DNA of 64,000 nucleotides from an uncultured Massilimicrobiota sp. (GCA_944325245.1 CALUZM010000002.1:5082-69081); one strand, 5' to 3'. Counted from the first letter of the stretch, positions 1 to 64,000 are shown. Notes: a model not told the origin generated them from the sequence alone. Numbers and translations are program-made.

Positions 1-1
1 C

Positions 2-1666
2 GAATACAGAATGGTCAACAACGCACCATTGCAGGCATGGTTAAAAATCATTAAAGTGGATCAAGATGGACAAAAAATATCTTTATCTCATGCAACATTT
101 AAGTTGAAGGATAGTCAGGGAAATTATGTCAAACAAAAAGTTGGCATGATTTATAAGGATGAATGGACAACAGATGAAAAAGGTTATGTTGTTCTTGATA
201 ATATGCTTGAAGCAGGAGAATATACGATTGAAGAACTGAAAACTCCTGAAGGATTCCTTATTGGAGATGATATCAAAGTCAATATTTCTTCTGACAATAA
301 GGATATCATTTTTGATGAGGATCATCAGCCAGTCATTGAAGTTTCTTTTGTTGATGAAAAACCAACAGGACATCTGATTTTACATAAGGAATTTGAAAGA
401 GAGGAAGATACAGCTGTTGGCGGAGCACAGTTCAAGGTCACTGCTGATAGTGATATTGTTAATCCAGCAACAGGAAAAATGATTTATCATACAGGTGATA
501 TAGTCAGTATAGGCAATGCAACTGATGGTATCTATATGATTGATGAAAGTGGAAAACTGGAATTAACAGGTTTACCACTTGGAATAACTGGTGCCAGATA
601 CAAGGTTGAAGAGATTTCAACAGTGGATGGATATGTACTTTTAGATGAACCAGTTATCTTTGAATTTGATATCAAAGACAATACAACAAAGGAATATACA
701 GTGGAAAAGACAATTGAAAATAAATTAACAGAAACTTATTTCTCTAAACAGGATTTAAATGGTACAGAACTCAAAGGTGGAGAATATTCTGTCATTGATG
801 CGGAAAGTGACGAAATTATTGAACAATGGACAAGCGATGGAAGAACTCATTTGATTAAGGGGCTTGTTATTGGAAAAGATTATATCTATCGTGAAGATTT
901 GACACCACTTGGATATACTTATGCAAAAGATGTGAAGTTTACAATGTCAGAAAATAAACAGACAATTGTGATGAAAGATACACAGGTGGCTATCAATAAA
1001 TTAGATGAATCAGGAAATGTGGTTAAGGGAGCTATATTGCAGATTGTTGATGATCAAAAAAATGTGATTAACCAATGGACAACAGATGGCTCAGTTCATT
1101 ATGCTGAGGGGTTGCAAGTTGGAGAAATTTATATGATTGTTGAAATCAAGACTCCAGAAGGATACAAAACAGCTCCATCTGTGACATTCACTGTTGATGG
1201 AGAGCAGGATCTCTCAATAACTATGACAGATCATCGTATTTTGACTGACATTCTTGTTAATAAGATTGACAGCAAGACACATCAGAATATCATGCATAAT
1301 GATTTTGAATTTACCATTTATTCAGATGTTAAATGTCAAAATCCACTAAAGACAGTCAAAGCAGATACAACAAAGGGGACAGCAGTTTTTGAAGATTTAG
1401 AATATGGACAGACAGTCTATGTCAAAGAAACAAAAGCGCCTTTAGGCTATCAGTTATCTGATGAAGTCGTGAAGATTGTAATTGATGATCAGCTTGAAGG
1501 TATTGGGGATGTTTATAGCATAGAGTATGAAAATACAAGAATGCCTGTCAAAGTTGTACAAACAGATGATAATACGGCTATGATGGATGCATTTGTATTC
1601 GTTGGTGGTAGCTCTTTGTTGATTGCTGTTATGGCATATAGAATGAAGAAAAAGAAAGATGAATAG
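2..1666 (+). CDS. 5'-truncated cell-surface protein with tandem SpaA/Cna-B-like isopeptide domains and a C-terminal sortase-type anchor
   Basis: Frame is open from base 2, so the gene starts upstream of the window. Repeated E-box-like motifs (YTIEELKTPEGF, YMIVEIKTPEGY, YVKETKAPLGY), repeated WTTDG/WTSDG, and C-terminal VQTDD + hydrophobic helix + KKKK tail. Confidence 0.85.
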   Translation, partial: EYRMVNNAPLQAWLKIIKVDQDGQKISLSHATFKLKDSQGNYVKQKVGMIYKDEWTTDEKGYVVLDNMLEAGEYTIEELKTPEGFLIGDDIKVNISSDNKDIIFDEDHQPVIEVSFVDEKPTGHLILHKEFEREEDTAVGGAQFKVTADSDIVNPATGKMIYHTGDIVSIGNATDGIYMIDESGKLELTGLPLGITGARYKVEEISTVDGYVLLDEPVIFEFDIKDNTTKEYTVEKTIENKLTETYFSKQDLNGTELKGGEYSVIDAESDEIIEQWTSDGRTHLIKGLVIGKDYIYREDLTPLGYTYAKDVKFTMSENKQTIVMKDTQVAINKLDESGNVVKGAILQIVDDQKNVINQWTTDGSVHYAEGLQVGEIYMIVEIKTPEGYKTAPSVTFTVDGEQDLSITMTDHRILTDILVNKIDSKTHQNIMHNDFEFTIYSDVKCQNPLKTVKADTTKGTAVFEDLEYGQTVYVKETKAPLGYQLSDEVVKIVIDDQLEGIGDVYSIEYENTRMPVKVVQTDDNTAMMDAFVFVGGSSLLIAVMAYRMKKKKDE

Positions 1667-1872
1667 AAAGATAATGCATGTAATGGTGATTGCACTTTTT
1701 ATATTTTTATTAACATATTCAAGCGTATGGATGCTTTTAACAATCTTGTTTTTAAAGAATCATTGGAGAATCAAAAGAACATGATTGAAAGAGTATTGAA
1801 AAAGTGTTGTCGTTGAAATGTGATAGGGAATATATGAGTGATTGATAATGATAGTTTAAATGACTTGCAAAT

Positions 1873-1920
1873 GAAAAAGGGTTTTAACGAAATTACGATT
1901 TCGCTAAAACCCCTTTTTTC
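1873..1920. terminator. Bidirectional intrinsic terminator between convergent genes
   Basis: AAAAAGGGTTTT..CGAAAT..ATTTCG..AAAACCCCTTTTTT inverted repeat with A and T tracts on both sides. Confidence 0.8.
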
Positions 1921-1926
1921 ATCATT

Positions 1927-3117
1927 TTATAAATTCAATAAACGTTTTGTGTCTCTTGCAATAACAAGTTCTTCATTTGTAGGAATGACATAAACTTTGA
2001 TTTTTGATTCAGGTTTTGAAATTAAACGTTCACCTTCACCATTTTCATTAGCATCATCATCCACCACAATACCTAAAGCTTCACTGACAAGTGATAAGAT
2101 TTCTTTTCTTGCATAAGCAGAATTTTCACCAATTCCAGCAGTAAAGGCAATAGCATCACAACCACCTAATGCAATAAAGTATCTACCGATATAAGCAATA
2201 ACTCTTCTAAAGAAAATATCAATCGCAAGTTTTGCTCTTTCATTTCCTTCGTTTGCAGCATTTAAGACATCTCTAAAATCACTTGATACACCTGATACAC
2301 CAAGTAAACCAGATTCTTTGTTAAGCATATGAATAACTTCTTTCATATCCATACCGACTTGTTCAATAAGATAATCAATGATTGAAGGATCCAGATCCCC
2401 ACTACGAGTTCCCATCATGATACCAGCAAGAGGTGTGAATCCCATAGATGTATTGATAGATTTTCCATCTTTAATAGCTGTTAAAGAACCACCAGCTCCT
2501 AAATGAGCAACAATGATTTTAGAATGTTCTGGATTTCCTAGTTTTTCAATAACTTTTTGAGAAACATAGAAATGAGAAGTTCCGTGAGCTCCATATTTTC
2601 TTACTTTATAATCTGTATAGAAATGATATGGAATAGGATAGATATAACATCTAGGTTCAAGTGTCTGATGGAAAGCTGTATCGAATACAGCGACTGCACC
2701 TGCATTAGGAATTGCTTCTTTAAATGCATAATATCCTGTTAAGTGTGCAGGATTATGTAAAGGTGCTAAAGCTTTTAATTCATCAATTTTTTGAATAACA
2801 TCTTCATCAATAATAGCTGATTCTTTAAAATAAGAACCCCCTTGAACAACTCTGTGTCCAACACCTTTAATATCATCTAATGAAGAAACAATATTCTTCT
2901 CTAATAATGTATCTAATAATAAATGTACAGCTTCTTTATGTGTTGGAATAGGTAAAGTACGAACCTCTTTTTCTCCATTATATTTAATGGTAAAAATAGA
3001 ATCATCTAAACCAATTCTTTCAACAACACCAGAAGTAATGACAGATTCATCATCCATTTCAAATAACTGGAATTTTAATGATGAACTACCAGCATTCACT
3101 GCAATAATTTTTGCCAT
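1927..3117 (-). CDS. ackA: Acetate kinase
   Basis: N-terminal MAKIIAVNAGSSSLKFQLF, GHRVVQGG, APLHNP, FDTAFHQT, YGAHGTSH, TSMGFTPLAG, IPTNEE. Start moved to the ATG at 3117 behind a GGAGG RBS. Confidence 0.97.
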   Translation of the reverse strand: MAKIIAVNAGSSSLKFQLFEMDDESVITSGVVERIGLDDSIFTIKYNGEKEVRTLPIPTHKEAVHLLLDTLLEKNIVSSLDDIKGVGHRVVQGGSYFKESAIIDEDVIQKIDELKALAPLHNPAHLTGYYAFKEAIPNAGAVAVFDTAFHQTLEPRCYIYPIPYHFYTDYKVRKYGAHGTSHFYVSQKVIEKLGNPEHSKIIVAHLGAGGSLTAIKDGKSINTSMGFTPLAGIMMGTRSGDLDPSIIDYLIEQVGMDMKEVIHMLNKESGLLGVSGVSSDFRDVLNAANEGNERAKLAIDIFFRRVIAYIGRYFIALGGCDAIAFTAGIGENSAYARKEILSLVSEALGIVVDDDANENGEGERLISKPESKIKVYVIPTNEELVIARDTKRLLNL

Positions 3118-3249
3118 TTTCTTATCCTCCCTTAATTCATCTTTATTATAGCATTTATTTATAAAAAAACTAGAGAAAAATGTTACGTCCATCAATAAAC
3201 ACTATAAAAAAGGTTTGTATTTTTTCTAAAAAAGAATATAATAGATATG

Positions 3250-3330
3250 AGCCAGGGGCGCATTTGCTGAGAAAGGTGAAAGCCTTGTCCCTTATGATCT
3301 GAACTGGGTAATGCCAGCGTAGAGAGTGCA
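3250..3330 (+). ncRNA. TPP (THI-box) riboswitch
   Basis: GGGG..GCTGAGA..CCCTT..GATCTGAACTGGGTAATGCCAGCGTAG core, followed by a terminator hairpin at about 3347-3378 and a thiamine transporter gene. Confidence 0.92.
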
Positions 3331-3407
3331 AATAATGTTTTTTGTGACTTTTTTACGTGGGTAGAAAAGTCTTTTTTATTTGTGGCTTGAATGAAAGGAG
3401 AAGAGTT

Positions 3408-3956
3408 ATGAAAAAATTTTTAAAAGTTAATTTGACAGTGAAAAGCATGTGCCAGCTTGCCATGTTTATGGCCATTACACTTGTTTTGAGCTATGTCAAT
3501 GAAATCATTCCATCCCTTCCACAAGGAGGGACAATCTCCGTTGATGTCATTGCCATCATGCTGTGTGGATATCTTATGGGAGCTGGATATGGTGTTATTT
3601 GTGGGGTTGGAGTTTCTATTTTACAGTTTGTTTTAGGTTTGGCAACTTATTATGGGCCATGGTCAGTTTTACTTGATTATGTATTGCCACTTGCCGTATG
3701 TGGATTAACGCCATTGGTTAAGACAACAAAGATTGGTGGTGTTCCTATTTGTTGGGGTGTTTTATTTGTGATGGTTTTGAAATATTTATCACATTTTGCA
3801 TCAGGAGCTTTCTTATTTGCATCTTATGCACCAGAAGGAATGAATCCAATTGTTTATTCATTAGGATATAATATTATCTATGTGGCACCAACACTTGTGT
3901 TGTGTATGATTGCTGTTCCATTATTATATTCACGATTAAAAAGAGTTTTTGCATAA
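3408..3956 (+). CDS. thiT: Energy-coupling-factor thiamine transporter S component (ThiT family)
   Basis: LPQGGTIS motif, SVLLDY, HFASG and WIYS-like PIVYSLGYN; hydrophobic; lies below the TPP riboswitch. Start at ATG 3408 after an AAAGGAG RBS. Confidence 0.88.
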   Translation: MKKFLKVNLTVKSMCQLAMFMAITLVLSYVNEIIPSLPQGGTISVDVIAIMLCGYLMGAGYGVICGVGVSILQFVLGLATYYGPWSVLLDYVLPLAVCGLTPLVKTTKIGGVPICWGVLFVMVLKYLSHFASGAFLFASYAPEGMNPIVYSLGYNIIYVAPTLVLCMIAVPLLYSRLKRVFA

Positions 3957-3980
3957 TCTCTCTTCAATGAGAGATTTTTT
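3955..3980 (+). terminator. Intrinsic terminator after thiT
   Basis: AATCTCTC-TTCAAT-GAGAGATT followed by a T tract. Confidence 0.75.
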
Positions 3981-4085
3981 TATTTGATTAAAGATAAGAA
4001 ATGCATCTTCCATTCATTTATCAGGTAAAACTGCTTTAAAAAAAGCGCGAACTTGTGTATAATGTGAATGTTATAGAAAGAGGTT

Positions 4086-4655
4086 ATGATTATGAATAAG
4101 ACATTTGTTGGTCAAAACATTCTTATTCATTGTTATAAACATGATGGAAGTATTCATCGTTGTTGGGACAAAGGGCTTGTTTTAGAAGAAACACCACATC
4201 ATTTTATTGTTGTCAATAATAGAACGTTAGTTACAGAGTCTGATGGTCGTAAATGGTATACAAGAGAACCGGCCATCTGTTATTTTCCAAAAAGGAAATG
4301 GTATAATGTGATTTGTATGATTCGTAAAACAGGTGTTCATTTTTATTGTAATATTGCCTCTCCAACATTATACGATGGTGAAGCCTTGAAATATATTGAT
4401 TATGATTTAGATTTAAAGGTTTTTCCTGATTATAAATATAAGATTTTAGATGAAGAAGAGTATCGCCAACATAAGGCTATCATGCATTATAGTGATGAAT
4501 TAGATTATATTTTACATCAACAGTTGAGCCAGCTTATTGAAATGACCATGAATATGTCTGGACCATTTAGACCTGGTTTTGCACAGCATTGGTATCATTT
4601 TTATCAGAGCGGAGAATACAAAAAAAGGAGAGATCATAGTGGATTTTCAAAATGA
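4086..4655 (+). CDS. DUF402 family protein (nucleoside tri/diphosphate phosphatase Ntdp/YgaC-like)
   Basis: HCYKHDGSIHRCW, TREPAICYF, YCNIASP, YIDYDLDLKVFPD motifs. Confidence 0.85.
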   Translation: MIMNKTFVGQNILIHCYKHDGSIHRCWDKGLVLEETPHHFIVVNNRTLVTESDGRKWYTREPAICYFPKRKWYNVICMIRKTGVHFYCNIASPTLYDGEALKYIDYDLDLKVFPDYKYKILDEEEYRQHKAIMHYSDELDYILHQQLSQLIEMTMNMSGPFRPGFAQHWYHFYQSGEYKKRRDHSGFSK

Positions 4656-5088
4656 ACAGGAAATGATTGATTTTGGAGAAAAATTAGCTCAACATTTATT
4701 TCCAAATGCTATTATTACCTTGGAAGGTGATTTGGGCGTTGGGAAAACAACTTTTACAAAAGGTATTGGAAAAGGTTTGGGAGTTCAAAAGATTATTAAT
4801 TCACCGACTTTTACCATTGTTAAACAATATCAAGGGAAATGGCCACTTTATCATTTTGATGCCTATCGTCTAGAAGGACAGGATGATGAATTGGGATTTG
4901 AAGAAATGTTTGAAGCGGATGGTGTTTGTGTGATTGAATGGCCTGAATATATTCAGGATATTTTACCAGCTGAAAAATTGGAAATACATATGACAAAAAA
5001 TAAAGATCAGACACGCAGTCTAAAGTTTTTTCCACATGGAGAAAAATATCAGCAATTATTAAAGGAGATGGGAATATGTTACAACTGA
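4639..5088 (+). CDS. tsaE: tRNA threonylcarbamoyladenosine biosynthesis ATPase TsaE
   Basis: LEGDLGVGKTTF Walker A, NSPTFTIV, YHFDAYRL, IEW. GTG start at 4639 behind an AAGGAG RBS. Confidence 0.95.
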   Translation: MDFQNEQEMIDFGEKLAQHLFPNAIITLEGDLGVGKTTFTKGIGKGLGVQKIINSPTFTIVKQYQGKWPLYHFDAYRLEGQDDELGFEEMFEADGVCVIEWPEYIQDILPAEKLEIHMTKNKDQTRSLKFFPHGEKYQQLLKEMGICYN

Positions 5089-5681
5089 TCATGGATACAT
5101 CAAATCAGTATTTAGTAGTTGCTTTGTATGAAGATGAAAAATGTTTAGAATCTATTCAGGAACTGGGATCAAAACGTCAATCTGAAAATGCTATTCCTTA
5201 TTTAGAAAAGTTATTAAAAAAATACAATAAAGAATTATTAGATGTAGATGAAATGGTTGTGACAATAGGACCAGGATCATATACGGGAGAAAGAGTTGCT
5301 TTGACTATTGCGAAAACTTTAAGCGTCATTTCTTCTGTACGCATAAAAGCTATTTCATCATTGGCGGCTTATGCCGGGTTAGAAAAATGTGTCTCTGTCA
5401 TTGATGCACGCAGTCAAAAAGTTTTTGTTTCTACCTATAATCATGGCAAAGCGTTAATGCCAGAACAGATGATTGAAATTTCGCAATTTTCTCAATTGAT
5501 GAATGATTATCAAGGTTATCAGGTAGTTGGACAAAGTGAGGTTGTTGACTTTCCACTTCATGAAGTGAATTTAGCAGCTCATTTACATGAACTGGCAAAA
5601 TTACAAGATGCCGTTGATAATGTAGATGCACTGGTGCCACGATATCTCAAAGATGTAGAGGCCAAGAAAATATGTTTATAG
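5076..5681 (+). CDS. tsaB: t6A biosynthesis protein TsaB
   Basis: IMDTS, VTIGPGSYTG.R, VIDARS motifs; position between tsaE and tsaD. Confidence 0.93.
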   Translation: MLQLIMDTSNQYLVVALYEDEKCLESIQELGSKRQSENAIPYLEKLLKKYNKELLDVDEMVVTIGPGSYTGERVALTIAKTLSVISSVRIKAISSLAAYAGLEKCVSVIDARSQKVFVSTYNHGKALMPEQMIEISQFSQLMNDYQGYQVVGQSEVVDFPLHEVNLAAHLHELAKLQDAVDNVDALVPRYLKDVEAKKICL

Positions 5682-6121
5682 AGCCTTTAAAAAAAGAAGA
5701 TTTAAAGGAAATCACTGATATTGAAGAGTCATTGATAGAAACACCATGGCGATTAGAAGATTTTGATTATGAATTGAATCAGAATCCATTTGCTCATCTT
5801 TTTGTATTAAAAGATCAACAACAGATTTTTGGGTATGTTGATTTATGGATCATGTATGAACAGGCGCAGATTTCTACAATTGGTGTGCGTCGGGATAAGC
5901 AGTCTCAAGGATTTGGGCAGCAGTTACTGTCATATGCAATGAAAATAGCTGAACAATCAGGAGTTGAAGTTATGAGCCTTGAAGTGCGACAGTCCAATCA
6001 GCATGCAATTGCGCTTTATCAAAAAAATGGATTTCAGATTCAAAGTATACGAAAAAATTATTATCAGGATAATCATGAAGATGCCTATTTGATGGTTAAG
6101 GAAATGGAGGGAAAAAGATGA
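5672..6121 (+). CDS. rimI: Ribosomal protein S18-alanine N-acetyltransferase (GNAT)
   Basis: QGFGQQLL, LEVRQSNQHAIALY..GF, RKNYYQDNHEDAYLM; typical tsaB-rimI-tsaD order. Confidence 0.9.
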   Translation: MFIEPLKKEDLKEITDIEESLIETPWRLEDFDYELNQNPFAHLFVLKDQQQIFGYVDLWIMYEQAQISTIGVRRDKQSQGFGQQLLSYAMKIAEQSGVEVMSLEVRQSNQHAIALYQKNGFQIQSIRKNYYQDNHEDAYLMVKEMEGKR

Positions 6122-7128
6122 GTCTTATTTTAGCTATTGAATCAAGTTGTGATGAAATGGCTGTCGCCATTTTAAAAGATAAAAGAGAATTGTTATGTAA
6201 TGTTGTGGCTTCACAGATTGATACCCATCGTTTGTTTGGGGGCGTTGTACCTGAGATTGCCAGTCGTATGCATGTAGAGTGTGTCTCTACAGTTTTAAAA
6301 ACAGCCTTATCTCAGGCACAGATTGATATGCATGACATTGATGCTATAGCTGTGACGAAAGGTCCTGGACTGGTAGGTTCTTTGCATGTTGGTATGCAGG
6401 CTGCTAAAACTTTGGCTTTGGCCTATCATAAACCTTTGATAGGTGTTCATCACATTGCTGGACATATTTATGCTAATGAGCTGGTGGAAGATATTCAATA
6501 TCCATGTCTCTGTCTGGTTGTCAGTGGAGGGCATAGTGAACTTGTTTATATGGAACATGAATTCTCTTTTGAAGTCATTGGTCAAACATTGGATGATGCC
6601 ATTGGTGAAGCTTATGATAAAGTAGGACGTGTTTTACATTTGCCATATCCTGGAGGCCCAGTGATTGATCGTATGGCAGCACAAGGAAAACATAGTTATG
6701 CCTTGCCACTTCCGTTAAATGATGAAAGTTATAATTTTTCTTTTAGTGGATTAAAGTCAGCTGTGATTAATCTTTGCCATAATGCCAAACAACGTGGAGA
6801 AGACATTGTGCCAGAAGATTTAGCATGTTCTTTTCAGGAAGTTGCTGTAGATGTACTCGTTTCTAAAACAATTAAAGCTGCACAGGATTACCATGCTAAA
6901 CAGATTATTGTAGCGGGTGGAGTCAGTGCCAATCAGGGCTTAAGACAGGCCTTGACAAAACAAAGCCCTATACCTGTTTTATTCCCACCAATGCGTTATT
7001 GTACGGATAATGCAGCGATGATTGCATCAGCAGCCCGTATTATGTTTGAACATCAATGTTTTTCACCGCTTGACTTAATGGTAAAACCGTCATATGATTT
7101 AGAAGAGGAAAGTCTTGGTGAATCATAA
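6118..7128 (+). CDS. tsaD: t6A biosynthesis protein TsaD
   Basis: LAIESSCDE, GGVVPEIASRMH, GPGLVGSL, HHIAGH, VSGGHSE, DDAIGEAYDKV, FSFSGLKS, CTDNAAMIA. Confidence 0.97.
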   Translation: MSLILAIESSCDEMAVAILKDKRELLCNVVASQIDTHRLFGGVVPEIASRMHVECVSTVLKTALSQAQIDMHDIDAIAVTKGPGLVGSLHVGMQAAKTLALAYHKPLIGVHHIAGHIYANELVEDIQYPCLCLVVSGGHSELVYMEHEFSFEVIGQTLDDAIGEAYDKVGRVLHLPYPGGPVIDRMAAQGKHSYALPLPLNDESYNFSFSGLKSAVINLCHNAKQRGEDIVPEDLACSFQEVAVDVLVSKTIKAAQDYHAKQIIVAGGVSANQGLRQALTKQSPIPVLFPPMRYCTDNAAMIASAARIMFEHQCFSPLDLMVKPSYDLEEESLGES

Positions 7129-7766
7129 TGGAAAAAAAACAACATAAAATTTCAAAAGCAACAATGTCTCGTTTTCCTGTGTATTTAAAAGCATTGCGCA
7201 ATATGCAACATGAAGGGAAAAATAATTTCTTGTCAAGCGAATTGGCTGAAGCAACAGGTATCTTAGATACGACAATTCGTCGTGATTTTAGCTTTTTAAC
7301 AACAAAAGAATCTTTAGGAAAACGTGGTATCGGCTACGATACAAAAGATATTATAAATATTTTAAATAATGTTTTAGGATTAGGATTAGATGAACCTATT
7401 ATTTTGATTGGGGTAGGCAATTTGGGTAGTGCCATTTTAAAATATAATCGTTGGCAGTATACAGTGGGTAAAATTGTCTGTGGTTATGATTCTGATCAAA
7501 ATAAAGTTGGAGAACGTTTTGGTGTGAAAATTCAACATATTGATGATTTGGAAAAAACTTTCCCTGAAGGCTGTAAAATTGCTATATTGGCTATTAGTCA
7601 GGATGTTCAACAAACTGTTGATCGTTTGATGGATTTAGGGGTCAAAGGCATTGTTGATTTTACACATACTCATTTTACTGTTCATCCTGATGTTGTTGTT
7701 CAAACTGTGGATGTTGTTGTCGCTATTCAGGAGCTTGTTTTAAAAATGCATGCAAATGATGAATAA
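7128..7766 (+). CDS. rex: Redox-sensing transcriptional repressor Rex
   Basis: ATMSRFPVY, TIRRDFS, GKRGIGY wing, Rossmann GVGNLGSAI. Confidence 0.9.
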   Translation: MEKKQHKISKATMSRFPVYLKALRNMQHEGKNNFLSSELAEATGILDTTIRRDFSFLTTKESLGKRGIGYDTKDIINILNNVLGLGLDEPIILIGVGNLGSAILKYNRWQYTVGKIVCGYDSDQNKVGERFGVKIQHIDDLEKTFPEGCKIAILAISQDVQQTVDRLMDLGVKGIVDFTHTHFTVHPDVVVQTVDVVVAIQELVLKMHANDE

Positions 7767-7809
7767 AGTATTGAAATTTCATCAAAAAGATGGTAATAAT
7801 ATTTATAAA

Positions 7810-8032
7810 GTTATGATTTGAGAACACCTTATAAACATGTTTAAAAGCGACTTTTGGATGGTGAAAGCAAAAGAAACATATATAATGTGGAACACTCAAT
7901 GAACTGGATAGGAGAAATGTGAGTAGACTATCCCGCAAGACTGCGTTATGGTAAGAGAGCATGATCGTCAGATGATGAATGAGGATGGTACCGCGATATT
8001 TCAAGTCGTTCCTTTAAGGAATGACTTTTTTT
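7810..8032 (+). ncRNA. T-box leader (Asn specifier AAC at 7891-7893)
   Basis: Stem I TTGAG..CTCAA with GGTGAAA loop, specifier AAC, T-box GAGGATGGTACCGCG, terminator AAGTCGTTCC-TTTAA-GGAATGACTTTTTT; upstream of asnS. Confidence 0.88.
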
Positions 8033-8049
8033 GTTAGGAGGAGAAAACA

Positions 8050-9435
8050 ATGTTTGAGTTTATGACTGTAAGAGAATTATATGAAATGGTGTTAGCTGGA
8101 GAAGCCATGGAAACAGAAAGCCTGGAATATGTGGAATTAGATGGTTGGGTACGTACAAATCGTGATAATGGTAAAGTTGGTTTTATTGCATTAAATGATG
8201 GAACGTATTTTAGAAACTGTCAGATTGTATATTTACAGGAAAATTTATCTAATTATGATGAAGTAAAACATATCAGCACAGGAAGTGCTATACGTGTATT
8301 AGGAAAATTTAAATTGACACCTGATGCGAAACAGCCATTTGAAATTGAAGCAACCCAAGTTGTTGTAGAAGGTGCCTGTGACGATGATTTCCCATTACAA
8401 AAGAAGAGACACTCTTTTGAATATATGCGTGAAATCCCACATCTTCGTCCTCGTGCCAATACATTTTATGCGATTTTTAGATTAAGAAGTGTCTTGTCTA
8501 TGGCTATTCATGAATTTTTCCAGTCACAAGGATTCGTTTATGTTCATACACCTATTATTACAAGTAATGATGGTGAAGGTGCTGGCGAAATGTTTAGAGC
8601 CACAACAATTGATGATACAAATTTTGATAAAGATTTCTTTGGTAAAGAAGCTTTCTTAACAGTTACAGGACAGCTTCATGTTGAAGCTTTCTGTATGGCA
8701 TTTAGAGATGTCTATACATTTGGACCTGCTTTTAGAGCTGAAAATTCTAATACTTCACGTCATGCAAGTGAGTTTTGGATGATTGAACCAGAAATTGCTT
8801 TTGCCGATTTGGAAGATGATATGGATTTGATTGAAGACATGGTTAAATATTGTATTGATTACGTTTTAGAAAATGCACCTGAGGAAATGAAATTCTTTGA
8901 ACAGATGATTGATAAAGATTGTATTCAAAGAATTACACATGTCAAAAATAGTGAATTTAAACGTATGACTTATACTGAAGCTATTGAAATTCTTGAAAAA
9001 GCAGATGTTAAATTTGAGAATAAAGTTGAATGGGGTATGGATTTAAATAGTGAACATGAACGTTATATTTGTGAACAGATTGTTGGTGGACCAGTGTTCC
9101 TAACAGATTATCCAAAAGAAATCAAAGCCTTTTATATGCGTTTAAATGATGATGGAAAAACAGTGGCTGCATGTGATTTACTGGTTCCAGGTATTGGGGA
9201 ACTTGTTGGAGGAAGCCAACGTGAAGAAAGATATGAAGTTCTTGAAAAAATTATGGATGAAAAACAAATGTCTAAAGAAGGACTTCAATGGTATATGGAT
9301 TTAAGAAGATTTGGTGGATGTAAACATGCTGGTTTTGGTTTAGGATTTGATCGTTTCTTGATGTATTTAACTGGTATGCAAAACATTAGAGATGTTGAAC
9401 CATTCCCAAGAACACCAAGAAATTTAAAATTTTAA
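8050..9435 (+). CDS. asnS: Asparagine--tRNA ligase
   Basis: [78 protein letters not shown]. Confidence 0.97.
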
Positions 9436-9463
9436 AATATAACGGAAAACCGTTATATTTTTT
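9436..9463 (+). terminator. Intrinsic terminator after asnS
   Basis: AAATATAACGG-AAAA-CCGTTATATTT followed by Ts. Confidence 0.75.
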
Positions 9464-9516
9464 CATATTCATTCATTTTATTTTGTAGTATAATGAAAAC
9501 ACGAGGTGAAAAAATA

Positions 9517-11001
9517 GTGAATGAAATCATCTTTATCAATACTTTTTTCAATATTGTTTTTCGTAATGAATTAGCTTATATGCGAGATTTTATGATATCT
9601 TATCAATATATGCAAAATTTTATCCAATGGCTGGATAAACGTCAGATAGAATGTCCTGTTTTATGCTCTATTACTGAAGACGAATATGCTTTTTTATCTC
9701 GTTTGATGAAAGCAGAAGATGTTGACCATGTTTTGCATAAGCCTTTTTCTATAGAAATGGAAAACTTGGCACGGGAATATGAAGATGCAACACATATCTT
9801 ATATGTCCCTGGATTTCAAGAAGTCTCAAATGATTTTTTAGAAACAAATTCTTATAATCATATATATTTTTATCATATTCCAGGATATTTTCATCGCAGT
9901 GATCTGTCTTTCTTTGATCCTTTTCCTGCTTTTTTCTGTGCTTTACGTCATGTTGATTTATGGCCTGGATGTTTAATTTTTAAGGGACAGCAAGCTGTTT
10001 TTGCACCCATCCATAAGCAGGAAGATATGAAACAATTGTTTCATTATATTGAACAAGAAGTCAATCTTTTTGAAGTCTATAATAATTACTATCAAAGTGA
10101 TGCGTATTTTATTCAATTGAGTGATTTACATTTAGGAAAGGATAAACGTCAAAGGGGGCTCACGCGTCTTTATGCATCTTTGGATGAATTGATTCCGAGA
10201 TTACCATCTCCATGGCCTATTCAGATTTTGATTACAGGAGATTTGATGGAATCACCTAATCGAAAAAATATGTATATGGCGAATGATTTTATGAACAGTC
10301 TTAAAAAAAGATATAAAGCGAATGTGACTTTTATTTTGGGAAATCATGATGTTATTGTGCATGGCTTTAACTTTGCCAGAAACCAAAAAAGTAAGGTTAT
10401 CGCTTATCTGTTAGGAGAGAATATTAAAGTTCTGGAACAGGAGAAAATTATTATTATTAAGATGGATACAACCAGTGAAGGGAATCTGGCTAGAGGAAAA
10501 GTTGGAGAAAGACAATTGGCAGAAATTGATGATGAATTATCAGCAATTGACCATATTGAAGATTATACTTTACTGCTTATGCTGCATCATCATGTTTATC
10601 CAATTAACAAAGCAGAGTTTATTAAGACAAAATGGCATGAAAAAACATTTATCAATCGTATCATTGAAACTTCAAAGGTTTTAGTGGATGCACCATTATT
10701 GATTGATTGGATTCAAAAAAGACATATTCATTATGTTTTTCATGGACATAAACATCTTCCGTTTTTTAGAAAAGAAGATGATTGTTACTATATAGGAGCA
10801 GGTAGTGCAACTGGAGGATTGAAAGAAAGTCGCAGTCGTTATATTTCTTATAATATTATGAAATATGATATGCGTGAGAAAAAAATGAAAATCTGTATGA
10901 TTTTTTATGATGATAAAGCCAAAGCAGAAAGGCAGCGTGTTGAAGTTTATTTATTTGAAGGAGGAAATAATCATGAAACTTGTGGATCGCATGAAGGATG
11001 A
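9517..11001 (+). CDS. Calcineurin-like metallophosphoesterase (Icc/CpdA-type) with an unrecognised ~195-aa N-terminal domain
   Basis: All five motifs present: SDLHLG, TGDL, GNHD, HHH, GHKH. GTG start at 9517 behind GAGGTG and a TATAAT at 9489-9494. Confidence 0.85.
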   Translation: MNEIIFINTFFNIVFRNELAYMRDFMISYQYMQNFIQWLDKRQIECPVLCSITEDEYAFLSRLMKAEDVDHVLHKPFSIEMENLAREYEDATHILYVPGFQEVSNDFLETNSYNHIYFYHIPGYFHRSDLSFFDPFPAFFCALRHVDLWPGCLIFKGQQAVFAPIHKQEDMKQLFHYIEQEVNLFEVYNNYYQSDAYFIQLSDLHLGKDKRQRGLTRLYASLDELIPRLPSPWPIQILITGDLMESPNRKNMYMANDFMNSLKKRYKANVTFILGNHDVIVHGFNFARNQKSKVIAYLLGENIKVLEQEKIIIIKMDTTSEGNLARGKVGERQLAEIDDELSAIDHIEDYTLLLMLHHHVYPINKAEFIKTKWHEKTFINRIIETSKVLVDAPLLIDWIQKRHIHYVFHGHKHLPFFRKEDDCYYIGAGSATGGLKESRSRYISYNIMKYDMREKKMKICMIFYDDKAKAERQRVEVYLFEGGNNHETCGSHEG

Positions 11002-12364
11002 AGAATTAGGAACAGCTTTACTTTATAATTTTACAAAAGGTTATGGACAACCTGTTCCTATAGAACTTTATGATGTGGTTTTACCACTTCTTTATAATGA
11101 TTTTATAAGAGAACATATTTTATCTTTAACATCACTTCAGGAATGTATATATCAAGGTGTACAAAAAGATGAACATTTTAAACAACATATCTTAGAAGAT
11201 ATTGAAAATGATAAGACAATGACTTCAAAAGCTTTAGGTGTAGCTATGATTCAACGTATTTTAAAGTTTGAAATTGTTGATACAACTATGTGTGGCGTGG
11301 CTTTACCAACAGATATTTTAGATTTAAATGAAGCTATTCAATTAGGAAAGATGTTTCAAAATGTATCCTTGGAAGATTTTATGACTTTACTTCGTCAAGA
11401 AGATGTTCATATTGTTGTTTTACAGAGTGCTTCTGTTGGAAAGGATATAGATTTATCTCAAATTTGTTCGTTAGGACAAGTGACGATGTATGAAGATACC
11501 AAGCCTTCAGAAATAAGAGGACGTATCTTAGGAGCAGATATTGTCATTACCAATAAAAATCAAATGACAAAAGAAGTTCTGGAAGGTTTAAACCGTTTGA
11601 AATTGATATGTCTGTTTGCAACAGGAACAAATAATGTTGATTTAACATATTGTCGAGAACATGGTATTAAAGTTGCAAATGTTAAAGATTATTCAACAAC
11701 AACTGTGGCTCAACATACATTGGCTTTATTAATGCATTTGGTTGAAAAAAATGTAGCTTATGATCATTTTGTGAAATCAAAAGAGTACGCAAGAAGTGAA
11801 CGTTTTAGCTATTTTGATGATGTTTTCCACGATGTGTCATCTATGACATGGGGAATTGTTGGATTGGGTCATATTGGTCGACAGGTTGCAGGTATTGCGA
11901 CTGCTATGGGGGCTAAAGTGCAATATTATTCAACAAGTGGAAAAAATGCAACAAGTGATTATCAGCAGGTAGATTTTGATACTTTATTAAAAACATCTGA
12001 TATCATCACGATTCATGCACCGTTAAATGATCAGACACATTATTTATTTAATGAAGAAGCTTTAAGAAAAATGAAAAAGACAGCTTATCTGATTAATGTT
12101 GGACGCGGTGGCATTATTGAAGAAAAAGCTCTTGTTAAGGTATTAAATGAAGGACATCTATCAGGTGTTGGTTTAGATGTTTTTGAACATGAACCATTAT
12201 TAGAAGATGATGTGATTTATCAGATTCAAGATATGGATAAAGTGATTTTAACACCACATATTGCATGGGGATCTATTGAAGCTAGACAAAGATGTGTCAA
12301 TGAAGTTTATCAAAATATTTTGGCTTTTCTTAAAGGTGAAGATCGCAGTATTGTCAATCTATAA
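10973..12364 (+). CDS. Fusion: ~140-aa N-terminal domain (ABC-3C middle-component/DUF6521-like) + D-isomer-specific 2-hydroxyacid dehydrogenase (glycerate dehydrogenase-like)
   Basis: The C-terminal ~320 aa carry ATGTNNVDL, GIVGLGHIG, HAPLNDQT, INVGRGG, DVFEHEP, TPHIAWGS. The N-terminal domain is in frame and there is no Met at the junction. ATG 10973 has an AAGGAGG RBS and overlaps the upstream gene. Confidence 0.8.
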   Translation: MKLVDRMKDEELGTALLYNFTKGYGQPVPIELYDVVLPLLYNDFIREHILSLTSLQECIYQGVQKDEHFKQHILEDIENDKTMTSKALGVAMIQRILKFEIVDTTMCGVALPTDILDLNEAIQLGKMFQNVSLEDFMTLLRQEDVHIVVLQSASVGKDIDLSQICSLGQVTMYEDTKPSEIRGRILGADIVITNKNQMTKEVLEGLNRLKLICLFATGTNNVDLTYCREHGIKVANVKDYSTTTVAQHTLALLMHLVEKNVAYDHFVKSKEYARSERFSYFDDVFHDVSSMTWGIVGLGHIGRQVAGIATAMGAKVQYYSTSGKNATSDYQQVDFDTLLKTSDIITIHAPLNDQTHYLFNEEALRKMKKTAYLINVGRGGIIEEKALVKVLNEGHLSGVGLDVFEHEPLLEDDVIYQIQDMDKVILTPHIAWGSIEARQRCVNEVYQNILAFLKGEDRSIVNL

Positions 12365-12379
12365 GAAATGGTGTATGAT
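12351..12379 (+). promoter_or_regulatory. Sigma-A-type promoter for the FolT-like gene
   Basis: TTGTCA-N17-TATGAT, implying a leader of about 120 nt. Confidence 0.55.
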
Positions 12380-12509
12380 AGAAAAAATATAAAAAGAAGG
12401 AGGAGTCTACGTCAGTAGCAAAGCATGTACGGTCATCAGATCGGAATTAACGCCTGTGGACTAGAAATGAGGACGAAGCAGGAAAATTTGTTATCAGTAG
12501 CATAGTGTT

Positions 12510-13325
12510 ATGGAACAATTGATTATTGCAATAGTGATTATTGCCTTAGGTTTTTATGTGTTTAAGTTTTATCCTTTTGAAAAAGGAAATGTTATGAAAC
12601 TGGTTATTGGAGCCATTTTCATTATTTTAACGGCTATCTGTAAAAGATTAGCTATTATGATTCCATTATTTGGAGCAGAGAGTCTTAAGATTGGATTTGA
12701 ATATATTCCTTTAATGTTAGCAGGATATTTTTTATCACCCAGTTATGCCTTTGTAGTTGGTTTATGTAGTGATGTGATTGGTTTGATTTTGGTTCCTACT
12801 GGATTTCCATTTTTTGGATTTACTTTAGGAACAATTCTTGTCAGTGTTATTCCTTCACTGATTCGTGAACATTCTAAAAAAATCAGTCCACAGAATGTAC
12901 TACGTATTGTTGTGGGGTTGATTTTTGTTTTAGGGATAGGGGCTTCTATTTATATTGGACAGCTTGATTCCATAAGTATTTCAGAAACGACTTATCAGTT
13001 ACATTTTCAACAAAAAATCACATTGATTTCTTTGTGTTTATTATTGATGATGATATTTATTGTCATCATTTATATCATTAAACATAGGATTAATGTACAG
13101 GAAGCCAAAACTTTTTCAACATGGATATTATGTGTAGTTGCGACAGAAATTGTTGTCACACTTTGTTTAACACCATTATGGCTGGATATGATGTATCACA
13201 TTCCTTGGACAATTTCACTATGTATAAGAGTTGTGAAAGAATGTGCTGTATTACCAATTGAGATATTTATAGGATATTGTTTAATACCTCTCATACAAAG
13301 AATATGGATACGTTTAGAAAAATAA
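12510..13325 (+). CDS. ECF transporter S component, folate (FolT)-family-like, elongated
   Basis: LKIGFEYIPLMLAG..LSP..A..VG..SD.IG.....GFPFFGFTL pattern and C-terminal LTPLWL..MY...W.....IRV.KE typical of FolT-type S components. Confidence 0.75.
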   Translation: MEQLIIAIVIIALGFYVFKFYPFEKGNVMKLVIGAIFIILTAICKRLAIMIPLFGAESLKIGFEYIPLMLAGYFLSPSYAFVVGLCSDVIGLILVPTGFPFFGFTLGTILVSVIPSLIREHSKKISPQNVLRIVVGLIFVLGIGASIYIGQLDSISISETTYQLHFQQKITLISLCLLLMMIFIVIIYIIKHRINVQEAKTFSTWILCVVATEIVVTLCLTPLWLDMMYHIPWTISLCIRVVKECAVLPIEIFIGYCLIPLIQRIWIRLEK

Positions 13326-13380
13326 TACATTTTTTATGGCTTGTTTAGTAAATTGACACGCATTAAAAATAGAATATATA

Positions 13381-13421
13381 TCAAAAGCAACAAGAATATT
13401 AAGATTCCTGTTGCTTTTTGA
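13381..13421. terminator. Bidirectional terminator between the FolT-like gene and a small convergent ORF
   Basis: AAAAGCAACAAGAAT-ATTAAG-ATTCCTGTTGCTTTT. Confidence 0.7.
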
Positions 13422-13500
13422 TTTCATGACCATCTTCATCAACTTCAATAACTTCAAAAAAATATTCAAAAATACGAGTTAAAAGATTTTTTATTTTCAA
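13399..13500 (-). CDS. Small 33-aa protein MKIKNLLTRIFEYFFEVIEVDEDGHEIKKQQES (not in the ORF track)
   Basis: TTG start 9 nt after GAAAGGGA; stop lies in the terminator loop; divergent from spoVA. Confidence 0.55.
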   Translation of the reverse strand: MKIKNLLTRIFEYFFEVIEVDEDGHEIKKQQES

Positions 13501-13596
13501 TATTTTTCATCCCTTTCATTTATAGTTTATGTTTTTATGAAAAAAATCATGTTTGAAATATAAAAAAATGTAAACACTATGTAAGAGGTGAAAAAG

Positions 13597-14040
13597 ATGG
13601 ATCGTAAGGAATATGATCAGTTGGCTGATGAATTAAAGCCAGCAGGACATAAAATAAAAAATGCTTTTTATGCATTCTTATATGGTGGAGTGATTGGTAT
13701 TATTGCTCAAGGTGTTTTAGAATTTTTTATGAATTTTTATGACATTAGTCAGGAAGAAGCAACACCTATGATGATTATTACATTGGTATTAGCGAGCTGT
13801 TTGCTTACAGGATTGGGCATTTATGATAAATTGGCGCAAAGAGCAGGGGCTGGAACTTTTATTCCGATTACTGGTTTTGCAAATAGTATGACATCAAGTG
13901 CCTTAGATTGCAAAAGTGAAGGTCTTGTCATGGGCATTGGCAGTAATATGTTTAAATTGGGTGGCACTGTGATTACTTATGGAATTGTGAGTTCAGCATT
14001 GCTGGGAGTGATTCGTTATGTCATTACGCTTTTTGGGTAA
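13597..14040 (+). CDS. spoVAC: Stage V sporulation protein AC
   Basis: AFLYGGVIGII.Q, LTGLGIYDKL...AGAGT.IPITGFANS, GIGSNMFKLGG.VI.YG. Confidence 0.9.
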   Translation: MDRKEYDQLADELKPAGHKIKNAFYAFLYGGVIGIIAQGVLEFFMNFYDISQEEATPMMIITLVLASCLLTGLGIYDKLAQRAGAGTFIPITGFANSMTSSALDCKSEGLVMGIGSNMFKLGGTVITYGIVSSALLGVIRYVITLFG

Positions 14041-15025
14041 TTCATTAAAAATCAATCATGTATATATTAAATCATCGGGAACGGTCTGTGGACCATTGGA
14101 ACATCAGGGACCATTAGGTGCATGTTTTGATAAAAGTATACAGGATTATCATTATGGTGAAAAATCATTTGAAAAAGCTGAACGCAAAATGTTAAGGGAT
14201 GCCTTGGATATTTGTTTAAAAAGAGAACATCTGAAATATAAGGATATTGATTTGTATTTAGGTAGTGATTTGATGAATCAGATCACGACAGTTCATTATC
14301 TAGCTAGAGAATTACCACGACCATTTATTGGTGTTTATGGAGCTTGTTCGGGATTTGCTTTATCAATGGCAACTGCTGCCTTGTTTATTGAAGCTGGATT
14401 TATGGAAAAAGTGGTCACTATGGTTTCCAGTCATAATGCAACAGCTGAACGTCAATATCGCTATCCTGTAGAATATGGTGCTCAAAAAAGAGAGACAACA
14501 ACCTTTACTGCAACAGGTGCTGTTTCTACCTTATTAAGTTCACAACCACAGCCAGTCAGAGTCGAAGCTTTAACACTTGGCAGAGTGATTGATTACAGTC
14601 AAAATGATGTCAATGATATGGGACGTGCTATGGCACCAGCAGCTTTTGATACTTTAATGAATCATTTTCAAGATCTCAAAAGGTCTTTCCATGATTATGA
14701 TTTGGTAGTGACTGGAGATTTATCAATGTATGGGCACCAGATTTTAAAGGAAATGCTATTACGTCATAAGGTTGATGTTGTTCATTATAATGATTGTGGA
14801 TGTATGCTTTATGATTTATCTTCACAGGAAGTTTTTCAAGGTGGGAGTGGTTGTGCTTGTAGTGCTTTGGTGACAATGGGCTCACTTTATCCTCAATTAA
14901 GAGAAAAAAAGATGAAACGTATTCTTGTTGTGGCGACAGGAGCTTTGCTTTCTCCTATGATGACTTCACAAAAAGAAAGTATTCCCTGTGTTGCCCATGC
15001 CATAAGTTTGGAGGCGGTAGAATGA
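14018..15025 (+). CDS. spoVAD: Stage V sporulation protein AD (dipicolinate-binding)
   Basis: GPLE.QGPLG..FD, SFEKAE, GVYGACS, SSHNATAERQYRYP.EYG, MGRAMAPAA, TGDL, GGSGC.CSA, ATGALLSP. Confidence 0.95.
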   Translation: MSLRFLGNSLKINHVYIKSSGTVCGPLEHQGPLGACFDKSIQDYHYGEKSFEKAERKMLRDALDICLKREHLKYKDIDLYLGSDLMNQITTVHYLARELPRPFIGVYGACSGFALSMATAALFIEAGFMEKVVTMVSSHNATAERQYRYPVEYGAQKRETTTFTATGAVSTLLSSQPQPVRVEALTLGRVIDYSQNDVNDMGRAMAPAAFDTLMNHFQDLKRSFHDYDLVVTGDLSMYGHQILKEMLLRHKVDVVHYNDCGCMLYDLSSQEVFQGGSGCACSALVTMGSLYPQLREKKMKRILVVATGALLSPMMTSQKESIPCVAHAISLEAVE

Positions 15026-15372
15026 ATTATATCATGGCTTTTTTATTTAGTGGTCTTATATGTTTGATTGCTCAACTGATTTATGATCATAGCCATTTCA
15101 CCCCTGGACATATTACCAGCATGTTTGTTGTGTTAGGTTCTTTTTTAGATTTATTCCATATCTATGATCACTTGATTGAAATCTTTCATGCAGGGGCTTT
15201 GATACCTATTACCAGCTTTGGTCATTCTTTAATGCATGGCGCTATGGCTGCTACCAAAGAATATGGCATCTTTGGTATTGCTATGGGGATGTTTGATTTA
15301 ACAGCTGCTGGAATCACTGCAGCAATTCTGTTTGGTTTCCTTGTCGCTATTTTATTTAAACCACGCTCATGA
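15022..15372 (+). CDS. spoVAE: Stage V sporulation protein AE (SpoVAEb type)
   Basis: MNYIMAFLFSGLIC.IAQ, TPGH, AGA.IPITSFGHSL, FKP C-terminus. Confidence 0.9.
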   Translation: MNYIMAFLFSGLICLIAQLIYDHSHFTPGHITSMFVVLGSFLDLFHIYDHLIEIFHAGALIPITSFGHSLMHGAMAATKEYGIFGIAMGMFDLTAAGITAAILFGFLVAILFKPRS

Positions 15373-16667
15373 ATAATTCTTATGATTTAAAACATCGTAT
15401 TCTCAATTTTAAAGGACGCTTGCTTCATCTTTATTTTCTAGCAAGTTTATCAAACGATGTTTTAATTTCACGATTGGTTGAAGGCATTGAAAATAGACAA
15501 GGAAAAGATTTGGAGAACTGTTTAAATATGGGGGATGTGGAAATCGTTTCAACCAATAATATTCAAAGAATTCAACAGGCTTTATTGGGTGGGAATTGTG
15601 CATTATTTGATGGAGAAACAACCTATCTTATGGATTCAAAAAATTACCCAAATCGTTCCATTGAAGAACCAGAAACAGAAAAAAGTGTTCGTGGTGCCAA
15701 AGATGGATTTAATGAATCGATTTTAAATAATACAGGTTTGATTCGTCGTCGTATTAAATCTCCAGAATTATGCTTTCATTTGACAACTATGGGAACTGAA
15801 AATCCTATTGATATTGCTGTTGTGTATTTAGAAAATAAAGTTGATCAGCACATTTTAAAACAGCTTCTTAAACGTATAGAAGATGTTCAGGCCCAGGAAT
15901 TTATTATGAGTGATCGTGCTATTGAAGAAGTATTATTGAATCAGGGATACAATCCTTTTCCATTAGTACGGTATAGTGAAAGACCTGATATTGTTGCAAC
16001 ACATATCCAACATGGTTTTATCGCTATTTTATGTGATACATCTTCTTCCGTTGTGATGTTGCCAACGACTCTTTTTGAAATTTTAGAACATGTCGAAGAA
16101 CATCGTCAAACACCATTGATTGGGACTTTTATTCGTCTTATTCGTATGGCTGCAGTTTTTCTTTCTGTATATCTGGTTCCGCTATTTGCCTTGATTTCCT
16201 CTTTTATGGTTTGGGATTATTCATTTTTTATTCAAATCTTAATTATGGAATTGTCTATAGAACTTTTAAGAATAGCAACTGTTCATACCCCTCAATCTTT
16301 ATCAAATGCAATGGGATTGATAGCAGCCATATTATTAGGTGAGTTTGCGATTCAGTTAGGCTTTTTTTCGGAAGATATTTTAATGTTCTGTGCGATTGGT
16401 ACAGTAGGTGGTTTTGCAACACCGAATTATGAATTATCATTAACCAATAAATATATTAAAGTTATGATGCTGATAAGTATTATGTTTTTTAATATTTTTG
16501 GTTTTGTCATTTTTAATCTGATTTTATGGATAAGTCTATCAAGGATTAAGACATTTGGTGTTTCCTATCTTTATCCATTGTATCCTTATGATGGAAAAGC
16601 ACTTTTTCAATTCTTAATTAGACAATCTAAGAAAAATCAAGTCTCAAAAGAGTCCTCACAAATTTAA
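15369..16667 (+). CDS. spoVAF: SpoVAF/GerA-family spore germination protein
   Basis: YPNRSIEEPETEKSVRGAKDGF.E, PFPLVRYSERPD, ELLRIA..HTP..L..A.G.IA..LLG. Confidence 0.8.
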   Translation: MNNSYDLKHRILNFKGRLLHLYFLASLSNDVLISRLVEGIENRQGKDLENCLNMGDVEIVSTNNIQRIQQALLGGNCALFDGETTYLMDSKNYPNRSIEEPETEKSVRGAKDGFNESILNNTGLIRRRIKSPELCFHLTTMGTENPIDIAVVYLENKVDQHILKQLLKRIEDVQAQEFIMSDRAIEEVLLNQGYNPFPLVRYSERPDIVATHIQHGFIAILCDTSSSVVMLPTTLFEILEHVEEHRQTPLIGTFIRLIRMAAVFLSVYLVPLFALISSFMVWDYSFFIQILIMELSIELLRIATVHTPQSLSNAMGLIAAILLGEFAIQLGFFSEDILMFCAIGTVGGFATPNYELSLTNKYIKVMMLISIMFFNIFGFVIFNLILWISLSRIKTFGVSYLYPLYPYDGKALFQFLIRQSKKNQVSKESSQI

Positions 16668-16784
16668 AGTTGATTTTATCATTCTGTGCTCTCAAAAATT
16701 CACTAAGGACATAAAAATTGAAGAATTTTCTTTCTTGTTTAGATAAACAATGATACAATAGGAAAGAAATGGGGAGACAGAATT

Positions 16785-18053
16785 ATGAAAGAAAAAATCT
16801 ATCATCAATATATTCGCATTTTAAAAGAGGAACTGGTTCCAGCCATGGGGTGTACAGAACCTATTGCGCTGGCCTATTGTGCCAGTAAATGTCGTGATAT
16901 TTTAGATGATGACATTGTCAAAGCTGAAGTTCAAGTCAGCGGTAATATTCTTAAAAATGTGAAAAGTGTTGTTGTACCTAATACTGGAGGTCTTAAAGGT
17001 ATAGCGGCAAGTGTGGCAGCAGGCGTTGTTGCTGGAATTACTGAAAATGTTTTAGAAGTCATTGCTCATGTGCAGGAAGAACAAAAGCAACAGATGAAAC
17101 AATGGTTAGAACAGGTGCCTGTTGATATATCGCCAATGGAAAGTGAAAATGTATTAGACATGATGATTCATTTGATTGGTTCTCATCATGATGCAAAAGT
17201 GAGAATCGCAGGATATCATACACATATTGTTTATATTGAAAGAGATCAGCAAGTGCTTTATCATTGTGGTGTTGTATCTTCTAGTGATGAATCCTTGACT
17301 GATCGTAGTTTATTAAATATCCATGATATATATGAATTTGCTAATCAAGTGAAAATAGAGGATATCAAAGATATTCTACAGAGACAAATTGATTATAATT
17401 ATGCGATTGCCTGTGAAGGGTTAAAAAATTCTTGGGGTGCAAACATTGGTAAGATTTTATTAAAGACTTATGGTGATGATGTCAAAGTCAAGGCTAAAGC
17501 TTATGCGGCAGCAGGTAGTGATGCGAGAATGAGTGGTTGTGAACTTCCTGTAGTTATCAATTCAGGAAGTGGTAATCAGGGTATGAGTGCCTCTTTACCA
17601 GTCATTGTCTATGCCAAAGAATATCAGAAAAGCCAAGAAGACCTTTATCGTGCATTGATTGTATCAAATCTATGTACAATTCATCAAAAGACAGGTATTG
17701 GACGTTTATCAGCCTATTGTGGAGCTGTCAGTGCCGGTATTGGTGCAGGATGTGGGATTGCTTATTTATTAGGTGGCGATTATGAAGCCATCTGTCATAC
17801 TATGGTCAATGGTTTGGCCATTGTTTCAGGAATCGTTTGTGATGGTGCGAAGCCTTCATGTGCTGGGAAGATAGCCAGCAGTGTTGATGCCGGTATTTTA
17901 GGATATTACATGTATAAAAATGGTTGTGAATTCAAAGATGGAGAAGGTTTGGTTTTAAAAGGTGTAGAAAATACGATTCAAAATATTGGGCGATTGTCAC
18001 GTGATGGAATGAAAGAAACAGATAAAGAAATTATTAGATTGATGTGCCGTTAA
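16785..18053 (+). CDS. Serine dehydratase alpha-like / L-cysteine desulfidase family protein (UPF0597, YhaM/CdsB-like)
   Basis: PAMGCTEP, DARMSGC.LPV..NSGSGNQG, GRLSAYCG, CDGAKPSCA.K. Confidence 0.85.
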   Translation: MKEKIYHQYIRILKEELVPAMGCTEPIALAYCASKCRDILDDDIVKAEVQVSGNILKNVKSVVVPNTGGLKGIAASVAAGVVAGITENVLEVIAHVQEEQKQQMKQWLEQVPVDISPMESENVLDMMIHLIGSHHDAKVRIAGYHTHIVYIERDQQVLYHCGVVSSSDESLTDRSLLNIHDIYEFANQVKIEDIKDILQRQIDYNYAIACEGLKNSWGANIGKILLKTYGDDVKVKAKAYAAAGSDARMSGCELPVVINSGSGNQGMSASLPVIVYAKEYQKSQEDLYRALIVSNLCTIHQKTGIGRLSAYCGAVSAGIGAGCGIAYLLGGDYEAICHTMVNGLAIVSGIVCDGAKPSCAGKIASSVDAGILGYYMYKNGCEFKDGEGLVLKGVENTIQNIGRLSRDGMKETDKEIIRLMCR

Positions 18054-18142
18054 CAAGGATGATTTTCCTTGTTTTCTTTTTAAAAAATAGTAAAGTATTT
18101 TTGAATTTTTTATGCTATAATACAAAAGTTAGGGGTGAAAGT

Positions 18143-18871
18143 ATGGCATACGAAGTTGTTCTTGATGATTTTCAGGGTCCGTTAGATTTATTATTACATT
18201 TGATAAAAGAAAAGGAAATGGATTTAGAAACATTGGAAGTTTCAGTGATTACAGATCAATATTTAGCTTATATTGACCAGATGGATCCACAACAATTAGA
18301 AACAGTTTCAGAATATCTTGTAATGGCTGCCCAGCTCATTGAAATGAAGAGTAAAATGCTTTTACCTAGTGAAAAGGTTGAGTTAGAAGATGAATATCAA
18401 CCTGATCCACGTGAACAGTTAATTCAAAGATTGATTGAATATAAAAGATATAAAGATGTTTTGGAAGATTTTAAAGAGCAATATGAAAAACGTCAGCTCA
18501 TTCATACCAAGGCACCTGCTTTAATGGATGATTATGTGGTTGATACAAGTGAAATGATTCCTCAAAATCTTGAAGTTTATGATCTCATTCGTGCAATGCA
18601 AAAAATGTTTCAAAGAAAAGCTTTAATGGCACCTTTAGAATCAAAAATTGCACGTATTGAAATTTCTATTGATGAACGTAGTGATCAGATTAGACAATAT
18701 TTCCGTATACATAAAAATCAGAAAGTCAAATTAGAAGATCTATTTGATGAACCAACAAAGATATATTTTGTGATTACATTTTTATCAATATTGGTTCTGG
18801 TCAATAAAAATGAGTTGATCATAGAACAAAATGGTAATTTTGAAGATATCTATTTAAAGGAGCGAACTTGA
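18143..18871 (+). CDS. scpA: Segregation and condensation protein A (kleisin)
   Basis: FQGPLDLLLHLI, SEYLVMAAQLIEMKS..LLP, DPRE.L..RL.EY, V.TFL..L.L. Start moved to 18143. Confidence 0.95.
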   Translation: MAYEVVLDDFQGPLDLLLHLIKEKEMDLETLEVSVITDQYLAYIDQMDPQQLETVSEYLVMAAQLIEMKSKMLLPSEKVELEDEYQPDPREQLIQRLIEYKRYKDVLEDFKEQYEKRQLIHTKAPALMDDYVVDTSEMIPQNLEVYDLIRAMQKMFQRKALMAPLESKIARIEISIDERSDQIRQYFRIHKNQKVKLEDLFDEPTKIYFVITFLSILVLVNKNELIIEQNGNFEDIYLKERT

Positions 18872-19446
18872 TGGAAGATAAGGAAATCTTAAGTGTTATC
18901 GAAGGAATGTTGTTTTTGGCTGGAGATGATGGTTTAACAATCAAACAAATCAGTAATGTCTTACAGTTAAGTAAAAAAGAAGCAACACAGTATATGGATG
19001 AGTTAATGCAAATAGAACATCAAAGAGAAGTCAAAGGATTTGAGCTTGTCAACTTTGGAGGTGTCTATAAATTTGCGACACTACCACAACATCACGAATA
19101 TTATCAACGCATGATTGAACAGAGTGAAAATACATTGTCAAATGCTGCTTTAGAAACTTTAGCGATTATTGCTTATAATCAGCCTATTACACGTGTAGGT
19201 GTTGAAGAAATTAGAGGTGTTGGTTGTGATGCTATGATTAGAAAGCTGGTTGCTAAGGCATTGATTAAGGAAGTCGGAAGAGAAGATACACCGGGGAAAC
19301 CGATTTTATATGGTGTGACAGATGAATTTATGGATGCTTTTTCTTTGACATCTTTAGATGAGTTACCTGAACTGAAAGAAATGAAAGAAGATTTTGATCA
19401 GGAAGATATTTTTAATACAAAGTATACTGAGGATAAAGCACTTTAA
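18868..19446 (+). CDS. scpB: Segregation and condensation protein B
   Basis: IEGMLFLAG, LSNAALETLAIIAYNQPITR..VEEIRGV, GR..TPGKPILY..T..F...F.L.SL.ELP. Confidence 0.95.
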   Translation: MMEDKEILSVIEGMLFLAGDDGLTIKQISNVLQLSKKEATQYMDELMQIEHQREVKGFELVNFGGVYKFATLPQHHEYYQRMIEQSENTLSNAALETLAIIAYNQPITRVGVEEIRGVGCDAMIRKLVAKALIKEVGREDTPGKPILYGVTDEFMDAFSLTSLDELPELKEMKEDFDQEDIFNTKYTEDKAL

Positions 19447-19476
19447 TGTGCTTTTTTTAGAAATGAAGAAGAGAAA

Positions 19477-20283
19477 ATGTCTTATATTTATGCAATATCA
19501 GATATTCATGGTAGATATGATTTGTTAGAAGAAATGGTAAGAGAACGCCTACATTTTGAAATAGGAGATGTTCTTGTCTTATTAGGTGATTATGTGGATG
19601 GAGGAGATTCCTATACAACACTTGAAAAGATTTATCAGCTTCAAAAATTATATCCGCAACAGGTTATTGTACTGATGGGAAATCATGAAGAATGGCTATT
19701 ATCATTTTTACGAAATCGTCCAAGTCGTCTGTCAGTTCAGATACAGCAGAATTTTCAGACTTTAGAAAGTTTTATTGGGGAAGAAGAATTCACACGCATC
19801 TATCAACACTCAGCGCAACATTATCAGGAGCGTTATTCTCTTTTGGAAGATATGTATCAACAATGTCGAAAGCAAATTTGTCAAAAGTATGGTTATCTGA
19901 TTGAATGGCTGGAAAAACTGCCATATTATTATGAAAGTGCCTATCAACAGATATTTGTCCATGCAGGAATTGAGGTTGTTTTGGGATTTGAGGAGGCATG
20001 GAAAGATCTTTCTGATGAGAATATTTTTTGTATGAAGTATCCGCCAGAAAAGGGGAGTTTCTATAAAACAGTGATTGCTGGACATGTGGGAACACATCAG
20101 ATAGTCAATGATCCTACATTTCATCGTATTTGTCGCCTAGGAGACTTTATATATCTGGATTCTTCAGTTGCTCAGAGTCAGCATTTAAATTTACTGGCAT
20201 TTCATTGTCAAACATATCAATATCAAGGATGGATTAAAGAGAAGGGGCAGTGGATCAGTTATGATATTCCGTCTTTATTGTAA
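19477..20283 (+). CDS. Metallophosphoesterase (bacterial Ser/Thr phosphatase PrpA/ApaH-like)
   Basis: AISDIHG, GDYVDGG, MGNHE, FVHAGI, IAGH, LDS. Confidence 0.85.
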   Translation: MSYIYAISDIHGRYDLLEEMVRERLHFEIGDVLVLLGDYVDGGDSYTTLEKIYQLQKLYPQQVIVLMGNHEEWLLSFLRNRPSRLSVQIQQNFQTLESFIGEEEFTRIYQHSAQHYQERYSLLEDMYQQCRKQICQKYGYLIEWLEKLPYYYESAYQQIFVHAGIEVVLGFEEAWKDLSDENIFCMKYPPEKGSFYKTVIAGHVGTHQIVNDPTFHRICRLGDFIYLDSSVAQSQHLNLLAFHCQTYQYQGWIKEKGQWISYDIPSLL

Positions 20284-20285
20284 AG

Positions 20286-20313
20286 AAAGTGATCAAAGTG
20301 AATCACTTTTTTT
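20286..20313 (+). terminator. Intrinsic terminator
   Basis: AAAGTGAT..ATCACTTT followed by a long T tract. Confidence 0.65.
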
Positions 20314-20314
20314 A

Positions 20315-20374
20315 TTGACTTAAAAGTTACACTATGCTAACATTAAGAGGATTTTTTAGTTAGATAAAGCTAAC
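20315..20374 (+). promoter_or_regulatory. Promoter with two GTTA(C/G)-N6-CTAAC palindromic boxes
   Basis: TTGACT at about 20315; GTTACACTATGCTAAC at 20326-20341 and GTTAGATAAAGCTAAC at 20359-20374. Confidence 0.6.
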
Positions 20375-20391
20375 GACGAAGGGAGTAAAAT

Positions 20392-22113
20392 ATGTTTGAC
20401 AAAAGATTATTAAAAGAAATGCCAAACGCGAGACCATATATTTTTAAACAGGTATTTTGTCAATGGATTGCATTATTGATGAATATTCTGTTTACTTTAT
20501 TGATATGTTTTTTATTTATTCATTTGTATGAAAATCAGATAACCATGCAGATGATCATAAATGTTTTGATAAGCATGTTGATTTTATTAGTCATAAGAGC
20601 CTTGGTTTTAAAGAAGGTAACACATTATTCCTATTTAGGAGCTAGTGTTGTCAAAAAGACTTTGCGTCAACGTGTATTTGAAAAAGTTTTAGATTTAGGA
20701 AATCATTATCAGGATTATGTGAGAACGAGTGAGCTGGTGCAGCTTTCTGTTGAAGGAATTAATCAGTTAGAAACATACTTTTCTTTATATGTGCCACAGC
20801 TTTTTTATAGTGTTTTAGCTCCTTTGACATTATTTATCATAACAGCTTTTTGGGATTGGAAGAGTGCTGTACTTTTATTTATTTGCGTGCCTTTGATTCC
20901 TATATCCATTGTCCTTGTACAGAAATTTGCCAAAAGATTGCTGGCAAAATACTGGAATAGTTATACAACTCTTGGTGATAGCTTCTTAGAAAATCTTCAA
21001 GGATTAACGACTTTAAAGATTTATCAGAGTGATGGCTATAAACAACAACAGATGAATCAGGAAGCAGAAAATTTCCGTCGTGTCACAATGCGTGTTTTGA
21101 TTATGCAGTTAAACAGCATTAGTGTTATGGATATTGTAGCTTATGGTGGGGCTGGGTTAGGAAGCTTTCTAGCTATTTTCCATTATCAGCATCAAACCCT
21201 TTCTTTATTTGGTGCTTTATTTATTGTGCTGATGTCATTTGAGTTTTTCATTCCTTTAAGACAGCTTGGATCATTTTTCCATATTGCGATGAATGGTATT
21301 GCTGCTAGTGAGAAAATCTTTAAAATTTTAGATTTACCAGTTGAAAAACAAGGTCATTTGAAAATGGATTCTCATTTTGATATTTGTTTGGACCATCTTT
21401 CTTTCCAGTATGAGGAGGATCGTCCTATTTTAAAGGATGTCTCATTAAAAGTACAACCACATCAATTTATTGGGATTGTTGGGGAAAGTGGAAGTGGAAA
21501 GAGTACAATCGCTAAATTGATTATGGGTTATCATCATTATCAGCAGGGAAATTTATGGATTCAAGGAAAACAACGTTATGATATTGATGATCAAAATTTT
21601 ATGGAACATGTGATGTATGTAACCCATGATCCAATGATTTTTAAAGGAACATTAAGAGACTGTTTAGATATTTTTCATCAGTATCGTGATGAAGAGTTAT
21701 GGCAGGTTCTTAAAAAAGTTCATTTGGATCTTTTCTTTCAAGAACAGGATGGTTTAAAGACTTTCTTATTAGAAGGTGGAAGCAACCTTTCAGGTGGTCA
21801 AAAACAACGTTTAAATCTAGCAAGAGCTCTATTAAAAAATAGTGATCTTTATATTTTTGATGAAGCGACAAGTAATATTGATGTGGAAAGTGAAGAACAG
21901 ATTCTTAAAGTGATTCAGGAATTGTCCAAAACAAAAACTGTGATTTTCATAACACATCATTTAAAGACTGTCAAAGATTGTGATTGTATCTATGTGATGG
22001 ATAAAGGATGTTTAAGTGAAAGTGGAACACATGTAGAACTTTTCAATACTGGGGGAATTTATCACAAAATGTATCAAAAACAACAGGAATTGGAGGTGTA
22101 TGGTTGTGAGTAA
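20392..22113 (+). CDS. ABC exporter permease/ATPase, CydD-like subfamily
   Basis: TM domain with QLE.YF..Y.PQL and EFF.PLR.LGSFFH; Walker A GESGSGKST, LSGGQKQR, FDEATSNID. Confidence 0.88.
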   Translation: MFDKRLLKEMPNARPYIFKQVFCQWIALLMNILFTLLICFLFIHLYENQITMQMIINVLISMLILLVIRALVLKKVTHYSYLGASVVKKTLRQRVFEKVLDLGNHYQDYVRTSELVQLSVEGINQLETYFSLYVPQLFYSVLAPLTLFIITAFWDWKSAVLLFICVPLIPISIVLVQKFAKRLLAKYWNSYTTLGDSFLENLQGLTTLKIYQSDGYKQQQMNQEAENFRRVTMRVLIMQLNSISVMDIVAYGGAGLGSFLAIFHYQHQTLSLFGALFIVLMSFEFFIPLRQLGSFFHIAMNGIAASEKIFKILDLPVEKQGHLKMDSHFDICLDHLSFQYEEDRPILKDVSLKVQPHQFIGIVGESGSGKSTIAKLIMGYHHYQQGNLWIQGKQRYDIDDQNFMEHVMYVTHDPMIFKGTLRDCLDIFHQYRDEELWQVLKKVHLDLFFQEQDGLKTFLLEGGSNLSGGQKQRLNLARALLKNSDLYIFDEATSNIDVESEEQILKVIQELSKTKTVIFITHHLKTVKDCDCIYVMDKGCLSESGTHVELFNTGGIYHKMYQKQQELEVYGCE

Positions 22114-23755
22114 TGTCCAAGTGATTTTGAAGATGTTGAGACTTGTGAAGCCTTTAACATTGCCTATGTTATTAGCAATATTCATAGGAGTGCTTGGTTT
22201 TTTATGTGCTATTGGTATACCTGTTATTTCTGTGATGGCAATTTTACAAATCAGTGGTATGTATCCACATTTTCCTCTTGATTATTTATTGATGATACTA
22301 CTTTCTATGGCAATTTTAAGAGGTGTTTTGCATTATGGAGAACAGGCAGCCAATCATTATATTGCCTTTAAATTACTGGCTATCATTCGTGATCGTGTCT
22401 ATACGGCTTTAAGACGCCTTGCTCCTGCAAAATTAGATGGACAGGATAAAGGAAATTTGATTTCTTTGATTACAAATGATGTAGAATTGCTTGAAGTTTT
22501 CTATGCTCATACAATTTCACCGGTTGTCATTGCCTTTTTCACATCTCTTATTCTATTGAAATTTTTTGCACATTTACATCCTATCGCAATGCTGATTGCT
22601 CTTGTTGCCTACATTACAATGGCGATTGTCATTCCTTTTTATGTTCATCATCAGGGACATGATATTGGTCAGAAAAATCGTGATGAAATTGGTAACATGA
22701 GTAGTTTCTTACTAGAAAGCTATCGCGGATTATCTACTCTTTTTCAATATCATGCAGGTCAAAAAAGATTAGAAGATATGATGAAAAAGAGTGATGATAT
22801 AGAACAATTACAGGGTCGTATGAAAAAGATTGAAGCAAAGCAGACAGTTGTATCACAATTATTGATTTCATTCTCTGCCATGGTGATGTTTGTTGTCATG
22901 TTTATGTTATATAGCCAAGGTGAAATCAGTGTTTATCGTGTCATTATGGCCGTTGTTTTGATGCTTTCTAGCTTTGGGCCTGTTATGGCATTATCGAATT
23001 TGGCTAATAATTTATTATCAACACTTAGCAGTGGACGCCGTGTTATGTCTTTATTGGAAGAAGAAGCGTTGATTCCAGAAGTGACGCAGCAACCAGAAAC
23101 TCTTTTTGATACTATTCATGTTGATCATGTTTCATTTGATTATGATTCTCAAGATGAAATTATTCATGATTTGACTACTGATTTTCAAAAAGGGCAAGTC
23201 ACAGGAATTATTGGGAAAAGTGGTAGTGGAAAATCAACTTTGTTGAAACTTCTGATGCGTTTTTATGATCCAGTAGATGGTGTGATAAGAATTGGTGAAA
23301 AAGAGCTTCAGATGATTAATACTTTTGATATGCGACATATGTTTGCCTATGTCACACAAGAAACAGTCTTATTTCATGATTCTATTGAAAATAATTTGCG
23401 AATTGCCAGACTTGATGCCAGTTTAGAAGATATACAAAAAGCATGTCAAAAGGCAAGCATTCATGACTGGATTATGTCTTTACCTGATGGCTATGCCACA
23501 AAAGTCAGTGAGTTAGGAAGTTCATTATCAGGAGGCGAAAGACAGCGTCTTGGTCTAGCAAGAGCTTTTTTAAGTCAGGCAGAATGTATTTTATTAGATG
23601 AACCAACAAGTAATTTAGATGTATTAAATGAAGCTATTATTTTAAAAGCTTTGCAAAATGAAAAAGAAAGAACGATTATTTTGGTATCGCATCGTGAATC
23701 TACAATGAAAATCGCTCAAAAAGTCATGACAATGGATCAAGGAAGGATGAGTTAA
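22100..23755 (+). CDS. ABC exporter permease/ATPase, CydC-like subfamily
   Basis: RGVLHYGEQ..NH.IAF.LLA.IR..VY..L.RLAPA, D.ELLEVFYAHTISP; GKSGSGKST, LSGGERQR, LDEPTSNLD. Confidence 0.88.
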   Translation: MVVSNVQVILKMLRLVKPLTLPMLLAIFIGVLGFLCAIGIPVISVMAILQISGMYPHFPLDYLLMILLSMAILRGVLHYGEQAANHYIAFKLLAIIRDRVYTALRRLAPAKLDGQDKGNLISLITNDVELLEVFYAHTISPVVIAFFTSLILLKFFAHLHPIAMLIALVAYITMAIVIPFYVHHQGHDIGQKNRDEIGNMSSFLLESYRGLSTLFQYHAGQKRLEDMMKKSDDIEQLQGRMKKIEAKQTVVSQLLISFSAMVMFVVMFMLYSQGEISVYRVIMAVVLMLSSFGPVMALSNLANNLLSTLSSGRRVMSLLEEEALIPEVTQQPETLFDTIHVDHVSFDYDSQDEIIHDLTTDFQKGQVTGIIGKSGSGKSTLLKLLMRFYDPVDGVIRIGEKELQMINTFDMRHMFAYVTQETVLFHDSIENNLRIARLDASLEDIQKACQKASIHDWIMSLPDGYATKVSELGSSLSGGERQRLGLARAFLSQAECILLDEPTSNLDVLNEAIILKALQNEKERTIILVSHRESTMKIAQKVMTMDQGRMS

Positions 23756-24042
23756 TGAATTTAGATAAAAAAAGACAAAGAGAAATAGAGATTGTCACAC
23801 TCATGATTCATTTGTATTGTTTACATCATGATGATATTCAAGAGGAAAAATTATCACAATATGCTAGAGAGCGTATTCAAAAATGTCCAAGGATGGAAGA
23901 TAAGACTTTTTGTAGTCAATGTCAGATTCATTGTTATCGTCAAGATATGCAGGAACAAATCAAAAAAGTCATGCGATATAGCGGTCCTAGAATGATTTTG
24001 TATCATCCTATTATGGCTATCAGGCATGCTTTGAAAATTTAG
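23755..24042 (+). CDS. YgbA family ('nitrous oxide-stimulated promoter' family) protein
   Basis: RE...V..MI.LYC, YA..R..KCP....KTFCSQC.IHCY....QE.IK.VMRYSGPRM..YHP. Confidence 0.85.
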   Translation: MNLDKKRQREIEIVTLMIHLYCLHHDDIQEEKLSQYARERIQKCPRMEDKTFCSQCQIHCYRQDMQEQIKKVMRYSGPRMILYHPIMAIRHALKI

Positions 24043-24053
24043 GAGGAAACGAT

Positions 24054-24431
24054 ATGCGTTATATTTATTTATTCATTGGTATCATCAGTTTAGGATTTGG
24101 TGTTATCGGTATCGTATTACCTATTTTACCAACAACACCATTTCTTTTGTTAGCAGGTTTTTGTTTTGCAAGAAGTTCCAAGCGTGTTCACGAATGGTTT
24201 GTTTCTTCAAAGATTTATCAGAAACATCTTGATTCGTTTGTGAAAGAAAGAGCCATGACTTTGAAAACAAAAGTTTGTATTTTAAGTTTTGCAAGTTTCA
24301 TGTTGCTGTTTCCATTGATTTTCACTGATCATCTTCTATTAAAAATCTTTATTCTTTTTCTTTATGTTTTTAAATATTATTATTTCATTTTTAAAATTAA
24401 AACTGTCTCTGCTCCAAGAGAGAGAATATAA
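24054..24431 (+). CDS. YbaN/DUF454 family membrane protein
   Basis: G.IGIVLPILPTTPFLLLA.FCFARSSKR.H.W. Confidence 0.88.
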   Translation: MRYIYLFIGIISLGFGVIGIVLPILPTTPFLLLAGFCFARSSKRVHEWFVSSKIYQKHLDSFVKERAMTLKTKVCILSFASFMLLFPLIFTDHLLLKIFILFLYVFKYYYFIFKIKTVSAPRERI

Positions 24432-24473
24432 AAAAAGAAGCACATCATGTATCACATGATGGCTTCTTTTTGG
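24431..24473. terminator. Bidirectional terminator
   Basis: AAAAAAGAAGC.CATCATG-TAT-CACATGATGGCTTCTTTTT. Confidence 0.7.
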
Positions 24474-24474
24474 T

Positions 24475-24681
24475 TTAATCGATAACAGTTACATTAGTTG
24501 CTTGAGGTCCTCTATCTCCTTCAACGATATCGAATTCAACAGTTTGACCTTCCTCTAAAGTTTTAAATCCTTCAGCGTTGATTGAAGAAAAATGAACGAA
24601 AATGTCTTTTTCTTCACCTTCCATAGTAATGAAACCATAACCTTTATCAGATTTAAACCATTTGACTTTACCTGTACTCAT
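24475..24681 (-). CDS. Cold-shock protein (CspA family)
   Basis: [44 protein letters not shown]. Start at 24681 behind AAGGAGG. Confidence 0.95.
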
Positions 24682-24895
24682 TATGAAGTACCTCCTTAAG
24701 AAAATTCGCAAAAAACCAGTACTTCATTTTTAAACGACTAATAGATCTTTGGATTGAAGAATAACTAATACTTTTAAAAATACGTGCTATGTTCCTTTGC
24801 TATTTTATTATAACATAGACTTTTTTTTCGTACAAGTTCTTGTTGACTTTAGGTAGAATTAGGGTATCATTTGAATAAGAGAAAGGTGGATAATC

Positions 24896-26113
24896 ATGTT
24901 AGAAAAATATGCTGAACTTATTATCAAACAGGGAGTAAATTTACAAGTTGGACAGGAATTGCTGATTGATGCATCTATAGATAGTTATCAGTTAGTACGT
25001 TTACTTACAAAAAAAGCTTACGAAGTAGGCGCAAAAGATGTTATTGTCAATTATCGTGATGAAGAAGTTTCACGTTTAAGATATGAATATTGTCATCAGG
25101 AACATTTTGAAACAGTGCCTCTTTATATTCAGGAACTTCGCAACCAATATGCAGCAAGACATGCTGCTTTGGTTTCTATTGAATCATCTGATCCTGAATT
25201 ATTAAAAGACATTGATCCAATCAAGATTCAAACATGGAGTAAGGCGGTTCGTCAGGCTTGTCAGCCATTTTATGATGCCCTAGATTTAGGTGTGAATCGC
25301 TGGTGTATCGTTGCTGCTCCAAGTGTTGGTTGGGCGAATAAAGTCTTCCCTGAAATGAGTGATAAAGAGGCTGTTGAGGCTTTATGGAAGGCTATTTTCA
25401 AGGCGACTCGCTGTGACCAGGATGATCCTGTTGAAGCATGGAATGAACATCGTCGTTCTTTTGAAAGAAGAGTTCAAATATTAAATGAAAAGAAAATTCA
25501 ATCCTTACATTATCAAAATGGATTGGGAACGGATTTGACTATTGGTATGAATCCTCATTATCTGTTTGCCGGAGGAGGAAGTTATACAACAGATGGTATT
25601 TACTCTTTCCCTAATATGCCAACAGAAGAAATTTTTACATCACCTGATTTTCATCAGGTCAATGGAACAGTTTATAGCTCAATGCCTTTGCATTATCAGG
25701 GGCATATTGTTGATCAGTTTTACATGACATTTAAAGATGGTCGTATCATTGATTATGGAGCTCAACAGGGGGCAGATGTTTTAAAAAGTATTATTGAAAC
25801 GGATGAGGGAAGTCATTATTTAGGTGAGGTGGCCTTTGTGCCCTATGATTCTCCAATTCGTCGTATGAATCTGGTTTTCTATAATACACTTTTTGATGAA
25901 AATGCATCATGTCATCTGGCTATTGGAAAAGGTTTTGGTGAATGTATCAAAGATGGTCTTCAAATGAGTAAAGAAGAACTTTATCAACAAGGTATTAATG
26001 ATTCTTTGACACATGTTGATTTTATGATAGGAACAAAAGATTTATCGATTGAAGCCATTTTGGAAAATGGAGAAAAATTTGTGATTTTTAAAGATGGCAA
26101 CTTTGCATTTTAA
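24896..26113 (+). CDS. M29 family aminopeptidase (AmpS/PepS-like)
   Basis: LEKYAEL....GVNLQ.GQ, FPNMPTEEIFTSP, LGEVAFVP, FYNTLFDENASCHLAIG, NDSLTHVDFMIG. Confidence 0.92.
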   Translation: MLEKYAELIIKQGVNLQVGQELLIDASIDSYQLVRLLTKKAYEVGAKDVIVNYRDEEVSRLRYEYCHQEHFETVPLYIQELRNQYAARHAALVSIESSDPELLKDIDPIKIQTWSKAVRQACQPFYDALDLGVNRWCIVAAPSVGWANKVFPEMSDKEAVEALWKAIFKATRCDQDDPVEAWNEHRRSFERRVQILNEKKIQSLHYQNGLGTDLTIGMNPHYLFAGGGSYTTDGIYSFPNMPTEEIFTSPDFHQVNGTVYSSMPLHYQGHIVDQFYMTFKDGRIIDYGAQQGADVLKSIIETDEGSHYLGEVAFVPYDSPIRRMNLVFYNTLFDENASCHLAIGKGFGECIKDGLQMSKEELYQQGINDSLTHVDFMIGTKDLSIEAILENGEKFVIFKDGNFAF

Positions 26114-26174
26114 AATTGACAAATATTCAGATTTTCATTAATATGTTTTTCTGGAGACATAAAGGAGGGAAATC

Positions 26175-27764
26175 ATGTCAGAATTTAGAGAAGAAGTTCA
26201 AAAGCGTAGAACATTTGCAATTATTTCACATCCGGATGCTGGTAAGACAACTTTAACAGAAAAATTCCTTCTTTATGGAGGAGCTATCCAGGAAGCTGGG
26301 ATGGTTAAAGGAAAAAAACAGTCAAGACATGCTGTCAGTGACTGGATGGAAATTGAAAAACAAAGAGGAATTTCAGTCACATCATCAGTATTACAGTTTA
26401 ATTATGATGGTTTTTGTATCAATATTTTGGATACGCCAGGACACCAGGACTTCTCAGAAGATACATATCGTACTTTGATGGCAGCAGATAGTGCTGTGAT
26501 GGTTATAGATGGATCTAAAGGGGTCGAAGATCAGACACGTAAGTTGTTTAAAGTATGTGCCATGCGTCATATTCCTATTTTTACATTTATTAATAAAATG
26601 GATAGAGAAGCCAAAGATCCTTATGAATTAATGGAAGAAATTGAGCGTGAATTGGGAGTTGAAACATGTGCTATCAACTGGCCAATTGGATGCGGAAAAG
26701 AATTCAAGGGTGTCTATGAAAGACAAAAAGAAGAAGTGATTCGCTTTATTCCAGTTCAGGGTGGAAAAAAAGAAGTAGACGTAGAAATACGTAGTGCTCA
26801 CGATGAATCATTAAAAGAGCTTATTGGAGATAGCTTGTATCAGCAGTTACAGGATGATATTGAATTACTGGATGGAGCTGGAGCAGAATTTGATTTAGAT
26901 CGTGTACAAAAAGGAGAACTTTCACCAGTTTGTTTTGGATCAGCACTCACAAATTTTGGTGTTGAACCTTTCCTGAAGCACTTCTTAGCTATGACTACTG
27001 CACCATTACCACGCAAAAGTAATATTGGAGAAATTGATCCTTTTTCAGAAGAATTCAGTGCTTTTGTCTTTAAAATTCAGGCCAATATGAATAAGGCGCA
27101 TCGTGACCGTATGGCTTTTATGCGTATTTGTTCTGGAAAGTTTACCAAAGGGATGGAAGTTTTCCATTATCAGGGAAACAAAAAGATTAAGTTAAATCAG
27201 TCTAAACAATTAATGGCTGAAAATCGTGAAGAAGTTGAAGAGGCTTACTCAGGAGATATTATTGGTGTTTTTGATCCTGGTATCTTTTCAATTGGAGATA
27301 CGTTATGTACAGCCAAAAATAAATTTGCTTATGAAGGTATTCCAACATTTGCGCCAGAACATTTTGCGATGATTAGAAATAAAGACACAATGAAACGTAA
27401 GCAATTTGTTAAAGGTGTAGAACAGATTGCCCAAGAAGGTGCTATTCAGATTTTTACTGAATTAGGTGGTGGAATGGAAGAAATCATTGTTGGTGTTGTG
27501 GGTATCTTACAATTTGAGGTTTTAACATATCGTTTAAAAAATGAATATAATGTAGATATCATCAGTACACCACTTCCTTATCAATTTATACGTTGGATTA
27601 AAAATGATCAGGTGGATTTCAAGAAATTGAATTTATCTTCTGATACAAAGAAAGTTCAGGATCTCAAAGGACAATATTTGCTGTTGTTTTCTAATGAATG
27701 GGGTGTACGTTGGGCAACGGATAAGAACCCTGATTTACAGTTAGCAGAATTTTCACAAAATTAA
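26175..27764 (+). CDS. prfC: Peptide chain release factor 3
   Basis: RRTFAIISHPDAGKTTLTEK, SDWME.EKQRGISVTSSV, DTPGHQDFSEDTYR, NKMDR, GVVG.LQFEV. Confidence 0.97.
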   Translation: MSEFREEVQKRRTFAIISHPDAGKTTLTEKFLLYGGAIQEAGMVKGKKQSRHAVSDWMEIEKQRGISVTSSVLQFNYDGFCINILDTPGHQDFSEDTYRTLMAADSAVMVIDGSKGVEDQTRKLFKVCAMRHIPIFTFINKMDREAKDPYELMEEIERELGVETCAINWPIGCGKEFKGVYERQKEEVIRFIPVQGGKKEVDVEIRSAHDESLKELIGDSLYQQLQDDIELLDGAGAEFDLDRVQKGELSPVCFGSALTNFGVEPFLKHFLAMTTAPLPRKSNIGEIDPFSEEFSAFVFKIQANMNKAHRDRMAFMRICSGKFTKGMEVFHYQGNKKIKLNQSKQLMAENREEVEEAYSGDIIGVFDPGIFSIGDTLCTAKNKFAYEGIPTFAPEHFAMIRNKDTMKRKQFVKGVEQIAQEGAIQIFTELGGGMEEIIVGVVGILQFEVLTYRLKNEYNVDIISTPLPYQFIRWIKNDQVDFKKLNLSSDTKKVQDLKGQYLLLFSNEWGVRWATDKNPDLQLAEFSQN

Positions 27765-27893
27765 TGATCATAAAAGAAATGAATCATCATGATTGATTTC
27801 TTTTTTTTATGATTTTTTTAGATAACATTCAAAATGATTTCTCTTTTGTAGACATTTCAAAAGTGATAGAATAATGACAAGGAGGTGTCATCT

Positions 27894-28139
27894 GTGGCTA
27901 ATGAAGGAAAACGATGTTATTGTCGTTGTATTCAGGATATGCATATGGTTGTTGGCAAAGAAGATTTGATTATTTTTCAAAAAAATCAGATTTATTCTTG
28001 CGTGATTCGTACAGGTGACACGGAAGTTACTTTTTATAAAATTTATGGTGAGGAGTTTTCATTGAGTTGTAGTGAAGCAGAATTTAAAGAATATTTTCAT
28101 ATTGTCAAACATAGTCAATCCTATGATAAATCATGCTGA
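27894..28139 (+). CDS. Hypothetical 81-aa Cys-containing protein
   Basis: GTG start at 27894 behind AAGGAGGTG; flanked by a terminator upstream (27772-27808). Confidence 0.7.
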   Translation: MANEGKRCYCRCIQDMHMVVGKEDLIIFQKNQIYSCVIRTGDTEVTFYKIYGEEFSLSCSEAEFKEYFHIVKHSQSYDKSC

Positions 28140-28183
28140 CTCTTTGTTTTTTATAAAAAATATGTTATGATGTCGTAGAAAGG

Positions 28184-30139
28184 GTGATTGTTTTGACAAA
28201 AAAGACTTTTGAAATCTCAAATATTCAATCAACTGAAGAATTAAATCATTTAAGTTTAAAGTTAAATGAGAAAGAACAGGTTTCTCATATTAAAATAGGT
28301 AAAGATAGTATTGTTTTTTATTGTCTTGATATTGATGCTTTATTAAGTTTGATTCAAAGTATCAATAAAGATCTCATTGTCAAAGAAGTCGTTGATGGTA
28401 AAAAACGTCAATATGATTTTGCACAAAAAAAAGAACGATCATATTATTTTATGTTTAAAAATATGATTACAGAAGATGATATATATGTTTTGATTGAAAG
28501 AATTGAAAAAGATGATCGTTATCAAAATGTGCGTTATGATGCTCAAAATAAACTTCTTTTATTAACATCAAGTCAACGTGATGTATTAAGTTTGTTGCGT
28601 AAAGAATTATTTAAAATCAATCCATCTATTGAAATTATTGAACATCATCGTCCTATTCGTTCACAAGATGTATTTAATGAAAAATATCTTCATACATATA
28701 TTCGTATTGGGATTTTACTGGTTGTTATTGCTTTGGCATTGGTAACATCTAGAGATCAAAGTTTTATGACACCTTTTTTATGGCTGTTAACTGTTATTTT
28801 GTTAGGAATTCCACTTTTAAGAAATGCTTGGCGTGATATCATGTCTAAAAAGATTTTGAGTGAATCTCTATTGATTTTTATTGCTATGGTCTTTGGTGTT
28901 ATTTCTGGAGCGTATATTGAAACATGTATTGCTTTAGGGATTTATGAACTTTCAACACCATTCTTAAATAAAGTTTTAGAACATTCATTACATAAGATTG
29001 ATACAGCAGTCGAAATGCCTGAAACAGGAATTCGTATCAAAGATGAAGAAGAAGAGGAAGTTTCACTTTATGATGTGGAAATTGGTGATATTTTATTAGT
29101 GCGCCCAGGAGATACAGTTTCCATACCGGGAATTGTAGAAAAAGGTGTTTCAGAGATGAGTACTTATACAAATACAAGTACTTATACCCCTGTTGTTGTC
29201 AAAAAAGGTAGTTTATTACATAGTGGTGATGTCAATGTTGGTGAAATGCCTCTTTTTGTGAAAGTGAATGAAACTTATAAAAGTTCAAATTATATGAATT
29301 TAATGAATATTGCCAGTGTTGCGCCTGTTTATGAGTCAAAAACAGAAAAATACACGAAGATTTTAGCAAAGTTTTATACACCTGTGATGGTTGTCTTAGG
29401 TTTATTTTTAGGTATTGTCTTACCAATTATTAATTTTGAAGATTATAGTTCTTTTATTCATGTTGGGGCTATTTTACTCATTATTTCTGGAGCACTTTCT
29501 AGTGATCAGGCAACGTCTTTAGGGATGTTGGCAGGTTTTGCGAAGGCATTTCAAAATGGTATTGTTGTGGAATCTTCTTTAGGTTTGGATTCAATCAATG
29601 CTGCTCAGACAATTGTTTATGATCGTTTTGATGGTGTTGAAGTGACAAATGAAGAGTTGAATCTTTTTAAGAAACTTTCGCATATGGGAAGAACTTTTGT
29701 TATTTATAATGATGGACCTGTTGCTTTGGAAGATGATCAGTATCAGATTTATAATAATTTAACAAATGAAGAAAAAATGCAAAAGATGGATGAGATGGTT
29801 TCTCCAGTTGTTTATATTGGAGATACATTCAAAGATATTGAATTATTACAAAAGAGTTATGTAGGTATTTCACGTGGAGGATTGGCTGATCCTAAAGTTG
29901 TTGAAAACAGTGATATTGTTTTGATTGATGCCAACTTAAATAGAGTTTATGAGACATTTGTCATTGCTAGAAAAATGCGAACAATAGCTATTGCCAATAA
30001 TATTTTGACGGTATCAATGAAAGTCATTATGTTGATTGTCGCATTGAGCTGGCATTTGGTTCCTTTATGGCTGATTGTCTTGATTGAAATCTTATTGAAA
30101 GCTTTTGTGATTAGAAATTCAACATGTATTTTAGAGTAG
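28184..30139 (+). CDS. Degenerate P1B (CadA/ZntA-like) P-type ATPase homologue lacking catalytic and metal-binding motifs
   Basis: CadA-like TM layout and A-domain (V.IGD..LVRPGD.V...G.V..G), but CPC reads GAL, TGE is absent, DKTGT reads DRFDG, GDGIND reads GDTFKD, and the N-domain is missing. Confidence 0.8.
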   Translation: MIVLTKKTFEISNIQSTEELNHLSLKLNEKEQVSHIKIGKDSIVFYCLDIDALLSLIQSINKDLIVKEVVDGKKRQYDFAQKKERSYYFMFKNMITEDDIYVLIERIEKDDRYQNVRYDAQNKLLLLTSSQRDVLSLLRKELFKINPSIEIIEHHRPIRSQDVFNEKYLHTYIRIGILLVVIALALVTSRDQSFMTPFLWLLTVILLGIPLLRNAWRDIMSKKILSESLLIFIAMVFGVISGAYIETCIALGIYELSTPFLNKVLEHSLHKIDTAVEMPETGIRIKDEEEEEVSLYDVEIGDILLVRPGDTVSIPGIVEKGVSEMSTYTNTSTYTPVVVKKGSLLHSGDVNVGEMPLFVKVNETYKSSNYMNLMNIASVAPVYESKTEKYTKILAKFYTPVMVVLGLFLGIVLPIINFEDYSSFIHVGAILLIISGALSSDQATSLGMLAGFAKAFQNGIVVESSLGLDSINAAQTIVYDRFDGVEVTNEELNLFKKLSHMGRTFVIYNDGPVALEDDQYQIYNNLTNEEKMQKMDEMVSPVVYIGDTFKDIELLQKSYVGISRGGLADPKVVENSDIVLIDANLNRVYETFVIARKMRTIAIANNILTVSMKVIMLIVALSWHLVPLWLIVLIEILLKAFVIRNSTCILE

Positions 30140-30170
30140 AGATATCTACTCTTTTTTTGGAGGTGAAGTT

Positions 30171-31292
30171 ATGAAAATTCTTATTGCACCAGATTCTTTT
30201 AAAGAAAGCATGAGCGCTTTAGAAGCAAGTTTACAAATAGAAGAAGCCATTCATCATTATGATGCAACCATATCAACAAAATGTATTCCTTTGGCCGATG
30301 GTGGTGAAGGGACACTGGATACTTTGATATCTTCCATGGGTGGAAGGATTGAAGAATTTGAGGTAACTGATGTGAGATTTCGTAAAAGAAAAGTTCCAAT
30401 AGGAATTGTTAAGGATACAGCAATTATTGAATGTGCTAAAGTTTGTGGATTAGAATTGTTGAATGATAATGAAAAAGATCCAGCACAGACAACAACTTAT
30501 GGTCTAGGGGAACTGATTTTAAAAGCTTTAGACCTTGCTGTATCACGTATTTTGATTTGCCTAGGTGGAAGTGCCACAAATGATGGTGGTATAGGGATGT
30601 TATCAGCATTAGGTGTTTCTTTTTTAGATGAGCATCAGCAAAGTGTAACTCTGACAATGGCAGGACTGCAGGATTTAAAAATGATTGACTGGTCTCATTT
30701 GGATCAACGATTAAAGCATGTTCATTTGATTGGTGTCTGTGATGTCAGCAATCCACTTTGTGGGCAGCAAGGAGCTACTTATGTTTATGGACGACAAAAA
30801 GGTCTTCAAAAAGAGGATTGTCAGCAAGTTGATCAAAATATGCATCATTATGCTAAACTTGTAGAAGAACATTTTGGTAGGGCTTTTCATCATCAAGCAG
30901 GAGCAGGCGCGGCTGGTGGACTAGGTTTTGCCTTATTAATATGCCATGGTGTTCTTCAGCGTGGCTTTGATGTTGTCAGTCAAATGACAGATTTAGAAAA
31001 AGCTATTTTGGAATGCGACTGCGTAATTGTTGGAGAAGGTAAAATGGATTATCAGACACAATATGGTAAGACACCTTATGGTGTTTTGTTGTTGGCTCAA
31101 AAATATCACAAGAAGGTTTATGCTTTTGCTGGGAAAGTTGAGGATCGTGATGTTTTAAAAAAATTGGGATTTCAAAATGTCTGGGCGATTACACCACCTT
31201 CAATGGAACTTTCTCAAGCTTTAAAAGAAGGAAAAGAAAATATCAAAAAATGTGTTTTCAACCATATGGAGGATATGATTCATGGCATATAA
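30171..31292 (+). CDS. glxK: Glycerate kinase (GlxK/GarK family)
   Basis: KILIAPDSFKESMSA, PLADGGEGT, TTYGLGELI, GGSATNDGG, GAGAAGGLG, GEG.MD.QT.YGK. Confidence 0.9.
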   Translation: MKILIAPDSFKESMSALEASLQIEEAIHHYDATISTKCIPLADGGEGTLDTLISSMGGRIEEFEVTDVRFRKRKVPIGIVKDTAIIECAKVCGLELLNDNEKDPAQTTTYGLGELILKALDLAVSRILICLGGSATNDGGIGMLSALGVSFLDEHQQSVTLTMAGLQDLKMIDWSHLDQRLKHVHLIGVCDVSNPLCGQQGATYVYGRQKGLQKEDCQQVDQNMHHYAKLVEEHFGRAFHHQAGAGAAGGLGFALLICHGVLQRGFDVVSQMTDLEKAILECDCVIVGEGKMDYQTQYGKTPYGVLLLAQKYHKKVYAFAGKVEDRDVLKKLGFQNVWAITPPSMELSQALKEGKENIKKCVFNHMEDMIHGI

Positions 31293-32121
31293 AGTAGACA
31301 ATGAGACAACGTTAATGACTTTTTTGTTGGAGAAAACTTCTTATAAACGTGCTGATATTAAAAACTTTTTAAAATATGAACGTATTTTTGTTGATGGTCA
31401 TATTCAGACGCATTACGCATATCCTTTAAAGAAGGGACAAAGCGTTGAGATTGGCAAGAAAAAAGAAAGTTTACCTTTTCCAATTCTTTATGAAGATAAA
31501 GAATTGATTGTCATTGATAAACCATGTGGACTTTTAAGTGAAGCAACAGCCAATGAAAAACAGAAAACAGCTTTTGCGATTGTTAAAAATTATTTATCTT
31601 TAAAAAAGGAAAATACTTTTTTAGTGCATCGTTTGGATCAATATACATCAGGTGTATTGATGTTTGTCAAATCAAAAAAGCTTTATGAAATACTGACAAG
31701 TGATTGGAATCATTATGTTAAGACGCGTGGCTATATAGCTGTTGTTGAAGGAAGGATGACCAAAAAGAAGGGAACAATTGAAAATTATCTAGCTGAATCT
31801 AAAACACAGACCGTTTATATCACCAGTAAGCAAAAAGGCAAAAAGGCCATTACACATTATCAGGTCATTGCTTCTACACCACAATATAGTCTTTTAAAAA
31901 TTAATTTAGATACAGGTCGTAAAAATCAGATTCGTGTTCATCTGTCTTCATTACATCATCCTATTGTGGGAGATGATAAATATCATGCCACAACAAATCC
32001 TTTAAAACGACTAGGGTTACATGCCAATGAATTGATGTTTATTCATCCATTAACAAAAAGACAAATGCGTTTTGTATCACAAACGCCACAATCATTTGAA
32101 AAACTATTTAAAAATCATTGA
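31282..32121 (+). CDS. RluA/RluD family pseudouridine synthase
   Basis: VIDKPCGLL, VHRLDQYTSGV, TGRKNQIRVHL, HPIVGD.KY, LHA..L.F.HP. Confidence 0.92.
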   Translation: MAYKVDNETTLMTFLLEKTSYKRADIKNFLKYERIFVDGHIQTHYAYPLKKGQSVEIGKKKESLPFPILYEDKELIVIDKPCGLLSEATANEKQKTAFAIVKNYLSLKKENTFLVHRLDQYTSGVLMFVKSKKLYEILTSDWNHYVKTRGYIAVVEGRMTKKKGTIENYLAESKTQTVYITSKQKGKKAITHYQVIASTPQYSLLKINLDTGRKNQIRVHLSSLHHPIVGDDKYHATTNPLKRLGLHANELMFIHPLTKRQMRFVSQTPQSFEKLFKNH

Positions 32122-32146
32122 CATATGGAAAAAAATCTATTATGAT
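32118..32146 (+). promoter_or_regulatory. Sigma-A promoter of the infC-rpmI-rplT operon
   Basis: TTGACA-N17-TATGAT. Confidence 0.8.
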
Positions 32147-32171
32147 ATAGCAGTAAATGAAAAGTAGTGGA

Positions 32172-32280
32172 AAGAAGAAGTGCCTACTTCTCGCCTGAGT
32201 GTCAAGGATGCTAGGCTTATGTCACTAAGATTAATATCTTAATGTCAATTTGTGGGTGCTTTATGTACTCACTTTTTATT
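32172..32280 (+). ncRNA. L20 leader (ribosomal protein autoregulatory leader)
   Basis: GAAGTGCCTACTTCTCGCCTGA..TGTGGGTGC..ACTCACTTTTT resembles the Bacillus infC leader (GAAGCACCCGCTTCTCACCTGA..GTGGGTG); upstream of infC. Confidence 0.8.
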
Positions 32281-32311
32281 TAAACTACACAATTTATAGG
32301 AGGTGTCTATT

Positions 32312-32842
32312 ATTAGCAAGTATAACAATCAATCAAATGAGGATTTAGTTAATGAAAAGATTCGTTTCAAAGAAGTTTTAGTGATTGATCAAAACGGAGA
32401 CCAATTAGGTGTTATGTCACGTAATCAGGCAATTAACACAGCTTATGATCAAGATTTAGATTTGGTATGTGTTGCACCAAAGGCTAAAACACCTGTATGT
32501 CGTATTATGGATTATGGTAAGTATCGTTTTGAACAACAAAAGAAACAAAAGGAAATGAAGAAAAATTCAAAAACAGTTTCTTTGAAAGAAACGCAGTTAT
32601 CACCAACAATTGATGTTCATGATAAAAATGTCAAATTAAAAAGAACATTAAAATGGTTAGAAGCTGGTGACAAAGTCAAAATTGCGGTTCGTTTTAGAGG
32701 AAGACAACTTGCTCATATTGATATTGGTCAAAAGATACTAGATGATTTCGTCGCTGAATGTGCAGATTATTGTGTGATTGAAAAACCTGCTAAATTAGAG
32801 GGACGAACATTAACTGCTATATTAGCGCCAAAGAAAAAATAA
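32312..32842 (+). CDS. infC: Translation initiation factor IF-3 (probable ATT start at 32312 or 32309)
   Basis: VNEKIRF.EV.VIDQNG.QLG, DLDLV.VAP.AK.PVCRIMDYGKYRFE, GDKVK..VRFRGRQ. The track's GTG lies inside the AGGAGGTG RBS. Confidence 0.95.
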   Translation: MSKYNNQSNEDLVNEKIRFKEVLVIDQNGDQLGVMSRNQAINTAYDQDLDLVCVAPKAKTPVCRIMDYGKYRFEQQKKQKEMKKNSKTVSLKETQLSPTIDVHDKNVKLKRTLKWLEAGDKVKIAVRFRGRQLAHIDIGQKILDDFVAECADYCVIEKPAKLEGRTLTAILAPKKK

Positions 32843-32858
32843 ACAGGAGGATTATATT

Positions 32859-33052
32859 ATGCCAAAAATGAATCTCACAGTGGACTTAAAAAACGTTTAA
32901 AAAGAACTGGTTCAGGAAAATATAAACGTGGACATGCGTATGTTTCACATTTGTCTCATAACAAGACTCATAAACAAAAGAAACATTTAGCAAAAGCAAC
33001 TTTAGTACACCCTTCAGATATGAAACGTATTAAATCAAGATTACAAGGGTAA
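32859..33052 (+). pseudogene. rpmI: 50S ribosomal protein L35 with a -1 frameshift in this sequence (real or sequencing error)
   Basis: ATGCCAAAAATG-AA-TCTCACAGT; adding one A restores [41 protein letters not shown] (64 aa). Confidence 0.9.
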
Positions 33053-33070
33053 TGAATAGGAGGATAAAAA

Positions 33071-33430
33071 ATGGCAAGAGTTAAAGGTGGATATACAACA
33101 AGACGTAGAAGAAAGAAAGTCTTAAAATTAGCCAAAGGATATTTTGGTTCTAAACATGCATTATATAAAACTGCTCATGAACAAGTCATGAACTCTTTAG
33201 AATATGCATATAGAGATAGAAGAAATTTAAAACGTGAAATGAGAAAATTATGGATTGCACGTATTAATGCAGCTGCAAGAATGAATGATATTTCTTATTC
33301 AAAATTAATGCACGGTTTAAAATTAGCTAATGTTGATATCAACAGAAAAATGTTATCTGAAATTGCAATCGCTGATCCTCAAGGATTTACAGCTATTGTA
33401 GATACAGCTAAAAAAGCATTAGCACAGTAA
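33071..33430 (+). CDS. rplT: 50S ribosomal protein L20
   Basis: [48 protein letters not shown]. Confidence 0.98.
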
Positions 33431-33452
33431 AAGAGGGATAACCTCTTTTTTA
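33429..33452 (+). terminator. Terminator of the infC operon
   Basis: AAAAGAGG-GATAA-CCTCTTTT followed by Ts. Confidence 0.75.
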
Positions 33453-33528
33453 TTTATCATGTTTTATGGTTGTTAAAAATGGGAATAATTTTTAAAACTC
33501 CTATCATAAAACAAGGAGGAATGGAATA

Positions 33529-34590
33529 ATGATTGATTTAGAAATGTTAGAAAAGTTAAGTCTTGCAAAAGGTGTTTCAGGTTATGAAAAACAAGTCACA
33601 AGACTGATGAAATCTTATCTTGAAGAGAGTGTTGATGAATTTTCATATGATGGATTAGGAAGTTTAATTGCCATGAAACAGGGACAAAATCCTTTTAAGA
33701 TTTTGTTGACTGCTCATGTTGATGAAATTGGCTTTTTGGTCAAAGATATTGATGAAAATGGATTTATCAAAGTTCAGCCAGTGGGAGGCTGGAATGTACA
33801 GAATTTACCATCTTCACTCATGACCATAACGACAAGAGAGGGAAAAGAAGTAAAGGGTGTCTTTGCTTTACTTTCTTCTCATCATGATAAAGGTCATACT
33901 TTATCGATGCAGGATATTTATCTGGATGTGGGTGCTCTAACAAAAAATGAAGCACTTGATATGGGCATCAACAAAGGTGATCCTATCACACCATCTTCCC
34001 AGATGCATGTTTTATCTAATGGGAAATGCCTATGTTCAAAAGCATGGGATGATCGTATTGGTGTTGCTGTTATGATTGAAGTCATGAAACGCTTAAAAAA
34101 TGAGACAATTTATCCTACACTTTATGTAGCTGGAACAGTGCAGGAAGAAGTTGGACTGCGTGGGGCTAAAACGGTTGCTCAGATGATTCAACCTGATTTG
34201 GCTTTGGCTATTGATGTGACTTTTTCCTATGATTTACCATCTGGTGATAAGGGAGATGTCAGATTGGGCAATGGCGTTGCCTTATGTGTGATGGATGGTA
34301 GTGTTATCGCACACACAGGTTTATTAAAACAAATGGAAAGTATTTGTCAAAAGCATCAGATTCCTTATCAGTTAGATATGGATTTGGCAGGAGGCACAGA
34401 TTCAGGTGAACTCAGCAAAGCTGGGGCTGGTATTATGAATTTAACAATTTCTATTCCGACACGATATATGCATTCCCATTACACAATGGTTCACATGGAT
34501 GATTTTGAAGCAACTGTTGAGATGCTTGTTTCTTTTTTAAGGGAATTTAATGAGGATATGTATATAGCTATGCTGGAGGAGAAAAGATAA
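33529..34590 (+). CDS. M42 family metallopeptidase (glutamyl aminopeptidase/endoglucanase-like)
   Basis: GVSGYE, AHVDEIG, KAWDDRIG, TVQEEVGLRGA, AIDVT, GGTDSG, PTRYMHS. Confidence 0.92.
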   Translation: MIDLEMLEKLSLAKGVSGYEKQVTRLMKSYLEESVDEFSYDGLGSLIAMKQGQNPFKILLTAHVDEIGFLVKDIDENGFIKVQPVGGWNVQNLPSSLMTITTREGKEVKGVFALLSSHHDKGHTLSMQDIYLDVGALTKNEALDMGINKGDPITPSSQMHVLSNGKCLCSKAWDDRIGVAVMIEVMKRLKNETIYPTLYVAGTVQEEVGLRGAKTVAQMIQPDLALAIDVTFSYDLPSGDKGDVRLGNGVALCVMDGSVIAHTGLLKQMESICQKHQIPYQLDMDLAGGTDSGELSKAGAGIMNLTISIPTRYMHSHYTMVHMDDFEATVEMLVSFLREFNEDMYIAMLEEKR

Positions 34591-35432
34591 TGGGTGCACT
34601 GATTTTAGAAGGTGGAACTTTTCGTCCGATTTTTTCTAGTGGTGTGATGGATGCTTTGAATGATTATGGTGTTGAATTCCCGTATGTCATTGGGGTATCA
34701 GCAGGCATTACTGATGGATTTTCTTATGTTTCTAAACAACCTCAACGTAATTATGATATTTTGATGAATCATCGCCATGATAAAAGATATGTTGGTATTC
34801 GAAATTATCTTCATGATCGTAGTCTGTTTGGATTAAAATTTGCATATGAAACAATTCCTCAAGAACTTTATCCCTTTGATTGGAAAACTTTTCTTGAAAG
34901 TCCTACAGATATTCGTGTTGGTGTAACGAATGCAGAAACGGGACAATGTGAATATTTAGACGGAAAGAAATTAGATCAGCAATGTACAATGTTGAAGGCA
35001 ACATGTGCGATTCCGTTTGTTTTTCCTGTTATTTCTTTGGATGGAAAGAAATATTATGATGGTGGTATCTGTGATCCCATACCTGTTAGAAAAGCTCAAC
35101 AGGATGGTCATGACAAAATGTTAATTGTTTTAACAAGACCAAAAGGATATCGCAAGACGTTATCGAGGGCTAATGTTATCGCAAGTCGTCTATTAAAAAA
35201 GAAATATCCACATTTGGTTGAACCACTGCTGACAAGACATCTTTTATATAATGAAACTTTGGATTACTGTGAAGAATTAGAAAAAAGTGGAAAAGCTATT
35301 ATTTTAAGACCAAGTGAAGATATTCAAATTGAATCACTGGAAAAAGATTTACAAAAAATTGATCGTATTTATCATTATGGCTATCAATTAGCATTAGAGC
35401 ATATGGATGATATCAAAGCGTTACTGAAATAG
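34590..35432 (+). CDS. Patatin-like phospholipase (YjjU/DUF6363 type)
   Basis: LILEGGTFR..FSSGV, GVSAG nucleophile elbow, DGG.CDPIP. Confidence 0.9.
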   Translation: MGALILEGGTFRPIFSSGVMDALNDYGVEFPYVIGVSAGITDGFSYVSKQPQRNYDILMNHRHDKRYVGIRNYLHDRSLFGLKFAYETIPQELYPFDWKTFLESPTDIRVGVTNAETGQCEYLDGKKLDQQCTMLKATCAIPFVFPVISLDGKKYYDGGICDPIPVRKAQQDGHDKMLIVLTRPKGYRKTLSRANVIASRLLKKKYPHLVEPLLTRHLLYNETLDYCEELEKSGKAIILRPSEDIQIESLEKDLQKIDRIYHYGYQLALEHMDDIKALLK

Positions 35433-35542
35433 ACATTTTTTTGATATTTTCACATATTTTTAAAATAATGTTTTGGTATTTATATACTATTATGAAAATA
35501 TAAAAAGAAATCATCATCTGATGATGGAAAGGAAAGATAAAT

Positions 35543-36652
35543 ATGAAACATATAAACAAAAATAAATTGTTTAAAATTGTTGTTGTACTTTTATTGATTG
35601 TCTCACTAGGGTGTAATGGATTTTTGTTATATACAATTTTTGGTAATCAGCAAAGTTCAACATCATCTTCATCTCATACAACAGTTCAGACTGTCAACTA
35701 TGATGTCCAATCAAATTTAACAGATGTTATTGAAAGTGCCAAAAAATCTACAGTAGGGGTTGCAGTATATCAAAACAATCAGCTTGCTGGTAGTGGAAGT
35801 GGTGTTATCTATAAAGTAGATGGAAAAACTGTTTATGTGATTACGAATCATCACGTTATTGAAAATGCGCAATCTATTGAAGTCATCTATTCTAATGGTG
35901 AATCTGTTCGTGCTGAATGTTTAGGTAGTGATGAATATGGAGATATCGCAGTTTTGAAAATGACAGTTGATTTTGAAGTTTCTGCTTTTAAAGTAGGGGA
36001 TTCTGATTTATTGGAAGCTGGGGAACCTGTATTAGCAGTGGGAAGTCCTTTAGGTATTGAATATGCTGGAACAGTCACACAAGGTATTGTATCTGCTCCA
36101 TCTCGTACAGTTTCTGTTGATTTAAATGATGATGGAACTGAAGATTGGGATATGAATGTTATTCAGACAGATGCAGCTATCAATCCTGGTAATAGTGGTG
36201 GTGCTCTTGTTAATGCGGCAGGAGAACTGGTTGGTATTACATCTATGAAGCTTGCTTCAGAAGAAGTTGAAGGTATGGGATTTGCAATTCCAATTAATGA
36301 TGCAGTAGATTTAGTTGAAGAAATTATTGAAACTGGAAAAGTCAGTCGACCTACCATTGGTATTTCAGCTGTTTCATTAGATAGTTATTCATCATATGAA
36401 CTTTATATGTATCGTATTCAGACAAATTTAAATAAAGGAATCTATGTTGCAGATGTTCAAAGTAATTCACCAGCAAGTCAGGCGGGTATTAGAGCAGGAG
36501 ATGTCATTACACAGGTTGAAGGAGAGGACATTGAATCTTATAAAGATTTCTTAACTCAGCTTTATTCTAAAAATCCTGGAGATACGATCAAATTAACGAT
36601 TAATCGTAATGGTTCGACATCTACAGTCAATGTGACATTAGGTTCTTCATAA
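35543..36652 (+). CDS. htrA: HtrA/DegP-family serine protease with PDZ domain
   Basis: N-terminal TM, GSGSGVIY, TNHHV, DIAVLK, IQTDAAINPGNSGGAL, GMGFAIP, PDZ (SPA..AG...GDVI). Confidence 0.93.
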   Translation: MKHINKNKLFKIVVVLLLIVSLGCNGFLLYTIFGNQQSSTSSSSHTTVQTVNYDVQSNLTDVIESAKKSTVGVAVYQNNQLAGSGSGVIYKVDGKTVYVITNHHVIENAQSIEVIYSNGESVRAECLGSDEYGDIAVLKMTVDFEVSAFKVGDSDLLEAGEPVLAVGSPLGIEYAGTVTQGIVSAPSRTVSVDLNDDGTEDWDMNVIQTDAAINPGNSGGALVNAAGELVGITSMKLASEEVEGMGFAIPINDAVDLVEEIIETGKVSRPTIGISAVSLDSYSSYELYMYRIQTNLNKGIYVADVQSNSPASQAGIRAGDVITQVEGEDIESYKDFLTQLYSKNPGDTIKLTINRNGSTSTVNVTLGSS

Positions 36653-36713
36653 GGAAAGACAAAAGCTCTTTCCTTTTTTTTCTAAAAAATATATAATGGT
36701 TGATGGTGATGAT

Positions 36714-37556
36714 ATGAATAAAGAAGTCAAAAAACAGTTAATCTTATCATTCGTTTTGCTGGCTTTATTGATGACGACACTTTTTTTCTGGTATCCTAAT
36801 TTTGTATTTCATACATATGTGGAAACATTGGATTATCAATATTGTTTAAGTGGTACGAATGATGAACTGGCTATTGATGGCTATGAAATTTATCAAGATG
36901 GAAAAACACAGGGATATGGACATGCTCGTATGATATCTTTGAAACCAGATTTTTTTCAAAAGGGTGATGATATTACATTGACTCTTGTTTTATCTGATGA
37001 TGTTCAGTTGGCACAATCAATGACTGTTGAAAATGATCATGATGTAATCATAATGCAAGAACAAAAAACAGATCAAATCTTACAGGAAGATGATATTCAA
37101 AAGGCACAGTTACAGGTTGAAATTGTTCGAGATCAAAAAGAGATATACTCACAATCTATAACGATGAAAAATCAGGATATGTTAACTTATACAGGTGCGA
37201 ATAAAGATTATTCACTGACAAATGTCTATGTGACTTCTTCATGGTTAAAGACAGGGATTTTTTCAAGTAAGAATGAAGATATTGCAAAAGAATATCCTTA
37301 TATGATTGTGGATTATCTTTATTTGAAAGATCAAGATGGAAGTGAAGATATTAATGATTATGAACGTTTTGTTTATATGAATGGGAAAACTGAGGATTTT
37401 TTAACAAACCAGATGAAAAATATCGGATATTATGATGGAGAAGAATCATTATTAGATATGAATTTATGTTGTGTCATTACATTAATGAAAGAAGAAAATG
37501 ATACAAATCCTTATACATTTATCTTACCTTTAAATCCTGTTCAAAAAGGAGAATAA
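36714..37556 (+). CDS. Hypothetical protein with a single N-terminal membrane anchor
   Basis: Long ORF; hydrophobic LILSFVLLALLMTTLFFW then an acidic soluble region. Confidence 0.7.
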   Translation: MNKEVKKQLILSFVLLALLMTTLFFWYPNFVFHTYVETLDYQYCLSGTNDELAIDGYEIYQDGKTQGYGHARMISLKPDFFQKGDDITLTLVLSDDVQLAQSMTVENDHDVIIMQEQKTDQILQEDDIQKAQLQVEIVRDQKEIYSQSITMKNQDMLTYTGANKDYSLTNVYVTSSWLKTGIFSSKNEDIAKEYPYMIVDYLYLKDQDGSEDINDYERFVYMNGKTEDFLTNQMKNIGYYDGEESLLDMNLCCVITLMKEENDTNPYTFILPLNPVQKGE

Positions 37557-37557
37557 C

Positions 37558-37959
37558 ATGCAAACAAAAAGAAAAGATTTAATGACTATATATATGCTAA
37601 GAAATGCTTTTTCTACATTATTCATTGCTTTGATTTCCTTTATTATTTCTTTGATTGCTTATTATCATTGTACATGGATTGAAGCTTTACAACGTTTATT
37701 TTTAGTGAATATTTACACCACATTGTATTTTTTATTGATTTGGCTTTTGAATTATATGATTTTTGAAATCTCAAAAATCATATATGATACTTATGAAAAA
37801 TTATTAAGTTATAAATTATGTATTGTTTTATTATTGATGGCTATTATTGTCTTTTGGATTCCAATGCGTGATCTTTTTCAATGGAATTTCTCACTCCTTT
37901 TTGTTTTGATTGCATTAAGACAAGTTAAACAATTATGGATTCATAAAAAAAGACCATAG
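37558..37959 (+). CDS. Hypothetical integral membrane protein (about 4 TM)
   Basis: Hydrophobic ORF 1 nt after the previous stop, RBS AAAGGAG. Confidence 0.7.
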   Translation: MQTKRKDLMTIYMLRNAFSTLFIALISFIISLIAYYHCTWIEALQRLFLVNIYTTLYFLLIWLLNYMIFEISKIIYDTYEKLLSYKLCIVLLLMAIIVFWIPMRDLFQWNFSLLFVLIALRQVKQLWIHKKRP

Positions 37960-37965
37960 AATGGT

Positions 37966-38157
37966 CTATAAAAGAGAGCTCAGTTTTTCGAGAAATTGTT
38001 GTTTTGTAGAGGAATCTAGAGAATTATAATATTCTTCAAACAGAACACCTAATCCTACAAGGATTGTTTCTTCTTGAGATGCAATGCCTTCATCAATTGT
38101 CTGCTGTAGCTGTAAAGGAGAAAAACCTTTGAGATTTGTTAGTAGTGCTTCACGCAT
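37966..38157 (-). CDS. sspI: Small acid-soluble spore protein I
   Basis: R.A...N..G....QL..TI...I.S.EE..L.GLGVLFE matches the SspI pattern; sigma-G-type promoter upstream. Confidence 0.85.
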   Translation of the reverse strand: MREALLTNLKGFSPLQLQQTIDEGIASQEETILVGLGVLFEEYYNSLDSSTKQQFLEKLSSLL

Positions 38158-38177
38158 TTTATCAGTCCTTTCTTATA

Positions 38178-38206
38178 TAATATGGGATAAATAATTATTT
38201 TTATAC
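38178..38206 (-). promoter_or_regulatory. Sigma-G-type forespore promoter for sspI
   Basis: Minus strand GTATA-N17-CATATTA, matching the Bacillus sigma-G consensus GHATR / CATWHTA. Confidence 0.75.
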
Positions 38207-38216
38207 AAGGAGTTTT

Positions 38217-38882
38217 ATGAAAGAATTACAAATTCAATTAGATCAGGAAATTGTGACTTATCAGTTGACGTATAAACATATGCAAAATATAAGGATGCGT
38301 GTGAAAGATGGTGTTTTACATGTGAGTGCACCTTATGGAACTTCACAGGTATTGATAGAGACAGTTATACAGAATTATCAGCAACGTTTATTGAAACAAA
38401 TCAAAGCTTATCAACCCTATGTTCAATACAGTGACGGAGGATTTATCCTGATTTTCAATCAACGTTATGATATTGTTTTAAGAGATATTGGGATTAAAAA
38501 ATGTCAATTTCATGGACAATGCATTTATGTGTATCATCAAAACATCAAAGAGTGTCTGGAAAAATTGTGTCAAAAGATTTTATTAGATTATATTGAAGAA
38601 AAGGTCATTGGATATTTGGCGCATGATTTTGATTTAGAAATGCCACGCATTGAAATCAAAAAATATAAAAGTCGATGGGGAAGCTGTTATTATAAAGAAC
38701 ATCTTATCACTTTTCATTTGGGGCTTGTTCATCTAGAAAAAGAACTGATTGATTATGTGATTATTCATGAATTAACACACTTTTTACATCCTGATCATTC
38801 TCGATTATTTTATGCAGAAATTCAAAAGAGAATGCCTCATTATAAAGAATTACAAAAACGTTTAAAGGAGAAGCATACATGA
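38217..38882 (+). CDS. M48/YgjP (DUF45, SprT-like) zinc metalloprotease family protein
   Basis: KSRWGSC, IDYVIIHELTH..HPDHS..FY. Confidence 0.88.
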   Translation: MKELQIQLDQEIVTYQLTYKHMQNIRMRVKDGVLHVSAPYGTSQVLIETVIQNYQQRLLKQIKAYQPYVQYSDGGFILIFNQRYDIVLRDIGIKKCQFHGQCIYVYHQNIKECLEKLCQKILLDYIEEKVIGYLAHDFDLEMPRIEIKKYKSRWGSCYYKEHLITFHLGLVHLEKELIDYVIIHELTHFLHPDHSRLFYAEIQKRMPHYKELQKRLKEKHT

Positions 38883-39604
38883 TTACATCAGTACAAAATG
38901 AAACAATTAAAAAGATAATGAAATTGAAACAAAAAAAATATCGTGATGAAGAAAACCTTTTTTTAGTTGAAGGATTTCATTTAGTTGAAGAAGCAAAGAA
39001 GGCTGGTTGTATACAAAGAGTCATCGCAACATCTGAAAATCTTTTAGATCAGGATGGTCTTTTGGTATCACAAAAAGTGATGGAAAAACTAGCTTTTACA
39101 AAAACTCCCCAGCCCATTATGGCCATTTGTCGTAAACCATCACATACATCTTTTCAACCTTCTTTAGAACGTTATCTATTGTTAGATGGAATTCAGGATC
39201 CTGGGAATCTAGGAACAATCATTCGAACAGCATTAGCTTTTGGATATGATCAAATGATTCTTTCTCCAGAATGTGTAGATTTATATAATGATAAAGTAAT
39301 ACGTGCAACACAGGGAGCATTATTTCAAATGAAAATTTGTCAGATGGATTTGTTAGAAGCGATTTCTCTTTTACAGGAAAATCATGTTCCAATCTATGCA
39401 ACTTCATTGCATCATGCTTTATCTATTGAACAATATCCAATCCAAAAACAGATGGCTTTTGTTTTAGGAAATGAAGGGCAAGGTGTTTCAAATGAAGTCT
39501 TAAAGCAATGTGATCATGCCTTATATATTCCTATTCAATCTATTGATTCATTAAATGTTGCGATAGCTGGGGCTATTGTGATGTATCATTTTCCTAAAGT
39601 TTAA
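38879..39604 (+). CDS. TrmH/SpoU family RNA methyltransferase
   Basis: ITS.QN..IK, FLVEG.HLV.EA, DGIQDPGNLGTIIRTA, GNEGQGVS, SLNVAIAG. Confidence 0.92.
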   Translation: MITSVQNETIKKIMKLKQKKYRDEENLFLVEGFHLVEEAKKAGCIQRVIATSENLLDQDGLLVSQKVMEKLAFTKTPQPIMAICRKPSHTSFQPSLERYLLLDGIQDPGNLGTIIRTALAFGYDQMILSPECVDLYNDKVIRATQGALFQMKICQMDLLEAISLLQENHVPIYATSLHHALSIEQYPIQKQMAFVLGNEGQGVSNEVLKQCDHALYIPIQSIDSLNVAIAGAIVMYHFPKV

Positions 39605-39654
39605 GAAAAGATTTGCAAAATAATAAAGATATGATATAATATCTTGTGTTTAGA

Positions 39655-39870
39655 ATCGATGAAAAGGAGTAGTAGTTGTTGATACTTTTTAGAGAGTCTA
39701 TGGGTGGTGAAAATAGACAGGTTAGGCAATGAACTCGCCTTGGAGATACAAAGATGAAAAGAGTAGTTTTTGTCGTTAACTGCGTTAAAGTTTTGAGAGC
39801 ATATATGGATGTCATATATGAACTAAGGTGGTATCGCGATCAAGTCGTCCTTAGAGGGGCGACTTTTTAT
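39655..39870 (+). ncRNA. T-box leader (Leu specifier CTC at 39734-39736)
   Basis: AGTA box, AGAGA bulge, GGTGAAA loop, GAA-CTC specifier, AACTAAGGTGGTATCGCG, terminator AAGTCGTCC..GGGGCGACTTTTT. Confidence 0.9.
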
Positions 39871-39887
39871 ATTATAAGGAGGGATAA

Positions 39888-42287
39888 ATGATGCCATTTG
39901 ATCATCAAGCCATTGAAAAGAAGTGGCAAAAATATTGGGATGAACATCAGACTTTTTATACAGATGTTTGGGATTTTTCAAAACCAAAATACTATGCGTT
40001 AGATATGTTTCCATATCCATCAGGACAAGGTTTACATGTCGGGCATCCTGAAGGATATACAGCAACAGATATTATGTCACGTATGAAAAGAATGCAGGGA
40101 TATAATGTTTTACATCCAATGGGATTTGATGCTTTTGGATTGCCAGCAGAACAATATGCGATTAAAACAGGAAATCATCCTGAAGGATTTACACGCCATA
40201 ATATTGAAACTTTTACACATCAATTAAAAATGTTAGGTTTTTCATTTGATTGGGATAAATGTATTTCAACATGTGATCCTGATTATTATCATTGGACACA
40301 ATGGATTTTTAAACAGCTTTATGAAGATGGCTTGGCTAAAAATGTAGATATTCCAGTGAACTGGTGTGAAGAATTGGGAACAGTTTTAGCAAATGATGAA
40401 ATCATTGATGGAAAAAGTGAACGTGGAGGATATCCAGTTATTAGAAAAAATATGAAACAGTGGGTTATTGATATTCCAGCTTATGCTGAAAAATTATTGG
40501 CTGGATTAGAGGATATTGACTGGCCTGAATCTACAAAAGAAATTCAAAGAAACTGGATTGGAAAATCAATTGGTGCTCATGTCCATTTTAAAGTTGATGG
40601 ACACGATGAACAGTTTACTGTTTTTACAACACGCTGTGATACATTGTTTGGTGCCACTTACTGTGTTTTGGCTCCTGAACATGAACTGGTAGCTCAAATT
40701 ACAACACCAGAACAAAAAGAGGCTGTGGAAGCCTATGTGAAAGTCTGTGCAACAAAATCAGAATTAGAACGTACAGAATTAAATAAAGAAAAAACAGGTG
40801 TCTTTACTGGTGCCTATGCAATTAATCCAGTGAACCAAAAGAAAGTGCCTATTTGGATTTCTGATTATGTTTTAGCTGGCTATGGTACAGGAGCTATCAT
40901 GGCTGTACCTGCTCATGATGAACGTGACTGGGAATTTGCAACTAAATTTGGTCTTGATATTATTCCTGTTCTTGAAGGTGGAGATGTCACGAAAGAAGCA
41001 TGGACACAGGATGGAACACATATCAATTCTGATTTCTTAAATGGAATGAATAAAGAAGAAGCTATTGACACAATGATTCAATGGTTAACGGATCATCATT
41101 GTGGTGAAAAGAAAGTAAACTATCGTTTAAGAGAATGGATTTTTGCGCGTCAGAGATACTGGGGAGAACCTATTCCAATTATTAATTTTGATGATGGTAC
41201 TTCTGTTGCGTTATCAGATGATGAATTGCCATTACTTTTACCACCACTAGAAGATTATTCACCTTCTAAAAGTGGCGCATCACCACTAGATAAAGCCACT
41301 GACTGGGTCAATGTGACAGTCAATGGAAAAGCTGGAAAGCGTGAAACAAGTACAATGCCAGGAAGTGCGGGAAGCAGCTGGTATTATATGCGATATATTG
41401 ATCCACATAATGATCATGAGATTGCCGATAGAAAGTTATTAGATCACTGGTTACCAGTTGACTTATATGTGGGCGGACCTGAACATGCTGTTGGACACTT
41501 ATTATATTCTCGTATGTGGAATCGTTATTTATATGATAAAGGATATTTATCACATCCAGAACCATTCCAAAAATTATATCATCAAGGTATGATTTTAGGA
41601 ACAAATGGAGAAAAGATGAGTAAGTCTAAAGGTAATGTCATTAATCCTGATGATATTGTGAAAACTTATGGAGCTGACACTTTAAGAGTTTATGAAATGT
41701 TTATGGGACCTTTAGAGGCAAGTAAACCATGGAGTGAAACTGGTGTTGATGGAGCTAGAAAATGGCTGGATCGTGTCTATCGTTTGATTGTAGAATCTGG
41801 TAAGATCAGTGATGATAATGATCATTCATTAGATTATATTTATCATTTTACTGTGAAAAAAGTGACTCATGATTATGAAACATTAGGATTCAATACAGCT
41901 ATTTCACAAATGATGATTTTCGTTAATGAAGCTTATAAAACCAAAACACTTTATCGTCCATATGCTGAAAACTTAGTCAAAATGTTAAGTTGTGTTGCTC
42001 CACATGTCTGTGAAGAAATGTGGCAGTTATTAGGTCATGATGAATCTTTAGCTTATGAACCATGGCCAACATATGATGAAGCTATGCTTGAACAGGCAAC
42101 AATTGAAATGGCTGTTCAGGTTAATGGAAAACTTCGTGCGAAAATCACTGTTAATAAGGATGAAGATGATGAAGTGGTTAAACAGGAAGCTTTAGCTCAA
42201 GATAATGTGAAAACACATACTGATGGAAAGAATATTGTGAAAATTATTGTTGTGAAAAATAAGATTGTCAATATTGTTGTGAAGTAA
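39888..42287 (+). CDS. leuS: Leucine--tRNA ligase
   Basis: MFPYPSG.GLHVGH (HIGH), [48 protein letters not shown]. Confidence 0.98.
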
Positions 42288-42346
42288 TATCTATATAGAA
42301 AATAAATATTGATTTCAATCAGCTGATATTTACAAATCAATCATAA

Positions 42347-42395
42347 AGTGAAATTTTCAAAACGGAAATATTTCGTTTTGAAAATTTACTTTTTT
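42347..42395. terminator. Terminator after leuS
   Basis: AAGTGAAATTTTCAAAACGG-AAATATT-TCGTTTTGAAAATTTACTTTTTT long inverted repeat. Confidence 0.75.
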
Positions 42396-42555
42396 TATTC
42401 GTTATTAATAGAAAAACACGTCAACTGATTTGTTAACGTATTTATAATCTTATGAATCTCTTGATTGAAAATTATCTTTATCATATCTGTTCCTGTGAAG
42501 AATCAAAATATTATTGAAGTCTTATACAAAATGATCTATCTTAAGATGATCTTTA

Positions 42556-42786
42556 TTAGTCTTGAATGTTTTTTAAAGTATAGATGAGATAATCAAGATG
42601 ATCAATCTTTTTTTGTTTTTGATGAACTTCATCTAGAATTTCAAATCTTTTCTTTTGTAGATAACGAAAGAGAAATTGAAATTGATGATTTTCAAAGTCA
42701 TCAACAAGTTCCTGAATTTGTTTGGGCGAGCATCCTAAATCCTGTAAGCTTTTTTGAATATCATCCTTAGTCAGTGTTTGAATCAT
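42556..42786 (-). CDS. Hypothetical 76-aa helical protein
   Basis: RBS AAGGAGG upstream; L.D.GC....I and LDEVH.KQKKID.LDYLIY pattern seen in small conserved Bacillota proteins. Confidence 0.7.
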   Translation of the reverse strand: MIQTLTKDDIQKSLQDLGCSPKQIQELVDDFENHQFQFLFRYLQKKRFEILDEVHQKQKKIDHLDYLIYTLKNIQD

Positions 42787-42873
42787 ATGGAAACCTCCTT
42801 AATATTATTTTATAAATAAAAGGAGTCAATATCCAATACTTATAATGGATGATGAATTATGCTTTTTGGGTAT

Positions 42874-43434
42874 TTATATAGAGATATGTTGTGTAACTAT
42901 TTCTTTTTTGAGATGTTCATAAAGTTCATAAGTCGATATGCAGTCAGCCAAAGAGCGGTGTTCATTGGTTGAAAGATGAAGGAATTCTACCATATCAGAT
43001 AAACGATGATGAGGTAAGGCAGGGTAGACTTTCTTGGAAAATTGCACAGTATCTATATATGCGTTTTTTAAATCTACTTGAAAATGATTGGCAATGAAAT
43101 TCAAATCAAAAGCTGTATTATGTCCAATGATAATATCTTGCCCTAGAAACTGTAAAACTTCATCTTGTATAGAAGATAGAATGGGCATATCTGCTATCAT
43201 TTGGTTATCAATGCCTGTTAATTGTGTAATAAAAGAACTGATATGTTGCTGAGGATTGATCAGCTGGCTATAACGATCAATAATTTGTTTGTTTCTTACT
43301 TTTAATAATCCAATTTCAATAATTTTATCTTGACGCCAAGATAAACCAGTTGTTTCAATATCCAAAACACAATAGTCATCAATCAGTTTTTTAATATAGT
43401 GTCCTCTTTTGTAGTATTTTCTTTGATCATCCAT
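42874..43434 (-). CDS. Stand-alone DEDDh 3'-5' exonuclease (DnaQ/PolC-exonuclease-like)
   Basis: VLDIETTGL, IIEIG, LTGI, IGHNTAFDL.F, IDT, HRSLADC. Start at 43434 behind GAGGTG. Confidence 0.9.
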   Translation of the reverse strand: MDDQRKYYKRGHYIKKLIDDYCVLDIETTGLSWRQDKIIEIGLLKVRNKQIIDRYSQLINPQQHISSFITQLTGIDNQMIADMPILSSIQDEVLQFLGQDIIIGHNTAFDLNFIANHFQVDLKNAYIDTVQFSKKVYPALPHHRLSDMVEFLHLSTNEHRSLADCISTYELYEHLKKEIVTQHISI

Positions 43435-43563
43435 GTATATCACCTCATTTATATATATATTTAAATTCATTTGAGATAAAAATGCAAATAAATTGATAAA
43501 AAGTATAATAATTGAAGATATCGTGATATAATGTTGTCCTAAATCAATAACAGGGAGGTTATT

Positions 43564-43917
43564 ATGAAGTATATACATCAGTTTTTGATTATTATTCTGA
43601 TTTCATTTTTAGGAGAATTATTAAGTTTTTTACCTTTACCTATTCCTGCAAGTGTTTATGGATTGCTCATAATGCTGATTGTACTTTATACAGGGGTTCT
43701 AAAATTATCAGACGTTGAGGATGTAGCTGACTGGTTTATTTTGATTATGCCCGTTTTATTTGTACCTTCAGCAGTAAGTTTAATGAATGTTCAAAATGAG
43801 CTGATGGAAAATCTTGTGACAATTATGATTGTATTAGTCATCAGTACAGTGATCGTAATGGTTGTAACAGGAAAAGTTGCCCAATATATGATTGAAAGGA
43901 AAGAGAATCATGAATAA
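43564..43917 (+). CDS. CidA/LrgA family holin-like protein
   Basis: Q..II..ISFLGE, PIPASVYGL, MPVLFVP.AV.L. Confidence 0.9.
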   Translation: MKYIHQFLIIILISFLGELLSFLPLPIPASVYGLLIMLIVLYTGVLKLSDVEDVADWFILIMPVLFVPSAVSLMNVQNELMENLVTIMIVLVISTVIVMVVTGKVAQYMIERKENHE

Positions 43918-44605
43918 TTTATTAATTGAAACAACTTATTTTGGAATTGTATTAAGTTTATCTACTTATTGGCTGGCTGTTCAAATCAGAAAACGTTGGT
44001 CATATCCTATTTTTAATCCTTTATTGATGAGTGCTCTTTTTTCAATTATGATTTTGTATGTTTTGAATATTGATTTTCAAACATATAATCAGGGAGCCCA
44101 AATGATTACCTATTTATTAACTCCTGCAACTGTTTGCTTAGCTATTCCTTTATATAAACAAACACAAATCTTGATGAAGCATTTTTCAGCCATTTTGATA
44201 AGTTTGTTATGTGGTTGTTTTATGGGACTCATCAGTATTGTTATTCTTTGCTTTTTATTGAAAGCAAGTGAAACGTTATTGTGCTCTTTGATGCCTAAGT
44301 CCATTACAACAGCAATAGCAATTGGTGTATCTGAATTGATTGGTGGTCAATCAACGATTACTGTTGGTGTTGTCATCTTAACAGGAATTTTTGGGGCAAT
44401 GATTGCAAAATCTATTTTTAAAATTTTTCACATTCATCATCCAGTTGCGCGTGGATTGGCGTTAGGAAACAGTGCCCATGCGATTGGAACTGCAAAAGCC
44501 ATTGAGTTTGGAGAAATTGAAGCAGCAATGAGTAGTTTATCTATAGTGATTTCTGGTGTATTGACTGTCTTTTTGGTACCAATGATCATTCAATTGATTG
44601 TATAA
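43910..44605 (+). CDS. LrgB/CidB family membrane protein
   Basis: FNPLL, LTPATV.LAIPLY, PKSITTAIA, GLALG.SAHAIGTAKA. Confidence 0.92.
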   Translation: MNNLLIETTYFGIVLSLSTYWLAVQIRKRWSYPIFNPLLMSALFSIMILYVLNIDFQTYNQGAQMITYLLTPATVCLAIPLYKQTQILMKHFSAILISLLCGCFMGLISIVILCFLLKASETLLCSLMPKSITTAIAIGVSELIGGQSTITVGVVILTGIFGAMIAKSIFKIFHIHHPVARGLALGNSAHAIGTAKAIEFGEIEAAMSSLSIVISGVLTVFLVPMIIQLIV

Positions 44606-44639
44606 AAATAGTTCTATGCTTTTGGCATAGAACTATTTG
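44604..44639. terminator. Bidirectional terminator
   Basis: AAATAGTTCTATGC-TTTTG-GCATAGAACTATTT. Confidence 0.8.
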
Positions 44640-45586
44640 TCTAAAAGATTGTAAAAAGATCTTAGGCGTTGACAAGATTGATTAAACTCTTCTTGTTCCT
44701 GCTCTGTCATATGTAATTCAACAATTTCTCTGACACCACTGCGATCAATAATAGAAGGAACACTAATGAAAAGATTTTCTTGTCCATATTCACCATTTAA
44801 TAAAGTTGAGACAGGGAGTATCTTATTTTCATTATGTAAAATAGTTTTGACAATACCAACAACGCTTGAAGCAATACCATAACATGTATTACCTTTGCGA
44901 TTGAAAATTTCCCATCCTGCTTGAATCGTATCCATTTTCATTTGCTCGTAAGGATTTTCACCTAAACGATCTTGATTATCCTTAACAACACTATAAATGT
45001 CTTTACCACCAATGCGCACTGTTGACCATGGAATCATTTCACTATCACCATGTTCCCCAATAACCATAGCATGGACACTGCGTGGATCAACCTGAATTTT
45101 CTGTGCGATAAAATATTTCAGACGAGCAGTATCGAGGGTTGTTCCAGTACCAATAACCTGATTAGATGGTAATCCTGAAAGACGATAGGCATAATAGCTC
45201 ATCAAATCCACAGGATTAGAGACAATGATAAGATGACCATCAAAATGATGTGCCATGACTTCTGTAATAATAGATTTCATAACTTTTAAGGTTGGCTCTA
45301 ACATCTTTAAACGATCATTACCACTTTGTGGAGTTGGCACACTTGCAGTAACAATGACGATTTGCGCATCTTCACAATCTGCATAATGACCTAATTTCAC
45401 ATGGGTATTACGATTCATATATTCTATACTTTGCGATAAGTCTAAAACTTCACCAAAAGCTTTTTCTTCATTTAAATCGATCAAGGCAATTTCATCACAT
45501 AATCCTTGATTAATAAGGCAAAAGGCCGTACTTACACCGACATTGCCACTACCAATAATCACAACTTTTCTTTTTTCTAGTTTCAT
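44633..45586 (-). CDS. L-lactate/malate dehydrogenase superfamily enzyme
   Basis: IIGSGNVG, VSNPVD, GTGTTLDTAR, GEHGDS, KG.T.YGIA. Substrate loop is non-canonical, so ldh is not assigned. Confidence 0.88.
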   Translation of the reverse strand: MKLEKRKVVIIGSGNVGVSTAFCLINQGLCDEIALIDLNEEKAFGEVLDLSQSIEYMNRNTHVKLGHYADCEDAQIVIVTASVPTPQSGNDRLKMLEPTLKVMKSIITEVMAHHFDGHLIIVSNPVDLMSYYAYRLSGLPSNQVIGTGTTLDTARLKYFIAQKIQVDPRSVHAMVIGEHGDSEMIPWSTVRIGGKDIYSVVKDNQDRLGENPYEQMKMDTIQAGWEIFNRKGNTCYGIASSVVGIVKTILHNENKILPVSTLLNGEYGQENLFISVPSIIDRSGVREIVELHMTEQEQEEFNQSCQRLRSFYNLLDK

Positions 45587-45731
45587 TCATTTTTCTCCTT
45601 ATTTATGATGCCTAGATTATAGCATAAATTTCTTTTTTCTTATCAGGAAATACATAAAAAGTTTTCTATTATTGAAAATGAAATGAATTTATGAAAAAAA
45701 TGAGTATACTATATGGGAAAAGAGGGAAAAT

Positions 45732-46661
45732 ATGGAATTAAGTATTTTGTTGGCTCAAGAAATTTTGGGATTGTTTATCATCATTTTTATTGGATATTTA
45801 TCGGTGAAATGGAGAATATTGACAGAAGCTGATAGTAAAGTTATTTCTAAAATTGTTTTGTATATTGTGTGTCCATGTACAATTTTAAATGCGTTTCAAA
45901 TTGATTTTACACAAGAAAAATTCATGGGACTTGTTCTTTCATTTGTGGCAGCTATCATTGTTCATATCGTTTTTATACCACTGACAAAACTTTTGGGTTC
46001 TTTTTTTCATTTGATGCCAGTAGAAAAAGCAACTTTAATCTATTCTAATGCCGGCAATCTGATTATACCATTAGTATCTTCAGTTTTGGGAGCAGAATGG
46101 GTATTATATACAAGTGGTTATATGGTTGTTCAAACAATATTGATTTGGACACATGGTAAAAATCTGGTTTGTAATGAAAAAAGTTATGATTTGAAGAAAA
46201 TTATAGGGAATATCAATGTCATAGCGATTGGGATAGGCATTATAATGTTTATTGGCAGATGGCAATTACCAGGTCTATTACAGGAAACTGTTGGCAATAT
46301 TGGGAGTATGGTAGGACCGTTAAGTATGCTGGTTATTGGTATGCTTTTAGGAAATATGGATCTTCTGGCTATATTTAAAGAAAAAAGAGTTTATCTGATT
46401 TGCTTATTAAGATTGATTGTTTATCCATTATTGATAATTGTTGTTTTTCAATTGATTGGACTAGAAAATTGGCATCATGATGCTAACCAGATTCTTTTGA
46501 TTAGTCTTTTGGCTGCCAGTGCACCAGCTGCAGCCACGATTACTCAGTTTGCGCAGTTATATGATAAACATCCTGGTTATACGAGTATTATGAATGTGAT
46601 GTCAGTTATCTTTTGCATTGTGACAATGCCGATGATTGTTTATATTTATCAAATTCTATAA
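45732..46661 (+). CDS. AEC (auxin efflux carrier/malate permease) family transporter
   Basis: About 10 TM; YSNAG....PL, PLSML.IG, A.PAAA internal-repeat motifs. Confidence 0.85.
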   Translation: MELSILLAQEILGLFIIIFIGYLSVKWRILTEADSKVISKIVLYIVCPCTILNAFQIDFTQEKFMGLVLSFVAAIIVHIVFIPLTKLLGSFFHLMPVEKATLIYSNAGNLIIPLVSSVLGAEWVLYTSGYMVVQTILIWTHGKNLVCNEKSYDLKKIIGNINVIAIGIGIIMFIGRWQLPGLLQETVGNIGSMVGPLSMLVIGMLLGNMDLLAIFKEKRVYLICLLRLIVYPLLIIVVFQLIGLENWHHDANQILLISLLAASAPAAATITQFAQLYDKHPGYTSIMNVMSVIFCIVTMPMIVYIYQIL

Positions 46662-46721
46662 AAATTCATATACAAGACATCTTGATTTATGATAATATGT
46701 TCATGTTGGAGGAAAAGTGAT

Positions 46722-47243
46722 ATGAAGAGAATTCAAATAGGACGTAATATTGTTGATGAAACTTTGTTGAAAGAAGTTAAAAAATATATGATTGCACCAT
46801 GGCAAAGAAATTTATTAATCATAGCCGGGATTATAGCATTGATTATTGGAGCTTTCAATTTGGTTAATCAACAGCTATTGCAAGGTGTCATTTTGGTGAT
46901 TTTAGGTGGTGTTTGTATTGGGGAAATCTTTTTTCTCAAACATAGCCGTTATAAAGAAATGCTAAAATTAATGGATGAGGAAATTGATGCACGCCAAGTC
47001 ACATATACCATGATTTTTGGAAATGATGGCGTTGTTGTCCATAATTGTCAGACAGCCATTGATAATAAAATTCCTTATTCACATCTCAAATCTTTTTATA
47101 AAACACCAAATGCATATGTGTTGCTTGCTAAGGGAAATGAACTGATTATTATTCGTAAAGAATGTTTAAAAGTGACTCTTGCAAATTTTGTTAATTTTTT
47201 AAAGACAATATATACCATAATTAAACTTTTTATTCAAGATTAG
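46722..47243 (+). CDS. YcxB-like membrane protein
   Basis: Two TM helices then a PH-like C-terminus (F..DGV.V.....IPY......Y.T..AYVL....II.KE). Start behind GGAGG. Confidence 0.65.
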   Translation: MKRIQIGRNIVDETLLKEVKKYMIAPWQRNLLIIAGIIALIIGAFNLVNQQLLQGVILVILGGVCIGEIFFLKHSRYKEMLKLMDEEIDARQVTYTMIFGNDGVVVHNCQTAIDNKIPYSHLKSFYKTPNAYVLLAKGNELIIIRKECLKVTLANFVNFLKTIYTIIKLFIQD

Positions 47244-47297
47244 TCATTATGTTTATAATGGCTTTTTTTGTTATAATAGGTATAGGTAGGTGAGAAT

Positions 47298-47795
47298 ATG
47301 GAAATAAAGGTTTTCAAAGGTGATATTACGAAGATCAAATGCGATGCTATAGTGAATGCTGCCAATAATAGCTTGCTAGGTGGAGGAGGTGTTGATGGGG
47401 CTATTCATCGCGCAGCAGGACCTGAATTATTACAGGAATGTCGTTTATTACATGGTTGTGCAACAGGTGAGGCCAAAGTGACGAAGGCATATCATTTGCC
47501 TGCACAGTTTGTTATTCATACTGTTGGACCAGTTTATCGTGATGGTCAACATCATGAGGCAGAGTTGTTGGCATCATGCTATCAAAAATGTCTGGAAAAG
47601 GCTGATGAGTATCATTGTCATCACATTGCTTTTCCATCAATCAGCACGGGAGCCTATCACTATCCTGTGTCACAAGCAGCTCAAATTGCTTTACAAACAA
47701 TACAACAATATCAAAGTGATATGATTCAACAGGTGGATATCATCTGTTTTGATGATTATACATATCAGGTTTATATTGATTTATTAAAAAAATAA
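47298..47795 (+). CDS. Macro-domain O-acetyl-ADP-ribose deacetylase (YmdB-like)
   Basis: GDITKI.CDAIVNAANNSLLGGGGVDGAIHRAAG, VIHTVGP, IAFPSISTGAY.YP. Confidence 0.93.
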   Translation: MEIKVFKGDITKIKCDAIVNAANNSLLGGGGVDGAIHRAAGPELLQECRLLHGCATGEAKVTKAYHLPAQFVIHTVGPVYRDGQHHEAELLASCYQKCLEKADEYHCHHIAFPSISTGAYHYPVSQAAQIALQTIQQYQSDMIQQVDIICFDDYTYQVYIDLLKK

Positions 47796-47868
47796 TAATA
47801 GTGCATATGATTGGCTATAATAAATAAGACGTGGTAGAATAAACTTGTAAATGAAAGGAGTTAAGATT

Positions 47869-48249
47869 ATGAAATTATATGTATGTCCAGTATGTGGAAA
47901 TGTTGTAGAAAAGATTGTCGATAAAGGAGTACCAGTTGTTTGCTGTGGAAAACCAATGGTAGAGTTAACAGCCAATACAACTGATGGAGCTTTAGAAAAA
48001 CATGTTCCTGTTTTATCTGTTGAAGGAGATAAACTTCATGTCAAAGTTGGAGAAGTGGCTCATCCTATGACTGAAGAACATTTGATTACAACAATTATTG
48101 CAGTGGCAGGAAATCAGGTTTTATGTGCTGATTTAACTGCTGAAGATGCACCTGAAGCAACTTTTGCTTTAGGAGAATATAAAGGAACTGTGGAAGTTTA
48201 TGAATACTGTAACTTACATGGTTTATGGAAAGCAACAATTGAAGCATAA
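47869..48249 (+). CDS. dfx: Desulfoferrodoxin / superoxide reductase
   Basis: C..CGN..E and CCGKPM centre I; EKHVP, HPM.EEH, CNLHGLW centre II. Confidence 0.92.
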   Translation: MKLYVCPVCGNVVEKIVDKGVPVVCCGKPMVELTANTTDGALEKHVPVLSVEGDKLHVKVGEVAHPMTEEHLITTIIAVAGNQVLCADLTAEDAPEATFALGEYKGTVEVYEYCNLHGLWKATIEA

Positions 48250-48321
48250 TGTATAAAAGATATTGATAGATTTCAATATCTTTTTTTATGTGATAAAAAG
48301 TGAAAAAATGGCGAAAAAGAT

Positions 48322-48350
48322 TAGACAAAACTACAGACGTTTGTTACAAT
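48322..48350 (+). promoter_or_regulatory. Sigma-A promoter upstream of the purine riboswitch
   Basis: TAGACA ... TACAAT, about 17 nt apart. Confidence 0.6.
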
Positions 48351-48357
48351 AGGCGTG

Positions 48358-48428
48358 GTTATCATATATGTCTGGGAATTGGCTCAGTCGTTTCTACCCC
48401 GTTACCGTAAATAATGGGACTATGATAG
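48358..48428 (+). ncRNA. Purine riboswitch, guanine/hypoxanthine type (discriminator C at 48420)
   Basis: TCATA-TAT-P2(L2 GAATTGG)-GTTTCTAC-P3(L3 CCGTAAA)-GAC-TATGA; terminator GTCTATC-GCAG-GATAGAC-TTTTTTT at about 48442-48467. Confidence 0.92.
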
Positions 48429-48484
48429 ATGCTTTTGATGTGTCTATCGCAGGATAGACTTTTTTTATTGGAGGAGGGACTATA

Positions 48485-49318
48485 GTGAAGAAAAAAATGC
48501 ATTATCTTCTTTTGGTACCTTGTTTGGTTTTATTGATTGTTTTTTTGGTCATGCCATTAATTCAAATCATTTTTCCAACTTTGTTTCCTGAAGGAAGTGG
48601 CTTTAGTTTTGCAAATTATCTGGCTTTTTTTCAAGATGAGTATTATATGACAATTTTTATTAGAACAGTAAGAATTGCTTTGATTTCATCTATTGTCTGT
48701 ATGATTTTGGGGGTGCCAACAGCCTATTTTATTTCTCGATGTGATAAAAAATGGCGTGGTATTTTAATGGCTGTTTCTATTTTCCCCATGTTAACAAATT
48801 CAGTAGTTAGAAGTTTTGCATGGATTAATATTTTAGGAAAAAATGGTGTCATTAATAATATCTTGATGTCTATTGGGATTATTAAGGAACCTATTACAAT
48901 GTTATATACAGAGTTTTCAGTTTTGATTGGTACCATTTATTTGTTTTTACCATTAATGATTATTACTTTGGTTGGTGTTATGGAAAACATTGATAATGAT
49001 ATGATGGAAGCAGCTGAAAGTTTAGGAGCTAGTCGTGTCAAAGCATTTTTAAAAGTGGTATTACCATTGAGTATACCAGGAATTATTGTCGGATGCGTTT
49101 TGGTTTTCACAGGTTCACTCAGTGCCTATACGACACCTCAATTATTAGGAGGACCAAAAAATTTAGTTTTAGCAACATTTATTTCTCAGCAGGCTTTGAG
49201 TTTAAATAACTGGACAGCAGCGAGCGTATTTGCAGTCATTATGATTATTACAACATTAATTGTTATGAAACTTTTAAATGCTATTGCTGCAAAATTAGAT
49301 AAGCGAGGTGAAGTCTAA
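48485..49318 (+). CDS. ABC transporter permease (PotB-like)
   Basis: P.LTNSVVRSFAW..ILG.NG.IN, EAAESLGA EAA motif, PLS.PGI..G. Confidence 0.9.
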   Translation: MKKKMHYLLLVPCLVLLIVFLVMPLIQIIFPTLFPEGSGFSFANYLAFFQDEYYMTIFIRTVRIALISSIVCMILGVPTAYFISRCDKKWRGILMAVSIFPMLTNSVVRSFAWINILGKNGVINNILMSIGIIKEPITMLYTEFSVLIGTIYLFLPLMIITLVGVMENIDNDMMEAAESLGASRVKAFLKVVLPLSIPGIIVGCVLVFTGSLSAYTTPQLLGGPKNLVLATFISQQALSLNNWTAASVFAVIMIITTLIVMKLLNAIAAKLDKRGEV

Positions 49319-50100
49319 TGCGTAAACATAAAGGATTAATGATAATTTCTATTTTGGTATTTGCATTTTTGTTTATACCTTTAATTATTATTGCAGTTAC
49401 AGCTTTTGGATCAGAAGCGACAATTACTTTCCCTATCCATGGTTTTTCATTGCAGTGGTTTGTGAATGTTTTTGAATCAGAAAGCTTTATGAGTTCTTTA
49501 TTGTTGAGTGGTGAAATTGCCTTATTAGCAACTTTATTGGCATTGCTGGTTGGTGTTCCGGCAGCTTATGCATTAGCAAGATATAGTGTAGTGGGGAAAA
49601 AACTTTTGAAAAGTTTCTTCTTATCACCAACGATTATTCCTGGAATTGTTGTCGGGTATGCACTCTATCAATATTTAGTCCTCTCACTGGGATTCCCGGT
49701 TTTTGAAAGTTTACTGTTAGGACATTTCTTAGTTGTTTTACCTTATGTCATTCGTATTGTTGGTTCTTCATTGGATCAGTTTGATTTTGCCATTGAAGAA
49801 GCTGCATTGAGTTTAGGGTGTCAAAAAGGACAAGCTTTCTTTAAAGTGGTTTTACCAAATATTACATCTGGTATCAGTGCTGCTTTTATGTTGTCATTTA
49901 TTAATTCATTTAATAATATTCCTGTATCTATGTTCTTAACAGGACCTGGTGTCACAACTTTACCAACAACACTGATGAATTATATTGAATATAATTATGA
50001 TCCAACGGTTTCAGCCGTTTCTGTATTATTAATGTTAGCAACAATTGTTATTATGTTTATTGTTGAAAAAACATTAGGTATATCAGCACTTGCTAAATAG
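49318..50100 (+). CDS. ABC transporter permease (PotC-like)
   Basis: FP..GFSLQWF, SP.IIPGIV.G, EEAALSLG, TTLP. Confidence 0.9.
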   Translation: MRKHKGLMIISILVFAFLFIPLIIIAVTAFGSEATITFPIHGFSLQWFVNVFESESFMSSLLLSGEIALLATLLALLVGVPAAYALARYSVVGKKLLKSFFLSPTIIPGIVVGYALYQYLVLSLGFPVFESLLLGHFLVVLPYVIRIVGSSLDQFDFAIEEAALSLGCQKGQAFFKVVLPNITSGISAAFMLSFINSFNNIPVSMFLTGPGVTTLPTTLMNYIEYNYDPTVSAVSVLLMLATIVIMFIVEKTLGISALAK

Positions 50101-50111
50101 GAGGAACAATC

Positions 50112-51149
50112 ATGGCATTTTTAAGCTTGAAAGATATAGCAGTCGCATATCATCAAAAAAATTATATTTTACAGGGATTGAATCTTGATATTGAAAAAGG
50201 AGAACTGGTTTCTCTTTTAGGACCATCTGGTTGTGGAAAAACAACAACTTTACGTGTTGTTGCAGGATTTATTGATCCTCAGGAAGGAAACTTCATTTTA
50301 GATGGTGAAGATATGACAAAAGTTCCTGTTCACAAAAGAAATTTTGGATTGGTTTTCCAAAGTTATGCTTTATTTCCACATTTAACAGTTAAAGAAAATA
50401 TTGCATTTGGTTTGAAAATGAGAAAAATGGATAAAGCACAGATGGAAGAAAAAATCAATGAAGTTGTTGAAGTTTGTGATTTAAAAGGATTGACAGATCG
50501 CTTGCCTAAACAATTATCTGGTGGACAACGTCAACGTGTTGCTTTAGCAAGAGCTCTTGTTATTGAACCAAAATTGTTGTTATTAGATGAACCATTAAGT
50601 AATCTAGACGCAAAATTACGTATTCAGATGCGAGTAGAAATCAAAAGATTACAGAAGAAGTTAGGAATCACAACGATTTTTGTAACTCATGATCAGGAAG
50701 AATGTTTTTCAATTTCTGATAAAGTTGCAGTTATGAATAATGGTGTTATTGAACAATATGATACACCTGAAAATATTTACTCAAGACCAAAAACTGAATT
50801 TGTTGCCAGATTTATTGGATTTGAGAACTTCTTTGATTTAACAAAAGTTGAAGAACATCAATACAAAAATCAAAATGGTGATATAGTAAAGGTAGACAAT
50901 GATGACGATTTACAAACATGTAAGGGAACAATTCGTCCTGATGATATTGAAATCGTGACATCTGCTGATAAATATGAAAATCTGATTAGTGGAGAGGTGA
51001 CTGTGAGAACTTTTCTTGGAAAGAGTTATCAATATGAAGTAGATACTTCTATTGGTAAACTTGTAGTAAGCAGTAGTAGTGAGGAAGTTTATAAGCAGGG
51101 AGATAGCATTCAGATGTATTTACCAGCAAATAAAATTGTCTTAGTTTAG
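50112..51149 (+). CDS. ABC transporter ATPase (PotA-like) with TOBE domain
   Basis: GPSGCGKTTTLR, VFQSYALFPHL, LSGGQRQRVALARA, LLDEPLSNLDAKLR, VTHDQEE. Confidence 0.93.
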   Translation: MAFLSLKDIAVAYHQKNYILQGLNLDIEKGELVSLLGPSGCGKTTTLRVVAGFIDPQEGNFILDGEDMTKVPVHKRNFGLVFQSYALFPHLTVKENIAFGLKMRKMDKAQMEEKINEVVEVCDLKGLTDRLPKQLSGGQRQRVALARALVIEPKLLLLDEPLSNLDAKLRIQMRVEIKRLQKKLGITTIFVTHDQEECFSISDKVAVMNNGVIEQYDTPENIYSRPKTEFVARFIGFENFFDLTKVEEHQYKNQNGDIVKVDNDDDLQTCKGTIRPDDIEIVTSADKYENLISGEVTVRTFLGKSYQYEVDTSIGKLVVSSSSEEVYKQGDSIQMYLPANKIVLV

Positions 51150-51167
51150 GAAAGGAAGGTAGAGAAA

Positions 51168-52211
51168 GTGAAGAAATTGTTAGTTGGTTTAATGGCGGGA
51201 GCCATGGTATTAGTTGGTTGTTCTAGTAACAGCGGTAGTGACACAAAAAAATTAGTTGTTTCTACATGGGGATTAAATGCTGATATTGTAAAAAAAGATG
51301 TTTATGAACCGTTTGAAGAGGCTAATGATTGTGAAATTGTTGTTGAAGAAGGAGGAACTTCTGATCGTTATACGAAGTTTGCAAATAATCCTAATTCAGA
51401 TGTAGATATTATTGAATTATCTCAGGCAGAAGCACAAAAAGGATATGCAGCTGACTTGTTTGAAAAATTAGATTATTCTAAAATTGGTAATGCAAAAGAT
51501 TTGATTGATGCTGCTGCTCAATTAAAAGATGAAAATGGTTATGGTGTACCTTATACATTAAACAGTATTGGTATTATCTATGATAAAGAAGCTGTAGGAT
51601 TTGAAATTAAAGAATGGAATGATTTATGGGATACACGTTTAAAAGGACAAATCTCTATTCCAGAAATCACAACAACTTTTGGTCCTGCTATGGTACATAT
51701 TGCAAGTGATTATAAAGGCGTAGATATTACGACAGATGACGGAAAAGCAGCTTTTGAAGCATTAGAAGAATTAAAGCCAAATATTGTCAAAACATATACA
51801 AAATCTTCAGATTTAACAAATATGTTTAGTGCTGGCGAGATATCAGTAGCGGTTGTTGCAGATTTTGGTGTTAGCTTAATTCAAAGTAATAATAAAAACT
51901 GTGAATATGTTGTACCTGCTTCTGGAACATATGCTAATTTTAATACAATTGAAGTCAATAAAAATTCTGATAATAAAGATTTGGCTTACAAATATATTGA
52001 TTGGCGATTAAGTAAAGATTTACAATATAAAGATGCTGTATCTGATTTAAATGAAGCTCCTACAAACAAAACTGTAGAATTAAATGAAGAGGAAGCTTTA
52101 AATAAAACTTATGGTGATGTAGCAGCACGTGCAAAAGTTATTGATTTTAAATTTGTAAACCCATTGTTAGAAGACTGGGTTGATCAATGGACACGTATTT
52201 TAAATAGTTAG
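51168..52211 (+). CDS. ABC substrate-binding lipoprotein (PotD/SBP_bac_6-8 class)
   Basis: Lipobox LVGC, V.TWG, P...N..GIIY, W.DLW, YIDWRLS...Q. Confidence 0.85.
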   Translation: MKKLLVGLMAGAMVLVGCSSNSGSDTKKLVVSTWGLNADIVKKDVYEPFEEANDCEIVVEEGGTSDRYTKFANNPNSDVDIIELSQAEAQKGYAADLFEKLDYSKIGNAKDLIDAAAQLKDENGYGVPYTLNSIGIIYDKEAVGFEIKEWNDLWDTRLKGQISIPEITTTFGPAMVHIASDYKGVDITTDDGKAAFEALEELKPNIVKTYTKSSDLTNMFSAGEISVAVVADFGVSLIQSNNKNCEYVVPASGTYANFNTIEVNKNSDNKDLAYKYIDWRLSKDLQYKDAVSDLNEAPTNKTVELNEEEALNKTYGDVAARAKVIDFKFVNPLLEDWVDQWTRILNS

Positions 52212-52222
52212 GAGATATCATA

Positions 52223-53929
52223 ATGGATCAGCTCATAAAAAATGTGCATGTCTATAATACTTTTACACAGAGTTTTGAAAAGAAGAATGTTTATATCAAA
52301 GAAGATAAGTTTTATTACATTTGTGATGATGAATCTCTCTCTGTTCATAAAGTGATTGATGGCGAAGGAAAGTACATGATTCCTGGGTTGATTGACATCC
52401 ATATGCATATTGAAAGTTCTATGACAATTCCAAGCGAATTTTCACAAGCGGTTTTACCTCATGGGGTCACAACAGTTGTTGCTGACCCACATGAGATAGC
52501 AAATGTTTTTGGAATTCGTGGCATTGAAACAATGATATCCAATGAAACAACATTGGATATTTTTTATGGAATTCCTTCTTCAGTTCCTTCAACAAATACA
52601 TGTTTGGAAACAACTGGAGGAAAAATTGATGTAGAGGATGTTAAACAACTCTTGAAAAATCCACGTATCATGTGTTTAGGTGAAGTTATGAATTTTAAAG
52701 ATTTGATTGGTGGTGAAGAGACTCTCATTAATCAGATTATTCGTACATGTCATCAGGAAAGATGGCAGTTGCCTATAGAGGGGCATTGTCCTAAAATATC
52801 TGGTTTAGATTTGGCACAATATATTTATCAAGGGGTTGATGCGGATCATACGCAACAAACTCCAGAATCTATTGTTGAAAAAATTAAAAATGGAATGTTT
52901 TTAGAAATTCAAAGAAAATCAATGTCTCAAGAGACCATTCAAACATTAGTCAATCATCAGTTCTATGAATATTTTGCATTTGTGACAGATGATGTGATGG
53001 CGGATCAGTTACAGCAGGGTCATCTTAATTTGTTGGTTAAATTAGCATATGATTTAGGTATGCCAATAGAAAAAGCTATTTATTGTGCAACATATACCCC
53101 AGCAAGACGTATGCATATGATTGATCGTGGATGTATCGCACCAGGCAAACTGGCAGATTTTATCTTATTAGATGATTTGTATGATTTTCAAATTCATAGT
53201 GTTTATAAAAAAGGAAAATGTGTCTATCATTGTCATCAAGATATTGTTATTGACGATCAAAAACCTGTTTTTCCACCGGATTTTTATCACTCACTTTATG
53301 CAAAAGAAGCGTCTTTTGAAGATTTTCAGATTGCAGCGTCACAAAAAGAAGTTTTATGCAATGTCATGGAAGTCCAGCCACATTCTACTTTCACAAAACA
53401 TATTCAGATGAAATTACCTGTTAAAGACGGCTATGTTGATTATCAAAGTGCTGGATTATGTTTGCTGACAGTTTTTGAGAGGTATAATAAAAATGGACAT
53501 ATTGCACATGCATTTGTTAAAAACACATTAAAGATGAAAGGTGCTATCGCCACAAGCTGGGCTCATGACCATCATAATATAATGGTTTTAGGAAATTGTG
53601 TAGAAGATATGATTGTTGCACAACATCAGCTGTTAAAGCAACAAGGTGGTTACCTCGTTGTGGAAAATCAACAGATTCAAGCTAATGCATTATTAAATGT
53701 AGGGGGTATTATCAGTGATCAGCCCCTAGCACAATTATCACATGATTTATGTCTTGTGAGAGACGCTATGGAAAAATTAGGCTATGAACATGATAATGGG
53801 ATTATGTCATTGTCGACACTTTCTTTACCCGTTTCTCCAGAATTGAAAATGACAGATTATGGAATGATGGATACATATCATCAGAAGATGATTCCATTGA
53901 TGGAGGAAAATCATGAAGACACTGATTAA
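52223..53929 (+). CDS. ade: Adenine deaminase family amidohydrolase (divergent)
   Basis: PGLIDIHMHIESSM, DPHEIANV.G, LGEVMN, EGH, VTDD, AHDHHN C-terminal domain. Confidence 0.85.
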   Translation: MDQLIKNVHVYNTFTQSFEKKNVYIKEDKFYYICDDESLSVHKVIDGEGKYMIPGLIDIHMHIESSMTIPSEFSQAVLPHGVTTVVADPHEIANVFGIRGIETMISNETTLDIFYGIPSSVPSTNTCLETTGGKIDVEDVKQLLKNPRIMCLGEVMNFKDLIGGEETLINQIIRTCHQERWQLPIEGHCPKISGLDLAQYIYQGVDADHTQQTPESIVEKIKNGMFLEIQRKSMSQETIQTLVNHQFYEYFAFVTDDVMADQLQQGHLNLLVKLAYDLGMPIEKAIYCATYTPARRMHMIDRGCIAPGKLADFILLDDLYDFQIHSVYKKGKCVYHCHQDIVIDDQKPVFPPDFYHSLYAKEASFEDFQIAASQKEVLCNVMEVQPHSTFTKHIQMKLPVKDGYVDYQSAGLCLLTVFERYNKNGHIAHAFVKNTLKMKGAIATSWAHDHHNIMVLGNCVEDMIVAQHQLLKQQGGYLVVENQQIQANALLNVGGIISDQPLAQLSHDLCLVRDAMEKLGYEHDNGIMSLSTLSLPVSPELKMTDYGMMDTYHQKMIPLMEENHEDTD

Positions 53930-55232
53930 AAATGTAACAATTTTAACAATGAATGAACAATTTGATGTTTTTGAAAATGGTCAAATGATTATTGAAGATG
54001 AAAATATCATAGAAATTGGACAAGTTTGTTCTGGGGACTATGATCAATGTATTGATGGGCATCAGGGTATATTATTACCGGGAATGATTAATACACATAC
54101 ACATTTAGGAATGGTACCATTTCGTGGCCTAGGAGATGATTGTCCGGATCGTTTGCGTCGTTTCTTATTTCCACTAGAATCAAAATATATGAGCGCCGAT
54201 CTTGTTTATCATAGTTCATTATATGCTATGGCAGAGATGTTATTGTCAGGTATCACAACTTTTATGGATATGTATTATTTCGAAGATGAAGTTGCTAAAG
54301 CTGCAGATGAAATGAAAATGCGTGCTTTTGTCGGTGAGACAATTGTTGATTTTGCCAGCTGTGACAGTGAGAAACCCTATGGCGGTCTAGACTATTGTGA
54401 ATGGTTTATTCCTAAATGGAAAAATCATCCATTGATTGTTCCTTTTGTAGCGCCTCATGCGACGAATACAAATGATTTGAAACATTTACAGAAGGCTCAT
54501 CAATTGGCTGAAAAATTTGATGTTCCCCTTTCATTTCATGTCAGTGAACTCGATTATGAAATGGATTATTTTCAAAAGACATACCAAATGACACCGATTG
54601 AATTTTTAAATCATTACGGTCTTTTGGATCATCGTCTGGTGGCAGCTCATTGTATTCATATCAATGAACATGATATACAGTTACTTAAAGAAAAGCAAAG
54701 CGCAGTAGCACATTGCTTGGTTTCTAATTTAAAGGCGGGAAAAGGGGTAATGCCGTTACAAGCATTATTAAATCATCATGTACTGGTTGGTCTTGGTACA
54801 GATGGACCTTCCAGTGGTAATACATTAGAATTGTTTTCTATGTTAAAAATGATTGCCTGTGTTCATAAGACTGTTAATCATGATCGTAGTGCTTTTCCAG
54901 CAAGAGATATTCTTGCTTTAGCAACGATTCAAGGCGCAAAAGCTTTACATATTGATCATATGGTGGGCTCTTTGGAAGTCAATAAAAAAGCTGATTTTAT
55001 CATTGTAGAAACAAATTCAGTCAATATGTACCCACTTTATGATCCTTACTCAGCTCTTGTTTATAGTGCCAATGCAAGTCAGGTTGATACAGTCTATGTC
55101 AATGGACAATGTCTGGTTCGTCATAAAAGTCTGCAAAATACATCATTAGATTTATTAAAGAATCATCTCATGACGGCTTCTTTGACTTTCTCTCAAAAAG
55201 CTTTAGAGTATGCTAAAAAAGAGAATATCTAA
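53913..55232 (+). CDS. Amidohydrolase, MTA/SAH deaminase (MtaD)/chlorohydrolase family
   Basis: PGMINTHTH, PHA, HVSE, AAHC, GLGTDG..S, GSLEVNKKAD. Confidence 0.85.
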   Translation: MKTLIKNVTILTMNEQFDVFENGQMIIEDENIIEIGQVCSGDYDQCIDGHQGILLPGMINTHTHLGMVPFRGLGDDCPDRLRRFLFPLESKYMSADLVYHSSLYAMAEMLLSGITTFMDMYYFEDEVAKAADEMKMRAFVGETIVDFASCDSEKPYGGLDYCEWFIPKWKNHPLIVPFVAPHATNTNDLKHLQKAHQLAEKFDVPLSFHVSELDYEMDYFQKTYQMTPIEFLNHYGLLDHRLVAAHCIHINEHDIQLLKEKQSAVAHCLVSNLKAGKGVMPLQALLNHHVLVGLGTDGPSSGNTLELFSMLKMIACVHKTVNHDRSAFPARDILALATIQGAKALHIDHMVGSLEVNKKADFIIVETNSVNMYPLYDPYSALVYSANASQVDTVYVNGQCLVRHKSLQNTSLDLLKNHLMTASLTFSQKALEYAKKENI

Positions 55233-55696
55233 TGATTTATTATTATCAATATTCATCACCATTAGGTGATATGATGCTTGCATCTTTAGACCAGACAATT
55301 GTCTATTGTGGGCAGCCACTTGCTAATGATGAAGGTATCAAAGAGGAAACACCTTATTTACGTCATATAGCAAGACAGCTAGATGAATACTTTCAGGGAA
55401 AAAGAACTTGTTTTGACGTCACTTTTCAATTTTTAAATGGAACTGCTTTTCAACAGAAGGTATGGCAGGCAGTTATCCAGATTCCATATGGAGAAACGCG
55501 AAGTTATCAGGAAATTGCTCAGGCGATTGGACATCCTCGTGCCTATCGAGCAGTAGGGAGTGCTTTACGTGAGTGTCCCATATCTATTTTGATTCCCTGT
55601 CATAGAGTCATCAGTGCTTCAGGGCGTTTAGGTGGATATGGAAATGAAATAGATAAAAAGCTCTTTTTACTTCGTTTAGAGCAGCACTTGTGTTGA
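55232..55696 (+). CDS. ogt: Methylated-DNA--protein-cysteine methyltransferase
   Basis: SPLG, GT.FQ.KVW....IPYGETRSY..IA..IG.PRA.RAVG, IPCHRVI, GGYG. Confidence 0.93.
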   Translation: MIYYYQYSSPLGDMMLASLDQTIVYCGQPLANDEGIKEETPYLRHIARQLDEYFQGKRTCFDVTFQFLNGTAFQQKVWQAVIQIPYGETRSYQEIAQAIGHPRAYRAVGSALRECPISILIPCHRVISASGRLGGYGNEIDKKLFLLRLEQHLC

Positions 55697-55737
55697 TTGC
55701 TTTGATTATGGTAGAATGAAACAAAGGTGGTGTCAGT

Positions 55738-56259
55738 GTGAAAAAAATCAGTATTGAACAATTTGATGAAGTTTATCATTTGTTTCAACAATCTTTCATT
55801 CCAGCAGAGTTAAGACCTTATCAACAGATGAAAGAACTTTTTGAAAAAGATATGTTCACTATTTATGCGCAATATGAAAAAGATGCCTTATTAGGAGCAA
55901 TGATTGTCTGGGAATTAAAGAGTTGTATATATTTAGAAAACTTTGCTGTTGATAGTCAAATGAGAGGAAAAGGATTGGGTAGCCAGTTTCTTAAAGAATT
56001 TTGTTGTTTATACAAAGATGATTTCTTGTTTTTAGAAGTTGAAGAACCACATGATGAAATTTCTAAAAGAAGAATACAATTTTATGAAAAATGGAAGTTT
56101 GTTTTAAATCCATATCATTATCTTCAGCCAACATTTAGAGGTCAGGATCAGCCAGTCTCTTTAACAATGATGACTTATCCACATATCATGAGTGAAGAAC
56201 AATATAAAAAAGTAAAGAAAGAAATATTTGAAGTTGTATATCAAAAGGGAGAATTATGA
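55738..56259 (+). CDS. GNAT family N-acetyltransferase
   Basis: F.PAELR, LENFAVD..MRGKGLGS, LEVE.P, RRI.FYE. Confidence 0.85.
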   Translation: MKKISIEQFDEVYHLFQQSFIPAELRPYQQMKELFEKDMFTIYAQYEKDALLGAMIVWELKSCIYLENFAVDSQMRGKGLGSQFLKEFCCLYKDDFLFLEVEEPHDEISKRRIQFYEKWKFVLNPYHYLQPTFRGQDQPVSLTMMTYPHIMSEEQYKKVKKEIFEVVYQKGEL

Positions 56260-56840
56260 AAGCATTAGAAGAAAAAATAATTAGAGAAGGTATTGTTAAA
56301 AAAGGTAATATTTTAAAAGTAGATAGTTTTTTAAATCATCAGATTGATGTGGCGTTTTTAGATGAGATGGGGAAAGAATTTCAAATGCTTTTTGCTAAGC
56401 ATCCTATCAATAAAATTTTAACGATAGAAGCAAGTGGTATTGGAGTGGCTGTTATGACCGCAAGACATTTTCAAAATGTACCAGTAGTCTTTGCAAAAAA
56501 ATCAAAATCATCTAATATTTCTGATGATTTATATCATACAAAAGTTGATTCATTTACACATCAGAAAACAAATGATGTTGTGATTTCTAAACAATATTTA
56601 AATCAGGATGATCATGTTTTAATTGTTGATGATTTCTTAGCTAATGGATGTGCTGTTTTAGGCTTGATTGATTTGATTCATCAAGCAGGTGCGACTGTTG
56701 AAGGAATTGGTATTGTGATTGAAAAAGGATATCAAAGTGGTGGAAAGAAAATTAGAGAATTAGGTTATCATCTTGAGTCTTTAGCCATTATTGAACACAT
56801 GGATGATGTCAAAGGCGAAATTGTGTTTAGAAAACAATAG
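56256..56840 (+). CDS. xpt: Xanthine phosphoribosyltransferase
   Basis: L.EKI..EG.V..GNILKVDSFLNHQID, TIEASGI, VLIVDDFLANG PRPP motif. Confidence 0.93.
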   Translation: MKALEEKIIREGIVKKGNILKVDSFLNHQIDVAFLDEMGKEFQMLFAKHPINKILTIEASGIGVAVMTARHFQNVPVVFAKKSKSSNISDDLYHTKVDSFTHQKTNDVVISKQYLNQDDHVLIVDDFLANGCAVLGLIDLIHQAGATVEGIGIVIEKGYQSGGKKIRELGYHLESLAIIEHMDDVKGEIVFRKQ

Positions 56841-56876
56841 AAATATCTCGGTGAATCCGAGATATTTTGTTTTTTC
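56840..56876 (+). terminator. Terminator after xpt
   Basis: AAATATCTCGG-TGAAT-CCGAGATATTT followed by Ts. Confidence 0.8.
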
Positions 56877-56933
56877 ATATTGAATAAATAGGCAGAATCA
56901 TGTATTCTATTTATATTAATGGAGGAGAGAACC

Positions 56934-58268
56934 ATGAGTAAAGTAGTTAAGTTTGGAGGAACATCATTAGCTGATGCGACTCAATTTCAAAAAGTCTATG
57001 ATATTATAAAAAGTGATCCTGAAAGACATTTTGTCGTGCCTAGTGCACCAGGAAAAAGATTTAAAGACGATACCAAAGTGACAGACCTTTTATATAAGGT
57101 TTTTTATGCACCAACAAAGAATGAATTTCATTTGATTTTTGATCAGATCAAAGAACGTTTTCAGGAGATTATTGATAGTCTGCATATTGATATATCATTG
57201 GATGATGATTTTGAATTGATTCAAAGAGCATTAGAAGAAGGAGCAAGTGAAGATTTTATAGTGAGTCGTGGAGAATATTTAAATGGAAAGATTTTAGCGG
57301 CTTATCTCGGTTTTGAATTTATTGATGCGAAAGATGTCATATTTATTGATGAATATGGAAATTATGATGCTAAAAAAACTGATCCTGTTTTATCACAAAA
57401 ATTGGAACAGACACCTTATGCTGTTATTCCAGGGTTTTATGGATCATTAAATGATGATAGTGGAAAAATCAAAGCCTTTTCTAGAGGTGGTTCAGATGTG
57501 ACTGGTTCTATAGTTGCAAAAAATGGAAAAGTGGATCTTTATGAAAACTGGACTGATGTATCAGGATTTTTGATTGCAGATCCACGTATTGTGAAAAATC
57601 CAGATGTTATTGAAACGATTACATATAAGGAATTACGAGAATTATCTTATATGGGAGCGTCTGTTTTACATGAAAATTCAGTGTTCCCTGTTCGTAAAGA
57701 GGGAATACCAATCAATATCAAAAATACAAATCGTCCTGAAGATCCAGGAACTTTGATTGTTGAAAGTACTTGTCATAAACCAGCTCACGTGATTACAGGT
57801 ATTGCTGGGACTCAGGGCTTTGCGACAGTTATGATAGAAAAAGATATGATGAATTCAGAAATTGGATTTGGACGTAAGGTTTTGCAGGTTTTTGAAGATT
57901 ATCATCTCTCTTTTGAACATATGCCTTCTGGTATTGATACAATGACTGTAATTGTAAATACTGAAGAGTTTATTGACAAGGAACAAGATATTTTAGCAGG
58001 TCTTCATCGTAGTGTTCATCCTGATTCTATTGTTTTAGAATCAGATTTGGCATTGATTGCAGTTGTTGGTAGAGGTATGAAGGCGAGTCGTGGAACAGCT
58101 GCACGTGTCTTTAAAGCACTTGCGAAAGAAAATATCAATATTAAAATGATTGATCAGGGATCAAGTGAATTAAATATTATTATTGGAGTTCGTAACTGTT
58201 ATTTTAAACCAGCCATTAAAGCTATTTATAAAGAATTCATTGAAAACGATCAACAGGTGAATTCATGA
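56934..58268 (+). CDS. Aspartate kinase with ACT domains
   Basis: VVKFGGTSLAD, VPSAPGK, SRGEYL, FSRGGSD.TG, WTDVSG...ADPRIV, RELSY.GA.VLH, QG.SE.NI. Start at 56934 behind GGAGGAG. Confidence 0.93.
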   Translation: MSKVVKFGGTSLADATQFQKVYDIIKSDPERHFVVPSAPGKRFKDDTKVTDLLYKVFYAPTKNEFHLIFDQIKERFQEIIDSLHIDISLDDDFELIQRALEEGASEDFIVSRGEYLNGKILAAYLGFEFIDAKDVIFIDEYGNYDAKKTDPVLSQKLEQTPYAVIPGFYGSLNDDSGKIKAFSRGGSDVTGSIVAKNGKVDLYENWTDVSGFLIADPRIVKNPDVIETITYKELRELSYMGASVLHENSVFPVRKEGIPINIKNTNRPEDPGTLIVESTCHKPAHVITGIAGTQGFATVMIEKDMMNSEIGFGRKVLQVFEDYHLSFEHMPSGIDTMTVIVNTEEFIDKEQDILAGLHRSVHPDSIVLESDLALIAVVGRGMKASRGTAARVFKALAKENINIKMIDQGSSELNIIIGVRNCYFKPAIKAIYKEFIENDQQVNS

Positions 58269-59233
58269 ATATTTTAATGTTGGCACCTTTACAAAAAGAA
58301 CAGTTTCAAATGATTGAAGAAACATTTTTGGAAGATCATTTTATCTATTCAACAACAAAAGATGTGACTCAGGATATGATTGATAACTGCGATGTTATTA
58401 TAGGAAATCCACCACTTTCCTTGCATTTGAATCAGAGTCATATTCAAGCAATCTTGTTAAATAGTGCAGGAAGTGATGAATATGTTCAAGAGGGTGTTTT
58501 ATCTTCAGAAACATTATTAGCGAATGCTTCGGGAACATATGGCTGTGCTATTGCAGAACATGCTTTAGGGATGATTTTAACGATAAATAAGAATTTCAAA
58601 ACATATATTTTGAATATGAAAGAGGGTTTGTGGAAACCTGAACAAACAGGTTTGGAACTTTATCGCAAGACAGTTGTGATTGTTGGATTAGGTGACTTGG
58701 GATATACGATTGCCAAAAGATTAAAAGCTTTTGAATGCTATAACATTGGTGTAAAACGTCGAGTTTCTGCTTGCCCACCATGTATTGATGAATTATATGT
58801 AACAGAAGATTTGGATAAAGTCTTACCTCGCGCTGATTTTGTAGTTTTGGCATTACCACAATCGCCACAGACTTACCATTTATTTGATGAACGTAAATTA
58901 CAACTGATGAAAAAAGATGCGGTTTTGATTAATGTGGGAAGAGGCAGTGCGATTGATACGGAGGCACTTGTCAAAGTTTTAAAAAGTGGTCATCTTTATG
59001 GAGTAGGATTAGATGTTTTAGAAGAAGAACCATTACCATCACATCATATTCTCTGGCAAATGGGTAATGTTTTGATTACACCTCATGCTTCAGGAGGATA
59101 TGTATGGGAAAGCGCAAGAACTGCTTTTGCTAATCTTGTTATCCGCAATCTTCATCATTTAAAAGCTCATGAAGAATTAGAAAATCTTGTTGATTTTCAA
59201 ACGGGTTATCGAAAGAAAACGATTATTTTGTAA
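58265..59233 (+). CDS. D-2-hydroxyacid dehydrogenase
   Basis: SAGSD, IAEH, VGLGDLG, LPQSPQT, INVGRG, DV.EEEPL, TPHASG. Confidence 0.9.
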   Translation: MNILMLAPLQKEQFQMIEETFLEDHFIYSTTKDVTQDMIDNCDVIIGNPPLSLHLNQSHIQAILLNSAGSDEYVQEGVLSSETLLANASGTYGCAIAEHALGMILTINKNFKTYILNMKEGLWKPEQTGLELYRKTVVIVGLGDLGYTIAKRLKAFECYNIGVKRRVSACPPCIDELYVTEDLDKVLPRADFVVLALPQSPQTYHLFDERKLQLMKKDAVLINVGRGSAIDTEALVKVLKSGHLYGVGLDVLEEEPLPSHHILWQMGNVLITPHASGGYVWESARTAFANLVIRNLHHLKAHEELENLVDFQTGYRKKTIIL

Positions 59234-59271
59234 ACTATATCAGAAATGGTATAGTTTTTTTATCATTATAT

Positions 59272-59323
59272 TTGCATTCTAGAAAAGGATGAGTATAATA
59301 ATAGTATACCCCACAGGGGTGTA
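59272..59323 (+). promoter_or_regulatory. copA promoter with CsoR-type operator
   Basis: TTGCAT..TATAAT (59294-59299); ATACCCC-ACA-GGGGTGT at 59306-59322 resembles the Bacillus CsoR operator (TACCC-n-GGGGGTA). Confidence 0.8.
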
Positions 59324-59334
59324 GGAGGTGTATT

Positions 59335-61824
59335 ATGAAACAAAAATATGATGTTATGGGTATGACATGTAGTGCATGCAGTGCCCATGTAGATAAAGCA
59401 GTCAGGCATCTTGATGGTGTCAAAGATGTTAACGTCAATTTACTAAGTAATAGTATGGTTGTTGATTATGATGAAAAAATGGTTGGGCCTGAAGCCATAG
59501 AAAAGGCTGTTGAAGATGCTGGATATAAAGCATCTTTAGAACAAGAAACCATTCAGGCAAAAAAACAGGAAGAAACTGTTGATCATCAAAAACGATCATT
59601 GATTTTATCATTTGTCTTTTTGATTCCATTATTTTATATTTCAATGGGACATATGATGGGTGCGCCATTACCTGCCTTTTTAACGGGTGAAGAGAATATG
59701 ATGGTCTTTGCTTTAACCCAGCTCTTTTTAACTTTACCTGTCATGTATATAAATCGTGGATATTTTCAAAGAGGCTTTAAATCTTTGTGGCATCGCAGTC
59801 CCAATATGGATACGTTAATCGCCATGGGGTCAACAGCAGCTGCAGTTTATAGTATCTATGCTATTTTTATGATGGGATATTGTCTTGGCCATGGACAAAT
59901 GCAAGAAGCCCATCGATATATGATGCAATTGTATTTTGAGTCAGCTGCTATGATTTTAACTTTAATATCTTTAGGAAAATATTTAGAATCACGTTCTAAA
60001 AAGAAAACGACGGAAGCTATTGAAAAACTGATTGGTCTGATGCCTTCATCAGCGACAGTCTTAAAAGATGGGCAGGAAGTGAGTATGCCTATTGAAAAAG
60101 TCCAGGTAGGAGATATTGTCATTGTCAAATCAGGACAAAGTATTCCTCTTGATGGAACGATTGTTAAGGGGCAGACTTCTATTGATGAATCTATGATTAC
60201 TGGAGAGAGTTTACCAGTGGATAAAACTGTCAATGATCAGGTTATTGGAGCGACGATGAATATTGAAGGTTATATTCAAGTTCAAGTGACACGTATGAGC
60301 CAGGAAGCCACATTATCACAGATTATTGAACTGGTAGAGGAAGCAAGTTCATCAAAGGCACCTATCGCCAAACTGGCTGATCAGATTAGTGGTGTTTTTG
60401 TTCCTATTGTGATGACAATTTCTTTAGTGACCTTTATTTTGTGGTTAACTTTAGGACAACAGACATTCCATTTTGCCTTAACATGCGCCATAGCAGTTTT
60501 GGTTATTTCATGTCCATGTGCTTTGGGATTAGCCACACCTACTGCTATTATGGTAGGAACAGGAAAAGGAGCTCAATTGGGTATTCTGATTAAATCAGCT
60601 GAAAATCTAGAATTGTTATCCAAAGCAAAAAGTATTGTTTTGGATAAGACAGGGACTATCACAATAGGAAAACCACAGGTCACAGAAGTTTATCCGGTTG
60701 ATATGAGTGAAGATGAATTATTAAGCTTAGCTGCGACAATCGAAAACTCATCGCAACATCCTTTGGCGAAAGCTGTTGTGGATTATGCGCAATCAAAAAA
60801 TATGGAAATGAAGGATTTAGAGTCTTTTGAGATGTTATCTGGAAAAGGTCTTGTTGGTTTCATTGATGGAAATCAGATTCTTTCAGGAAATCAGCGTTTA
60901 ATGGCAGAATATGATATCGATTTATCACCAGTGCAACAAAAAGCACAGGCATTAGCGGCACAAGGAAAAACACCTTTATATTATGCATATGCAAAGCGTG
61001 TTATTGGTCTGATTGTTGTGAGTGATGTTTTAAAAGAAACAAGTCAAAGCGCTATTGAACAATTGAAGAATATGGGATTATCTATCTATATGTTAACTGG
61101 TGATAATCAACTCACAGCACAGCATATTGGAGAGCAGCTAGGTATTCAGGTGATTGCGGAAGTTTTACCACAAGATAAGGAAAAACATATTCGTCAATTG
61201 CAAACGCAAGGTGAGCGTGTTATTATGGTTGGAGATGGTATTAATGATGCCCCTGCATTAATGCGAGCTGATGTGGGAATTGCGATGACATCGGGAACTG
61301 ATATTGCGATGGATTCTGCAGATATTGTGTTGATGAAAAATGATCTACAGGATGTTGTCAATGCCATTGAATTAAGTCATGCTGTTTTAAAGAATATTAA
61401 AGAAAACTTATTTTGGGCTTTCTTCTATAATGTAATTGGTATTCCTATTGCTGCAGGTGTCTTCTATCCTCTTTTTGGATGGTTATTAGATCCAATGTTT
61501 GGAGCAGCAGCTATGAGCTTAAGTTCTGTCTTTGTTGTCAGCAATGCTTTAAGATTAAGATTTTTTAAACCAAAACATGCTTATCATCAAATAGAAAAGA
61601 AACAGGAGGAAAAGAAAATGGAAAAAACAATGAATATTGAAGGTATGATGTGTCAAAATTGTCAAAAACATGTGGACAAAGCTTTAAATAGTATTGATGG
61701 TGTAGAAGCAACAGTTGATTTAAAAAATAACTGTGCTTACTTGAAATTAAGTCATGATGTTGATGAAAGCATCTTAGTGAAAGCGGTCGAAGATGCTGGA
61801 TATACTGTTAAAGGATTTGAATAA
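59335..61824 (+). CDS. copA: Copper-translocating P1B-type ATPase with N- and C-terminal HMA domains
   Basis: GMTCSAC, TGES, CPCALGLATP, DKTGT, HP, GDGINDAPA, YN..., MSLSS, C-terminal GMMCQNC. Confidence 0.97.
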   Translation: MKQKYDVMGMTCSACSAHVDKAVRHLDGVKDVNVNLLSNSMVVDYDEKMVGPEAIEKAVEDAGYKASLEQETIQAKKQEETVDHQKRSLILSFVFLIPLFYISMGHMMGAPLPAFLTGEENMMVFALTQLFLTLPVMYINRGYFQRGFKSLWHRSPNMDTLIAMGSTAAAVYSIYAIFMMGYCLGHGQMQEAHRYMMQLYFESAAMILTLISLGKYLESRSKKKTTEAIEKLIGLMPSSATVLKDGQEVSMPIEKVQVGDIVIVKSGQSIPLDGTIVKGQTSIDESMITGESLPVDKTVNDQVIGATMNIEGYIQVQVTRMSQEATLSQIIELVEEASSSKAPIAKLADQISGVFVPIVMTISLVTFILWLTLGQQTFHFALTCAIAVLVISCPCALGLATPTAIMVGTGKGAQLGILIKSAENLELLSKAKSIVLDKTGTITIGKPQVTEVYPVDMSEDELLSLAATIENSSQHPLAKAVVDYAQSKNMEMKDLESFEMLSGKGLVGFIDGNQILSGNQRLMAEYDIDLSPVQQKAQALAAQGKTPLYYAYAKRVIGLIVVSDVLKETSQSAIEQLKNMGLSIYMLTGDNQLTAQHIGEQLGIQVIAEVLPQDKEKHIRQLQTQGERVIMVGDGINDAPALMRADVGIAMTSGTDIAMDSADIVLMKNDLQDVVNAIELSHAVLKNIKENLFWAFFYNVIGIPIAAGVFYPLFGWLLDPMFGAAAMSLSSVFVVSNALRLRFFKPKHAYHQIEKKQEEKKMEKTMNIEGMMCQNCQKHVDKALNSIDGVEATVDLKNNCAYLKLSHDVDESILVKAVEDAGYTVKGFE

Positions 61825-62087
61825 TGCAAGCTGATCAAAAACAAGTGACACGTTTATTGAAAACAGCTCGTGGGCAGATTGATGGTATTTTAAAAATGAT
61901 TGATGATGATCGTTATTGTATTGATATATCTAATCAGATTATGGCCACACAAGCTATTTTGAAGCGTGCGAACAAAGAAATTATAGCTGCACATATGGAA
62001 CATTGTGTTCATGATGCGATTGGCAGTGAAGATGCAGATGTTAAAATTCAGGAAATGAAAGATATTATTAATCAATTAATGAAATAA
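61824..62087 (+). CDS. csoR: CsoR-family copper-sensing repressor
   Basis: RL..ARGQ.DGI.KM..DDRYC.DI..Q, HMEHCV; coupled to copA. Confidence 0.9.
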   Translation: MQADQKQVTRLLKTARGQIDGILKMIDDDRYCIDISNQIMATQAILKRANKEIIAAHMEHCVHDAIGSEDADVKIQEMKDIINQLMK

Positions 62088-62168
62088 AGCAAAGGAAAGT
62101 CAAGATTGTTATGATGTCATTGCAGTCTTTGACTTTTTTCTTTATACTCATAAGTATAGAGGTGATGA

Positions 62169-63611
62169 ATGATGAAACAGGGTGTTATGATGCAATATTT
62201 TGAATGGTATTTACCTAATCAACCCTATCTTTTTCAAAAAATTCAAGAAGATGCCAAACATCTTTCTCAAATCGGAATAACAGCTGTCTGGCTACCACCT
62301 GCATTTAAAGGTATTGGTGGACAACAGGATGTAGGCTATGGAGTTTATGATTTGTATGATTTAGGTGAATTTGATCAAAAGGGAAGTATTCCAACCAAAT
62401 ATGGAACAAAAGATGATTATTTAAAGGCTATTCAATGTTTACATGAAGTCCATCTTGATGTTTATGCAGATATTGTTTTGAATCATAAAATGGGTGGTGA
62501 CGAATATGAAAATGTAAAAGCATCAGAAGTGAATGTTCATAATACCAATCATATTGTCAAACAGGATGAATGGATTCGTGTTCCAACACGTTTTACTTTT
62601 CCTGGCCGTCAACACAAATACAGTTCTTTTATTTGGGATTGGACATGTTTTGATGGCATTGATTATGATGCAAACTCAAAAAGACATGCTACATTTCTGT
62701 TTCAAGATAAACAATGGGATGCTCAAGTCGATAATGAAAATGGAAATTATGATTATCTGATGGGTGCAGACTTAGATTTTTCTCAACCCAATGTTGTTAA
62801 AGAGTTAGAGCATTGGGGCAAATGGTATCTAGATTTGACACAGGTTGATGGTTTGAGATTAGATGCTGTAAAACATATCAGTGCTTCATTTTATAAAGAA
62901 TGGTTGTTAAAAATGCGTCAATATTCTCAAAAAGAATTATTTACTGTAGGTGAATATTGGCATGGAGATGTAGAGAAATTACTTTCTTATTTAAGGATGG
63001 TTGATTTCTCATTATCACTTTTTGATGTTCCTTTACATTATCATTTTTATGAAGCTTCACATAGCTTTGGACAATATGATATGTCCAAAATATTTGACGG
63101 AACGTTAGTTCAAAGATCATGTGTTCATGCCGTGACTTTTGTAGATAATCATGATACACAACCACAGCAGGGCTTGCAGTCTTGGATATTAGATTGGTTC
63201 AAACCATTGGCATATGCTTTGATATTATTAAGAAAAGATGGATATCCTTGCATTTTTTATGGTGACTATTATGGAATTGCTCAACCTCATATAACTGGTC
63301 ATGCAAAAGTCATTGATCAGCTACTATATTTACGTCAACATTTTGCTTATGGAAAACAAAATGATTATTTTCAAGATCGTCATATCATTGGATGGACTCG
63401 TGAGGAAAAAGGTTTGGCCTGTATACTGACAAACAATACTGGTGGAAGTTTATATATGTATGTCGGAAAACAGTATCAGAATCAGGTATTTCATGATTAT
63501 TTAGGAAATATCATGGAAGATGTAATTATTGATGAAAATGGCTGTGGTTTATTTCATGTAAAAGATGGAAGTGTGAGTGTATACATACCTAAAAAAGAAG
63601 TGGTGATTTGA
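62169..63611 (+). CDS. Cytoplasmic alpha-amylase (GH13, AmyA/AmyS-like)
   Basis: MMQYFEWY, WLPPAFKG, GYG.YDLYDLGEFDQKG, DIVLNH, GNYDYLMG.D, RLDAVKH, GEYW, FVDNHDTQP; no signal peptide. Confidence 0.95.
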   Translation: MMKQGVMMQYFEWYLPNQPYLFQKIQEDAKHLSQIGITAVWLPPAFKGIGGQQDVGYGVYDLYDLGEFDQKGSIPTKYGTKDDYLKAIQCLHEVHLDVYADIVLNHKMGGDEYENVKASEVNVHNTNHIVKQDEWIRVPTRFTFPGRQHKYSSFIWDWTCFDGIDYDANSKRHATFLFQDKQWDAQVDNENGNYDYLMGADLDFSQPNVVKELEHWGKWYLDLTQVDGLRLDAVKHISASFYKEWLLKMRQYSQKELFTVGEYWHGDVEKLLSYLRMVDFSLSLFDVPLHYHFYEASHSFGQYDMSKIFDGTLVQRSCVHAVTFVDNHDTQPQQGLQSWILDWFKPLAYALILLRKDGYPCIFYGDYYGIAQPHITGHAKVIDQLLYLRQHFAYGKQNDYFQDRHIIGWTREEKGLACILTNNTGGSLYMYVGKQYQNQVFHDYLGNIMEDVIIDENGCGLFHVKDGSVSVYIPKKEVVI

Positions 63612-63614
63612 TAA

Positions 63615-63854
63615 TCACCACTGAAAACTTAAATAAAAAATTGTAAATAATAATGTGAACATAATGGCTGTCTGGAAAATACCGGACAGTATTTTATATT
63701 GTGATTGAGGTAATTCATAGTTTTTTGCTTTTTGCATACACTGATAGGCAATTAATAATGGGATGAGATTAACGATACTCAGCAATGAACCTATTAAGGC
63801 GATGCATGACATCATAATACCAGAGTAAAAATAGTCTTTATATGTCTCATTCAT
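63615..63854 (-). CDS. Hypothetical small membrane protein
   Basis: Hydrophobic 79-aa ORF with RBS AAGGAAGTG; convergent with the amylase. Confidence 0.6.
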   Translation of the reverse strand: MNETYKDYFYSGIMMSCIALIGSLLSIVNLIPLLIAYQCMQKAKNYELPQSQYKILSGIFQTAIMFTLLFTIFYLSFQW

Positions 63855-64000
63855 TGATATCACTTCCTTATTTTTATTATAGAAAAAAAGAAAGTGGAAT
63901 AAGTGAAGATTTGGTTAATTTTTATTTAAGATTATAAAAAAATATCTTCGATTGAAGATAAATTTTTAAGCTTTTTTTAATTTTCTTTTTTTAAGAATAA

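Follow-up and report, generated by a model that had tools for sequence, protein, structure and literature searches.

Purine uptake and salvage units of Bacillus subtilis, namely xpt-pbuX, pbuG and nupG, are placed behind guanine-I riboswitches (RF00167). In purine riboswitches of this family a C at the discriminator position 74 has been associated with guanine or hypoxanthine and a U with adenine, the absence of U47 marks the 8-oxoG variant, and a G at position 51 the xanthine-II variant (PMC9295807, PMC10556655). Polyamine importers such as E. coli PotABCD and PotFGHI are built from four components. Among the adenine deaminases of cog1001, to which E. coli Ade and A. tumefaciens Atu4426 (PDB 3NQB) belong, it was shown that the paralogues YerA (Bsu06560) and Bh0637 have shifted towards modified adenines or nucleosides and yield hypoxanthine for salvage (PMC12133300, PMC8643624). 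Amidohydrolases of the Tm0936/MtaD type (4F0R, 1P1M), in turn, deaminate MTA, SAH and 5'-deoxyadenosine. In a window of 64,000 nucleotides from an uncultured Massilimicrobiota sp., a gut bacterium of the Erysipelotrichaceae (GCA_944325245.1 CALUZM010000002.1:5082-69081), nine tightly packed plus-strand genes were found 3' of a purine riboswitch, closed by a strong terminator after xpt (Table 1). We consider it likely that they form a guanine-switched operon through which an adenine-like purine derivative would be imported, hydrolysed and salvaged.

Table 1. Features of the riboswitch-led operon, with positions counted from the first letter of the window
Feature	Position	Strand	Basis
Sigma-70-type promoter-like site, TAGACA, 17 nt, TGnTACAAT (extended -10)	48322..48350	+	consensus match only
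Guanine-I class purine riboswitch aptamer	48359..48428	+	RF00167; pocket read from sequence
Antiterminator hairpin, GAUAGAUGC...GUGUCUAUC	48424..48448	+	RNAfold
Expression-platform intrinsic terminator, 7-bp stem, GCAG loop, U7	48442..48466	+	-9.5 kcal/mol
ABC permease, PotB-like fold (permB)	48485..49318	+	PF00528; NF007044 PotB 188 bits, cut-off 348
ABC permease, PotC-like fold (permC)	49318..50100	+	PF00528; NF007047 PotC 129 bits, cut-off 326
ABC ATPase with TOBE_2 domain (atpA)	50112..51149	+	PF00005, PF08402; under every NCBIfam cut-off
Lipoprotein solute-binding protein, lipobox LVGC (sbp)	51168..52211	+	PDB 4EDP 384 bits
adeL, divergent cog1001 (adenine-deaminase family) amidohydrolase, 568 aa	52223..53929	+	TIGR01178; alignment to 3NQB
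amh, Tm0936/MtaD-like subtype-III amidohydrolase, 439 aa	53913..55232	+	PF01979 225.9 bits
ogt, methylated-DNA-protein-cysteine methyltransferase	55232..55696	+	TIGR00589 110.6, cut-off 46.4; IPCHRV (PCHR motif)
GNAT acetyltransferase	55738..56259	+	PF00583, PF13508
xpt, xanthine phosphoribosyltransferase	56256..56840	+	NF006671 270, cut-off 177; TIGR01744 237.6, cut-off 164.45
Operon-end intrinsic terminator, 12-pair stem (56840-56868) and T-run	56840..56875	+	terminator prediction

The RF00167 match covers 48342-48442 and the full model (1-102); it reaches 73.2 bits (E 4.5e-11), where the gathering score is 37, and is the only match of this family in the genome, which is 96.85% complete. As read from the sequence, P1 is formed by 48359-48366 pairing with 48421-48428, and the pocket nucleotides, which were aligned against 11 orthologous riboswitches, are U22 (48367), U47 (48391), U51 (48395, within GUUUCUAC, 48390-48397) and the discriminator C74 (48420). 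With U47 present and no G at position 51, the aptamer fits neither the 8-oxoG nor the xanthine-II variant. The antiterminator overlaps the 3' strand of P1 at 48424-48428 and the 5' arm of the terminator at 48442-48448, and RNAfold gave it -9.0 kcal/mol alone and -15.4 kcal/mol in context without the 5' strand of P1. The terminator reads GTCTATC-GCAG-GATAGAC (48442-48459) followed by T7, and by these overlaps terminator and antiterminator are computed to be mutually exclusive. The promoter-like site matches the consensus at 10 of 12 positions with the TG present, sites of this kind not being enriched across the region, and would place the transcription start at about 48357, immediately 5' of P1. 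The guanine-type riboswitch with a C discriminator, U51 and a terminator that had been described in the original prediction was thus recovered, and by its sequence it is a canonical guanine-class transcription-termination OFF switch, predicted to bind its ligand and to repress the genes that follow.

All gene junctions overlap (amh and ogt share TAATG) or span at most 41 nt, as had been noticed at the outset. The further observation that no strong hairpin occurs until 56840 holds between the genes, where no terminator was predicted upstream of that position, but not within them, as a terminator-like hairpin of 11 pairs with a T-run lies inside the adeL coding sequence (52534-52561); this hairpin might lower the expression of the distal genes. 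Riboswitch and genes are best read as one transcription unit, in which all nine genes would be co-transcribed. The operon is not the sole purine supply of the cell, since the genome also encodes purF and two NCS2 permeases.

The conserved core is a cassette of six genes, permB-permC-atpA-sbp-adeL-amh, encoding two permeases, an ATPase, a lipoprotein binding protein and two amidohydrolases. Loci from Erysipelotrichales, Turicibacter, Bacillaceae, Carnobacterium and Clostridia were compared, and 15 of the 18 loci besides this one have the cassette genes in the same order (13 of 14, plus 2 of 4 further loci); the three exceptions differ in adeL alone, which is missing or broken (split in L084, absent in L086). 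Unrelated flanks surround the cassette in Bacillus sp. FJAT-27251, Carnobacterium sp. 17-4, Ornithinibacillus, Anaerocolumna, Lachnospiraceae, Turicibacter and Erysipelothrix larvae. Of the 19 loci, 13 have a C74-type, that is guanine-type, purine riboswitch upstream of the cassette, and six have none. In other cassette loci there is a divergently oriented LysR gene, or there are CGAAC repeats similar to PurR boxes, these repeats suggesting purine control where the riboswitch is absent. Across Bacillota, then, the importer and the two amidohydrolase genes first noticed side by side in this window have been kept together in distant lineages, repeatedly behind a guanine-type riboswitch. The cassette appears to be widely shared while uncharacterised, no description of it having been found in the literature.

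The strongest competing account is one of plain scavenging, in which the importer would take up adenine, adenosine, MTA or 5'-deoxyadenosine, adeL would act as an adenine deaminase, amh would deaminate adenosine or MTA, and the hypoxanthine or inosine so formed would go into IMP and GMP synthesis. An end-product OFF switch is consistent with this, and adeL would be the only adenine deaminase of the genome, in which no other cog1001 member was found. The adeL protein combines an amidohydrolase barrel with an Adenine_deam_C domain, matches Atu4426 at E 1e-51 and, like all its orthologues, keeps the binuclear metal ligands, an HxH, a bridging Glu, two His and an Asp (HMHIES, GEVMN, EGH, DH and TDD). 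Its score on TIGR01178 (EC 3.5.4.2), at 396.9 bits, nevertheless stays under the equivalog cut-off of 472.5, DHE has become DHTQQ (DHT[Q/H]Q in 14 of 14 cassette orthologues) and HDSHN has become HDHHN. At the specificity positions all 14 cassette orthologues have Thr210 for Glu and Gln230 for Arg, while Glu and Arg are found in 19 canonical Ade. The Arg in question aligns with Arg260 of Atu4426 and Arg252 of YerA, a purine contact (PMC12133300), and docking has put the lost Glu at purine N1 (PMC8643624). Similarity is bimodal, with at least 44% identity within the adeL clade and at most 36% to canonical Ade (DHE or CHE, mostly HD(S/C)HN). Moreover, adeL and a canonical DHE-type Ade are both present in six genomes, which argues for a distinct function of adeL. 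Relatives of adeL that stand alone adjoin purA or lie near guaB.

The identification of adeL as a standard adenine deaminase was rejected on its separate clade, the loss of the catalytic Glu and purine-contact Arg, and the missed TIGR01178 cut-off. It was likewise rejected as an N6-methyladenine deaminase of the YerA/Bh0637 type, the YerA C-terminal domain (9JQL) matching it at only E 1.4e-3, against 6.6e-10 for Atu4426. Plain adenine is an unlikely substrate of adeL, because two canonical active-site residues are gone, and given the loss of the N1-contact Glu the enzyme could be catalytically weak or not an adenine-ring deaminase at all.

A similar picture was obtained for amh. It is closest to the MTA/SAH deaminases, its best PDB matches being 3LNP and 4F0R; the motifs HxH, HxxE, H and D are present, and NTHTH, HVSE, AAHC, GTDG, FPLE and APHA align with 4F0R. 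It also retains the PHA His and the Glu aligned to WP(T/A/V)E in the MTA/SAH deaminases; in Tm0936 these two residues contact hydroxyls of the ribose and N3 of the adenine. Yet amh falls under all NCBIfam cut-offs (MtaD PRK15493, 213.7 against 779; DadD PRK07228, 283.6 against 522), and two residues are deleted from its substrate loop, in which an invariant DRLR stands for the DWL of the MTA/SAH deaminases. It belongs to a separate clade (at least 45% identity) that is tied to transporters, the nearest relatives outside the cassette lying in a locus with LacI, a BMP nucleoside ABC transporter, a nucleoside hydrolase and PfkB. With both enzymes set apart from their named families in this way, and adeL so in every orthologue, we regard plain scavenging of common adenine compounds as an unlikely, if coherent, explanation.

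The three distal genes lie outside the conserved unit. The GNAT-xpt pair was found at eight loci of relatives, so that GNAT is a conserved partner of xpt in the family of the host, and the ogt-GNAT-xpt string was found without the cassette at one locus (L123); relatives thus carry both arrangements without cassette or riboswitch, and no riboswitch was found within 1.5 kb of xpt in 18 relatives of this family. These observations suggest that ogt-GNAT-xpt is the older local string, upstream of which riboswitch and cassette were inserted in Massilimicrobiota, ogt being a lineage-specific neighbour. The originally proposed link to salvage through Xpt, and any link to ogt, would be lineage-specific, because the insertion of the cassette placed them together.

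The same history bears on the idea of a catabolic or detoxifying role, in which a toxic purine analogue would be removed or aminopurine nitrogen harvested, with the riboswitch serving only to avoid waste. Two hydrolytic deaminases would indeed release ammonia or amines, hydrolases of the TRZ/ATZ chlorohydrolase type, whose substrates are xenobiotic N-heterocycles, are among the family models nearest to amh, and ogt, a gene for alkyl-damage repair, lies within the operon. However, ogt is part of the older string and not of the cassette, no purine-ring catabolic genes were found downstream in any cassette locus examined, and uptake shut down by the usual end product and released when purines run short follows the logic of salvage, making such a role improbable.

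It was anticipated in the original prediction that the transporter would be labelled as a spermidine/putrescine system, and public sources do label it spermidine/putrescine or polyamine, yet all four subunits are well under the PotABCD/PotFGHI equivalog cut-offs (the ATPase reaching 356 against 482 on PotA, and the binding protein 55 bits against 582 and 636 on the PotD and PotF models). The family profile of the binding protein was aligned by hhalign to E. coli PotD with 98.7% probability; PotD Glu171, Trp255, Asp257 and Tyr293 correspond to Thr170, Asn257, Asn259 and Glu296, invariant in 20 family members, Trp229 to Ala/Gly231, and Tyr85 to Ala or Ser. The binding protein was rejected as a PotD/PotF orthologue on these missed cut-offs and replaced ligand residues, and the polyamine-importer label of the transporter appears to be a mislabel. 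Two or three acidic pocket positions are kept (Asp39, Glu296 and an Asp or Glu near 166-168), so that the ligand may still bear an amine. That this is a genuine spermidine/putrescine importer, with deaminases and riboswitch as merely unrelated neighbours, agrees with the PotABCD-like architecture and fold, with the names given by several sources and with the polyamine-binding PDB relatives that come next after 4EDP, but is hardly credible for subunits that score so low, have an invariant Thr, Asn and Asn for Glu171, Trp255 and Asp257, and travel with both deaminase genes into unrelated contexts behind guanine riboswitches.

Uptake and salvage of a purine derivative, as originally put forward, is supported, as far as sequence goes, by the riboswitch class, the non-PotD receptor and the conserved amidohydrolase linkage. 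With an ample supply of guanine, hypoxanthine or xanthine, P1 would be locked by the ligand, GUCUAUC would form the terminator and transcription would stop before the first permease gene, while under purine scarcity the 3' strand of P1 would pair with GUCUAUC and the operon would be transcribed. An importer of PotABCD architecture, with a remodelled non-polyamine pocket on its extracellular lipoprotein receptor, would bring in an adenine-like base or nucleoside, from which cytoplasmic adeL (binuclear) and amh (mononuclear) would hydrolytically strip exocyclic substituents. The resulting hypoxanthine- or xanthine-level products would be salvaged by Xpt here and by Hpt elsewhere, and would feed back onto the riboswitch. 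The minimal unit would be made up of amh and the transporter. As three loci have no intact adeL, this enzyme probably acts on a parallel or downstream substrate. Through the insertion of the cassette upstream of ogt-GNAT-xpt, xpt would have come under the control of guanine, with ogt and GNAT drawn in incidentally. We infer transport, co-transcription, the enzyme activities and the identity of the ligand throughout, and the substrate of the cassette is probably an adenine-like compound other than plain adenine.

More tentatively, the cassette may be dedicated to the uptake and conversion of a non-canonical aminopurine on which the ordinary salvage enzymes do not act. N-alkylated or 2-substituted adenines (1- or N6-methyladenine, 2,6-diaminopurine, isoguanine) would be candidates, as would 5'- or base-modified adenosines from nucleic-acid or SAM turnover. 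If this were the case, adeL would represent a new catalytic variant of the adenine-deaminase fold, functioning with neither the Glu at N1 nor the Arg that contacts the purine, and amh would add a new specificity to the Tm0936 clade; the cassette would then bring with it a novel class of nutrient, a pair of novel enzyme activities and, for the PotD-like binding proteins, a ligand specificity not seen before.

Set beside the B. subtilis guanine-riboswitch units, the locus has the same aptamer class and pocket (U22/U47/U51/C74), a terminator-type OFF platform through which the end product would repress uptake and salvage of purines, and xpt within the unit, but the switch is followed by an ABC importer of PotABCD type, driven by ATP, with two amidohydrolases in place of an NCS2 or NupG permease, and xpt has come under the switch only through the insertion of the cassette upstream. 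With E. coli PotABCD and PotFGHI it shares the four-component architecture of two permeases, a TOBE-domain ATPase and a cluster-D type binding protein, whereas the gene order is permease-permease-ATPase-binding protein, the genes are joined to deaminase genes, and the polyamine contacts of PotD are replaced by Thr, Asn, Asn, Ala/Gly and Glu, with the cut-offs missed. A full-length homologue of the binding protein is PDB 4EDP (E 3e-114), a structural-genomics entry named 'ABC transporter, substrate-binding protein', for which neither a paper nor, in the data consulted, a ligand or function was found, so that it gives the fold and no specificity. Like E. coli Ade and Atu4426, adeL has the barrel, the Adenine_deam_C domain and the binuclear-metal ligands, but DHT for DHE, Gln for Arg260 and HDHHN for HDSHN; YerA keeps Glu232 and Arg252, both lost in adeL, which lies outside the YerA clade. 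Finally, amh shares the subtype-III metal and catalytic motifs with the Tm0936/MtaD-type deaminases, and is distinguished from them by its two-residue deletion and DRLR, its missed MtaD and DadD cut-offs and a transporter-linked clade of its own.

Judged from its sequence, the nine-gene operon quite probably encodes a guanine-repressed system for the uptake and conversion of an adenine-like purine derivative, which would feed purine salvage. Nine plus-strand ORFs lie downstream of a GGAGGAGGG ribosome-binding site, and their junctions overlap or span at most 41 nt (the amh/ogt overlap is TAATG; that of GNAT and xpt is ATGA, 56256-56259); gene content, order and spacing agree with the original prediction. 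The claim that no strong hairpin precedes 56840 did not hold, as a terminator-like hairpin (11 pairs then TTTTAT, -12.4 kcal/mol) lies inside the coding region of adeL, the divergent adenine-deaminase paralogue. It is kept at the nucleotide level in M. timonensis (L027), and could be fortuitous, within the codons of a conserved peptide (ISNETTLDIFYG), or act as an internal attenuator. Curated NCBIfam cut-offs were passed only by Xpt (equivalog) and Ogt (superfamily-level model); the other seven proteins fell below every NCBIfam cut-off. The nearest loci are those of Massilimicrobiota, and the binding protein has a 95% identity to that of M. timonensis. In the source assembly (96.85% complete) this is the only RF00167 match and adeL the sole member of the adenine-deaminase family; purF and two NCS2 permeases are also present.

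Features of the operon, its leader and compared loci (positions in the window unless a locus or genome is named)
Feature	Position	Strand	Description
A/T-rich hairpin	48258-48290		3' of upstream 132-aa ORF
Promoter-like site	48322-48350		TAGACA-17-TGnTACAAT, consensus match; predicted RNA start ~2 bases before P1
Purine riboswitch	48342-48442	+	RF00167
Intrinsic terminator	48442-48466		GUCUAUC-GCAG-GAUAGAC-U7; -9.5 kcal/mol
permB	48485-49318	+	ABC permease
permC	49318-50100	+	ABC permease
atpA	50112-51149	+	TOBE-domain ATPase
sbp	51168-52211	+	lipoprotein binding protein, lipobox LVGC
adeL	52223-53929	+	568-aa amidohydrolase with Adenine_deam_C domain
Hairpin inside adeL	52534-52561		terminator-like
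amh	53913-55232	+	439-aa Amidohydro_1 protein
ogt	55232-55696	+	Ogt
GNAT	55738-56259	+	GNAT acetyltransferase
xpt	56256-56840	+	Xpt
Terminator 3' of xpt	56840-56868		12 pairs
TPP riboswitch, two T-box leaders, L20 leader	3244-3343, 7804-8016, 32166-32286, 39650-39855		cis-regulatory RNAs
CGAAC/GTTCG motif regions	L087 4861-5290; L029 6890-7220; L086 2841-3112		upstream of cassette
Paired aptamers	G119:C1:2571396-2571815		Turicibacter (L110, L115)
Paired aptamers	G394:C1:477274-478016		Turicibacter (L111, L117)
Stand-alone adeL-like gene	L065 7773-10771		genome G397

The riboswitch was matched over the full model at 73.2 bits (E 4.5e-11), the gathering score being 37. Read off the sequence, P1 pairs 48359-48366 with 48421-48428, the ligand-contacting nucleotides are U22 (48367), U47 (48391), U51 (48395) and C74 (48420), and J2-3 is GUUUCUAC; the guanine-type aptamer with a C discriminator, U51 and a terminator, as first described, was thereby confirmed. 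Among the published variants, xanthine-II is defined by U51G with insertions, guanine-II by insertions with U51 kept, and the 8-oxoG class by the loss of U47 (PMC9295807, PMC10556655). A variant ligand specificity was considered and rejected: the pocket does not fit the definition of the xanthine-II, guanine-II, 2'-dG or 8-oxoG variant, and since no published variant-class definition applies, it is read as an ordinary guanine-I aptamer. J1-2 is UAU, not UAA, L2 is one nucleotide shorter, and CAUAUAU is common to 11 of the 12 aligned cassette riboswitches. In the Turicibacter genomes that carry the cassette, purine riboswitches away from it have the identical J1-2 variant, which is therefore a trait of the lineage rather than a cassette signature. 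The 5' arm of the terminator can alternatively pair with GAUAGAUGC (48424-48432, -9.0 kcal/mol), a segment overlapping the 3' strand of P1; stabilization of P1 by the ligand would free the terminator, a classic OFF arrangement. Upstream, the hairpin AAAGATATTGA-TAGAT-TTCAATATCTTT, followed by a T-run, probably terminates the 132-aa ORF and insulates the riboswitch promoter; it was missed by the terminator scan because its stem has few G-C pairs. Further cis-regulatory RNAs occur elsewhere in the window.

Homologous loci were collected by three routes and searched by tblastn with nine window proteins. The comparison with neighbourhoods in other Bacillota, suggested with the original prediction, found the six-gene cassette permB-permC-atpA-sbp-adeL-amh recurring in distant lineages. 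The gene order is the same in 13 of 14 loci, the exception being one Turicibacter locus without adeL, and four further loci all kept the transporter and the downstream amidohydrolase; the full cassette is found in L085 and L087, while adeL is split in L084 and absent from L086. Because three loci have no intact adeL and every locus keeps amh, the transporter and amh form the minimal unit. Each lineage has its own, unrelated flanking genes (Bacillus sp. FJAT-27251, Carnobacterium sp. 17-4, Ornithinibacillus californiensis, Anaerocolumna, a Lachnospiraceae bacterium, Turicibacter and Erysipelothrix larvae, L024), and the binding-protein clade is patchily distributed: of the 401 genomes sampled from the phylum, 9 have it. 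Judged by its flanks and distribution, the cassette behaves like a self-contained unit with horizontal mobility.

In 13 of the 19 cassette loci compared, the first permease gene is directly preceded by a C74-type purine riboswitch. In three Clostridia loci (L005, L031 and L085) a divergent LysR-type gene takes its place, the assignment in L005 being our reading of the upstream sequence, and repeated CGAAC/GTTCG motifs, spotted by eye and resembling PurR boxes, lie upstream in the riboswitch-less Carnobacterium, L086 and L087. One cassette thus seems to have come under purine control by more than one route. Two Turicibacter genomes each carry two near-identical purine riboswitch aptamers ~320-640 nt apart on one strand, which may be arranged in tandem or have arisen by local duplication.

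Only in Massilimicrobiota do ogt, GNAT and xpt lie beside the cassette. No purine riboswitch was found within 1.5 kb of xpt in 18 relatives of the same family; GNAT lies directly 5' of xpt, often overlapping it, in the loci of 8 relatives (L119-L123, L125, L128, L136), and in one relative (L123) ogt-GNAT-xpt is present but the cassette is not. These arrangements indicate that in Massilimicrobiota the riboswitch and cassette were inserted 5' of a pre-existing ogt-GNAT-xpt string, an event that would give xpt a sensible regulatory link. Ogt was considered as a clue to an alkylated-purine substrate and rejected, as the string predates the insertion; ogt and GNAT, the latter matching no specific family, are probably passengers and no guide to the substrate.

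AdeL matches the adenine deaminase Atu4426 (3NQB) at E 1e-51, and every binuclear-metal ligand is kept in the alignment. In all 14 cassette orthologues the DHE Glu after the metal-ligand His is replaced by Thr, within an invariant DHT[Q/H]Q, and in 12 of them the C-terminal HDSHN has become HDHHN. Similarity to adeL across 400 genomes was bimodal: an adeL-type gene (at least 44% identity, DH[T/C], HDHHN) was present in 10 genomes, and all other homologues had at most 36% identity, with DHE or CHE and mostly HD(S/C)HN, except the divergent outlier L049. This last gene (G011; DHTLG, GHDAHN) represents a third homologue type, 32% identical to adeL and outside both the canonical and adeL clades. 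Position-by-position comparison of 14 adeL with 19 canonical sequences gave six class-specific positions, two of them at purine contacts (E to T210, R to Q230). In YerA, the equivalent of T210 is Glu232, which was docked against purine N1 (PMC8643624), and Arg252 is a purine contact (PMC12133300); Q230 is the counterpart of Arg252 and of Atu4426 Arg260. An N6-methyladenine deaminase of the YerA/Bh0637 type was rejected, as YerA retains the Glu and Arg replaced in adeL and the match to its C-terminal domain (9JQL) is no better than E 1.4e-3. Two adeL-like genes that stand alone (46-50% identity), one overlapping purA and the other near guaB, show that the clade stays in purine-interconversion contexts. 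The former (46% identity, DHCLQ) starts at the last base of purA, in a genome that also carries canonical Ade.

The nearest solved relatives of amh are 3LNP and the MTA/SAH deaminase 4F0R (E 1e-65 to 1e-67). All subtype-III motifs are present, including the WPxE Glu and PHA His, which in Tm0936 contact the ribose hydroxyls and adenine N3. In the preceding loop amh lacks two residues, and an invariant DRLR replaces the DWL of MTA/SAH deaminases. It forms a distinct clade, identities of at least 45% being confined to cassette genomes and two genomes of another genus, in which the relative sits with a LacI regulator beside a BMP-type nucleoside ABC transporter, a nucleoside hydrolase and a PfkB kinase. 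This neighbourhood favours a nucleoside-type substrate for amh. An N2,N2-dimethylguanine hydrolase (NdmH/AtzB-like, PMC13054789) appears less likely, since AtzB and 8-oxoG deaminase structures match the C-terminal half only (E 4e-41) and the MTA/SAH-type match is stronger (E 1e-65 to 1e-67).

That the imported substrate is a plain adenine compound appears rather unlikely to us: adeL and canonical types coexist in six genomes, which argues against adeL being a redundant adenine deaminase. This coexistence, the changes in the active site of adeL and the separateness of the amh clade make us lean, tentatively, towards a non-canonical or modified aminopurine. A polyamine importer is highly improbable, although sources do name members of the binding-protein family spermidine/putrescine- or polyamine-binding, just as had been anticipated. 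On the PotD and PotF models, whose cut-offs are 582 and 636, sbp scored 55 bits. With E. coli K-12 PotD as reference, its 13 literature ligand residues confirmed at their stated positions, MAFFT and profile-profile alignment (98.7% probability) agreed in placing Thr170 at Glu171, Asn257 at Trp255, Asn259 at Asp257, Ala/Gly231 at Trp229, Glu296 at Tyr293 and Ala/Ser at Tyr85. Across 20 diverse family members Thr170, Asn257, Asn259 and Glu296 do not vary, and the family keeps Trp34 and the acidic Asp39; neither scores nor mapped residues back the label. A full-length homologue of sbp (384 bits) is the crystal structure 4EDP, 58% identical, for which our literature search found no paper.

The cassette is carried by gut bacteria (Massilimicrobiota, Turicibacter, Thomasclavelia, Lachnospiraceae), animal-associated Erysipelothrix, and environmental Bacillaceae and Carnobacterium, so that the finding would put right a mis-annotation made systematically across these Bacillota. 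With two enzymes and a soluble binding protein that has a homologue of solved structure, the cassette offers a tractable set for finding a scavenged purine-derived nutrient, and a modified purine as substrate would mean a missing branch of purine salvage and two new enzyme specificities. Literature searches found no paper on purine riboswitches with spermidine/putrescine-type transporters, or one combining a riboswitch, an ABC transporter, an adenine deaminase and an amidohydrolase. Guanine riboswitches serve as pointers to purine metabolism genes, and the one described here points to a "polyamine importer" and two deaminase paralogues whose active sites are unlike those of every characterised relative.
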